From: Paramecium tetraurelia
Lineage: Eukaryota
Assembly: GCA_000165425.1 (NCBI GenBank)
Contig: CT868174.1
Location: 248,001-312,000, forward strand
Direction: 5' to 3'
Length of the DNA stretch: 64,000 bases
The notes beneath the pieces are model-generated. The model made no database searches. It saw only the letters and a list, made by a program, of their open reading frames with translations, and was not told the DNA's origin. Within the stretch, counting starts at the first letter, position 1. Every line of letters starts with the position of its first letter. Shown one piece after another: positions 1-64,000 of this stretch. A program made the position numbers and the translations under genes.

Positions 1-1389
1 TACTCTTATCCCTCATTCAAGTCTCCTAATTCACTTGATCTTTCTGAAATCTCTTCTCCATTTTTTTTTCTATTTATGAAATTATCCTATAATAAATAAT
101 TGATCTTTAATAGCATCACATAAAGTTGTATCTCAGTCTCAGGTTTGCCTTGCTCATATTATTGAATTGAATTGAGTAGCATATTATAATTGACAGCTTT
201 ATTTCTAGTACACATCGATTTGTGTATGATATCAAAAAGTCTTAAGAATTCTGACTCATTTTAATCTGTAAAATACATAACAATATAATAGAATCCCTAA
301 ATAATTTGAGATTGCTTATTGTAAGCGATTTATTTCAAGAAATTACTTATGTTGTTCCATTCTCTATTTAAAATTTAACCTATTCTTTAGTTAATTTAGG
401 GAGATTGTGTTGTTTCCTGTCCTATGATTACTAAGATATCATAAAATGACATATTCTATTCAGTTTCAATCAACTGTTGAAATTATGATAGCAATTTCAT
501 TTTTCTCTTTATGTTCAAATTTTAGAATGAATATAAACTAAACATCTAAACTAAACAAATTTCATTAAGTTGAAATCTTAAACATTATTCCTATAAGGGA
601 TCTAGGGTTATGGATTTCTCTTAGATGATCAATATCACATGTAATATCACATATTAATAAGGTGAAATAGATTTATTCAACAATTTCTCAAATAATTACT
701 CAAAGTGTTCCTACTTAATCAATTAAATTAATAAATATATGATAGAAAGAGGATTTGAGTGTTTCTATATTTCCTGTTTGACTATGTTTTCTGGGTTTTA
801 TTCGAATGTCACTATTGCATCAATAATGAAGTTATTTAATTGTTTTTCTTTACTTTACAATAACACAGCCCTTAAATATTCATAATTTAAATTAAATTTC
901 TAATTATTTGATATCCTTTTCAAGATAATTAATGCTCTGTCAAAATCAATCTATTAAGAATTCACTATGACTGTTATTAATTTAGGTATTTAAGAGGCAA
1001 TATCCAATACCTAATTCTAAAATATTAATTGAGTGACAATGTCTAACTTTTCATTATCTAATTCTTTGAGATTAAGGAATAATTAAATTTATTGTTCATG
1101 AGGGAGAATTTGTAATTTGCTTTTGCAATCAAAATCAAGAGTTCCATTCTTTATAAATTTAGGAATATCAAATTTTAATGCACTTAGATCTAAAACCATT
1201 AGAACAACTTCTGGATATTAAAAAGCCAAAAGGTATTCTGAGAGCTCCTCAATAGATAATAGATAGTTTTTTAATAACTATTATAAACTTTTATTTGAAC
1301 TAAAATATGTGTATAAATATTTACAAAATAGAAGTTTTTAAATTTAGATTGAAATGCTAATCGACAATTTCTATATCCTTTATTTCCAT
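1..1389 (-). CDS. Uncharacterised protein, 3' end outside window
   Basis: ATG at 1389. Ciliate-code frame MEIKDIEIVDQHFNLNLKTSIF-SNKSLQQLLKNYLLSIEELSEYLL... across a 25-nt GT..AG intron; coding-like sequence continues to position 1. Confidence 0.65.
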
Positions 1390-2392
1390 GTTAGGAATGT
1401 TGAATATTTTTTTTTTCCAAAATGTAATTTTGATAAAATTCGCAAATTATTTTTTTAAATATTCATCCTAAAATTCTTATTTTATTAGAAACTTCACAAA
1501 GTCAACTATTACATCACAAAGAGTTTATGAGTCACAAACTAAAATACTTATATTTAATACCTTGAGGTTGGTCGACTTCAAAAAACTATATTAAAATTGT
1601 AATAATTTGCTATTAGACAGTCAATTTGTGGTTTAGGGGATTCGATATCGCTAATTATAAAAATAAATTATTACCATTATGTAAATAACGAATCAGAATA
1701 CTTTAATATTGTTTTAAGGAATCACCTGATTTAAGCTTTTCCAAAAATTTATGTAATTATCGCTATTGGAAATTTAAATAGAAATAATTACTTTAAAAGA
1801 CAGTCTCGATTCAGATTAATGAACATTCTAGAATAATAAATATAAATACTGATATTTGCTAGCTAATTTCTACAAGACACTCTACTATTTATTTTTGCAT
1901 GTATTTATTAATAATTTATAGAAATTAATATAAATGATATAAACTAAATAAAAACAATACCTTTTACAAAAATTCATCTTAGAAATCAATCTATTAATTT
2001 CTGTTTACATTAGATTTTGAATTACTATTTAACACATTAACAAGAATCTTTTAGTATGGATTCAACTTACTTGAAATAATTATGTTGGAACTAAACAATT
2101 TGTGTTAGCTAGTCAATCATAGAGTTTATAGAGATTTATATCAATATAGCTTTTGTTGATTTCCAAAAATTGCTCTATTTATTAGTAAATAATTATCATA
2201 AACTTAAATGCTCATAATAATTTCTCTCTTAATCATGCATTTAAATAATAATTGAATTTTTTAATTTAAAATAACTCTAATCATATTTCTAGTTCTTTAG
2301 TTTTCAATAATCTAAAATTCACCTTTTGAGACGTTATTAGAAATTTAATAAGAAAATAACTGATATTATAATATATTTTATAATTAGTTTAA

Positions 2393-3256
2393 ATGGGAAA
2401 TTAAAGTTAGAAGGAGAGGCTTTTAAGATATATTGATCAAGCAAAAGTAGAAAAACTTAAACAAATCTTAGAAATGTCACCTAATTTAATTAATTAAGAT
2501 CTTGCATCAGATATACTCCAAACTCCCTTAGTAAGAGCTGTTTGGAGAAATGATAAAGCTCTAGTTCAAATAATCTTAGACGTACCACTGATTCACATTA
2601 TAATTAGTTTGGTGCAAATCCAAATTAAGGAGGTTCCGCAAGTATCACTCCTCTCATGTGGGCTTGCAAAAGAGACAATCTATAAATTGTGTCTCTATTA
2701 ATTTAATCTGGAGCTGATATTAATATTCGTTCAAATCAAGGATTTTCAGCGTTGGATTATTCTATTTTACATGGTAATTATCGACCAGCACTTTATCTTT
2801 TTGAATTCATACAAGAAATTCTCTAGTTTTCATCCTATTATCAATTTGCTTAAGATAACGATTACAGATATGTAAATTACGAAATTATGATAACTCATTT
2901 AAAGTTAAAAACAGAATACTAACTCATTCCAAATATCTATGAAAAACCTAAAAAGTAATAATTACTTGATCCTGTTATTGACCCTAGAGAAACTTGGGGA
3001 GACTTCATATATAGACAGATAGAGTTTTAGAATCCTCCTTTGGTAGAAAGAGATGAATTACCATCTAATCTATAACCTTAAAATAGAATTATAGGCAAAA
3101 TTAGGTAATAAATTAATGGGTTACCAGTTGAGAAGAGTAAATCTCAATAATATAAAAGCATTAGTCCTTAAGTAATTATATCATTTATTAATATTTAAGA
3201 ATCAAAAAAATGACTCATTAGCCAATCAGAACTAAAATTAAATTTCATTTACTTGA
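2393..3256 (+). CDS. Ankyrin-repeat protein with possible N-myristoylation (MGNQSQ)
   Basis: QTPLVRAVWRNDKALVQIILDFGANPN, ITPLMWACKRDNLQIVSLLIQSGADIN and GFSALDYSILHGN are ankyrin repeats. Two short introns; TGA at 3254-3256. Confidence 0.88.
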
Positions 3257-4626
3257 TTTTATTTAAAAGTTATATTATAATATGATAAAATTAATATATT
3301 TATCTGAAAAATAAAGAAGGATATAAATGAATTTCTAAAATAATATAAATATTATGAAATTTTAAGTTTTTAAGAAAAATGATACTTCTAATGAACTTAA
3401 GAAAATAATAGAGATTAATAATGATTTCGCAATATCAAGTATTCAGGAAGATTTCTGATGATTATTAGAGTTATCATTCCTTAAAAAAGAGAATTATGTA
3501 TGTTTTTCTTTTTATTTATAACAATAAATCTTAGGCTAATACTTCGCAAAGAAAATTTAATATCCACTTTTTGTCAGAATATTTCTATTATAAATGAGTT
3601 TTAATGGTAGACTCAAAGTGTGAAATGAAGAGTCAAAGCAATATAAATTACTACTAAAAACTATGGAACTAAATAAATTATGCTTAATTATTAGATAGCC
3701 TTATTAAATCAATTCTCTTATTGACTTACTTACTCTCCACCCTTAGCTTTGTAATTCCCATTTTCAAAGATTTACTTATTATATAAACCGTAAAACACTT
3801 TTAATGTCTGCATAGTAAATCTTAAATAAATAATTTATAAATTCCAATAAAACAAATAAATTATTTTTGTATAATCATAATAAATTGGGCAGATTGAAAC
3901 ATCAGGGATAAGTTATTGCAAGAAACATTTTTAATTTAATTATAATGAGAAAACCAATTTTTTAAATTCTTTTAGAGAGGAATAGATTAATTAATTTAAG
4001 ACACAAAAACTACAGGAGTAATAAAATAATAGTTTACAAAATTGAATAAAAATATCAAGAAATTAATTTTTGATATGGAGTACAGATTTATGATGAATAG
4101 CATAAATATAGATTTTGTAAAATTTGATATATATTTCTGATTCTATTATGATCAATAGAGAATTAAAAATATAAATATATATTTGTATTAATTTGTACTT
4201 TTGCATGATTATATTACAATAATTAAGTTTATCATTTACTATTTTTGTGTGTAATATATTTTTCTTGCCAAGATAAATGATTTAGGTTCAATAGAATCTT
4301 AAATACATTAATTAATATTAAAATGATAGATGTAGATATACTCTATAAAGTTCTAGAGGAAAAAGATAGATTCAACAGAACTTCGAAGTTGGTCAGCCAT
4401 TAAAATAAATTTTAATTGATATATATCACAAGTACTCTCTGAAAACTAAACGATTTAATAATTGGATTTTAAAATGGTTGAAATAAATATAAATTTAGTT
4501 TGAAAAACCTTTTTGGTTAATAGAAAAATCTTATTCTAATGTAGCTAAAGTATTCGGTCTCGGTATTGGTATTTGTAAAGGGAATAAAGGTTCAACTTTG
4601 TTCTCAAAATTATTATTTATTTTAAT

Positions 4627-6108
4627 ATGCATCAAAGACATTCTAAACTATTTGAATCTGGTGGTGAGGCTGTTAAGAGGAACTTACTCGAATCTTATTC
4701 AATGCAGAATCGTAAGCCAAATAGTAACGAGGATTAGTAGTTACGTGAGTAAGTAGAGAGATTAACAAATGAATTAACAAATTTGAAGAATAAGGATAAA
4801 GACAAGGTTTATATTGATAAACAGATACAATGTGAAGACAAGAAATGGGAATTATTGAATGAGTTAATAAAGTAGAAAGACAAATCTATTGAATAATATG
4901 AGAAATAGATAATCAGCTTTAAGAATATGATCCTATAGAGTAATTAACAGAAAAAGGAATTGCTTGAAAAATTGGAGAAGCAAGATCCCATGAAAAAAAG
5001 TTAGGTGCTAAAAGTTTCTCAAAATACTCAAACAGATTTTAGTAAGGTTTCCTAAACTCAATAAACAGACCATGATTTTGGAATAACCCTTGGAGTCAAA
5101 TAAACTGAGTCAACAAATAAGGTCAAATAACAAGAATCCAAGCTAGTTTAGACGGAAGCAAAATCCTATAATGAAATAGCCCTACTAAATCAAGATGAGA
5201 TGTATAGGGAAATTGAATAATATAAATAAATTCTAAGGGAGTATGATTTGGAGAATAGGAGATTGAAGTCACTACTATAACCCAGTAGGGAAAATATTAG
5301 CAAAGACACTCAAACTACAATGATGATGGAGGATAAGAGTATTCAGATGGAAGACGAAACTGTGAATGAGATGGGGAAGGTGGTTCAAGAGTATTAAAGA
5401 TAGATTGAGGATTAAAAACAATTGCAAAAACGATGTAATCAACTTTAAATAGACATGAATACCTTGAAAAAACAGTATGACCAGTTGGTAAGTGATTACT
5501 ACTTTGTTCAATCTGAGAGTAAAGTGAGTGATAAGAAAATAAAAGAGTTGAATGAGGAGGTAGAGTAATTGAAATTTGAGTTACAGTCGAAAGATCCAAG
5601 TGTGAGCAGTGCAGAGACTGTGACATCTCCAAAGGATTCTCAAAGGAGTTTCAAGAAAAAAGGGAATAATTATAAAGTGAAAAATAATGCTTAACCAACT
5701 TATTTTAACCCTTAGAACGTCGATGAATTAATTCTTACACAAGAGGAGAATTAGAAATTGTTATTAAAGATATCTGAATTGAAGAAGGAATTAGTAGAGG
5801 CTTAAAAAGGCTTAAAAACAATGTAAGAGGAACTAGCAACTAAGGAATAGATGCTACTCAGTTAAGGCTAGGAATTGGTAGAGTGCTAAACAGAGTTAAG
5901 GGGAATCAAGGTTAGAATAGATTCAGTCAATCAATTGGAATAGAGAGTTTAAGAGTAAGAGTTCAAATATACGGATGAAATTCACAAATTATCTTAGAAA
6001 TTGGCAATCTTGAATTCGGATTATTTGGGGATGAAAGTGATTAACCAGACCTTACACTCTCAATTGGATAAATATTAGAACAGATTAAAATAACAACAAT
6101 CACCATGA
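4627..6108 (+). CDS. Intronless coiled-coil protein (~493 aa) with several TQT/xQT motifs
   Basis: Frame open from ATG 4627 to TGA 6106-6108 with TAA/TAG=Gln. E/K/Q-rich heptads; motifs SQNTQTD and SKDTQTT. Confidence 0.85.
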
Positions 6109-6130
6109 TTACTTATAAATTTAATTATTA

Positions 6131-6577
6131 ATGTAATTGACTATACCATTGAGATTGACAGATTCACCAGGTAGAGGTATGCCTACAACATCAAGTCATT
6201 CATGCAAGGCTTAATCAATGAAGAGTCTAAATGCGAGTGCTGTTTCTGCCTATAACATGTCCCAACAGGCCAAATCGGACTCTAAATCAAATCAGCACTT
6301 TTTTGAATCCTCAATTAGTTTTGCAATCGAATTTAATTCAACTTCTCCAATATAAATACAATGTGAAAATTGTCATACATATTGTAGTTCAGTAGTTATT
6401 GTGGAAAGCACCATTTACACTTATATATCTACGTTAATAATGACTTTGATTTGTCTTTGTTGGGTTCCTTTTGCTTTGAAGAACTATTTTATGAAAATCA
6501 CTCATTCTTGTCCTGGATGTGACAGAATTATAGGATAGTATGATTTTTTGAATTCTTAATTAAATACAATATAATGA
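6131..6577 (+). CDS. LITAF-like zinc-ribbon domain protein
   Basis: PIQIQCENCH, then a hydrophobic stretch (LICLCWVPF), then THSCPGCDRIIG: the CxxC / hydrophobic / HxCPxC LITAF signature. Confidence 0.85.
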
Positions 6578-6633
6578 TTTTGCACTTCATGTTTAAGTTT
6601 CATTAACAATATAAATTCATCTTAAATCAAACA

Positions 6634-8505
6634 TCAAAATAACAACAACTCAAAAAATCTTATTAAAGATGGAATCAATGCCCCATTTAAATAATAAAAT
6701 AAATACACTCCAACATTATTATAATTGATAACCACCTGTTTATAGTATGTTAAAATCGACTCAAACCCAAAGTATGAAAACAACTAAAAATATCCATATA
6801 AAAACAGTAAATTGATTAAGTATGTGAATATATCCCATAACTTGAAATTAGCTACATTAACAAATAAAAGTACGTTTAAATCTCAATGGTTAAATGAAGA
6901 AAAACCAAGGTCCTAAGAAAATGGCAATAAATGTGGCTATTGGTATTTGAACTATTCCCGCATACATCATCACAAAACATACCTAAATCACTAATTCAAC
7001 CCATAACCATTCTGCCACACTTTCTTTACGAGGCAATCTAAATTATCCAAAAATCCATTTCCTGGTAGAATAAATGATTATCTAGTATATCACTATGATG
7101 GCCAGCATAATGGCAAAGAATTAATTGAAATACTCGAACTCCTGTATATTTAAATAACTCATCATATTTGGAATGAAACATAAGGTGAAACCCATAAAGA
7201 TTTCAATGATTGCTTTATGTGCAACCATTGAATTGCATCTACCCAATTCTTTTTTATCATCATTGTATAAATTGAAATGCCATCTACTATAAACTGACTT
7301 TATGGCAAAGATGGCACAACTCAAAATCACAAACACATAAGGCAAACAATAATTCTGTATTGTCAATGTTGAATTTTTGTTTAAAGGAACATATAGAGTT
7401 GAACCAGAATGGATGAATTCATCGTTTGCCATTAATGCCTTAATACTGGCTTCTCCTACCAATAACAACTTATTAGTCAATTAAACTGTATCATTTTTGT
7501 TTTGAGAATTGTACCCTCTTAATGTTAATGAATAAATTCCATATTTCATAATATAAGAATGAGCATCATGCAGATCTCCTTGAAACATCTCAATTTGATT
7601 TGAAAAATAAGGATTCATATATAAGAATCTAGCTTAAGGTATCTAATACAGAGAATTTAATTCTAATAGCTACCAATATTTTCTTATTTAATTTTCTAAG
7701 TAGGTTTCAAGTTTTTACATCCAAAAATAGTTAGTTTCTGTAAATTAATAATAAAAATTCTATTTTTCCATAATCTTGTTGATACTATTGTAATAATCTC
7801 TGTCTGAGACTTTACCATTCAATCCAAATACCTTCAAGGCAACAGAATCAAATTTATCATCTAGATTGATGTTGATTGAAGATCTGATAGTCCCAGATCT
7901 GGGCATAAAGGACACTCCCTATGGGTTTACATACTCTTCCAAGAATGCTGTAATTCCTTGACCGTATCTTTTATGATTTGAATGATAGCCTACAAATATT
8001 AAATCTCTTGATAAATAATTTATGTCTAAGAATATTATTTTTTATTCATACAATCTGATTAAAATAGTCTAATGAGTGCCAACACATATGCAATACTTCT
8101 GATCTTGATATTCGGAACCTCATCGTTATATTCAAACGATATCAAACTGCATTCATAATCAGGACTTCTTGGTGCTTTCAATTTTGCAATCACATTTTTG
8201 TGCTTCTCCTAATAAAATGTTTCCAAACCCATATTATTAAACGTTTTCATCATCAATTATCGGATATCGCCAGTCTTACCAAATTCTTTCATGTATTACT
8301 CAGAATACTAACTTAAGGTTTAAGCTAACTCATTATTGACCTCGACTTGAATTAATTGACTTCCATCAAAGGAATTTCGATCTGATTTAGATGATATTAC
8401 AAAGAGCAGGTATATTCCATATATAAATGTAAATGGAAATACTAGTATCAATACTTTCCAGAGTTTCCATTTAATAAGCAATTGATATCCTAAGTCTTTG
8501 AACAT
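6634..8505 (-). CDS. GAA1: GPI transamidase subunit Gaa1/GPAA1
   Basis: N-terminal TM helix, then NVIAKLKAPRS, YLSRDLIFV, GITAFLEEY, RSGTIRSSINI and VFGLNGKVSDRD, matching the Gaa1 lumenal motifs. Multiple C-terminal TM helices; short introns. Confidence 0.8.
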
Positions 8506-8550
8506 ATTTATATTAATAATTGAGTTTATAATAGTTTATATTAAGTAAAG

Positions 8551-9252
8551 TCAATAAGCCTTTTGTTTCACTCTCAATAAATGTCTAAACTGATCTAATT
8601 TACTACTAAAATCATCCAATCTCGATGATGACTTAGTGCTTGGTATATTTATTTTATCGAAATTCGACTTAGCTGGAGTGCTTATCTTATTGTAATTAGA
8701 CAATGCTGAACTTGGCCTGTAATTTGATCTGTCCAACTTAAATGAGTTCAATGATAATTATTGATCCTGATTTGATAATTTCCTTTCAAAATCCTTTAGT
8801 TATTTCATGAATCCAGAATTTGGACTCACAATCCTTCTTTTACTTTGGATATGCAGCATTGTCTAATTGACACTCCAATTGTATTTCTGCATCATGTATG
8901 CTGCTACTATTGCAGCTGATCTAGATATCCCAGCATAACAATGTATCAGCACATTGGTCTTTTTGCTTTAATTCTCTATAAATCTTATGCTCTAATCAAA
9001 GTATTTATGTAGAGGAAAGTCTTCTGAATCCTCAGCCATAATCCACTAAATATATTGATAAGACATTACTAATTTTTGGGCTCCTTATACAGGAACAGAT
9101 TAATCTAATATTTACAATACAGCTCCAATTTTATGTTAATTGAGCAATTGAGAATCTTAGGCTGCATCAACATTTCCTAAGTATATTCCTCCACAACCGT
9201 TGAGTGGAGCAACAATACAATTCATTGGCAAGCAATAGTTATTAACGAACAT
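8551..9252 (-). CDS. Dual-specificity protein phosphatase
   Basis: [10 protein letters not shown], catalytic [21 protein letters not shown], and [14 protein letters not shown]. Confidence 0.93.
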
Positions 9253-9372
9253 ATTTAATAAACAAAATTAATTACATAATTGGATTTTCATTTATTAGTT
9301 AAAAATCAGTGTTATTGAGTTTCATTCAAAATAACAATAATATTTATAGAATTTTTAATTTTACTAATACTT

Positions 9373-10907
9373 TCATTAAACAACAACAACATTTTTTTGT
9401 ACTGCTTTCTAAGCTTCATCTTCTGCTTCTGGTAATTTTGATCCCTTTTTATTCTGTTTACTTAAATTTCTCTTTCTGATACAAACTATAAAAATAATTA
9501 TGATGATCGATGTAAGAACCACAATAACTATTTTGAGAGCTTCATATACTATAAAATATAATTATGTTATATACGAAATTCTTAGTCGACATTTTTAGGA
9601 GGATATCTAGTTTTGACTGTGATATTGGATTGATTTAATTCATTTTAAAACCAATCATCAGCAGTGAAATTATGTTTCAATTAGTCAGAGGAACAATTGC
9701 TTCTTACAAAGGTTAGAGTCAAGTTTTCCTTGTCAAAACCAATATCCCAATTTCGCATCCACACCTACCCCAATATCATTCTCACACTGCCAGAGTACCC
9801 TGCAACAGGTAAACAATAAGCATCATGTTATACCATGTCTTTGGTTAAGTAATCTCTCGGAGTCCAATCAAAGATAAAATTATTCTCCATGATAAATTGG
9901 TAAGTAGGGAAGAATGAAATAAATTACTCAAAGGATCCATGGAGTGTTTTATTATACACATAACATGCCAAGTCATCATTAAACTGCATTTGAGGACAAT
10001 TAGCAGATTCACACACAAAAAAATTCACCAATGCTCTTGTGACATCAGGATGAGCATTCACAAGAGTAGATCCAGAATCTATGAATGAACCTCCTCCTGA
10101 TTATAGATCTGCTCCTGCCAAGATGGTTTTATTATGAACTTTAATTTGAGAGATCTTAACACCATAAACTGGCTTATTTTGAGTATGCATGTACTAAATT
10201 GTATAATACGCACTGTTCTTCTGATGTCTGCTGTAATCATATTATCCTATTGTCATGTAACCATCAATTCTCCCTATGCAAATGGCAAAGAACAAGTTCA
10301 TTCCATTATGTTGAGTATGAATATCATCCACAATGTTAGGAAATGCAAGACTAGTGTTAGTCTTTGGAGACAAGCCCATTATACCATTTGCCTATTGAGT
10401 TTTGAATAAATTCGTTTCTCTGGTGGTGCATCCGAAAACACTAGTCACACTACTATCCTTCTTTGAGATTGATTCATTGGATGATGACTTAGCCTCCATT
10501 AATAAATCCCCAAAAATCACTTGATCCTTCAAATAAAACCCTTCCAGATGTGATCCTTCAGAATAGGAAATAGAAAAAATGCATTATTGATTCAAACATC
10601 TCAGACAAGTGCATTCTCCAAATTGACTTTTGCAATCCAATTCTTCTTAAGTTGATGAATTATTTCTAATGTAATATTAATCCAAATGGATTCCGCATGA
10701 TTTTGTTTAATCACAAGCATCGCAAGGGAAGGCTGTTATTGAGCTTCCAGTATCAATAATAACTGATTGTCTCTAGGGAGGATTGCCAACATAAATATTA
10801 ACAAAATAGTATCCTAAATCTGAACTTCCATGAATGATAGAAGTGTGAATAGGATCATCATCTTATCCTAGTACTTAAAGTAATTAGATTATATAAATAA
10901 AAAACAT
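9373..10907 (-). CDS. Membrane-anchored A1 aspartyl protease, plasmepsin V/ASP5-like
   Basis: Signal peptide; GYYFVNIYVGNPPQRQSVIIDTGSS; Cys-rich insert; YSEGS; FGCTTRETNLFKTQQANGIMGLS; second catalytic FIDSGST; C-terminal TM helix and basic tail. Confidence 0.9.
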
Positions 10908-11110
10908 ATAAAAAATTAAATGAATTAATATTCTTATAATTTACACAAAATATCATTATTAACTCTTCACTATTATAGATTGAAAATAATATTTCTTGAT
11001 CTCTTTCGATTCGATATTCACTATAGGTTTTATCGATGGAATAAAATAATTCTCATATGATTAAATGAAGAAATTGATGATTTGATAATATTGTACTAAT
11101 AAAAAATGTA

Positions 11111-11501
11111 TCATTATTATGTTAAGATATCAGAATCTCCTGCATCGAATGATGGCCAAACTTGAGCATCTGTGTAATTTACCACAGGCGGTACCTAAAA
11201 TAAGATAAAATCACTCATGCCCATAAACTCAATTAGGAAGAGCTAAGCCTCCCAATTAAACCCCCGTACCTAAATCGACGTTGTTTCCTTGATATAAAAC
11301 AATGGTGATCTAAGCCAACATGGCATAGTATTCAATTTGGGTCTTTCTGATTGTGGGACAATTGTTTGAAATGAATACAAGCTTGGCAGTTCCATTTCTG
11401 ATGGCCTTCAAGGTTTACTTGTAACCCATGGTGATCTTTCCTGATCTAACAACCAATTAGAGTTTTTAGTTGACACTCTCTTAAGCAACATTCTTGACCA
11501 T
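11111..11501 (-). CDS. RPL30: 60S ribosomal protein L30 (eL30), with a 1-nt frameshift near the C-terminus as assembled
   Basis: [62 protein letters not shown]...[12 protein letters not shown]. Intron 11195-11269. The conserved DAGDSDIL lies one base out of frame. Confidence 0.93.
11195..11269 (-). other. Unusually long (75 nt), hairpin-forming spliceosomal intron of RPL30
   Basis: GTACGG...TTTTAG splits the Gly codon of the conserved LGTACGK; removing it restores the motif exactly. Confidence 0.88.
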
Positions 11502-11528
11502 TTTAAAATTAATTTAAAAATTTTAATA

Positions 11529-14500
11529 TCATTTTTTTCCAATTATTGCCCTTATTCTCTCCAAATCCACATCTTCTATTTAATAATGTTAAACTTCTTC
11601 CAATGTTTACAAAGTCTTCGAACCTGTTCCCACCTTCACCACTAAGTATGCCTAAGCCTTGCTTCCATGAATGTACATTTTAATCTCCTCACTTGATTGT
11701 TTCTCGTGTAATCTTATTAATTCACTACTATTCATAAAACATGAACCCAAGATCTCTCTCTCTGCTCCTGAATTCAGAACTCTGAATTCCAAATTACAAT
11801 TAGCTTCCAACCCTACACTAAAACAATAATTGTAAGTCGGATTGCTTTCTCTCACTTGCACTGGAGTTCTATATGATTAATCTCCCAACACCATTTAAAT
11901 AACTGGATTGGGAGCCTTATTTTGATTCAATAAATGTAAGTTTTAAGCCCTTACTATTTGTATTACTATCTCATTTATTTATTGGACCTCAATATTCAAA
12001 TTAATTTTTGATAGGAATACTGAAAAGTCAAATTGATTTAAATATTTATAACCATTCTTGTCAAACACATTGGGTTTTGTGAATAGAGAATATGATTTCT
12101 CACTGAAATTTACTATGTAAAAGGAATCTAACAATTGCTTTGCCTTCTTCTCCTCCATAAACCCATTATTAGATAATTTATATACTTCTTCAATCAAGTC
12201 CCATGTTAAATTTTACTCTGACAAGAAGAAATTCTATTTATTGAAGTGATATCCTATCTGATCACTCAGAAATGCATATTCGTTGTTATTAACTAATTTC
12301 GAAATGTATTCATATAGCTATCTGTCAATCTTATAATTCTATTGCAATTCATTCAATTTCTAGCAACCATATATTTGATTTTAGGAATAAAATTTCACAA
12401 AATTTGGAATCATTTCCTCATACTCATTAATTAACATCAGCTTAATGCCGACTCTGCTAATAAAACAGTCATAATTAATTGTGAAATATTCATTCATGCA
12501 TATAAATCTACTATCAATTTAACTTTGAGTCAAATGATTAAACTTTATATTTAAATCTCCTAACTTAACATCCTTCAATTGATTAGCAGCATTCTTCTTA
12601 CTAAAATATACAGTTATTGTTAACTCCTAATAAGATTGCATTTCCACTGCTAAGAATGACTATGCCAATTAACAGGACAATTCTAGTATAAAAATTAATA
12701 TTACTCTTTTTATCGATTTGTTCAGGGTTGGTTTAATGAGTTTTCCCATTGAGTTTCAAGACAAAGTACAGAAAACCAGTGTCATTGCCTGCTGGTTTTA
12801 ACAATTAAGAAATGTTAATAATGATCTCTCTAATTGAAATCATACAAGTAATCTATTTTAATCTTTCTTCCTACTCTTTCTCCTTTAATATTGCCTATTG
12901 TTGAACCAAAGGAATTTTGTATTTATTCAATTGGCATTTCAATTTAGCAATTCCAACAAATAAACCAAATGAGTTAGTTAACGCAAATTCACCTTCAATT
13001 TACCCTCTTAGCAATTAAGTTTACATCAATTCACATTTTCCAATAAGATTTTAAGTATTGCTCGACACTTGTATGATCATTTATTATGCTGATAACGCTT
13101 AGATCAATTCATTATCAACTTACAATTGTTTTTCTTCATTTATTATAACAGTCTTTTAACCTTATTATTTAGATCTAAATTAAGTAAAATACTTACATCT
13201 ATGCAGTAAAATTGACAGCTGAATAAATATCCACCTTGATTATTTTATCTTCAAATTTAAGTGCCTTATCATTTAGAGTTACTTCAGCATAGACATTTAA
13301 TCCTACTCTTTTAGGCAAATGAATTTCTTGATGGGTTTGATTATGACTGGATAACAATTCTGGATTCGAGGAAAGTTATTATTAAGTTATCTTCTATCTA
13401 GAATAGTTGATATTAAAACTAAGCTTAGCATTTACAGGCATAAACACTAAGACTTTATCTTTAACCAAATCTGAATTCCTTTCCATCCAACTGACTATCT
13501 CTTAACAAGAAAGGAAAGTTTAAGCCAAGCTTTGTTCATCAGTCTTTAGTCTAAAATATATACCTCCTTCTATTGAGTCAACAACATCAATAAATTTAGT
13601 ATTTTGTTCAATTTATTAAATATATGTGTAAGTAGACTCTGAAGGACATTGATATTGAGTTTACTTTGAGTAAATTAAAGGGTATGATTTGATTATTTAT
13701 TCACATAGCGGATATTTATATTCAACACAAAGTTGAGTACCATAAGGAATCGATAATTTCAAATTTTAGATTTCTTTTAGAGTGATACTAAATTTATGCA
13801 CATAAAATTCAAGGTTCTTATTCTCTTGATTTTAATTTTCCTTATCCTCCAAATCAAATTACTTTGGTTTATTCTACACAACAGGAGGTTTAACTTCCTC
13901 TTATTTGATCGAAAACCAATCTTGCAATAGTGATTTCTATATCTCCCAATCCTGTAATACAAAATTATTGTTCTTGACTTTAATGAATCTGAATATACAA
14001 TACACTTCCCAAAATGATACATTAATTAGGCATTGATTAAACATTTCTTGTACTTCTTCAATATTGAGAGTCAACTTTGTCACTTCATCTAGTTGTATAA
14101 TTTATGCCTTCTATAATATTGAACTTTAGATTGCTAAACAATACCAAAATTCATTTATCTCTTCTAATTTTACATAATTGAATTACACAAACTAACATGT
14201 TAATTCATATAATAATTTAATTGAAACCAATCTTCTATCCTGAGGTTGCCCCAAGAAATATCCAAAGAACTCAAAATCAAAGTCAGGAATGTATTACTCT
14301 AATTTTGATCTTTCCATTATTCCATAATCACTCTTTTGTAGAATTTTACCTACATACTCAAGAGGATCCTATCGCTAATCAATTAGATATTAAATGAATT
14401 TCTTAATCTATTTGTTTACTTCTACGGATATTCTAGGCCTAAAAATGTTGAATGCAGTTAGACTATTAAGCATATGCTCTTTTTTTATTGAATGCTAATT

Positions 14501-16651
14501 CTTGAAATCAAAGATTCTTATGAATGCAAATAGAGCTTCCTCAGTTATGTTGATGAATTGTAATTATTCAACACTAAAAAATTGCCCCTTAGGAATGTTT
14601 TTTTAAAATTAATTATCATTCTTATTTAGATATTACAAAACCTCAATTATAGATTAGTGTATATTATCAACCAATTCAAAATTGAAATATTCATATCTCT
14701 CCTAAAAAGTTAGTTCTCTTGGAATTTCTTCCATTTAAATTTCTTGATCAACTTTTTTCTTTTCCTATTCTTATTATGGTTCCTCATATTGATTTCCCAC
14801 CTCTTGAATGCTTTTTGTATAGATGTTTTCTATTTTGATTTTGTTTATCTGTGCTGGAATACCAAATGCAATTAAAACATGAATTGAACCAACTTGTAAA
14901 GAATCTCTAATCTTTCTAATTGGATGTTGTTCATCGGATATTATCAATGGATAGATATTCTTAAAGATATTAGCATTAAATTCCTAAGCCTCATTAATCA
15001 GAATTTCATGAATTGATTTCAATGGTATTCTAATCATACCCAACAACTCCTTTTCTTTCCATACTTCAACGATGAAAGGAGAAATTTCAATCTTTTAGAA
15101 CGAATCAAAATTTAAAGGAGTAATAACCTAATAATTCAAATACACTGAATCATTTATTGATGATTAGAAGAAATCATTTGAACCAGGAATTTTGAATCTG
15201 CAATTAATTTTATCTACTCCCACTATTTTACCTAATCTAATCAATAGAGTTGGGTTAAATGAATGATAATGATAATAGATTGGTTGATCAATAAAATTTT
15301 ATTACTCTTGATTTCTAATTAAAGATGCTTTTAATCTAATCTCTCCAAGTCTATTTTATTATTGAATTTAATATTCATTCAATAAATCTTTGTTTACTAC
15401 GCTGTATTATAAACCCGAATTTTGGGAAGTGTTGCTTCTATCGAAAGGTAAATTTGTGTTGATTATGATATAAAACTCCTCATTTGAAATTGCTTTAACT
15501 ATTTGAAATTAACCTTCACCGAGTGTAATTTTAAAATACTTATGATCATCAGAATTTTCTGGTTTTCTATAGCATTGTATTAAAAATTTTATTTAATCAA
15601 CCTAAAAATCTTGAAAAGAAGATTCATTAATAAACACATCAAATTCTACAGCCTCATTTATTGAATATAAATCCTATCCTTAAGATTTAAAAAATGTCCT
15701 TTTTTGTTAATTTTTGAATTAGCAATCAATAAAAATATTATTTAAATTTATTGCATTCAATTTCTATTACACTTATTAAGAATAAGCATGAAAATCAATT
15801 AGTTCTAGCTTTAGTTTTCGATAAGAATCAAAGAATTTATCATAATTAAAATTTTAAGTTGTATAGTTTTAAGGAGGAGTCTTGACTTCCTCTTATATAG
15901 TTTGAACTCCTCTAGTTTCTATTTGATAGGTTGTTTTAACTTATAATGGTTTTTGGACTGGTTCTTATTAAGGGGGGATTTCAGATTATTTATGTTGAGG
16001 TTTTTCTGCTTGTTCAATAGGTGATTAATTTCTGTTTGATTTAAATTTAGGTGGATTAGGTTTAGTATTTTCTGGTTTATTGGAATATCTATATTAAGTT
16101 GGAGAATTATTGTAATGTCCACTATTAGGCTTAGAATTTCTAAATGGTTCTTATTATTTAGAAATAGAGTGGCTTTTTTTATTACTACTATTTTCTTATT
16201 AATTCTATTGATTAGATACAGAGTCAGATCTTTTCTACTTTTAGGGACAACAATTAATACAATGAACTGAACTCAATATCTATTCTATTCTAGTTGAAAC
16301 ATCATCAACAAATTTAACATTTCCTTAAACTTTAGTTTTTTAACCACTCAAATTTTAATCCTACTTAGAAGGACTCATTTTTTAAATTGAAACATCATTA
16401 TTGACATTTTACTAGTTTTAATTTTAATTGGTTTATTCACTCTAATGTTAATTGATATTAGATTCCGGATCAATATAATTATTTCCTTAATAATAATTAT
16501 TTGGATTGACTTCTGCATTTTTTTGGAATGGGTTATTAGCAAATAAAACATTAGCTAGTTTTTAATCTGGATTTTATTATAACCAAGCTTCTTTTTCAGT
16601 TGGAAAAATGACATTAATTTAAGGATATTAAGTCTATTTATTTTATTGTTA

Positions 16652-16708
<57 letters not shown>

Positions 16709-17317
16709 TTTTATCATGATATGTTATAATTATTAAATGTTATTGGATTGATTTAATTAAGCACATAATTCTATTTATTATTATAGTAGTATAAATTTTG
16801 AATTTACTTCGATATTCTGATATCCAATTTTATATTCCTTATTCTCAGGCATTTCTGGGAAGTATTTATAAATTGGATATTATCCTGAAATGTTATGAAA
16901 TACCTAATTTTTAGATAAGTCTTTATTCAAATGTCTTGCAAAATTAATGATAATGTATCCAAAAATTTAAAACTTATCCTCTGAATCCACAAGATAAATC
17001 ATAACTTTTTCAGCCTCATTCAAATATTTATGAAATTAAATAATCGGAACTCGAATGTCATACTTCAATTCACTTGAGTATTGCAAATTTTAGTTTACTG
17101 CTTATACTAATAGTCCATCTCCTTCCTATCCCCAAAAAGAGATACGATAGACTAAATTGCCAGAATGAGGGTTTGAATCTTGAATCCATTAGACCTTACT
17201 CATTTTAATACAAAATTCTCCAAATGATTTATCTGACCCTTTGTCAGTTCCTGGTGGCAGAATGGTTGTACTTTGAATCATTTATCTGATTTGTTTTGGT
17301 TTAATCTTGGGTGGCAT
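11529..17317 (-). CDS. C2CD3: Large multi-C2-domain protein, C2CD3-like (centriole/basal body)
   Basis: N-terminus ILPPG..FCIKMSKVQW..YRISFWGQEGDGLL..KYDIRVPIIQFHKYL resembles the C2CD3 N-terminal C2 domain. C-terminal C2 domain (VQVRESNPTYNY) and DLERIRAII tail. Internal exon structure not fully checked. Confidence 0.75.
16643..16705 (-). repeat. (TAA)n microsatellite encoding a 21-Gln tract inside the C2CD3-like CDS
   Basis: 17 consecutive TAA codons followed by CAA TAA CAA TAA in the coding frame. Confidence 0.85.
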
Positions 17318-17414
17318 TTAATTCAAATTTTGTTGTTAATTTAATATTAAATTGCATAAAGCATAAACTTGCTACAATAGTTATATATTATTTAATAATT
17401 AATAACTTCGAAAA

Positions 17415-19867
17415 ATGCTAGATGATGATGAGGATTAAGTAATAATAGTTGAAGACGATTCTCCAAGGGAATAGAATAATAAGTAAAAATCTAAGAAACA
17501 ATAAGAGAAATAATAAAGTAATATGGATAGGATTTTAAATGCGAATAATCCCTTAATACAACAAATTACAATATGTGAATAGGCAGTTTAATAGAGAGTT
17601 CATATTGATTAGTTTATAACTAGATTTTCTAAGGACCAGAATAGTGTATTCATAAATATAATGTATATTTTAGGCATTGTAATATTTGATTGAAAATTAA
17701 GTTATTGAGAACACGAATGAAGACAAAGCCAAGGTGCTTATGAATACAAAGGGATTGAACAAGGATGCAATAAACAAATATTTTTGTAAGCCAGATCAAA
17801 AGAACTAAGAGATTTTTGAGGCTTATTGTCATCTTATGAATTTAAAAGGGAAAAGTTATTTAGATTCAATGAGATTATTATTGAGTAGATTTCGATTAGC
17901 AGGAGAAGCATAAATGGTGGATAGAGTTGTCAAAATATTTGCAAGAGTATATCATTAATAAAATCCCAACGAATTTAAGTCAGATGAAACACCCTATGTA
18001 TTGGCTTATTCATTCATAATGTTATCTACTGATGCTGCTTCTACTAAAATCTTAGAGAAGAATAAGATGACAAAGGAACAATTCTTAAAAAACAATATTC
18101 CAGTATTTCCAGATATACCACCTAAATACTTTGAGGAGGTTTATGACTCAATAACGAGAGAACCCTTTCAAACTACGCTGGATTATTTAGAATAGATGTA
18201 CAATCGTATGATTCTCTGTAACGAGAAACTACAAGGAGAGCAAATAACGAAATGGCTGTAAGTAGCCTTTGATCTAATGAAAGGATGTAATTTGGTCAAA
18301 TATGGCAGATACAATGGGGGATAGCCAAGGAAATTCTTCTTAAGCAGCGATGAAAAGTAATTCAATAAATGATTAATTAAGACGTATATGTTGGAGATCG
18401 ATAGATAATGATAATGAACCAGCAAGATACATTAATATGTGTGATGTACATGACATAGCTTTGGGACACAATACAACTGAAATCATGATTAAGAATAAAA
18501 TTCCCCCAGAATTTGACATGTTTTGTTTTTCAATAATTACAATTCGTAGATCAGTGGATATCAAAGTGAATGATTTGGAAATTAAATCAAAATGGATCAA
18601 TTACTTAAGAGCAGTCATTATAAATCGTAGAGAGGTGGAAGCCAAGAGAGCAGAAGAGAAATAAAGAAGATAGGAGAATGAGGAGAAGAGATCAGAAATA
18701 TGGAGAAATGACATCTTACCATTCTGGCGTTCGCATTGGGATTATGAACCCAATAAACCTTTGAGTTATAAGTAGTACATTAGTGTCAAAAAAGAAGAAG
18801 CTGTTTAGAAAGCTTAGAATCAGGCTAATTCTTCCAGTGTATTAGAAAGCTTATGTCGTTGTCTGAAGAAGACTATCTCATTAAATCCTATATAGAATAG
18901 ACAACAAATACAAAACTAACATTACAGCAATCAATCTGAAGTCAATAATGGAAGCAATATCTAATAGGAGATGATTGTGCAAGGAAAGAAAAATAAGTCA
19001 ATGTTACTCATGATCTTATGGAAACTTGGATTACCTGATTTTACAAGGAGAACTCTATGGCCCATCATTATAGGTAATAACCTTAAAATCAGAGAAGAAC
19101 TCTATGCTTACTATGTTAAAGACTCTAAAATCATTTAAGAATGTATAGTTATAATCAATATGTAGCCATTAGAGGGGATATCGAAAGGGCAAAGCAACAA
19201 TATCCTTTCATTACTGATGTCAAAGCCAAGGAGTTGTCAAATATCTTGCATGCCTTCAGTAATTATAGACCAGATTTCGGATACATACCAGATTTAATAG
19301 ATATTGCAGTAGTTCTTATCAAGCATTTGCAAGAATATGATTGTTTCTAGGCCTTGGTCAATCTACTCCATTAATATCATTTCCTGAGTGTTTTTTAAAA
19401 TGATATAAGATAAATCGAATGGAGACTGCGATTCTTTGAGGAGAACCTATAAAGAATTCTACCTTTTGTACATAACCATCTCAAGGCCATTAAATTAGAA
19501 ACAAAGCTCTATTTAATGAAATGGTTTTTGAAAATATTCTTACATCAATTCAAATTTCCCATGCTTTCAAGATTATGGGATAATTTTCTGTTGGAAGGAG
19601 AGATCTACTTATTCAAAGTTGGAATTTGTTATTTGAAATATTTCTAGATAGAGTTGAAAGTAAGAATGAATGAATATCATTTAGATGAGTAATTTGGATG
19701 AAGTTGTGCGAATTCTGACAAATTGGTAGCCAGAAGTGAACGAGGATTACTTTTTCATATAAATTGATGAAATTCCGATTAAGGATGATGATTATACTAA
19801 GTTTTTGGAATAATAAAATGCAGCAGTACTAAATACATAAATTCATTAAACTTTAATTGATTCTTGA
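17415..19867 (+). CDS. Sec7 (Arf-GEF) + PH + TBC (Rab-GAP) protein, alveolate TBS-type
   Basis: Sec7 FRLAGEAQMVDRVV and LAYSFIMLSTD; PH-like FSIITIRRSVDIKVNDLEIKSKWINYL; TBC GLPDFTRRTLWPIIIG, IRGDIERA, YRPDFGY, MKWFL, RLWDNFLLEG. Confidence 0.9.
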
Positions 19868-19894
19868 TATTAATTTTACACGTTTAATTAATTA

Positions 19895-20709
19895 ATGTTA
19901 ATTCCAATTATTTTCCTCTTAGCTCTGGCAAAATGTCAAGATGATACTATTCATCAAGATGGTATCGAAACAATTCAGGAGATCTCTCCTGAAGAACAAC
20001 TCAGATTGTTGTAGGAATAGAAATTAAAGAAGGAAAGAGATACAATTTATTATACGTGTATCATTTTAGCCAGAATGCACTTGGGAAATTATGGAAGTGA
20101 ACTTGTTGAAATTGTAGATAAGTGAATATTTATTATTAATAATAGTTAAGCTTCTAAGGTGGAACAATAAAATGTTTGGATCAAATTATATACCACTCAT
20201 GCAATTTCATGTTCCAAGTAGCTCACTTATGATGAAAGTGTTTAAGTGTTATTATAAGTGAGAGCGGAGGAGTTTGATCATTCAAGATTGCCTGCTTTGT
20301 TTTAGGAGATTGATTTCAATCAATTCAGAAACGGTTCTTGGGAAAGAGAAATCAGTGATTAGGAGAATGCAGTGTGGAAATACATTGAAGTATATTGAAT
20401 TGTTGAAAATGATAGGACTTTGAATCTGCATTGGCTGAAGATTCGAATAAGAAAAAACAATTGGAGAGAGAGAGAGACGACGATTATGATGACTTGGATC
20501 TAGAGTACTTGAAGATTGCTGCTCAGTAGACAAAAGGAAAACATAGAATATTACAAGATTATCAACCAAAATTACAAAAAGCCAACTTCTCAGATATTCT
20601 ATTCTTAATACTTGTTTTTCTTTGCATAGGAGCAGGTATAATGTGGATCATAAGGAAATTAAGTTCAGCAGATGAGTAATCGAAAAAGAAGAAAACTAAA
20701 CAGAATTGA
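19895..20709 (+). CDS. Type I membrane protein of unknown function with KxKxx tail
   Basis: Signal peptide MLIPIIFLLALAKC; TM ILFLILVFLCIGAGIMWII; C-terminus KKKKTKQN*; two short introns. Confidence 0.8.
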
Positions 20710-20801
20710 TTTGTTTTTGTATAATCTTTTAAAGTATTATATTTAAATGTGATTTAACTTAACTCATTCATTTTTGCACGTTGTAAATATTTATTTATTT
20801 A

Positions 20802-22411
20802 ATGAGCAAAATATCGAAAGAAGCATTCGAATATCTTAATAAACTCAGACAAAATCCTTAAATTGCCATCCAAAAGTTGTAGGAACATCTTAAATTGTTC
20901 AAAGGAAATGTTGTATATAAGCCAGGAGAGATCCCTTTATAAACCAATGAAGGGCCAAAAGTTGTCAATGGTTAATAATTTATGCTATATATTTTCAGAA
21001 TGCATCTCCTTCTTACAGAATCAAAAGCCTGTTGGTCCATTGACTTGGAGTAAGGGTTTGGAATGCGCAGCTAGAGATCATGTCAAAGATACAGGACCAA
21101 GAGGTGTTACAGGCCATACCGGTACAGATGGATCATCAATGAGTGATAGAATTGAAAGATATGGTGAGTGGGATGTGACAATAGGTGAAAATATCAGTTA
21201 TGGTCAAACAACTGGAGAAGATGGTATTTCTATCCAATATATGAACATAGTCATAATCTAATTGATTATTGATGATGGTGTATCGTCAAGAGGACATAGA
21301 AAAAATTGTTTCAAAGCAGAATTCGGAGCAGTCGGCATTTTCGATGGTGATCATAAATAATTCAAAACTCAATGTGTTTTTGATTTTGCAGGCTCTTTCT
21401 AAGATTAAGCTGGCTCAGATTCTAATGGAAATTCATAATAAGGTGGAGCTTCATAAAATGAGGGAGGTTAAAGTGCCCCAATGCAATCCAGAGAATAAGC
21501 ACCTCCTGCTAAAGCATAATCCAAAGATCCTGATGATAAGATTGCCAAAGACGCTTTTGGTTATTTGAATCAAGTTAGGTAAAATCCAACTCTCCCCATA
21601 CCTAAGTTATAGGAACTGATGAAGTTATTCAAGGGTAGCGTACTTTACAAACCTGGGGAGATTCCATTATAAACTAATGAGGGCACTAAGGTTATCCAAG
21701 GTATAAATAACGAATTATTATTAGAATTAATTGCATTTTTATAAAAACAATAACCTCTTCAACCTTTGACATATGACTAGGGATTGGAGTAAGCTTGTAT
21801 TGATCATGTTAACGATACAGGTCCAAAAGGTGTATGTGGTCACACTGGTACTGATGGTTCATCTCTATCTGACAGAATTGAAAGGTATGGAGAATGGAAC
21901 GGTAAAATCGGAGAAAATATCAGTTATGGCCAAAAGAGTGGGGAGGATGTGATCATCTAATTATTAATTGATGATGGAGTAGGCACAAGAGGACATAGAA
22001 AAAACTGTTTGAGTCCTGACTTCTTGTTAGTTGGAATAGCAGCAGGAGACCATAAATAATATTAGACTTAATGTGTCTTTGATTTTGCAGGTGAATTTAC
22101 TCCAAAGGGAGCACAAGGTTAAAAGCCCAAAGCACAATAATCGCAACCCTAAAATATGAAAGATTAAATGAAAAACATGATGTTAGGAGGCAAAGGTGGT
22201 AACGTAGGTCCTCTACTTCCACAAGATGAAGAAGAAGGTATTCAAGTTTATTAGATTCTTTTTAGAAAAGTTGCCCCCAGGATGCGTTTCAGTTAGTACT
22301 TCAACTGCTATCTCTATTAAGAATGGACAAAAAATAACAAAAATAACTAAGACCTATAAATTTAAGGATGGATCAAGCAAAACTTCAGTTTAAACTCTAA
22401 CCGAAGGTTGA
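20802..22411 (+). CDS. Protein with two tandem CAP/SCP domains
   Basis: Two copies of AFxYLNxxRQNP...DHVxDTGPxG..GHTGTDGSS..RIERYGEW...GENISYGQ..LIIDDGV..RGHRKNC; four short introns. Confidence 0.92.
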
Positions 22412-22729
22412 TAGCAATGTATATCAATAAATAGATATAAAAAAAATATTATAAAATGTATAAAAACTCACCAAAATTGGCTACAAACCTGCTTAATTCA
22501 AGCCATCCTTATGCTAATCTTAACTCTTACGTTCCCATTTGAAGGATGACCCAAAGGGTTCCAATTCCATTATATGTTCATTATTTTAAGTAGTAGAAGC
22601 ACACATTTACATTACTTTATGGGTTTATCAAAATAACACCAAATGAAGATTGCTATTAAATATCTATGGATTTCTTTTGTTTATTTTTAATTCTCTTTAT
22701 ATTTGATAATTAACAAAATAAAATTTCAA

Positions 22730-25700
22730 ATGAGAAGTTAAGACAATTCAAAATTAAATATAAGTGTTCAAATCAAAGAGAACAGTTTTATTAAGGGACG
22801 TAAATTAGACTCCTTCACTAATACTCCTTTAGTAGTAAACTCTCGAGAACATCCTTAATATGGGAATATAATCAAAGAAGAAGAAAATGATATAATGTTG
22901 GGTAATTTGATCAATAGACCAACAAAAATTAAAACCAAAAAGAAAAAAAAGAAGAAGGCTTTAAATACTAAGCTTAGCGCGCCTGTGACTAAAGCATCAT
23001 AAGAAAAGCTTGAAAAAAGTAGTAAACCTAAAAAGTTTGTAAATACTAGTATGAACAAGCTTTAAAAATAAAAAAAAGTTAATACTGCCCCTCTCTTCAA
23101 TTGGGGAGTCAATTAGGAACGATTAAAAAATTACTTTTTAAATGAATAACTCAAATAGAGAAATGTCCAAGACACCATGTTGAAAAGAGTGAATAAAACT
23201 GATGTGGACATTAAATAGAGGAGAGATCAATTAGGTGTTTCATTTTTAAATAATATATCCATCGATAAATTTATTAAAAAGAAAAGTAAGCACTCTTATT
23301 TTATATCATTTAGAAATAAATAAATCATTGACTCCAACTAAAAAAGATCCAAACAAACCTAAATTTTAAATCAACCAAGAAGAAATCAGGAAATACAAAG
23401 AATTCAAATAGAAACTGATTATGATAGCAAAATAAGAATTAAGAAAGAAAGAATACGAAAGACAATTCAAAATCCATCAAAATTTATAAAATTCTCAATG
23501 ACTATATAAGATCAAGAAATAGAAGGTTCTTTCAGTTGGAGATACAAAATAAAGAAGAAAAAATAGAACTGCATCAACCTATGGAATTATTTATGAAGAT
23601 TAAAAAGAAAATATCATATCAGATAGATATGATTAAAAGAAAAAGAGAAAAGTGTTATGTCAATTCAAAAACCAATCTGATAAATCTAAATTAGTGTAAT
23701 TGTCTAATCATGAATCCATGAGGCAACCGTGCTCATCAATATATCAATATATGAGCAATTCAAGTAGCGCAAACATACCTAATGAAAGCGATCCTGAATA
23801 GGACTTTGCTAATTTTGATAATAGTTTTTATAGTTAGAAACTCATTACTTTAGGAGAAGATAAAGATGAAATGCTGAGTTCATAAAGAGATTGGGATGAA
23901 CAGGATATTAAAGAAATTGAGGAAATTAGATCAATAGAGTAGGCCGCAAGTAAATATAGTGAAAAAAGATAAATATCTTAAACAGATGAACAAGCAGCTA
24001 TTAAAATATAAAAAGTGTGGAGAAGATATAAAACAAGATAAATTTTAAGCTATTATTAAGATTATTTTAAAAAAGAGGAAGAATAAGCAGAATTTAATTT
24101 AAATGATTTACATTAAAGTCAAATTCAAGAATTAATAAAGATGGGTTACATAAAAGTTGATTCAAAAGGATAAATTTAATTAATAGATAAGGACCAAAGT
24201 GAAAAATCTTCAGACTCTTCAATATAAAATAAGAATAAAAAAGCAAAATTAATTAAAGAAGAAGTACCAGAAGCGCAAAAATAAATATTTGCTGCACATT
24301 CCTATTAAGATTACATTGAAGGCTTTAGTGATTCAATAGATAGTGAAGAAAAGAAAACTACTGAAAAAAAGCAATTCCTATCAGCAATTTCAGAATAACA
24401 AGAAATGGAAAACTGCAGAGAAAGTACTGAAAAGAATTCATTGATTATGAATCAATAAATAACCTTCAAAAAAAAAAAGAGATTGTCAATTGATGTTGAT
24501 GAAATTGAAAAGGAATATTAGAATTAATAATAAGTTGAAATTGGAGAAATCAGATGTGCAATTGGATCTGAATCTCTTATTAAAAGTTTATCTTAAGAAG
24601 ATTAGACTTTCAATTAAGAGAAGAGCATCTTCGAATAAACTTCATTTTAAGATTTTGTTTCGGTTAAATTCAAAGAGTTCATGTCAAGAGATAAAATGGA
24701 TGAACTAATAGTAATGAGAGAGAAAGTACTTGAAGAAAGACATAAATAATAAATTAAAACAATAAATGATGCCTATTAAAACTAATAAATATCTCCTAAG
24801 ACTTATGATTAATAGAATAGAAAACTTGAAAAATGGGTAACAAAACAAAGAAAAGATTTGGAAAAGAAAAAAAATGAGATTATCAAGGGTCAATAAAGCA
24901 CTTATGAGACTGTAATGAAAACTCAAAGAGATCTTCTATTTATGAAATAGATATCTCAATCGAATTCACAATCTTACATAAAGATTATAGATAGTTTTAG
25001 TTAAGAATCTGTTTTATATTCAGAATAATCATTAAGAAATAGTATTATAGACATTCAAAATTAAAACCTTCAATAATTTTAACATTAATTACCATAAAAA
25101 TCATCCTTACTTAGTGAAGAAGATTTAAGCAAATCATAAAATTTTGATGATGAAGTGATTTTTAAAAATAACTCAAGTCCTTCTAATCACTAGTTTGCAG
25201 ATTATGAACAAGAGCCATTCAATCTGCATTTGCTAGCCTAATCTCAAGTTTTAAGAGTCTCAGACATTGTAAGAGATTAATCTAAGATGTCTGAAAAGTA
25301 GGCAGAATCATACTCTATCCTCATTTCAAATATGTTGATAGTTTAGGAAATTTAATTGTTCTGCTAAGAACTTGGCAGACAGAATATTGATATTTTTGAA
25401 TTAGTTACAAAAGCATTGATCAATAGGCCCCCATCTTAATTGCAAACATCTTATGGAACAAACTAAAACAAAGGCTTTAAAACTGGAATTCCATAAGTCA
25501 AGACTTATTTAAGTCATTTAACAGAGTTTATGCTTTGCAATTTTAAAGATGAAGTGTTAGCCAAAATAAATGTTCCTTTAGGACCTTCATCAAAAGATAT
25601 GCTGAAATTCTTACATCCTATTTCTGATTCAACCATTTTATCCGATGAGGATTCTAATTAGAATGAGAATTACTTGTAAAATATCATAATGACTGCAGAA

Positions 25701-26233
25701 CTATTTGGTACTTTTGAGAGATTTTTAATAAATGAATAAATTCTGAAGAGCCAAACATCTTAATTACTTGAATTGGAGCATATTCATAATAAAGCAATAT
25801 TCGATGCTTTGAATGAAGCTTTAGATTATCATAGACCTTATGGGATGGCAGGATAACCTTATGCTTGGAAATCTGATGCTGGTAGATTACAGTTTCGAAA
25901 AAAGATTATTAGTGATATGCCAAACATAATAAAATCTAGCTTAGATAAAGTTTTGGAATGGTGTCATTATTTAGTTGGATTTCTAATTGATAAAGAGGAT
26001 TGTCCATATCCTAAGATTCTGATGTTTGATCAAGAGTGTCTAGCTTAAATAAAAGAAGATAGGATGATTAGAATGCTATCTGCTGAGGTATTTTTTTGAT
26101 GAAAAATCTTTAGATTATTGAAAATGAAGATAGATGGATAAGCTACGATGAAGAACAAACTGTAGTTGCAATCGACTTATCAGATATGATTTTTGATCAT
26201 TTACTTGAAGAATTACTTTAAGAAATTCATTGA
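22730..26233 (+). CDS. IQ-motif, C-terminal DUF4378-type (CEP350-like) protein with an internal in-frame TGA at 23499
   Basis: IQ motif AAIKIQKVWRRYKTR. C-terminus HNKAIFDALNEAL...ENEDRWISYDEEQTVVAIDLSDMIFDHLLEE resembles the CEP350/TRM C-terminal motif. Confidence 0.75.
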
Positions 26234-26276
26234 TTTTTATTATTATTTTTAAATAATTAATTAGTAAAAAAAATAA

Positions 26277-29081
26277 TCAACTGTCTTATTTCAATATTTT
26301 TTTTATATTTCTCCAATTTATGCTTTGCTCAATAGATAATTTGGCTAATCTCTGTAGTTTTTAATTATATTTCATTAGGTTCAAACTGAAAATTCCTTCC
26401 TAATTTATGAAATCTTGTAAAAAACTTGTATCGCCCTGTTCTAAATGATCTAAAATCCATTCTTCTTGTAAACTTGTAAATATTTCAACATCTTTTTGTA
26501 ATGATTCTGAACATTCAATTTCAATATACTTTAGATCTAGACATTCTTCATCATTTTTTCCCAAACGCAATTGTTCAAAATATTGCTTGATCTGATTAAA
26601 ATTTATTTCATTTGATTGCATTTACTTAATATTTTTGTAGATCTAATGCTTGCAAATGAATCTTTATAAATTACTTGTATTGTGCTATTCTAAAAATTAT
26701 AAAATTAATTAACAATTTTCTTCATTTAATATAATTTGAGTTAAGGGAATATCCATTTATAAAAGGATTATTTTATCAAGTAGATTTGTTATATAGGATA
26801 AATAAGATCTAAGACATATTTGAGCTAATTCCTATTAGAGATCATACCATTTATTACACACTTTTTTATTGCATTTAGATAGCTGATAGAATAAAGCACT
26901 AAAATTGGTTTTTGTCAAGAACTATGAATATTAGGAAAAATAGATTGTTGAATTGTTATTGAATAATTATGATAAGGCAGATCTAAATTTGTCAAATTAT
27001 TCAAAGAATATCCAAATCCATTGTAATTGACGAAGTTGTTATTCTTTGATGTCATAAAGTGACTCGCTCTTTATTTCTGAAATAATTTTAATATTCTTTT
27101 AGATAAAATCCATTAGTTAAGATAAAACACTATTGTTATTAATTTTTGTTATATCTAAAAAGTCATCTAATATTAGATTAAAATTAATTGATAGAATAGA
27201 TTTCATTGATGATTGCAGTTGAACAATATCAATTTCAAATTAAAGTATACCCTCAAATTATACTTTTATAGCATTAAAATTTCCACTTATTGTTTTATTA
27301 CTTAATTACCTAATTATAGGTTGAAAGATTTAAAGTGATTTTAATTATTAATGTTATTACTCGTTTGACTATTGATTAATTGAATTTTCCAAGTATAAAT
27401 TAAAATCAGATAATATGCTTAATTATTTTGGATTTATTTCATTATAGCTTTGTAAATATTGAGAATAAAAATTTTCAAAATCTTTTTATGCCTTAAAGTC
27501 CTTAATTTCTAAATATTTATGTAGTTAAGGATAAAAGGCTTGAATTTTTTCTAATTCTTTTTTTATTAGTTTTTCAAATAATTGAATAAGTCTAGATAAA
27601 TATTTATTCTCATATTTTAAGTTTGTTAAATATTAAAGAACATTTTTTAAATCTTATTTCCTCTAATTTTGTTCTTTATAAAGATTGATTAAATATATCC
27701 AAGTTTCTTATTTCAAATCTTATTTTAATTTTGCTAAAACATCATTGAATAATTGAAAATAATTAGATGAAATGTAATTTTTATATATTTTAACTTAGTT
27801 CAATAATATTGATTGTAAATTCTAGGCTATTTTTATATCAATTTATAATTAATCAAACTCACGTTGACATTTATTATAAATCTTATATCTCATAATGTGT
27901 AAGTATTGATATGTATTGATATTAATCATCTTAAATTGTTTTTAGTAAGCTTTTACTAATTTTATATTGTTTTCTGATGTAATTATAAGTTGCTTTCCAG
28001 TCAATTACTTTTCTATGTATTAATAAAATTCAGTTATGCAATCCAAACCCTTTGCTTATTCCAATAAATATTTCATCTTTTCAATAATAGACAAAGACTA
28101 TCGAATTTATTCAGTATTCTAAGCGTAATGTAAAATCTATTAATTCAACTCTTTTTAGAAATCGAGAAAATAGATTGAAGCAATTTTCTCTAACTTTAAC
28201 ATTTGTTATGATTTTTGTTGTTCAAATGAAGGATACTTTTAGATCAGTTAAATCAAGCCTTGGCATGCTTATTTATATTACAGATAGTTTTCGCTTATAT
28301 ACATTAATCTCTTTTTCTCTGAAATAGTTTGCTCTAATTCTTTGGCATGCATTTCAATTGAGGAATATATTTATAAAGATAAAGATGTGAACTCAGCTTC
28401 AGATGTTTCATTTGATGAATGTCCGATAGTTTGATCTAGTAAATTACTGCCTTGATTATATTAGAGAAAAGTTGATTATTATTAGGCAGAAACTGACATT
28501 ACCTTTTCAAAAGTGGAGGCATCTTTTTAAATATCTTATAATTCTAATTAAATGGACTCAAGTTAATTGAAATTGTACTTTATTGATCGATTGAGTTCTG
28601 AATATTTGGAAACATTATTAGATTATTTAATTTCATTTATTAGATGATTCATTTATTCAATACATCTTTATTTATTAGATCTCATTTTTGTATGCTTTTC
28701 AATAATTGATTACACAATTCGAGCATCTGACTTTAACTTATATCTCAACTTCTCTCCTTCTGTTTCAAGTTGTTCATAAAATTATTATGAACCAGATTAA
28801 GTATTAGACATACTATTTTCTAATTTCATGTTGATTTATTATGGCTATCTAAACAAAATCAGGAACTATTCTAAGTCATTAGGTGATAAAATCTGAAGTT
28901 CATTTAGGACTTACTTTGATAAATCCAATTAATTTGAGTTTCTTAATCGACTGTTTTATTGCAGATTCTACTATATGATTGATTGCTCAAGAATTTTTGG
29001 AACTTATACATATTCAAGTGAATTTTAGAATGGATTTGAAGTAGTATTTTCAAATATTTTTTTCTTGTGGTTGATACTCAT
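26277..29081 (-). CDS. Uncharacterised helical/coiled-coil protein (~930 aa)
   Basis: ATG 29081 (MSINHKKKIFENTT...) to TGA 26277; span divisible by 3; includes ORF-track fragment 26400-26621. No family recognised. Confidence 0.7.
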
Positions 29082-29330
29082 AAAATTTATTTACTAAATA
29101 AATATAATTGCACAAAAATTAAAGAATAGTTAAATGGATAAAATGTAATTCACTTTTAATATCACATTTTTTTTTTGAGATATGTATTCTGTGGGTTTAT
29201 TCATTACACTGAATTTTGTAAAAGCATCCTTTCATTAATATTATGACGAATCATTAATTATAATAAAGCATTGCATCTATCCTATTTCAAAGACAATATT
29301 GATTAATTAAAATGAAAAAGATAACATAAA

Positions 29331-29838
29331 ATGGAATAGCTCACAAAAGGTATTATCTTCTTATGATCTAAGCCACCGTACAATAATTCATCAAATCCAC
29401 AACCAATGGGGAAATGAAATGCTCCAATGAGTTTGTGACATAAGTCATGTCTTTGGCTAGGGAGTATATCTAATCGGTTTCCGATTAAGCTAATACTATC
29501 TGTCTGGAAAATGGAAAAAAACAATATCTGGAGAGTTTTTCTATAAAGCTATTGTAAAATTGAGATTAGATGGATAAATTCCATTTCTTTCAGAAATGGA
29601 AGAAGAAATTAAAGAGGAAGTTAATTTAAAGTTTTCATGCGATTATAAGGTGAAAAATTAAAATAAAGCAAGGTTTCAAGACGAAGAACACTTGAAGTAG
29701 TTAGAGGAATAGCAAAAGGAGTTATATGAAAAAGCAAAATTAGTGAACAGTAAACTCATTTTTGAGGAAGAAGACAATAGTAAACCCAAAAAAGCATTGA
29801 ACTTACAATTCAATCAAGAATAAGAAGATCTTTAATGA
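29331..29838 (+). CDS. NC2-beta (Dr1) histone-fold repressor, frameshifted in an A7 run as assembled
   Basis: LTKATVQQFIK..EYIQSVSDQANTICLENGKK / TISGEFFYKAI..LEEQQKELYEKAK matches Dr1 motifs; 23-nt intron 29350-29372. Confidence 0.8.
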
Positions 29839-29859
29839 AAATATATTATAAAAACAGCA

Positions 29860-30687
29860 TAGCATAGTTTGTCTATCTTTCAATGCAACTAATGATGGTA
29901 GGTGCTTTGGGCTAAAGAGGAAAGACCATCTTCATTTATTTCCATTATTTCTATTATTTGAATTATATTATACCACTCATATTTAATGGAGGAGAGTTAT
30001 CATGCATGTATAATTGACGGGTTTCTTTAATCTCTTATTAATAGTTTTTTAATAATTTATGCAAATCATTTTTATGTGAGGTCATAGAGAAATCCTAAGC
30101 ACATTTTGGTAAATGATTTTTAAATTCTTACTTTTACTATTTATAATGTTATTCTCTGATATTATTTTTTTTCTACTTTTTAAAATCTATTTCTTCAGTT
30201 GATTCAGAATTTACCCAATATTATTCGTAACCTTGATTTGGGCTTCCTGCTTTAAACGGTGAATTATTTCTTTCAACAGATGAATTGATTTTCTTTGTAA
30301 TTCTAAATTATTATTTTTCTGGTCTTTTGGTAATGACTAATATTTTTTTATCTGACTAAGTTTGAGGTTATTTTTATATCAATTTAGCAGGGCTAGCATT
30401 CTTCATCATAAAATATTGAATCATACATGATACTGAAACACTCTTTGTTGATTTGGCGTAATGCTTCTAATTTTAATTATTTTCATGTCTTGAGGTAAGG
30501 GAAGTTCTTATTAATTTTTCCTTTGATTTTAATGTTAAGATAACATAGACTTTTTAAGGGGCAAAGGTGATTTAACAATGTGAGCTAATTTGCTTGAGTT
30601 TGGTCTGAGAGGAATTTCAATATTTGAACTTTTAACAATCGATTAATCAAATTCAATCTTTTGAGTTTACTTTCTTTTCATAATCAT
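29860..30687 (-). CDS. Uncharacterised basic, low-complexity protein; 3' exon structure unresolved
   Basis: ATG 30687 MIMKRKQTQKIEFDQSIVKSSNIEIPLRPNSS... with a plausible 26-nt intron. The downstream frame join is unclear and the end coordinate is approximate. Confidence 0.45.
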
Positions 30688-31215
30688 ATTTGGATTAATT
30701 ACAAAATGAATTTTATAAAAATGGTTGTGAATTTTTTTAGAAGAATTATCTTACTCTTTAAAATGGCTGTATTAATATTTGATACTCGAAAGTAGATAAA
30801 TTTTGTTATATTGAATATAATCTCAGTGTAATAATTCTAATGTATTGAATTTATTAAACTCACTTTATTTTGTAGATTGATAGATTATCAAAAGATTTTG
30901 TTAATTTATTATAAAAATATCTTTAAAAAATTATTGCATTTATTCTTGCTAAAAATTTAATTGGTTTTATTCCTTCATTCTTTAAAATAATAGGAATAAG
31001 AACTTTATAATCAATGTAGAAAAATATAATCTACCTTTGAAGGACTATTAAATCAAAGTGTATGTGAGAAATATATGATGTATTTTTCATCTCAATTGAT
31101 ATTCCAATAAAGATCGATTTAAGCTTACCTCTATTTGCTTAATGCTGTTTTTTTAAAGGTTTATTTAATGAGTTTTGGATTGATATTCATTATGGAAATA
31201 TAAAATATTATTTAT

Positions 31216-32326
<1,111 letters not shown>

Positions 32327-32475
32327 ATTAGCAAATTTTAAAGTATTATTAATTAATAACTTCTTTTCTCTCAAATTTATATCACTCTTCTATCTATTGT
32401 AATAAATTAATAATAAATAAGAAGATTAATTTAAACCAAATGCTGTTTTTGTAATAACTTTATTAGTTATATTCA

Positions 32476-33561
32476 TCACCTTCCTGACCATGAGGCAACT
32501 TACTTCTTGAAAATGATGATAACCTAATCCAAGATTGCATTTTCTTCATCTCTCTTTGTTTTAGCATCAGCATAATCAGCTCTCTTGGTTTCTAAGTCTG
32601 CTTAGGCTTAATCAAGGGCATCTTGGGATTCTTGTAAAATGATCTTTGATTTCGCTTATTAAGCTAAGGCAGCTTGGATTTACTAATAAATTATATGTAT
32701 TTATTACAGTGGCTAATCTGTCAGCATAAACTTGCTTTCTTTCATATTCGACCTTCAAATTTGTAACTTCAGCTTCACTCAATGAAACCCATCCAGCCAA
32801 TTCCCATGAGGCATTGATTTCATTAACTTCAAGAGCTTCAAGAGAAGCTTAGAGATTGGCTTCAAGTGATTCAAGAACTCCAAGGACTCTTTCAGCCAAT
32901 GTAGCTCCTCTGCTGACTCCTTCTTCTTACGAGGTTTAAGCCAAGTTCAAGAATGATTTAACTTCGTGTTCATTGAAGAGATTGCTGTAAGCCTTGAGTT
33001 TTTCAGCAACACTTGAGGCTTTCTCTTGAACTAATTCAAATGAATCACCATTTATGATGTAACCGGCAACATCTTGCTTAAGTACTCTAACAACTTCAAG
33101 AGCTTCTCTGTTTTGCTTAATTGATCTCACAAACAATTAGTTACTAAGACATTATTCATCAAGAAGAACACCAATCTTTCTTGTGATCTCATCTTATCTT
33201 TATTCATTCCAAGCAAGATAATTCTTAGTGTCTAATAATTCTTATTCAAATTGCACTCTATTTTCAATTGATTATTAGAATAGCTTTTAATTGAGTGATT
33301 TGATTTTTGTGAATTATTCAATTGTTCTATGTTTATATACTAAAATTACTGAGCTCCAATCCATTCATCTGTTTCATTCTTCTAATCTGCTGCAAATTAA
33401 GCATCCTTATTTGATTGTATAAGATCGTTTAATAAACCAAACACTGTATCGATGGCATCCATTGCCTTTGTGCCTGTTTAAAGTAAGGCCATTATTTGAT
33501 CATGTGTTGATGTTGCAGAAGCTATGCTCACTAACAACAAGATAGCAAGAATGACTTTCAT
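32476..33561 (-). CDS. Trichocyst matrix / granule-lattice (GRL-like) precursor protein
   Basis: Signal peptide MKVILAILLLVSIASA; acidic helical halves; YLAWNEQRQDEITRKIGVLLDEQCLSNQLFVRSIKQNREALEVV resembles the ciliate GRL/TMP family; two introns. Confidence 0.8.
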
Positions 33562-34633
33562 TATTAATATTAATTATCCAAACACATGACTCTCAATATA
33601 ATAGAATCTCAAAAACGGGTAAACCATATGATCAATGTTTTTGAATTGACCTTTAATCATTACCATACAACCTATAACTCACAGATATCTAACTATTTCT
33701 CCACAATTTCACTCCTACAAAACCTTTATTTCAATCAAATTAACCGTCTTCACATCATTTAAAGATATATTCAATTCTTAAAATTTATTTTATAATTAAA
33801 ATAAATCCAAATTATAAAAAAAAACTACGTTTAGAAATTATGGACCATTTTCCATCCAGTTTTTATAATTAATGATATTATTATTTTAAATGTATAATCT
33901 TTAATTAAATTGTCGAAATAGGTAGATAATCTAATTTGTTCAATTTTCACAATAAGATGAAGATATCTCAGTAAACAAAATATTAAATTCATAAACTGTC
34001 AATGTTTATCTCAAAAATAACGATTTCTTTCTATGAATACTTTTATGAATAAAATCGAAATAAATTTTAGAACTACTTAAATACTAGCAATTATCTAATT
34101 ATTACAAAGGATTTCAAGTATGAGAATCTATAAAAATAGATAAATACATAAAAATAAACCATTCAAATGTTCAACTTTTCCCATTGTAAGGTTAATTACC
34201 CACACAGCAGAATTATTTTTACATTAATAATGAAAAGCAAATTGAGGAAGCAAAATAAGACTCTAAAATCTATATGAAATTGATAAAGATGTAAAATGTA
34301 ATTTTTATGTTTTGATGGTGAAAAATTTTGATAACAGTTCCTATTCAAAATATTGTTATATTCTTAGTTCTGAAAGAAGAAATGCTTTTAGGAAAGATGA
34401 GGACTAATAAACCTCTGTTGTGAATCTCGATTATAATTTTATCAGAAAAGAAAAATTTTTGTTATTTTCAAAATAGTCAATATTGAATTTCGTTTGCTGT
34501 CCCATTAATCTGAATCAGATATTATAATAAAGAATAAACTAAGAGAAGATCCAAATAAATATATAATTTTCTTTTCATTTATAAACATAAAATTTTAATT
34601 TTTTGGACAATTAAATTAATAAATTTATAGAGA

Positions 34634-35790
34634 ATGAATTATGAGAGTCACCTAAGCGATAGTTTGATAGAACAAAATGAATAACATGTGTAATTACCTA
34701 ATTTTCTATTTGAATCAGGCAGAATTATGTTAATAAAAAAAAATCAGATCAAATTAATTCTTTCGGTCATCAAATATGTTTTTGGAATGTTATTAGTAAG
34801 AACATCTATATTCTCAGATCATTTTGAAATTTATACTTATTACAAATGAAAATATATTATCTCAACAAGAGTTTGTCTATAGTCTTTAGGATATAGAAAT
34901 ATGGCTTTATATAACAGGTATAGATTTCTTTTACATAAGTTATTCATAGCTTTATCGTCATGATTTAGTATAGAGTGATTTAAAAATACTTAAATAAATA
35001 CTCCATAATATTACAATTAGCTATAGAGATGGAACTAGTTAATAATATTAATATTGAATAAGGTTTGGATTAATAACAACGATAATAATAAATTTAAGAA
35101 TAAAATGATTACTAAAATCAACAATTAATTGGCAGGCTTTTACTTTTTGATTAAAGAAACATATTTGTCTAAAAATTGAGTTTCGAACTTTATGTACTTA
35201 TAAAATTATATTATCAGGAAAAATTGTTAGACAAATTTAAGTGTTTAAAACTTTTAAATAAATTATTGGTCTTGGCTTTTTTTTTCATTGAATTATTTGC
35301 CTTGATAATGCTATTGTATAGCCATAGCATATTTATTGTAGATAGACTATTTTATTACTTATGCATTGTTTATATGATTATAGTACTATATCTAATTGAT
35401 TTAGGTGGTGATATTTGGATTAAATTAATACTTTTCAACTTTTACTAAGGTATTCCTATGGATAGTGTTTTTCCCTGTTTTTATTACATATGAAACCTAT
35501 ATGTGGTTCAAAAGAAGGAAGGAGAAAAAGTTAGAAAAAATGAAAATTTTGGATAGTTTCAAGGAGTTATTAATAGATTAGAATAAATATCAATTAGAAA
35601 GTATTAACACAATAGATTCAATAAGATAATGATTGTGCTATATGTATGCAAAGTTTTTAAGCCATGGAATACGTGATCATACTGTCCTGTTCAGATAAGC
35701 ATGTATTTCATACGGATTGCATAGTAGATTGGTTAAAACTAAATACTAATTGTCCTCTATGTAGAAAAATAAGTAATAGAAGGTAATTGA
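34634..35790 (+). CDS. Transmembrane RING-H2 E3 ubiquitin ligase
   Basis: Several TM segments, then [36 protein letters not shown] after splicing the 25-nt intron 35601-35625. The likely stop at 35788-35790 is one base out of frame. Confidence 0.82.
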
Positions 35791-35825
35791 TATACATTTT
35801 ATTATAATTTATTTATAATTTTCAA

Positions 35826-37364
35826 TCATTTTGGAATGAAGATCTTAACTTCTCCATAATTTAAATATAAAGGAAATGCCCCACTGGCCACTTTCACACA
35901 GTCCGTAGTATAAAAGATGTTGCAAAGAGTTGTTCCTATAATGTCAATAAAATAGATACCTTCAGCATAAGGATGATATGTAATAGATTTGACAACTTAC
36001 TTATCATATTTATTCGAAAAGGCAGCAAACAATGTTCCCCTTGTAAATGCGTATACATCAGCATCTGCATATCTTTAAATTTAATCTTAAGAAGCAGCTT
36101 TTGTAGTTTTTCTAGCTTCATTAATTGTTTTGATAAACTTATACATCTCAGATGTTCTATTGAATATAAATATATATTTACTAATCTAAATGATTCCATA
36201 AAACTTCTCTATTATTTGGATCATTGCCCCCTGCATAATATTATTCAGATCCATAGTATATCATTGGGATACCAACTGAAGTGAGAGTAAATGCAGTGAT
36301 AGCTTTAAATTGAAGCTTCTTTAGTGCAGTCACGGTGAAATTTGAATTTTCTCCAAAGAATTCAAAGTCCTCAGGGATATAACCTGTAACTGCATCATTC
36401 AAGAACCTAGCATTATCATGATTATCATTAAAATTGCCCATATAAGGTAGATTAGCTTTACCAAATGAACTTGCAATATTGTTGAAGAAACTTTCAAGTG
36501 TATTCATTCCCTTATTGTGTAAGAATACATCTCTTAATGTGTAGAACAAAGGATAATTTAGTAGTCCATTTATGGGGCCTATAAATTATTTTAAGAAACC
36601 CATGTCTCCATCAAATACTTCTCCTACAGAATAAACTCCTGCTGCATTAGTAAATTTGGTCCAAAAATCAGTCTTTACCATCATTACAGTATCAATTCTA
36701 ATTCCATCAAATTAATATTCATTTATTAGCCATTTTATCCAATTAATTAGTTCACTTGATACAAATGAATTGTCCTAATTCAAATCAGCCAAACCTGCCA
36801 ATCTGCATTTCTAAATATTTGCTAAATTGTGAGTGTTGAAATCATTATCACTTATTATACAATAGTCATGATAATGAGCTGATGAATTGAATGGATAATT
36901 TTATTTATAGTCTTAATTAGTGTTGCCCATCTAAATTAATATTATTATTTACATGGTTAGCTACGACATCTACCATTACCCATACTCCTTTGTTATGACA
37001 AGCAGTAACTAAATTTTTCAGATCCTATGCAGTTCCAAAGTTTTTATTGACGTCATACATATTTCTATACCAATATCCATGATAACCGTTATCATAATTG
37101 TCATTTACAGGGGAAATCCAAATAGCATCAAATCCCATGTCTAATAGTATTAATAATAGCATTACTTGTTATGTAATCCAGATTATTGATTATTCCTTTA
37201 TAATCTCCTCCACAATATTTACTCAAATTACATGAACTTGATTTGCCAGTACTGGTTGCAAATCGATCAGTGAGCAATTGGTAAACTGTTCTTGTTTTCC
37301 ATTCATCCTTTGTTTTGCTTAGTACTTCTAAGAGAGAGAATGACAGAATAATAAATTTAATCAT
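35826..37364 (-). CDS. Secreted alpha-amylase, GH13 (Taka-amylase-like)
   Basis: Signal peptide; [64 protein letters not shown]. Confidence 0.94.
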
Positions 37365-37384
37365 TAATAATTATAATTTCTTTT

Positions 37385-39793
37385 TCATTAATCTAATTGG
37401 TATTTCAGACAATTTAACAGTTATTCATTATAAAATGATAAGATTTTATTATTGATATCCATTATATCATTTGATTGCGTTTATTTATCTACTTTAAATC
37501 TTACAAAATGACTTGGCGGTTATATAAATATTTCTTGACATTTCTTGAGATATTCTTTATCTATATTATCAATTAAGTTTTTTAACTCATAAAATTACTT
37601 AAATTATTATTCTCTATTCCTCTAAATCTCTATTATAACATCTTTTTTCAACTCTTCAATTGATTAATAGTTTTTCGGATTGAGAGAGTGAAAATATTCT
37701 CTAATTTACTATTTTCTATTTTTAATAATGTTATCCTCAATATCTCCGTATGCTCTCAGTGCTTTAAGTTACTCTTCTTCATCTTCTCCCACTTCCAGAA
37801 AGAAAACATCTATTTTTTTCATTAAATCTTCTTCCTTAGATTCATCATAACTCTTAAGAAAAATGTTTTCTATCCATCCAAATGGAATAAAAAAATCCAT
37901 CTCATATTACATTTTCAATTTTTTTTTTTACTCATTATATCTTTAGTTTTTTCTTTACTTTTACTATTCATCCAAAAATTTAACACACTCTGAGATCAAT
38001 AATTTATGATATTAATCCCATATTCTGTTTTCATATAATAGAGAAGGTAATTAATCGAAATCTTTATATTAAGATAGCACATTTTTAATATCAAGCTTTT
38101 CATAATTCAAATATTTTAAATCTAATTTCTCCTTATCTTATTACTTCCCAAGTTCTATTTAAATTTCTTATTTTGGTATTCTGAATTAAATCTTTTATGA
38201 AAAAGCAAGAAATTATGTTGATTTTAAAATGCTTAGATCAGGGCAAAATGTATTTGTTTCCTAAAACAATTAAACTAAGTATTATTCATCAGTATTCAGA
38301 TATTCATAATTTGGAACAAACATACTTAAATAACTTTGTATAATTTTGAGTTGATCTGAATTAGTAAAATCTACTATTGCTTAACTATTTTCGAGTGCAA
38401 TCATTGTACTTATTTTATTGCAATAAGTAATTACAATATCAACTTATTAAAGATAAATTGGAGTATTTTTTAATATTATCAAATATTTCTACTTTTTCTT
38501 TTAATACAATTACTCTAATTTTTTGTCAATTTCTGGAATGTTATACTTTGCTATGTGATCTAATACATATTTATTTATAGTTGAAATTTTAAAATCCAAA
38601 ATTCTTTCAACAATTCCTTCCATTTTATCATTTTCTATTATAATCTTAATCAATTCTTAAAATTGTTGTTTGAAAGGAAGTTTAAGACAAATAGATTTAT
38701 AATATTGGTTAAATGTTTTTTTGATCTCATTATTTAGCTAATCATCTTTACAATATAAACAAAGTTCCTTTTCAAAAATCCAAAATTTTTATTTTAATTA
38801 ATTAATGAATTCCTATTTAAACATTATGAATTTCTAATCTTAATTGTTAATGTTATCACCAAATGAAATTTAATAACTTTCTAGAAACTTGAAAATCTCA
38901 TTGTATTTGTTTTATATGTATTAATTTTTATCTTCCAAATTTAGAAACTATTCCACAACAGTTTTGTCTGATAATATTTACTCACTAATCTATATGGAAG
39001 TCAAAAAATAATTATTTAATTCTTAATCACTAATCATCCTTTGTTCTTGGAATTAAAATTAAAATTGTAAAGCAGTTTAATTCTATACATAATGATACAC
39101 TTATTCCAATGTTTCAGCATCAGCTTCAACTAATAAATCTTAGATTTAAATTTATTAATAGAATTATAAACTTTTGAGTTTTTGATTAATTTCTTTAAAA
39201 TAGTTTATATATTTTCCTTCATTTTCCTTATTTTGTTTTAACTATTACTTTATAAAAAATCTCTTCTAAATAATATCAATTATCTCATTATCATTCAAGG
39301 TTGATATGTTTGCATTTATCTTTGAATAAATATCAAAAGCAGAATTTATAATAAAAGAAAAATCTTTACCTTTATCATGATCTACAAACTTTGAAAGTTT
39401 AGCCAGCAATTCATCATATTGTTGCATTATAGTCTTGTAATTAATATTAAGAGTAAAATCAGATGATATATAAAATTTATTATCTCTCTTTTTAATCTAA
39501 CAAAAATTCAAGATGGTTTATTTACTTTTTATATATCTCTGAAATTCTCTAAACATTTACCAAAATGAAAAATATCCTTACGTATTTAATTTTTCCTTTA
39601 AATGGCCATATTCCCAAAGTAAAATCAAATCACTAATCATTAACTAATCCTTATATGAGATATTCAAATAAGTGTATTTTTTATCCTTTATTTTTGTAAA
39701 AAAGCAATTTTCTAAATTTTAAGACTGCTGGCTATTGAATAAAAACTTAAACCTTTACGCAGCCTGATACTTACATTATTGTTATGATGACAT
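37385..39793 (-). CDS. Uncharacterised helical protein (~790 aa)
   Basis: ATG 39793 MSSQQQCKYQAAQRFKFLF...; one short intron; ends ...LLNCLKYQLDQ* at 37385. No family recognised. Confidence 0.65.
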
Positions 39794-39865
39794 TCAAATT
39801 AATAGAATTAAGTATTAAATATTTATAAAAAAATAACATAAAACTTTTTATATATAATATTCTTT

Positions 39866-41654
39866 TCATTGACCCAAAGTCTTAACTTTATCATGGCATA
39901 AGATAAAGAACTCTTTGAAAAAAGAATTGTATTCCATCTCCTCAATCATAGTTTTATGTAGTCCAGTCAAGTATATTTCATGTTATGATTCTAAAGATTT
40001 AATTTAATTAACATACTCATGAGATTTTCAATCATAATTGCTAGTTTATCAATTGCCTATTCATCAAAGACACTAACATATCTAAAGCTAAATATGATGT
40101 AATCTGTAAAGGCTAGCTACTTAATTTGAATTATGTGATTCTTAAATTAAGGATAATTAATTGTACATTAATATTAATATAATTGATTGAGCCACTAAAT
40201 CGATATAGAGTATAGGATCCATCAACCTTTGGTAGATCATCATCGAAATGTTATTCTTTTTCATTATATGAAGATCTACGAGCATCGTGATCCGTATTTA
40301 CTATGATTTCAGATGCAGCTCCACTCATTTTCTATGCAAATAAAAATAAGGAGTGCAAACAACCTATAATTGTACTGTACATTGCTCCATAATTATAGCA
40401 AATCCAAGATATTAATATACATTTAAATAATGTTAATCTTCTCTTTGTTTGATACAATTTAATAAGATAATTCCAAGGAGGAAATTGATATACAACTAAT
40501 AAAATTTAACCAGCGATGACATATAATGGTATATTCATAAAAAATTGAGAAGCTATCCCATAAAATATGAAGATTGAACAAGCATTTATTATTGATGACC
40601 ATTTATTGATGTCTCTTAATTTGATATTAAGAGTGTACATTCTGCTGGATGCACAACAAGGGATACCACCAACTAAACCGCTAATAACATTAGCAAATGA
40701 TACACAAAATGTTTCTTAGTCATAATCACACTTGACCTCCGTCAAAGATTAAGCTCCTCTTGCACATAATAAATTTTGGATGGTTACACAAATTGCTATG
40801 GGTATACATATTTGCATTATCTCAAAAATTTACTCAAATCCCAAGTCCAGTTCATTGATTTATATAAGATTAAACTATAGTCTAGTATTTCCATAAACGT
40901 ATCTCAAACATTACTCAGTTGGATATAAATTCCCAATCAATAAACCAAATGAAGTAGTTAACAAAACCCAAGGAAAAGGTCGATGAAATTTATAACCGAA
41001 TTGCAAGAACATAAATATTAAAACTGTGTAAAGCACATTCTAAAGATCACCTCTTTCATAATATGAAATGTACATCTCTATTAAATTCGAATATATTTTC
41101 TAACCTACATTTGTGTGGTTATCTGTTATTCCAAAGATGTAATCACTATACAATATCAAAAAGAGGAATCCGCTTCCTAAGTAAAATCCTTCTATAACGT
41201 ATTAAGGAATGTAATCTGACAAATGATGCCACTTAAACAAACTAATTAAGTAGATCATCAATCCAGAAACTAAGGTAGCCAATGGCAATATCTAAATTCC
41301 ATATTATTGAGTTAGAAAATAATTCCACCCTGTAATTGTCCAAGATGGCATATATATTGAGTGATTACTACCACTAAAAAACCCATTCACAAATGCAGCT
41401 ATAAAAGCAGTTGTAAGTCCCATCGCAGCTGAAACTCCTGAATTAGCTCCCAATGCTAATACAAATGGGATATTCAATGCTGCTTAAGACATACCACTTT
41501 TCCAAGTTTCTTATACATAAAACCAAGCACTTTGTAAATCTTGAACCGAGAGTCTACTTACAATAGAAAATTTTGATGGTCTTATTCCACTTACTTTATG
41601 ACTCTCTTCTTCTTTTATCTAATCCATTTCAATCAACAATGGTGCTTTATTCAT
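39866..41654 (-). CDS. SulP/SLC26 anion transporter with STAS-like C-terminus
   Basis: KSGMSQAALNIPFVLALGANSGVSAAMGLTTAFIAAFVNGFFSGS, IPQYVIEGF, FANVISGLVGGIPC; many TM helices; TLYRFSGS near the C-terminus. Confidence 0.88.
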
Positions 41655-41931
41655 TATAAAATCAACTCAATTTGAATTAATTATTGTCTAAATATTATTT
41701 TAATAATGTGTCATTTTGAAAAAATAGAATATTAATCAATATCTGATATCACTAAATATATACAATAATTTTAGATCTTAATATTTATAATAATGCCAAC
41801 TTAAATATTTAACTTTACTTATAATAATATTACTAATTTTTGTAAATCTTAATTCTATTTTTAGTACTGCAATTGATAATAATGTATTTCAGTCTTTATT
41901 AAGATACAATAGTATATATTAAATATCATTA

Positions 41932-42815
41932 TCATGTATCCAATGTCAATGCTTAATTATTGAAACATATTTCATTTCGAGAACTCAGATTTGCTCTTAA
42001 TTCAAGTAATCCAAGAGGATATGGGGAGATCATATAAGAGTTACTCTATTCGTCCATTTCGGATAGATATTAATTAGATTGTACTTCTTCAAAATTGAAT
42101 TATTAAAATACAAGGTTTATAAGATGTTGAAAGTAGTGGTCTATTTTAAATTCAAATTTGATACATGCTGTCGGATTCAAGCCTTAGAAAATTGTTTGAA
42201 TACCTTTTATAAATTAATCAAATTAATTTTCTTTCTCTAATCTAATGAAACGGATAGTCTATTCAATTATAAATGAAGTATTTACTTCTAAGAACGTTTT
42301 GATACTGCATCTAATTTATAATTACTAATCAATTGAATTCAAAAGGCTTTATTTGATTCTATTTTATTCCAATTATAAGGTTAATAATTAACTTTATAGT
42401 TCAGTTTATACAGATTAAAATATTCCCAAAGACTTTTGAATATCTTTTATCTGTAATTTTTTCTGAATACTATCTTTATCACATTTGTCTCTCGCAAAAT
42501 TTTTATGATGATAATTTAAATAACCATTTTAATCTTTGCTGCTTGTAAATCCATATAGGTTTAACTATCTAAATGGTCATATAATATAAAACCTTAAAAA
42601 ACTTGAATATTTGGCATGCTTAAAGTATTTGGGCAAAACAATTTATTCTAAGAAATATTTATCGATAATAATTATGTTATTTCCTTCATCATCCCAAGTA
42701 ATAGCATCTTTATACTATTTTTCCTAATCCAAATGATATTAATTTTTACTTGTAATATTTTATGGGTTACTTCGATGAATTTGATTCCATTAAATTTCTT
42801 TTTGTTTTTCATCAT
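41932..42815 (-). CDS. HSF-type DNA-binding domain protein (copy 1)
   Basis: KFIEVTHKIL..ITWDDEG..VLPKYFKHAKYSSFLRQLNLYGF; three introns. Confidence 0.9.
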
Positions 42816-43053
42816 TTCTGAATAATTTTATCAAGATAATAATAAATATATTTTAATTAACATACAAATTACTTTGGAGAATATTGATGGATTGATAAAT
42901 TAAATTAAAACGAGGAATTTTATACATAGGATTATTCTCATTAAAAAAGAATTTGTAGTTATAAAAGAATATATTGTTGAGAAGATAAGGATTTATGAAA
43001 TGTTATTCTCTTTTTTATATATATATATATAGATGCTGCTCATAATATTTCCT

Positions 43054-43877
43054 TCAAAGACACTGCTTTCCGAACTTGTCGTTGAATGATTATTCAGAGC
43101 TATTTACAAGACTAAAATAATTAATAGATAATGATTACGAGTTGCCCAACTTGTTGTAAGCGCTGACACCATCATTCAATTTAATCTTTTTGATAGTTTG
43201 TGGTTCCTATTATTAGGTAGTGTCACAATGTTCAGTGCTTTCATCTAAGATGGACTAGTAGTAACCACAACTATCAGAATTGGAAGGAAGAGTCAGTGTA
43301 TTATGAGGTATACTTTGAGTCTTCTAAAACTCATCAACCATGGAGGAAATGAGGTTGATAACTTTGTTCTTCCTAAACTTCAATTTGTGGCTTCTTGATT
43401 CAGTATGCTAATTATTATAATTACTTACTTGAAGATAATCTTCAATGTAATCTTTGCAAACATTACAGAAGATCTTGGTTCCCTTTGGTTTGGGTACAAA
43501 CTAAAAGTAAATTTAAATATTTACTAGATTTCTATTCTTCTCTTACACTTCTGCAAGTTTCTTTTCATATTAATTCCTATAATGAGTGCTATTTGACAAA
43601 TGGATAGCCTAGAAAATATGAAATTTTAATACTTAATCTATTTGTAGTATGAACCCATGTTAAGTAGGTTCTCCGTCGTTGTTAAATATCGGTACAATAT
43701 TTTACATACATCCCAGAGTTCTGAAAATTTAATTTAAACTTACTCGTTATACTAAGGGTTATAATCAATTGCTATCTTCAGATCAACACCATTTTTAGTC
43801 ATAGGTTTTATCACGAATACATTCGTTAGATCCAACATCGTATTTATTTACGCTTGGTAAGTTGATTTTGCTTCCAT
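43054..43877 (-). CDS. Small protein with DBF4-type zinc finger
   Basis: KGTKIFCNVCKDYIEDYLQHTESRSHKLKF (CxxC-x9-H-x5-H); five tiny introns. Confidence 0.65.
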
Positions 43878-44867
43878 TTATATTCTTTATATTTTAATTA
43901 ATGTTATTAAAAATTCAATTATAATATTTTGAAATAGATGAATAAGAATTCATGACACATATATATTAAGTCATAATTAATAATATGAGCAATTTTGAAC
44001 TTCTTCAATCAATAATTCCTCTTAAAATCTACAAATAAAGATACAGTACTATAATACATATATATGGAGCCTCTTGTAAAGTATATTTCCTTTAGTATTT
44101 TATTATCTTGTTTTGGATAATTCTATTATTAATAAATTTTGAAAGATAATGCTTAGTATAGAGTTAAAATTAAGCTAGTTTATTAAAAGAACAATATATA
44201 ATATAAGTTAATGTCAATTCTGATTTATGTTAGTGAACAGCCATTAAAATTTACAATTTAGATTGATTAACAATGATATTTTAAATAACCTAAATCCCTA
44301 TATTAAAGGATTTAGTTATTCGAGGGATGAAATAGGAATACAAACAAAATCTTACAATAATCAAGTCTACCTTGCTAGTTAGAAATAAGAATCGAATTTA
44401 GGTACATCATTATATAATCAATTGAGATTGATTAATTAGATATATTCATTATGATACTCAACTTTAACGATCCAAAAAATAGAATCAAATAAAGAATAAA
44501 ATTAAGCTAAATATGATGGTATGTAGTTAGATATATATTTGCATAAATCATTTGAGAATTTAACTATCTGAATCCATAGGGTTATTTAATTAAGATAAAT
44601 TCTCTGGAATTTGAGATTCTTCCTATCTTATAAAACTCTCATCTACAGATTTACTCTCACGTTTTTGATTATTATTATTATCTTTGCTGTTTTATTAATT
44701 AAATGGATTTTAATGATAAACATTGGCCCAAGAATGTTCCATCCCTTAATTATATTAGGATGCACCAAATTGACTCGTGCCTAATTTTTACAATTATTTA
44801 TTCTCATCTCTAAGTAATAATATATCTTCAAATATACTTTCCAAAATTTGGTGCTTATGAGTTGCAT

Positions 44868-45905
44868 TCACTATTATCCATAGGATTGTTAATTACTGAA
44901 CTCATACTTTTGAAAGATTGTCTATCCTTTTGAATTGCATTATTTTTCTAAAGTGAAGCAGCATCTTAAAAATATATGAATTATTGTTTTACAAGAACTC
45001 TAATTTTAACTATTTTTATCAATAGTTTCCTAATTTGTTAATGTGCCTTTAAACCACTAATATTCAAGTAATATCACGAATGAAAATGCACCAAAGTTAA
45101 TTGGAGCAAAACATTAATAAAATTGAATCGTAAAATATAAACATGGACAATCCTCTTCTTTTAATTGAATTGTCTTTATAATAGTAAAAATGAATAAAGT
45201 TATTTGAATCATGAAGAAAACAATTAGAAGTATACTAGAAACTTATAAATATACTAATTTACTTTGAAAATGTTCTCAGTTCTTTTTGTTATTTTTTTTG
45301 ATTCAAAATTAGAAGACTGAATAAAGTATTAAGAATCAATTGAAAGGTGTGATTTATTAAATGAAAAAGTAGGAGAACTGCAAATTGCTGTTTACATTAA
45401 ATAGGATCTTCATCTAACAAAATCAAAAATACAAAAATGAACGATGTAAAACAATTCACTTATCTATTAGCTATGTCGTATGGAAATATTTTTATTGTCA
45501 AAATTTCAATTTCCTAATCATGAATTCACAACTTAATACTTTTTGAAGCAAAATCAAAATGTAAGTTTTTACATATAAGGATAACTGTTTATTCGTATCA
45601 TTAAGCTCAATGAAGAATTTCATTGAATACACAAGCAATGTCAAAAATAAGAACAGATTCAATGTGTAAATGAGAAAATACTCTAATCTAGGAAAATCTC
45701 TCCTAACACAAAGCAAAAATATGGCCGCAATAAAATTGAATGCTAGCATTATGATTGTTAAGTAAAGAGTAATTTATAAAAAGAATAATTCTTCCTTTAT
45801 TAAATTGTTCATAAGCAATATAATTAGTCCTTATTTCGCATGCTGGAAAAATATATTGATTAGTTTGCTTTATTGCTGTTTTTCCTCTTCATTTAAATTA
45901 ATCAT
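44868..45905 (-). CDS. Multi-pass membrane protein of unknown function
   Basis: ATG 45905; several hydrophobic helices, including ORF fragment 45498-45749; ends ...QQSYGQQ*. Exon joins not all resolved. Confidence 0.55.
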
Positions 45906-45919
45906 TTATTTAATATATA

Positions 45920-46690
45920 ATGAAAGTGGGTGATATTCCTAATGAAGTCTATAATAGAAGAAACCAAGTTCATCGTTTGGTGGAGATGGAAGAAATGAAT
46001 CTAAAGGACAATGAAAATATTAATTAATCATTGATAAATGAAGAGAGTTTAAAACAACCTCTAAAATAAACATAGTAAGAACCTGTTGGATGTTTGGCAA
46101 GGATATTCGGAATATCTAAATCAAAACCATAACAAAAAGAAGAAGAGTACAAACCAACTGAATTGAAGGATCATTATGATCTATATGATGAAGATTGGTT
46201 TACTGACTAAAAGAACATTATCTTATAATCATAAGAAACAGCTACTCCTGACGGAAAAAAAGAAATTATTCATATCATTTGTCCAGATGACACAATAGAA
46301 GGGTTGGAATTATAATATGGAGTGCCTGCATGTAGAATACGGACTTATAATAACCTATAAACTAATGATATTTTTTATTTGAAGAAATTGATCATCCCTA
46401 ATCCAACTAGTGACTATAAAAAATAAGATGTGTATATATTTAATATTGAAGTAGTGATATAGAAAAGTATATGCAAGAATTGAAAATTGGACTGTTCTTA
46501 GATTAAGTGTGTTAACCAGAAGATAAGAGTCGTAAAGTTGCAATGTATTTAACAATATCACATTAGATTTTACTTGGATATGAATAATTGGAATTACCAA
46601 AAGGCCGCTCTAGAGTATATAGAGGATTACAAATTCGAATTGCTATAAAAATAAGCCAAGAAAACATCTTTACCTAAAGGTTATTAGTGA
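45920..46690 (+). CDS. LysM domain + UBA-like domain protein
   Basis: LysM: IIHIICPDDTIEGLELQYGVPACRIRTYNNLQTNDIFYLKKLIIP. UBA-like: KVAIFYLDMNNWNYQKAALEY. Two introns. Confidence 0.8.
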
Positions 46691-46813
46691 TTCTTTTTAA
46701 GTTCCAAAAATATAACGATTATGTAATTATATATCTATTCTAAAAATGGAATTCTTGTTTAAGAAATAATGTTTTTACAGATTATAATATTATATTTAAT
46801 TAATTATTAATTA

Positions 46814-47532
46814 ATGTAAGAAAAGAAAATTAAGAAAAACAGAATTATTCATTCATCATTTTTAAAATTACTTTATTAAATTCTGGAGGTTAAGTAAATT
46901 AATAATTTAGAATCAAGAGTATGATAATATTATACGATGGAATGATTTCGGAGACAAATTTATGATTTTAGATAAACCTACTTTTATATAAAAAATACTA
47001 CCAAAATACTTTAGACATTAAAAGTTTTCTAGTTTCTTAAGGTATTTTAATATATAATTTCAGACAATTAAATCTCTATGGATTTCTAAGAGTATGTACT
47101 GAAAGAAATAATTCTTGCTACTACAACTTATAATTTAATAAGTAAAGTCCAAACTTATAAATGAAAAAGAAACAAAGACCATCTAATTCATATTGTGAGC
47201 TTGAGACTTCTGCGTTGAGGAACTAAATGAATTAAATAAAAATGACTTAACAAATATTAAAATAACAGATTGATGGATGTTTATAATCTGTTGATAAAAT
47301 GACAAGTCTAACTCAATATTTAATAAATGTAAAATTATCTAAATTTATATAGTTGCTCTTCGAAAGTAAAATTTAAACATCTAATTAAGCAAAATCTATA
47401 TTAAATACAACCGTTAAACTCTACTCTGGAATGTTGCCTCAATTTTGTAAATATTATAAAATACTTTTTAGTTTTCACATTTTAAGAACTGCTAGAAATT
47501 ACATTTCCTTCTAGCGAAATCTTATAGCTTGA
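46814..47532 (+). CDS. HSF-type DNA-binding domain protein (copy 2)
   Basis: SFLKLLYQILE..IIRWNDFGDKFMILDKPTFIQKILPKYFRHQKFSSFLRQLNLYGF. Confidence 0.88.
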
Positions 47533-48003
47533 AAATGCAATCTCATACTTCAATAAAAGTCCTATTATGCCTTAGGTTCACATATAATTACTCTAAATAT
47601 TTAATTATTTATCATCCTATTATCCAGCTACTTAGTTTTCAAAATATAATGAAGCCTTTTCGAATATAGAGAAGTCATATCAAAATTTGGAGGATTTTGC
47701 TTATCAGCGTCAATAATTAAGAATTTAAGATTGATTAAATTATAAGAACGACCTTTAATTTATTTTATATTCAATTAAAATCATATAACTTTATATATAT
47801 TATTTATTGAATTGAATTGAATTATATCAGTTAATGATAAGATAAACAAATTGTTAAGATTCTGTTACTTACGATACTTTTTTCTTATCATTTCTAAAGG
47901 TTGCCATTTGAATATATACCATAATTAAATTTATTTTGATATTAAATTTTTTTAGGTATTTAAGAATTCCAATTTCTCCTTAAATTAATATCACTTGATA
48001 AAA

Positions 48004-48893
48004 ATGCATAGAAAAAATAAGTAACGTACAGTAATTAAGTTCATTGAGGTCACACATTAAATGTTAAATGTATTAAAGAGATAAATACAATTAGCAAAAT
48101 GAATTTCAAGACATTATCAGATGGGATGAGGATGGAGTAAAAATTCAAATTCTAGATAGGGAACTATTATAAGAATTAGTTCTACCTAAATATTTTAAAC
48201 ATGCTAAATACTCAAGTTTCTTAAGGTTATAGTAAGAATTCACATTTTTAGATAACTCAACATGTATGGATTTACGAGTAGCAAAGATTAATATGGAGCC
48301 TTAACATATTATAATCCTTGTTTTGCTAAATAAAAAGTATTAATGAGGAACATTGTTAAAAAGAAACATCAAAAATAAATTATAAGAGATTCTAGTATTT
48401 TTGGCGCAGAATAGTCTGAATTAAATAATTAAATTAAAGCCCTATAATTTGAATAGGTAAAAATTTAATAGAACCTCCTGTCCTCAATTGAATATTAAAT
48501 TAAAATTAAAAATAGTATTTAACTATTTCTAAAAGTAAAATATTACTTAATTATTATAAGAATAAACTTTCTTTAGCAAGAGAAGGTGAAAAGAACTGTA
48601 GATTATTCATTGATAGCGTTCGCATATTAGTGAAAGGTATGAAATTTGAGTCATGTATGAAAAATTTAATATTTTTAGAAAATGCATTTCAAGTCTTATT
48701 CAAATAAGTGTTCCCATAATTCAAGTAAGAAGATCCATAATAGATTTAAATAATAAGTGAGATCGAAGAATAAAGTAACCAATATTTATTTTCCCCTACC
48801 CCTTTTGGAAAATTTGATTATGATTAAGAAGAAATGTCTTTTCCTCAAATGCCATAAGAATTGGAATTTTCAGGTTTTGGATTTGAACTTTGA
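48004..48893 (+). CDS. HSF-type DNA-binding domain protein (copy 3)
   Basis: KFIEVTHQMLN..IIRWDEDG..VLPKYFKHAKYSSFLRQLNMYGFTSSKD; aligns along its length with copy 1. Confidence 0.9.
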
Positions 48894-49210
48894 TTAATAT
48901 AGAATAATTCATTAATATTATAATTTTTTAATTATTGATAGAGAAATCAATAATTAGCAAATAAATGAAAATGGATACTGCTAATAATTTTTGGAATGAA
49001 ACATTAAAAACAAATAATCAGTTGAATTGCATAATGAATGAAATTCAGATTATAATAAAGTTATTTAATTTACTTTCTATTTGATCCACCTCAGTACATT
49101 TAGAATTAGAAGATGAATTATATAATTAGATTCAATATAAAATTAATTCCAATATTTATAAATTCAGGTTTATAATTTCAACCATCTATTAGCTAATCAT
49201 AGATTATAAA

Positions 49211-50944
49211 TCATTTCTTGTTTTGTGGTCTTTAAATTAAATTTATGATTTAGTCAAGCTTTTATAGTAGAGTCAATTGATGCGTATTTTATGATAAAAA
49301 CATCATATCTAAACGTTATTGCAATTTTTGTAAAATATTTGTATCATAATACGAATATTACTAACAGTAGTTTTATTCCTAAGTTTAGGCAGGTATTTAA
49401 TATAATGATTAATTATACCCAAATTAAATTGCATTATTAATTGCTGTTTTTGGGTGCTTTTATTAAGAAGGTTAATAGGCTTGATTGATAACAGGCCCTT
49501 AAGCAAGATATGGGTTATCTTATTAAATACATTGTTATTATCCTAAGGGTCTTTAATCTTGATTTACATTTTATAATTATAAGTGTTAGTATTCAAAACA
49601 ATTTTATTTATTGAATTATTGATTTTACTACCTTGATAAATTTGATGCCTAATGTTATTATTATTGTTACTATTATAGATTTTATGTATTATCCAATTTA
49701 TTATCCTAAGTAGGTAAAATTTAATATTTTAAAAAATTTTAAGGCTAATCTTACAATTATTATTAATATTATTATTAACTTCGACTACTACTTATTGAGA
49801 TCGGTTAAAGTTCTTATTCTTATTGATTATTTTGTAGCATTTAGATTTCAAGATTTTTCTTAGTATATTCAATTTATGTTGATCGATGTTACTTTTAACC
49901 CTTTGAGTTTACATCGTTGTGTCTAACATTATATTAATCTCGAAGATAAGCTAACTTCTTTTCAAAATCTCGAGCAATATCAGTTTGATCTTCTGATTAA
50001 TTTTGTGAAATCAGTTAATTTGGTTTCTATTCTTTTTATTTTATTTTCTGTTGAGTATATTTTTTATTTATATTATCGAATTTATTCTATTCCATTTGTT
50101 TTTCATTTTATCCTTGATTTATATCAAGTGTAGGAACTTCAGACTATTACACTAATGGGACTTATGATGATAACTAATTTGTACTTTGATTATTTTCCTT
50201 AATATTTGAAATTAACAATTTAGGTGCAATCGATTTCTTATCTTAGAGTAATTAATGTTCATTTTTTTGATATACTTTTTTTTATTCTTCGATTTATAAT
50301 GTAATGCTAGTTTAATTTTTTTAGTGATTGATTTTATTTTAAGCATGCTTTTCTTAATTGATATCAGATTATAGAGGTTAATTTTCTATTAAGCTCTTAA
50401 TCTGGTTTTGTTCTTGCCGAATAATTGGAGATGTTGTTTTTAGTTCAATGAAAGCTGGTTCCTAAATTTATTAGTTTAGTTTTTGCTTTTGAATAATTTA
50501 TTGATTCTTTTATTTTATTTTTGCTTCCTTTTAAGTCTATTTATAGATATTATCTTTAAGTTACGATTCATTTATTTGTTTCTACTCTTCTTGTTAATTT
50601 AGAGGTTAATCAAAAGTGTTATGGTGGGTTTCAATTTTAATCTTCACACTCTTTATTCCCTTTGGTTTTCTACTTCCAAGAAAAAGACATTCTTTGGAAC
50701 CGATATCTATGCTTAGATCAGATTTTTAGGATTCTTCTAACCACTATTTAATTTATGGTGCTGGGATATTTGTGACATAGCTTATGTACTTAATATCAAT
50801 CTCGGTTGGATTTTCTCCTAAATCTTAAAGAATTTATTCTTTCATTGGATTATTTTGGAGTTTAACTTCCATTTATTTATAGAGTATGTTCAATTATGGG
50901 GGCTCATATATCATTTTTGTGAAATCATTCTAATATTTTTCCAT
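49211..50944 (-). CDS. Gln-rich protein with an N-terminal homeodomain-like helix-turn-helix segment
   Basis: ATG 50944 to TGA 49211 (span divisible by 3). ENPTEIDIKYISYVTNIPAPQIKQWLEE, followed by a K-rich segment and long Q-rich regions. Confidence 0.65.
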
Positions 50945-51059
50945 GAATTAATAATTGTCAGAAACTTATATTAAAATAGAATTATGAATTTCTGTCTAAT
51001 TTGAATTTAATGTGTTATTAATAAACTCTAAAATTAATATATATTAACAAATTTAAATC

Positions 51060-52159
51060 TCAAAAGAATTCATAAATTCCACTATTTCTTAATGTTAATT
51101 CTGGATCTGTTTGCAAGAAATCTTAAAACTTCATGATATTTTATAGTTCTTATATTTCGGATTCAACCAATTCTTATCATTTCTGATCTAAAATAGAGGG
51201 AGGAAAATACTTGAGTTAAGACTTTATACAATAAAGCTTAGGCCTACTAAGCAAAGCAAAAAATGGCTAATTTATTATAATTGGATGCAAGATTTTCATG
51301 AATTAAGACAACTTCTTTCATTTTGGTTTAGAGATCAGGTTATATTTATTATTTATTTTTTTATTATTGTTAAATAGGTTAGACAGTTTATATTAATGGC
51401 ATTTCTTCATCATGTTGTTACTCAGGTAAAAATGTTGCAACTTATCTTTATTGAGGTTATTGTAATAGTCTTTGAGTTTATAACTCCTAACAATAAATGA
51501 GGAGGTCTAAAGGTCTTACACTATGTAAGAATAAAGGAATGGTAATTTACCTATTATTAAGAATCTTGTCCTTTGATTTTTCATCTGCATCTTCCCAATT
51601 CTATTTCCAATTAAACTGATGGCAGTGTTATCCATCTATTTAGAAACAACAGAAACCCATTAATCTAAGAATAATTTGAGAATTTAGAGGTTTAACTTTT
51701 GTTTCTCTTTCATTAATAATGTTTGCATAAATATATTTTCTTAACTTAAGGTGAAATGAGAATAGATAAGATGTTGCTTTGACTAATTCAGCTGGACTTA
51801 ACATGATAGTAAAATAGCAGATTTCTTGATTTCCTTCAGTAACAGTTGAAATGAATTGACAAAAGAAGTCATAAACTTCGTAACATTCTTTTGTTAGAAT
51901 TCCTAAGATAATATTAATGTGATACTGCAAATTTAGATAGAGCAATAATAAGGCTATCTTCACTATATTAACTCTTTACTTATAAACATATTCAATTAAA
52001 GGAAGTGCTATGAATTTGTATTTTTCTAATTGTGAATTAATTGAGGATCTTTACATCAAATGGCATCGATAGTTACAATGTTTCGATAGTATGTTTCCAA
52101 TAGTCAAGAGTTTTAGCCTTATAGTCGAAAATGTTTTGAGACTTGTCACCTCTACTCAT
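51060..52159 (-). CDS. Uncharacterised multi-intron protein
   Basis: ATG 52159 MSRGDKSQNIFDYKAKTLDYWKHTIE; several GT..AG micro-introns. Exon phases and end are uncertain. Confidence 0.5.
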
Positions 52160-52177
52160 ATTAACAAAAATAAATTT

Positions 52178-52951
52178 TCATTATTATTCATTATTCTTCT
52201 AAGCATTTAATTCTTCCATCAAAGGTCCATTTTCATCAAAGAATTTAGCAAAGATCTCTACTTCAGCAATTAGTTTTTCATTGTCAAGCATCAATAGATC
52301 CTTAACTAGATCATTATAATTACTTTCTCTTTTTACAATTATTCTGAACAAGCTTTGAATATTTATACAACTTCATTCATTTTTATAATTTGTTATTGTT
52401 CAATGTCTGTTGCCTTTTTAACTCTATTTAATAGGGCATCAACCTTTTGAGTTTTCTCATCCAACAATCTTTGTTCTTCTTCTACCAATTTTATTTCACT
52501 TTTCAAATTCTTTTCTAAATTCTCCAATTCATTCTACAGATTATCAACATCAAGTTCGCCATTATCTTGGCTGACTCCATTCATTAACTTCTATGACTTT
52601 TGCACTATATATACTCTAATATTTTATACATCTGTTTTCTAATGCTGAAATTTGTAATTCATATTTATTCTTGGCTTATATCATTCTATCTTGATAATGC
52701 ATAGTTAATTGAGATTCCTTCTCTTTCAATTCTTAAAACTCTTTTTTCTTCAGTTTTATCATCTCGATTATTTTTTCATCGTCATTTTATAATGTTGATC
52801 GAGGTTGAAATGAAATAGTTGTTCTGTAGTGATTATCATTCTTTTCTTAATGAAGTTGTTCATCACATTTGAAACATAGCGAAATTTTGCATTCTCTACA
52901 AGTTACAATTGCAATATATTAAATGCAGGATTGACATTAAGGATTATTCAT
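52178..52951 (-). CDS. B-box zinc finger + coiled-coil protein
   Basis: CQSCIQYIAIVTCRECKISLCFKCDEQLHQEKNDNHYR followed by E/K-rich heptads. Confidence 0.85.
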
Positions 52952-53361
52952 TTATTGTAATAATTAATATGTACTTAATTTACAAATAAAATAATTACAT
53001 CAATCAATAAGTAGGATTTATACTAAACAAAAGACAAAACAATTTTTATTATCAATTTCAATTTTCATGAATTGTAATGCTCTCCATCACTAAGTAATGG
53101 TGCAAAAAGATGATTAAATAAAAATACATAATCATAATTACACTATATTATTATCACACTCAATAAGGATCCTAGAATAATGAAGATAATTATAAAGTTG
53201 TATTAAATTCTTAGAAGAGATTAAACTCATAAATTCAGAAAGTTTCACTGTTGAACAATGAAATCATTTAGCATTCTTAGTTAGCTCTCAACAAATATTT
53301 CGCTCCATATAATTCATTAACTTGAATTCTTAAAATTAATTTGATTAACAAAAAAAAATAT

Positions 53362-56300
53362 ATGAAAATAGATGAAATTATTGCTAATCCAAATTTATGC
53401 CCTCCTAAGGAAAGAAAATCAACAACTCCAAATAGCAAGGAATAGATAAATAAATTAGATTAACTACTCAAAGGGAATTTGATTGAGAACAAAGTAAATG
53501 CAATAGAATCAAAAAAAGAAATTTCATAATATAAATAAATCGATAAGAAAATGCCTTTTAAGGATAACTACTCATTATTGTATAACTTATCAATTGGAAA
53601 TAAAAAAATAGATTAATATACAAATCAAAAATAAGTTTAAGAAATAAAAGAAATTCCATATGTATTAGAGAATATTGGAAAACAAGAAAGGTAATAATTT
53701 TAGATACAATCATAATTCGATTAAACAGAGATGTTGAAGGCTTTTGAAAAAAAAATACACACTTTAGAGTTATTTAAAGAAGTAAAGGTTTCGAATAAAT
53801 AAGAGGAATTTTATGAAAAAAATAAAGGATTGTTGATAACTAGTATAACTTGTTTTGAAAATATGGTAGCCTTTGGAACTAACAGAGCTGTAATCTATAT
53901 CTAATTTAATAACCAAATAAATTAGTTGGAGCAAAACAAAAAAATTAATCATAGTCCAATTATTTGTCTAAGATTTTTAGATAAAGGCACTAAATTAATA
54001 GGTATTTCGGAGAAATAAGTGTTATTGTACGTTAAAAATGAATTTGTAAAGGCATTTTAATTGAAAATAGAAAGTATTCCTATTTCAATGACTGTTTGTT
54101 AAAAGTCGAAAAACTTTAAGATTTAGTTATTGATGGCTGATTCATTGGGTAATGTGTATGGAATTAGAATTAAATAAACCCTATTAAAATATGGAATGTA
54201 GATGAAATTAGAATTAAAAGAGAATATTTTATGTCATTAGATTGAATCTATAAATTTTTAAGATTAGGAATACATCCTATTAACATTTAAAGACTAAATA
54301 CAATTAGTCAATTTGAAACCAGAATATCAACTACTAATGAAATTAAATTATAAGGTTCAAGAGAATAGAATCATTTAAGTTAAATGGTAAATTGAAAAGA
54401 AGACACTCTTAATAGCAGTTGGTAATGATAACACATTAGAAGTTCTATCAATTTAATTTGAGAAGTAAAATGATAGATTGAAATCTAATTTAAACTTGTT
54501 ATGTCAATACAGTTTTAATAACTAATATATATAGTATTTTACTTGGCTGAGCAATGATATTATATTTGTTAAACATGAAAGAAAGTTGTATTCTTTAATA
54601 GGAATATCAGAGATTCTAAAATAAAAAGTAGATATAATTTAAAAATCTTTAAGTCAGGATATTATGAGTTAAAAAATTGGAGAACTATTAGTTTTTGAGA
54701 ATTCAATTTGTAATTTTTAAAATTAACTGTTCTTTATTTCCAATGAAGAAAAGATATATAAATCAAGAATAGTATAATATAAATTAAATACTTGGGAAGA
54801 TTAGATGTAATAATTCCAATTAAATAATGAGTTGAAGGAATAATTTGGAATGGGATTGTATTTGTATTCAGGAAAACTCATAAAATTAGGGAATCTTCCA
54901 AGAATTGGACGATAAGAGTATCTAAAACCTCATTTACACACCTTAGTATCAAGATTTGTTGAAAGTAGTGTAAAATCTTAATCATTTAATTCAATTTACA
55001 TAGCTATGGATTTCTTAATAATGATTGAATCATATGAGTTTCTATTTAACTAAATATATTTAATCTATAAAAGTAATAGATATGAAAGGTAATTTTATGA
55101 AAGTTTGGAATCTTTTATAAACAAAGGAGTTATTAAATAAATACCAATAGATACTTCATTGAAGGATATACTTGACTATTTTAGTAAAGGCGATAAGTTA
55201 AAATTATTGAAGTTTTTGATTTTTAATCTAGACAAAAGCTTTATTAATTATTCTCTTATCAAAGAATTCTGTATTCAATCCAACTTACAGAGTATATTGA
55301 TATACATTCCACCAAAAGATATTGAAGATTATAAGACACCTATATTGACTATTTTTGAGATTTATCAATCCTGCTTAAATAACAATTCTTAAGTTTTATA
55401 GCATTATTTTAAATCAACAAAGTTGGATATAACAAGTCTAAGCCAAAAATAAATTGATGAGTAGATATAATGTTTAGGTTATAAATGTATTTGGTTTATG
55501 AGTTTAATATTTAAAGGAGAATCACTTTCTTAGGAGAAGATTCCTGAAAAATATTGGCCTCAGATAGTAATTGAGATATTATAATGGCTTTTAGAAAGTG
55601 AAGTATTGGAGAGGTTCTTATAAATAGATGCTGGAATATTTTTGAATGAACTCTTGTTAATTTTAAAGGATAATAAGACTTATAACAAATTATAAGGTTT
55701 TAAGGATGCATTAGATAAATAACAAGGTGAACTTTCTGAGATCATCATCAGAAATATATATACGAAAATTAAGAAATTAAATATAGTAAGCTAATTCAAT
55801 TGTTTTATTTTGGAAATAATGAAGTTAGGTTATTAAATATCTTATGAGGATTTCTTGTAAGTTATGATTTACAATTTAAGATGCCCATATGAGAATTTAA
55901 AGGTGTTTGTAGACAAAAGTAACTTTAAGTTTTAAAAGATGGAATATAAATTATAAGAGGACATGACAGATTAGGATAAAATAAAAAGAGATAATTTACT
56001 GATTTAATATATAACATTTTTCACAACCCAGTTATTAGGAGATGATTAGTAATTGTAGAGCATTTTATCAGAAGCTTCTTGTTCAATACTTTCATGTTCA
56101 AGAATTCAATCTGAAATATATTGTTTAAAAGGAGATTGGATAAAATGTATTGGTACTATGCTAGCATCGTCATCTCTAATTGATAAGGTATTTTAGTATA
56201 ATATAATTTAGGAATACATATTCAATTATATTGATAGGATACTCAATTCAAATTAATTTTACAATTAGAAAGAGGAAATTATTAAATTTTGTGTGACTAT

Positions 56301-57536
56301 TGTTTAATAATTGGTAAAAATCAATTGTAATTGTAGGCTGATGTAAGTGTTGAGAAATTGAAGATACTTTTGCAATATTTTCCTAACTATTTATATAAAT
56401 AAGCAATAGTTAAGTTGGATAACCATCCCAATTTTAAACTATATTTGCTGAATCAAATAATATAAGATTCTAGGAATAAGAATGAAATAATTGATAAATA
56501 AATTATGATCTCCTATATAAGGTTATTGTGCAAGCATCACCCATAGGATGTATACGATGAATTGCAATTTGGAGATTTCCCATAAGAAGATTGTATGATT
56601 ATCTGTAAAGAATATAAAATAATGAAAGGAGTTGCATTTCTAAAAGAAAGAAGTGGATGCTTATAAGAAGCTCTAGACATATATTTTGATGTATAACATT
56701 GAGTAATCTTAGGTTATCAGAACAGATTTTATTGCTCTAGAGAGTGGACACTCTCAACTCGAATTACAATAACAATTACTAATATTAATATTACCTTGTT
56801 TAAAAATATGCAGAGAAAACTGTTCTAACGAAGATGATAATTTTCAATATTGGTTGACCTGTGTTAATAGAATGCTAATTTTACGTTTAGAATTCCGTTT
56901 ATAGACGAATAAGTTTAATTCCATTAATAAATTATTCTAAGAGATCTTAATGGAAATGTTTGAGAGTGTCCATCCCAAGTTGATTATTAGTAATTTAAGT
57001 TAACTATTAAAACCTTTTACCCATATTGAAGAACTGAGAAGAACAACTGTAACATTGCAGAAGTTATGCTTTTTTTAATTAATTACACATGAACAATTTA
57101 TAGGAAATCAAACTTATTAAAATTTTAAAAGATTAGAGATATTATATGGTTAAGAATAAAAAGGGACTCTTTTAATGGATAGATGTCTGGTATGCTCACA
57201 GGAAAATGAAAAGTATATGTATGCATTTATGTCATGTTGTCACATTTTTCATAAGTAATGTTTGAGACTAATTAAAAATGTAAAAGTGTGTAAGATTTGT
57301 TTAGATAAAGGGATTCATTCTGATTAATGTACTTTATTTATAGATTAATTTAATTAGTAAATGTATAATTAGAAATATTAGTAGACAACGATTATGTATA
57401 ACCTGGTGATTAATTAATAAAGTAACCTACAATAGAAGAGTAGCTACAATTATCAAAGTAGGAGTAGAGATAATTACGAATTAATAAATTGAAAATGCTG
57501 GATATGGAAAATGAGATTAAAGAAATTTTGTACTGA
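53362..57536 (+). CDS. VPS8: VPS8-like CORVET subunit (WD-like region, helical solenoid/CHCR, C-terminal RING)
   Basis: CIQSNLQSILIYI..DYKTPIL..LGYKCIWFMSLIFKG resembles the Vps8 domain; CHCR-like YIRLLCKHHPQDV..VAFLKERSG; C-terminal CLVC..CCHIFHKQC..CKIC. Confidence 0.75.
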
Positions 57537-57564
57537 GTTGATATTTTTAATATTTTAAATTATA

Positions 57565-58976
57565 ATGCAAACATAACCAGATCAAGAACGACTCAATACA
57601 CAGGCCAATTAGATATAAGAACCGATCTAAAATAAGGCTCCCTTTTTCGATTTAGAATCTTCAGGGGATGCATTGGAAGATGGAAGAGTGACTAATCTAT
57701 ATTATCAACGGTAATTGATTTAGTTAATAAAATGTAGATTTAGGATGATGGATTTAAGTTTTTTTGTATTCAATTTTATTGGGACTGGTTTAACTGTTAT
57801 TACATTGGAATTAATTCATTATGATGAATAACCAGAAGCACGCTTGGTGATTTTGTGGGTGATATTCATATCAAATATAATAATGATGGGATTGGCTGTA
57901 ATTAGGAATCAAGTAAAACTGAAATGGAGAGAGAGTAAAGGAGATGTGTATAGTGGATTTACAAAGGAGCACGTAGAGTTGTTGATGGAAATTATAATTA
58001 TTGCTGCATCTCCCCTACCTTTCTTAGATAGTATTAGTTTTTATTTTACAAATGATTTTGTTGATGGAGATGTAAACTATATATAATAGACAGGTATATT
58101 ATTATGCAAATGAATTGCTGTGTTTGACTCTGGCATTTCGAGTAATCTTCTTTATTCGTACAACCTTATTGAATTCGTATTGGCATTCCAATAGAACAGA
58201 TAGAGTCTGTAGTTTGTATGCTAGTTAAGCTGATTACATGTTTACCATAAAATCTCTAATGAGGTAAGAATAATTACATCATTAGAAATCAGCCATTCAC
58301 AGTTAATTATAGCGCTATGATTCTTCTGATATTTGTATTTGGTTATTGTCTAAGAATATGCGAGAGTCCCTTAAATAGAATCGATGTTAGCAGTAACGAT
58401 TTTAGTAGTTATGCTAATTCCATGTGGTGTGTCATTGTTACAAGCACTACTGTATTTTCTATTTTAAATTGTAGTTGGGATATGGTGATTATTATACAAG
58501 AACATTATTAGGACGTATAGTAATGAGTGTGGTTTGTATATTGGGTAACTTTGTTGTGTCATCAATGATTGTGATCATCACAAATGAGTCATATTTAACT
58601 ACATTGGAAAACAAGGTTGTCATTCTCATTGATCGTTTGAGTTTAAAAAAACAAATGTAATAGGAGGCAGCAATGATTATTACCATATTTGGTCGTATGC
58701 ATTATGCCAAAAGGTATTATTGATCACTCATTTTCTAGACATCTTGATTTGACAGAAGATGAATTCATAAACATGAGCAAAAAGATGAAAAAATACGCTA
58801 TTCAGTTAAAGTTAACCACTCGTAAATATGTTGCAGCCAGAGCTTTGGGAAGCTAATTGGAAGAAATCAATAGTGGATTTAATTCACTTAAGGAAAATCT
58901 TAAATAGACATCATAGTTGTAGGAGGAATTAATAAAGGCAAACGAAAATCTTATTTATAAGATAGACAACAAATGA
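57565..58976 (+). CDS. SK/KCNN-like six-TM potassium channel
   Basis: TM helices, GYCLRICE, and pore SYANSMWCVIVTSTTLGYGDYYTRTLLGR (after splicing a 23-nt intron); CaM-binding-like tail LKKQMQQEAAMII. Confidence 0.88.
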
Positions 58977-59044
58977 ATAAATATACTTTTTATAATAAAT
59001 GGTTATAATATTTAAGGATAAATATATATTAATATAAATTTATA

Positions 59045-62000
59045 TCATGGTTTTTTGAATGCTCCAGATAATTGCACTGATCCCATTCTTTTAAATTAGG
59101 ATGCAATTTTATTCTTTTATATTTGTGCCAATTGTTCTTATGACATTTGTTTTTAAATGGAAGCTTAAGATTAGTTTTAACTTATGGTTGCCTAATTAAT
59201 TAATTTATATAGATACATAAGATTAGGACAATGGAGTTTAACTATGTTTATTGCTCTAAGAATTTGATTTCTCTTGAGCTTCTTTAATTTTAGTAGTTTT
59301 CTTTTTACCATTAGTTCTTGGTTATTGCAATCCAAATGGAACTGAGATATTTTGAAGTGAACCACGTCTATTAAATATTGAATAAATTATTACGCAAGTT
59401 AAGTAGTTGGTTTGAGACTTTAAGAACTTTGTAAAGTATTTGGTTTAATTACAGTTGAGGCTCTTCCTGAAGATCTCTAATACGGAGTCTAGACTTTCAT
59501 TGTATTATGGGCTACACTCTTTCTTTAATAGGGTAATACACTATCATGTTGAGAAATACTGCCAACTATTTTAGTTTCTGGTTAGCCTTTAGGTTTGATT
59601 TTGAGAATCCTTTTTTTCTCAGGAGGTGTAACATTCAATTCAACTGGTTCTGCTGCTTAACCTTCATTGCCAGTTGGTTGTATTTCCATTGCAATTATTT
59701 TATTCTCATCTAGCATTTCATTATATTTGATAACATCATCCTCATCAAATTCAATAACATTTTTCTGCATGTGTTCAATCAAAGTGTCGAAAGATTGACG
59801 ATAGAATAAATTGGCTAGAATGTTTGTTAAATTAGTGGAGTTTCTTTGATAAGTTTATCTCTTCTTTTGTCTGTAAGCCAAATAAATTAATTAAAGCTCA
59901 TTCATTGCTTGAGATAATGAGGTTTTAACGAATTTATTCAAGACTTTGGATAACACTTTGCCTCTATTAGGGGTAGAATATTCACTAAAAGGCGAAGAAG
60001 GACTCTTATTATTCTTATCAGAGTTGATTCTTCCTCTCAATTATTCATCATTCAAGATATTCTAATAAATGTTCGATCTATCTTTCTTAGTTCCTCTTTC
60101 TAATTATTTGAGAAACATCTTATCAGTCTCTGAAATGTCTGAGTTGGTAGTTCTATTAACAATGGCAGGTTCATCCTATCCATTTTCAGTAATACCAATC
60201 TTAATGATGTTGTTGTTGTGTTATTCAATCTATTGAATTTAAGAGAGTCTTTGAGTAGGTCTCCTAACAAAATTTTATTCTTGATATTTGGGAATCTTCA
60301 TAGTGATACCGCCTTTAATTTATTTAATATAGGTTCCATCTTTGTTCTTAATAAAGTCATTGTTCTTATAATATGCCAATGATCTATTATTAACAATCGA
60401 TCTTCTCAATAAATGTAATCCATTTTCTTACAATTCATCCAATTCACCAATTTACACCTGTTCATTCTTGTAAGGTTTTAGTATGAACACCTATACATGT
60501 TTTTCCCTATTACATAGTTCTTCTTCAATCATTTGCAAAGTCTCATTTTTAGCTATGACTCTTTACAATACTTAATTGCTAACTTCCATCCATCCTTACT
60601 TTGTTAATTCTAATTAGAATTGAACTTCTGCTCTAGCTAGATATTTAATATCTAATATTAGTTCATCCAAATCATCGCCAAATGTATTTTCGTTTGTATA
60701 TCTTCTTTACAGTCTTCTCTCGTATTTATTAGTGTGTTAGTTCTTAATCAAAATCTCTTCCTCTACATATTTTCCATTGACACTCAATTTTTAATCCAAA
60801 ATTCTAATCTAATTCTGTTCATCAACAGATCTATATTAAGAATCTCTGTGTTCCTAACTGTCCTCATCAATCTAATACATGGATCTTTTATTTTAATTCC
60901 ATTATCTTATTCCTGGAGGAATCTCGGACTCACTCAATTTTCTCCAGCCTTATTATTAAGTCTTTTGATATTCATTAATAACCACTCTAGATCTGATGAT
61001 GAATCCATTTGGTTATTTCTCATTCAAATTCTTGCTTATAATAACCTCGGTGATATTTACCAATTTCTAAAGTGCATAAAACTCATTAACTTTTCCACTT
61101 CCAATGATCTCTGTGATTTCCTCTACATCTTAATAAGGATTATAATCAGGATCTATGTTAGTGACTATCTTTCTTGCAATTATTTGATTTCCTGAATCAT
61201 CTCTTTCTCTTAATCCCTCTCCAATCTTTAAATGTTGATTGCCTTGATATGGGAATTTAAGTTCATGAATTTCTTATTCTTAATTATTGGGATTCGTCAA
61301 AATATGATCTTCTTCAAGATAATACAATGATGTAGGATCATCTGGGATCAATTTATTTGATAATATTGGATTGATTACATTATGAATCTTCTTCTCAAAC
61401 TATCCATTTGTTTTACTCCAACCTTCATTAAATAGTTATCCTTATGATTGATTATTTTTAATGATTTTTCTTGATAATAGTAATCCATCATTTGGATTAA
61501 CTGGTTCTTCACCTTCCACATATGGACGACGTCTTAATACTAATTCTTATTTGCCTGTCTCCGGATTTCTAATTAATACTTATTCTTCAATTAATTACAA
61601 AGATTCTTATGCATTCAACAACAACTCCAGATTTCCTTAATTTTATTTCCATCCATCTTTCTTTTGTTATTCTGATGATAACAAATTTTCAACCACTCTT
61701 CTAGAAATAACAATATTTCCTTTTTCATCTGTTTCTTATAAGTTATTTCCTATTTATGCTGATGCTGAAAATACTCTTCTAATTAGTTTTCTTTCCATCA
61801 ACCCTGTCTATTCATTATATTATAGAACCTCTTCTTCAATAAATTTGATAGGCTCCTATTAAGCAACAACAATTTCAAAATGACCATCTTCATTTTATTT
61901 CCAATCATCACTTGAACAAAGATTTGAAATTATTCTTCTTGATATAACTTTTTATCCATTATTAATTTCATCAATTATTTGATCACCAATGATTGCATTT

Positions 62001-64000
62001 CTATCATCTTCAGTAAATGGTCTTCTGATTAATTTTCTTTCCTGTTTACCTGTTTTTGGATTGACTGTTATGATTTCTTCCTCAACATATTGTTCTGGTT
62101 CTTCAGAGTTAATTACCTTAACTAATTTACCATCTGATTCTCTTCTCCATTAAGCTAATGACTCATTATTTTCCACTAATTTTCTTGATAATACTATCGT
62201 ACCATCCTCTTTACTTTCATTAATATTTTTTCCCAAATTTACCTTTTAATCATTATATGGCCTTCTAATTAATTTCCTTTCCATCATTCCAGTCTCTGGA
62301 TTCATTTACAATACTTCTTCCTCAATATATTTCAATGGTTCAGCTTCACTAATTTAATGAATCAGAATTCCTTAATCATTTTATTACCAACTAGTCAATG
62401 CAAAATCACTATCAACTATCCTTCTAGCAACTACTTTAGTGCCATCATTCAATTATTCATTAATTTATTCACCCACCTTAAATTTATCATCTTCCAACAT
62501 CACAGGTCTTCTTGTTAATCTTCTTTCTTATTTACCTGTTTTTGGATTGTAAACTAGAATCTCTTCTTCAATGAATTTTTAAGCAATATTTGCCAATACT
62601 TTTTCCAATGTTCCATCAGGTAGTTTAGACCATCCTTCCTTCTTCAATTAAGTCAAGGATTGCACATTCTCAATCAAACGCCTTGCCAAAATTCTATTTC
62701 CTTGAGCATCCTTCTCTTTTATGTCATCTCCTATTTTTAGATTCTAATCCTTAATAGTGAATTGTCTTCGAATCAATTTCCTTTGCATTTATTTGGTCGA
62801 CTTATTCACAATTAAGATCTCCTCCTCAATATACTTAACTGGTTCAGCTGCACACAATTGCACTTCAAACATTCCAGCAGATATCTATTTCCACCCTTAT
62901 TACAACTAAAACTCAGATGAACTATCATTCTCTACAATACGTCTTGACACTATCTTTCTTCCCCCTTATTAATCAAGAATATTATCTCCCATTTCCATCT
63001 TCTCATCTCCAGGTTAATATGGTCTTCTTGTTAATCTTCTTTCCTATTTACCAGTCTTTGGATTTATTATCAATATTTCCTCCTCTATGAATTTATCTGG
63101 TTCTTGCACATTAATTGTTTTCTCTAATACTCCTTGATGATTAACCCATCCACTCTTCTGCAATTGTTAACTCGATTCAACATTCTCTACTATCTTCCTT
63201 GATAGAATCTTATTTCCATTTTGATCAAATTCCTTCAATTAACCCAATTACAAAGTAGAATCTCTTTTTGCATCATATTATCTTCTCACTAGTTTTCGTT
63301 CATATAATCCACTTTCTTCATTATACACTAGTATTTCTTCTTCAATCATTTAAGATGGCTCTGTCATTGTTATTTCCAGATTCCCATCTTTCATTTTCCA
63401 TCCTTCTTCGTTCAATTAATTTAGTGATTGTTCATTATCCACTATCCTTCTTGCTAACACTCTTTAGCCACCATTTAATTCATTTAATTAATCCCCAATG
63501 GCAACATCCTCATTATAATAAGGCTTTCTTATTATTTTTCTTTCTTATTTCCCAGTCTTTGGGTTTACAATAATTACTTCTTCTTCTATATATTACAAGG
63601 GTTCTTAAGATATCACTTTCTCCTGTTTTTGTACATTCCATCCATCAGCTTATAAGCTAGCCAATGATTAATTATTTTCAATTACTGTCCTTGATAACAC
63701 TCTATTACCCTCATTATCTGTTTCTTATAGATTGTTTCCTATTTTCAGTTTTGGATTAAATGGTTTTCTCACTAACTTTCTTACTAATTACCCATCTTCT
63801 GTTTATACTAGTATCTCCTCTTATATATATTTAACAGGCTCTTTGGAAACCAACTCCATTTAACCTGATTTATTATCAATTACCCATCCTTCCTTTTACA
63901 ATTAATCTTAAGATTACTCATTTTACACTACTCTTCTTGCAACAACCTTTTGATTGCCCCTAGATTCATTCAATGAATCACCTGTATTTAATTCTGAATC
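59045..64000 (-). CDS. Very large tandem-repeat + coiled-coil protein, 5' part outside window
   Basis: At least 11 repeats of ~80-90 aa, then a coiled coil and a basic S/R-rich tail ending SGAFKKP* at 59045. Confidence 0.82.
61300..64000 (-). repeat. Coding tandem repeat, ~235-270 nt unit with A/B dimer periodicity
   Basis: [IV]EEE-type motif near 63815, 63580, 63340, 63080, 62822, 62565, 62318, 62078, 61832, 61583 and 61312. Confidence 0.88.

Follow-up and report, generated by a model that had tools for sequence, protein, structure and literature searches.

A spliced 75-nucleotide intron with conserved ends in the RPL30 gene of Paramecium tetraurelia, a candidate for a cis-acting RNA element

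In Saccharomyces cerevisiae, the ribosomal protein L30 binds a kink-turn (K-turn) in the pre-mRNA of its own gene, RPL30, and blocks its splicing. This is the classic case of feedback by a ribosomal protein, and RPL22, RPL10a and RPS14 use conserved intron elements. RNA structure is also known from the long introns of yeast, in which so-called zipper stems shorten the distance between the 5' splice site and the branch point, or hide decoy 3' sites. In Paramecium, introns that have a length divisible by three (3n) and that are visible to nonsense-mediated decay (NMD) were reportedly described by Jaillon and co-workers in 2008.

Paramecium is the textbook case of an organism in which the introns have been squeezed to about 25 nt. 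The available sections of PMC5485702 state that about 98% of the P. tetraurelia introns are 20-30 nt long, that introns longer than 40 nt account for 720 of the 94,711 introns in the v2 annotation, and that introns longer than 45 nt were thrown out of the v1 annotation. The same sections, citing Chen et al. 2009, mention a 'handful' of introns of about 80 nt that contain snoRNAs. Poorer splicing in Paramecium goes together with a higher GC content of the intron, according to an excerpt of PMC8997360, and autoregulation of RPL10a is cited in an excerpt of PMC12862383.

Here we describe a 75-nt intron in an RPL30 gene of P. tetraurelia. The literature that we searched yielded no description of the Paramecium RPL30 intron, and no case of structure-assisted splicing of long introns in Paramecium. 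The gene resembles yeast RPL30 in that a member of the same protein family is encoded, the gene contains a single intron, an element of it is unusually conserved, and retention of the intron would lead to a premature stop. However, in yeast RPL30 the K-turn is formed by the transcript's 5' end together with the 5' splice site, whereas no conserved K-turn core was found in Paramecium. Also unlike the yeast element, the predicted hairpin in Paramecium begins at intron nt 7, and this intron interrupts the coding sequence after 232 nt.

The eL30 (RPL30) gene is a small gene on the minus strand of the window, that is, of the whole 64,000-nt stretch of DNA analysed. It starts with an ATG at 11501, ends with a TGA stop at 11113-11111, and is organised as follows.

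11270..11501, minus strand: eL30 exon 1, with the ATG at 11501-11499, 77 codons and the first base of a split Gly codon.
11195..11269, minus strand: phase-1 GT-AG spliceosomal intron of 75 nt (GTACGG...TTTTAG), with the joint present in RNA contigs of runs X15 and X17.
11111..11194, minus strand: eL30 exon 2, including the TGA stop (11113-11111), with the frame broken by an extra base at 11148.
11148, no strand assigned: the extra base, absent from all covering contigs of runs X4, X9 and X15.

Translation of exon 1 with the ciliate code yields 77 residues that match the Pfam family Ribosomal_L7Ae/L30e (PF01248, E 4.7e-16) and that are 100% identical to L30 entries of P. tetraurelia and P. primaurelia. 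Removal of the 75 nt joins ...NNVDLG to TACGKLHR..., in agreement with the full-length L30 of 104 residues from P. primaurelia and P. sonneborni, and the sequence across this junction is conserved eL30 sequence. The extra base at 11148 shifts the frame 9 codons before the stop, which results in the C-terminus LAIIRCRRF, unlike that of the full-length relatives. At this position, the ratio of deletion depth to total depth is 40.9/40.9 in X4, 140.6/140.6 in X9 and 5.9/5.9 in X15. Because every covering contig in these three runs lacks the extra base, it most likely represents an error in the assembly or a variant private to it.

The gene is closely flanked on its upstream side by a gene for a C2-domain protein (Pfam C2), the TGA of which (11531-11529) is located just 27 nt from the eL30 ATG (window positions 11502-11531). 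The 25 nt before this ATG show no difference from a second gene copy, which is referred to below as paralogue B; slightly farther upstream, several paralogue contigs diverge, with loose ends at 11528-11538. The spacer at 11502-11531 may be a very compact conserved promoter or a 5' leader. The downstream neighbour (9309-10952, minus strand) is a gene for a pepsin-type aspartyl protease (Pfam Asp, E 2e-22).

The splicing of the intron was assessed by aligning the contigs of four public runs to window positions 11050-11560. Exactly 75 bases were skipped by RNA contigs of X15 and X17, two runs that stem from different studies; one intron-skipping RNA contig is 295 nt long and has zero mismatches. 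Since 9 bases at the joint fit on either side, the canonical placement at 11195-11269 was chosen, which reads CT..AC on the plus strand and GT..AG on the minus strand. A transcript of paralogue B with the same junction was detected as well, its loose end after 11199 bearing both of the B-specific exon letters. In contrast, the contigs of X4 and X9 (both from 'organism A') are contiguous through the intron, with 0 joints; the kind of these two runs is unrecorded, and they behave like genomic DNA. Because the 75 nt are skipped by RNA contigs and kept by DNA-like contigs, the segment at 11195-11269, to which an earlier note on this DNA had assigned the intron with the exact coordinates, is a genuine, normally spliced spliceosomal intron and no assembly artefact. 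No RNA contigs with the intron retained were present in X15 or X17, but contigs cannot show rare forms, and we do not take their absence as an argument against retention.

The intron had also been singled out for its size and for being G-rich, and both properties are evident. Its 75 nt lie outside the range of 20-30 nt that marks a typical Paramecium intron and that includes about 98% of the introns in the accessible text of PMC5485702. It is composed of 21 G, 8 C, 15 A and 31 T (28% G), and its GC content is 38.7% versus 26.9% across the whole window. The spacings between GTA and TAG in the window show a weak peak at 25-26 nt (39 and 32 occurrences versus a background of 22.8 +/- 5.4). These counts replaced a frame-bridging heuristic for all introns of the window, which produced 861 candidates and was too noisy because TGA is the sole stop codon.

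Four L30 protein entries exist for P. tetraurelia (P0003, P0027, P0028 and P0029), and every one of them is mis-modelled at the long intron. P0029 ends with ...DL-ALPN, which corresponds to the product of the window copy after removal of a false 27-nt intron (intron nt 1-27, 11243-11269) that ends in the UAG of the hairpin loop described below. The peptides of P0003 and P0028 enter the intron (GTGVQKESLFFFD and GTGVQREAQFFFD, respectively) and both stop inside it, and P0027 goes through the intron in another frame with 201 residues open. The long intron explains why none of the four RPL30 gene models in the first annotation of P. tetraurelia is correct. The read-through peptides, which start with GTGV..., imply the same intron start for all four P. 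tetraurelia copies. The intron of paralogue B is 75 nt long, and the P0027 copy appears to have an intron of 74 nt, not a multiple of three, that would be almost identical to the one in the window from nt 17 onwards. Ordinary introns of about 25 nt in other copies had been named beforehand as an observation that would speak against a special role of this intron. The other P. tetraurelia copies for which a length could be derived instead have introns of 74-75 nt; the introns of the window copy and paralogue B are known as DNA, and the remainder are deduced from peptides.

As observed in the earlier note, the length of the intron is a multiple of three, and its retention introduces an in-frame TGA at 11229-11231 (intron nt 39-41). 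The same combination is found in paralogue B, where the 75-nt intron also has its TGA at intron nt 39-41, and the position of this codon is common to the window copy, paralogue B and P0028; the extension to other copies fails for the P0027 copy with its apparent 74 nt. The window copy and paralogue B therefore resemble the NMD-visible 3n introns of Paramecium, with one paralogue apparently deviating in length. An in-frame TGA would arise by chance in roughly four in ten cases by our estimate for 25 codons of such composition.

Beyond these four copies, P0030 has a peptide that implies a stop right after the codons GGT ATG GGG GTT. In a more distant relative, the protein encoded by exon 1 is 82-85% identical, and the entries P0014 and P0037 of this relative extend 19 codons into an intron located at this site. 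The codons of these entries would force a TGGGC about 48 nt into the intron, as well as an apical segment of which 16 of 18 positions are compatible with that of the window copy. When the read-through tail of P0037 was used for a protein search, only its own cluster was matched.

The position of the intron is common to other ciliate-like L30 genes. Among the best 20 of at least 80 metagenome loci, a phase-1 GT-AG intron of 59-448 nt is present at the same codon in 9 of 10 AT-rich ciliate-like loci, the tenth being cut by the contig end, and in 0 of the 10 other loci. By eye, no likeness was visible between the intron sequences of these ciliate-like loci and the present one. A search for more Paramecium RPL30 DNA returned only distant ciliate-like loci from metagenomes among the matches listed, which do not include the contig behind P0035, 8 unrelated loci from genome contigs, and none from viral contigs. 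A separate observation concerns the end of one ciliate-like metagenome contig (L008:3099-3196), which contains a long near-perfect palindrome. On either strand, this palindrome gives sub-threshold matches to many unrelated models of miRNA precursors, and it probably represents a generic hairpin or an artefact of the contig end.

The second intron known as DNA allowed a comparison by position. Paralogue B is the sequence of the window with the 40 substitutions and 2 indels of a 359-nt contig, and its read-through translation equals P0003 exactly. In exon 1, the two copies differ at 26 of 232 positions, and all of these differences are synonymous (pS 0.51, with 50.7 synonymous sites). Within the intron, two blocks stand out.

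11257..11269, minus strand: intron nt 1-13, block with the 5' splice site and a G-run (GUACGGGGGUUUA), 0 of 13 positions different from B.
11195..11224, minus strand: intron nt 46-75, conserved 3' block, 3 of 30 positions different from B.

Within the 3' block, a weak second hairpin (nt 46-70) is predicted, and this block also includes CUUAU as the likely branch region, together with the 3' splice site. The intervening nt 14-45 have accumulated 11 substitutions and 2 indels, so that the middle of the intron has diverged at about the synonymous rate. If the synonymous rate applied, 3 or fewer differences in 43 positions would have a probability of 6e-10; with the rate of the intron middle, this probability is 3e-5. 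When the splice and branch signals are left out, 2 of 25 positions differ, with probabilities of 6e-6 and 3e-3 at the respective rates. The best conserved parts of the intron are thus its ends. Conservation is lowest, at least in the comparison with B, in the stretch that the central hairpin occupies; to judge from their peptides, the other copies may have kept the apical sequence of this hairpin. Judged from these alignments, the conservation of the intron argues for a function. Moreover, the intron is more than a one-off, because its length and ends are conserved in every copy examined.

With respect to the adjoining exon, the first 27 nt of exon 2 (11167-11194) show no synonymous difference from B, despite the pS of 0.51 in exon 1. 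The contig depth at 11167-11194 is about three times that of neighbouring bins, as though this sequence were common to all copies. Pairings are predicted between the start of exon 2 and the intron blocks, namely GUGAUUU with AAAUUAC and UGGGCAU with AUGCUCA.

The explanation that we tentatively prefer, and that we regard as a fair possibility somewhat short of an even chance, is that the RPL30 intron carries a conserved cis-acting RNA element that serves its own splicing. Such an element would let a spliceosome that is tuned to 25-nt introns remove a 75-nt intron accurately. The length of the intron has stayed at 74-75 nt in Paramecium, a genus in which almost every other intron measures 20-30 nt. 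The conserved ends consist of the 5' splice site with the G-run, and of a 3' block of 30 nt that includes the likely branch region. They may be brought together by three pairings, namely a helix between GGUAC and GUACC, a central hairpin with a purine arm and a pyrimidine arm that would loop out 37-39 nt, and the weak hairpin in the 3' block. In the window copy, a would-be branch region would lie within the stem of the central hairpin, and a decoy UAG (intron nt 25-27) would fall into the loop. The sequences involved are the following.

11248..11263, minus strand: 5' arm of the predicted central hairpin, intron nt 7-22.
11225..11240, minus strand: 3' arm of the predicted central hairpin, intron nt 30-45, containing the in-frame TGA at 11229-11231.
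11191..11199, no strand assigned: 3' copy of a 9-nt direct repeat (GTACCTAAA, read on the plus strand), with the other copy at 11266-11274 and a spacing of 75.

A stem of about 16 bp with G-U pairs had been noticed from the sequence at the outset, and intron nt 7-22 can indeed pair with nt 30-45 in an unbroken helix of 16 bp that includes 7 G-U pairs. A helix of that length arose by chance in 11 of 5000 dinucleotide shuffles and in 9 of 5000 mononucleotide shuffles. The predicted fold of the intron as a whole has an energy of -14.8 kcal/mol (z -0.29), with 65 of 200 shuffles being at least as stable, and folds that include the flanks have z values of 0.05, -0.99 and -0.76. The stem is perfect only in the window copy and imperfect in the others. 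In paralogue B, a fold is still predicted at this place despite the 11 substitutions and 2 indels; a 3-nt bulge separates its upper part of 8 bp from its lower part of 6 bp (-8.2 kcal/mol). The longest helix of B, with 10 bp, is unremarkable and was reached in 1957 of 5000 shuffles.

Retention of the hairpin was evaluated with 3000 simulations per test, and the outcome was marginal. Shuffling of the intron middle reached the real energy in 4.5% of cases for the window copy and in 7.2% for paralogue B, and simulated divergence reached the energy of B in 9.9% of cases with the same substitution spectrum and in 52.7% with random substitutions. That pairing has been kept is weak evidence, because arms made of purines and pyrimidines tolerate most transitions through G-U pairs.

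The weak second hairpin (nt 46-70) is predicted from each of the two copies alone. Of the three changes in the 3' block, two concern partners in this hairpin and turn G54-U63 into U54-A63, so that a pair is kept; the chance of this is about 0.02. The predicted folds of both copies also contain a closing helix of 5 bp, in which GGUAC of the 5' splice site is paired with the GUACC that begins exon 2. It is the palindromic GTAC core of the direct repeat that lets GGUAC pair with GUACC; in paralogue B, only 7 of the 9 bases repeat. Taken from two DNA sequences, these predictions are suggestive of a compact three-helix fold of the intron, and we infer that the folds may form and help or control splicing.

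Such an arrangement would resemble the yeast zippers in several respects. A stem in an over-long intron would loop out 37-39 nt, the predicted helices would bring the splice sites close to each other, and the central hairpin would have a decoy UAG in its loop and a would-be branch region, rich in A, in its stem. Unlike in the yeast zippers, however, the predicted stems are thermodynamically ordinary. The folding that the earlier note expected to shrink the intron towards the normal size would leave 36-38 nt, which is above the usual 20-30 nt.

Several observations speak against a plain aid to splicing. None of the folds exceeds composition-matched shuffles in stability, U1 would find the 5' splice site concealed by the closing helix, and it is left unexplained why the intron was never simply shortened. 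In addition, gene conversion could explain part of the identical tracts. A threefold-long intron in every duplicate of a highly expressed gene marks sequence that selection will not release, and with 75 nt, one gene and four natural variants it offers a tractable substrate. It raises the question of how a short-intron spliceosome handles a long intron, and also that of ribosomal-protein feedback through splicing and NMD in ciliates.

Such feedback was at the centre of the earlier note. An excess of eL30, or of another ribosomal or splicing protein, would bind the intron element and block splicing; the retained intron would bring in the TGA, NMD would remove the transcript, and the four gene copies would be balanced in this way. 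We consider a switch of this kind doubtful. It is favoured by the strong conservation, in the intron of a ribosomal-protein gene, of blocks that are not splice signals, by the in-frame TGA at the same codon in the window copy, paralogue B and P0028, and by the precedents of yeast RPL30, RPL22, RPL10a and RPS14. Since a high GC content lowers the efficiency of splicing in Paramecium, as stated in an excerpt of PMC8997360, the intron may moreover be tuned weak.

On the other hand, the K-turn that had been anticipated for eL30, a member of the K-turn-binding L7Ae family, could not be substantiated. A scan of 239 nt around the intron for a stem of at least 3 bp with a 3-nt bulge and tandem G-A pairs gave 10 candidate cores, as compared with 10.4 +/- 5.3 in 500 shuffles. 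The 7 candidates in paralogue B include none at positions homologous to those of the window copy. The conserved G-run block lies next to the 5' splice site, and the GGUAC there may be engaged by the 5-bp helix, but K-turn geometry is absent. The P0027 copy, with its seemingly 74-nt intron, would upon retention have an open frame of 201 amino acids, and the retained form is absent from RNA contigs, although rare forms escape contigs. Furthermore, most splice variants of Paramecium were judged to be errors genome-wide, as far as the consulted part of PMC5663052 goes. With no conserved K-turn and a hairpin that is not thermodynamically unusual, feedback by L30 is possible but unsupported.

A variant of this idea would dispense with the canonical kink-turn. 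A conserved three-helix fold, read by eL30 or by another sensor of ribosome assembly, could set the ratio between splicing and NMD across the four copies. We regard this variant as unlikely. If true, it would represent the first autoregulatory intron of a ribosomal-protein gene outside fungi and animals, and such a feedback device would explain the resistance of the intron to the genus-wide shrinkage to 25 nt.

It is also conceivable, though rather improbable in our judgement, that the intron is a functionless relic, left over from an ancestral long intron that happened not to shrink, and that the identical tracts reflect gene conversion or constraint on the neighbouring exon. This would fit with the ordinary stability of the folds and with the identical tract being contiguous, as it runs from the 3' part of the intron into exon 2 over a minimum of 27 nt; identity is also complete in the 25 nt that precede the ATG. 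However, the long intron and recognisable blocks of it recur outside this genome, to judge from the peptides of P0030, P0014 and P0037, and the length is 75 nt in both of the copies known as DNA despite indels. The middle of the intron has diverged at about the synonymous rate, and gene conversion would therefore have to spare the middle.

Alternatively, the intron might host a small stable RNA, like the introns of about 80 nt with snoRNAs in the same organism, which belong to the same size class (PMC5485702, in the sections available). Its size and the presence of conserved internal blocks would agree with this, but unlike those introns it has neither C/D nor H/ACA boxes nor an Rfam match, which renders a hosted RNA improbable. 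Specifically, the motifs RUGAUGA, CUGA and ACA were absent, by reading, from the introns of both paralogues. A search of Rfam gave no match in the intron at E <= 10, none in the 64-kb window at gathering score, and none for the same-site introns of 8 ciliate-like loci. A SNORD72 candidate at 11079-11151 was dismissed as a chance match (E 5.6, 19.5 bits versus a threshold of 43).

Finally, it is very improbable that the segment is a germline-type internal eliminated sequence (IES), or a small insertion that duplicated its target site. The 9-nt direct repeat, with a TA in both copies, does flank the segment, but DNA-like contigs from two runs retain the 75 nt, which only RNA contigs lack. Moreover, the repeat is only 7 nt in paralogue B, and an intron is found at the same site in other ciliate-like loci. 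The repeat is therefore no target-site duplication, and it is largely forced by the splice consensus together with the Leu-Gly and Gly-Thr codons.

Elsewhere in the window, ARAGORN predicts a 79-nt tRNA-Ala (anticodon TGC) at 1084-1162 on the plus strand, where Rfam at gathering score has no tRNA. The conserved block of the intron, which reads ATGCCCATAA in antisense, resembles AAACCCATAA, an upstream element of small-RNA genes in ciliates (PMC3273799). We dismissed this resemblance as nothing special, since it is one of 151 matches with at most 2 mismatches, versus about 125 expected. Exact copies of AAACCCATAA are located at 7188-7197 on the plus strand and at 22617-22626 on the minus strand.
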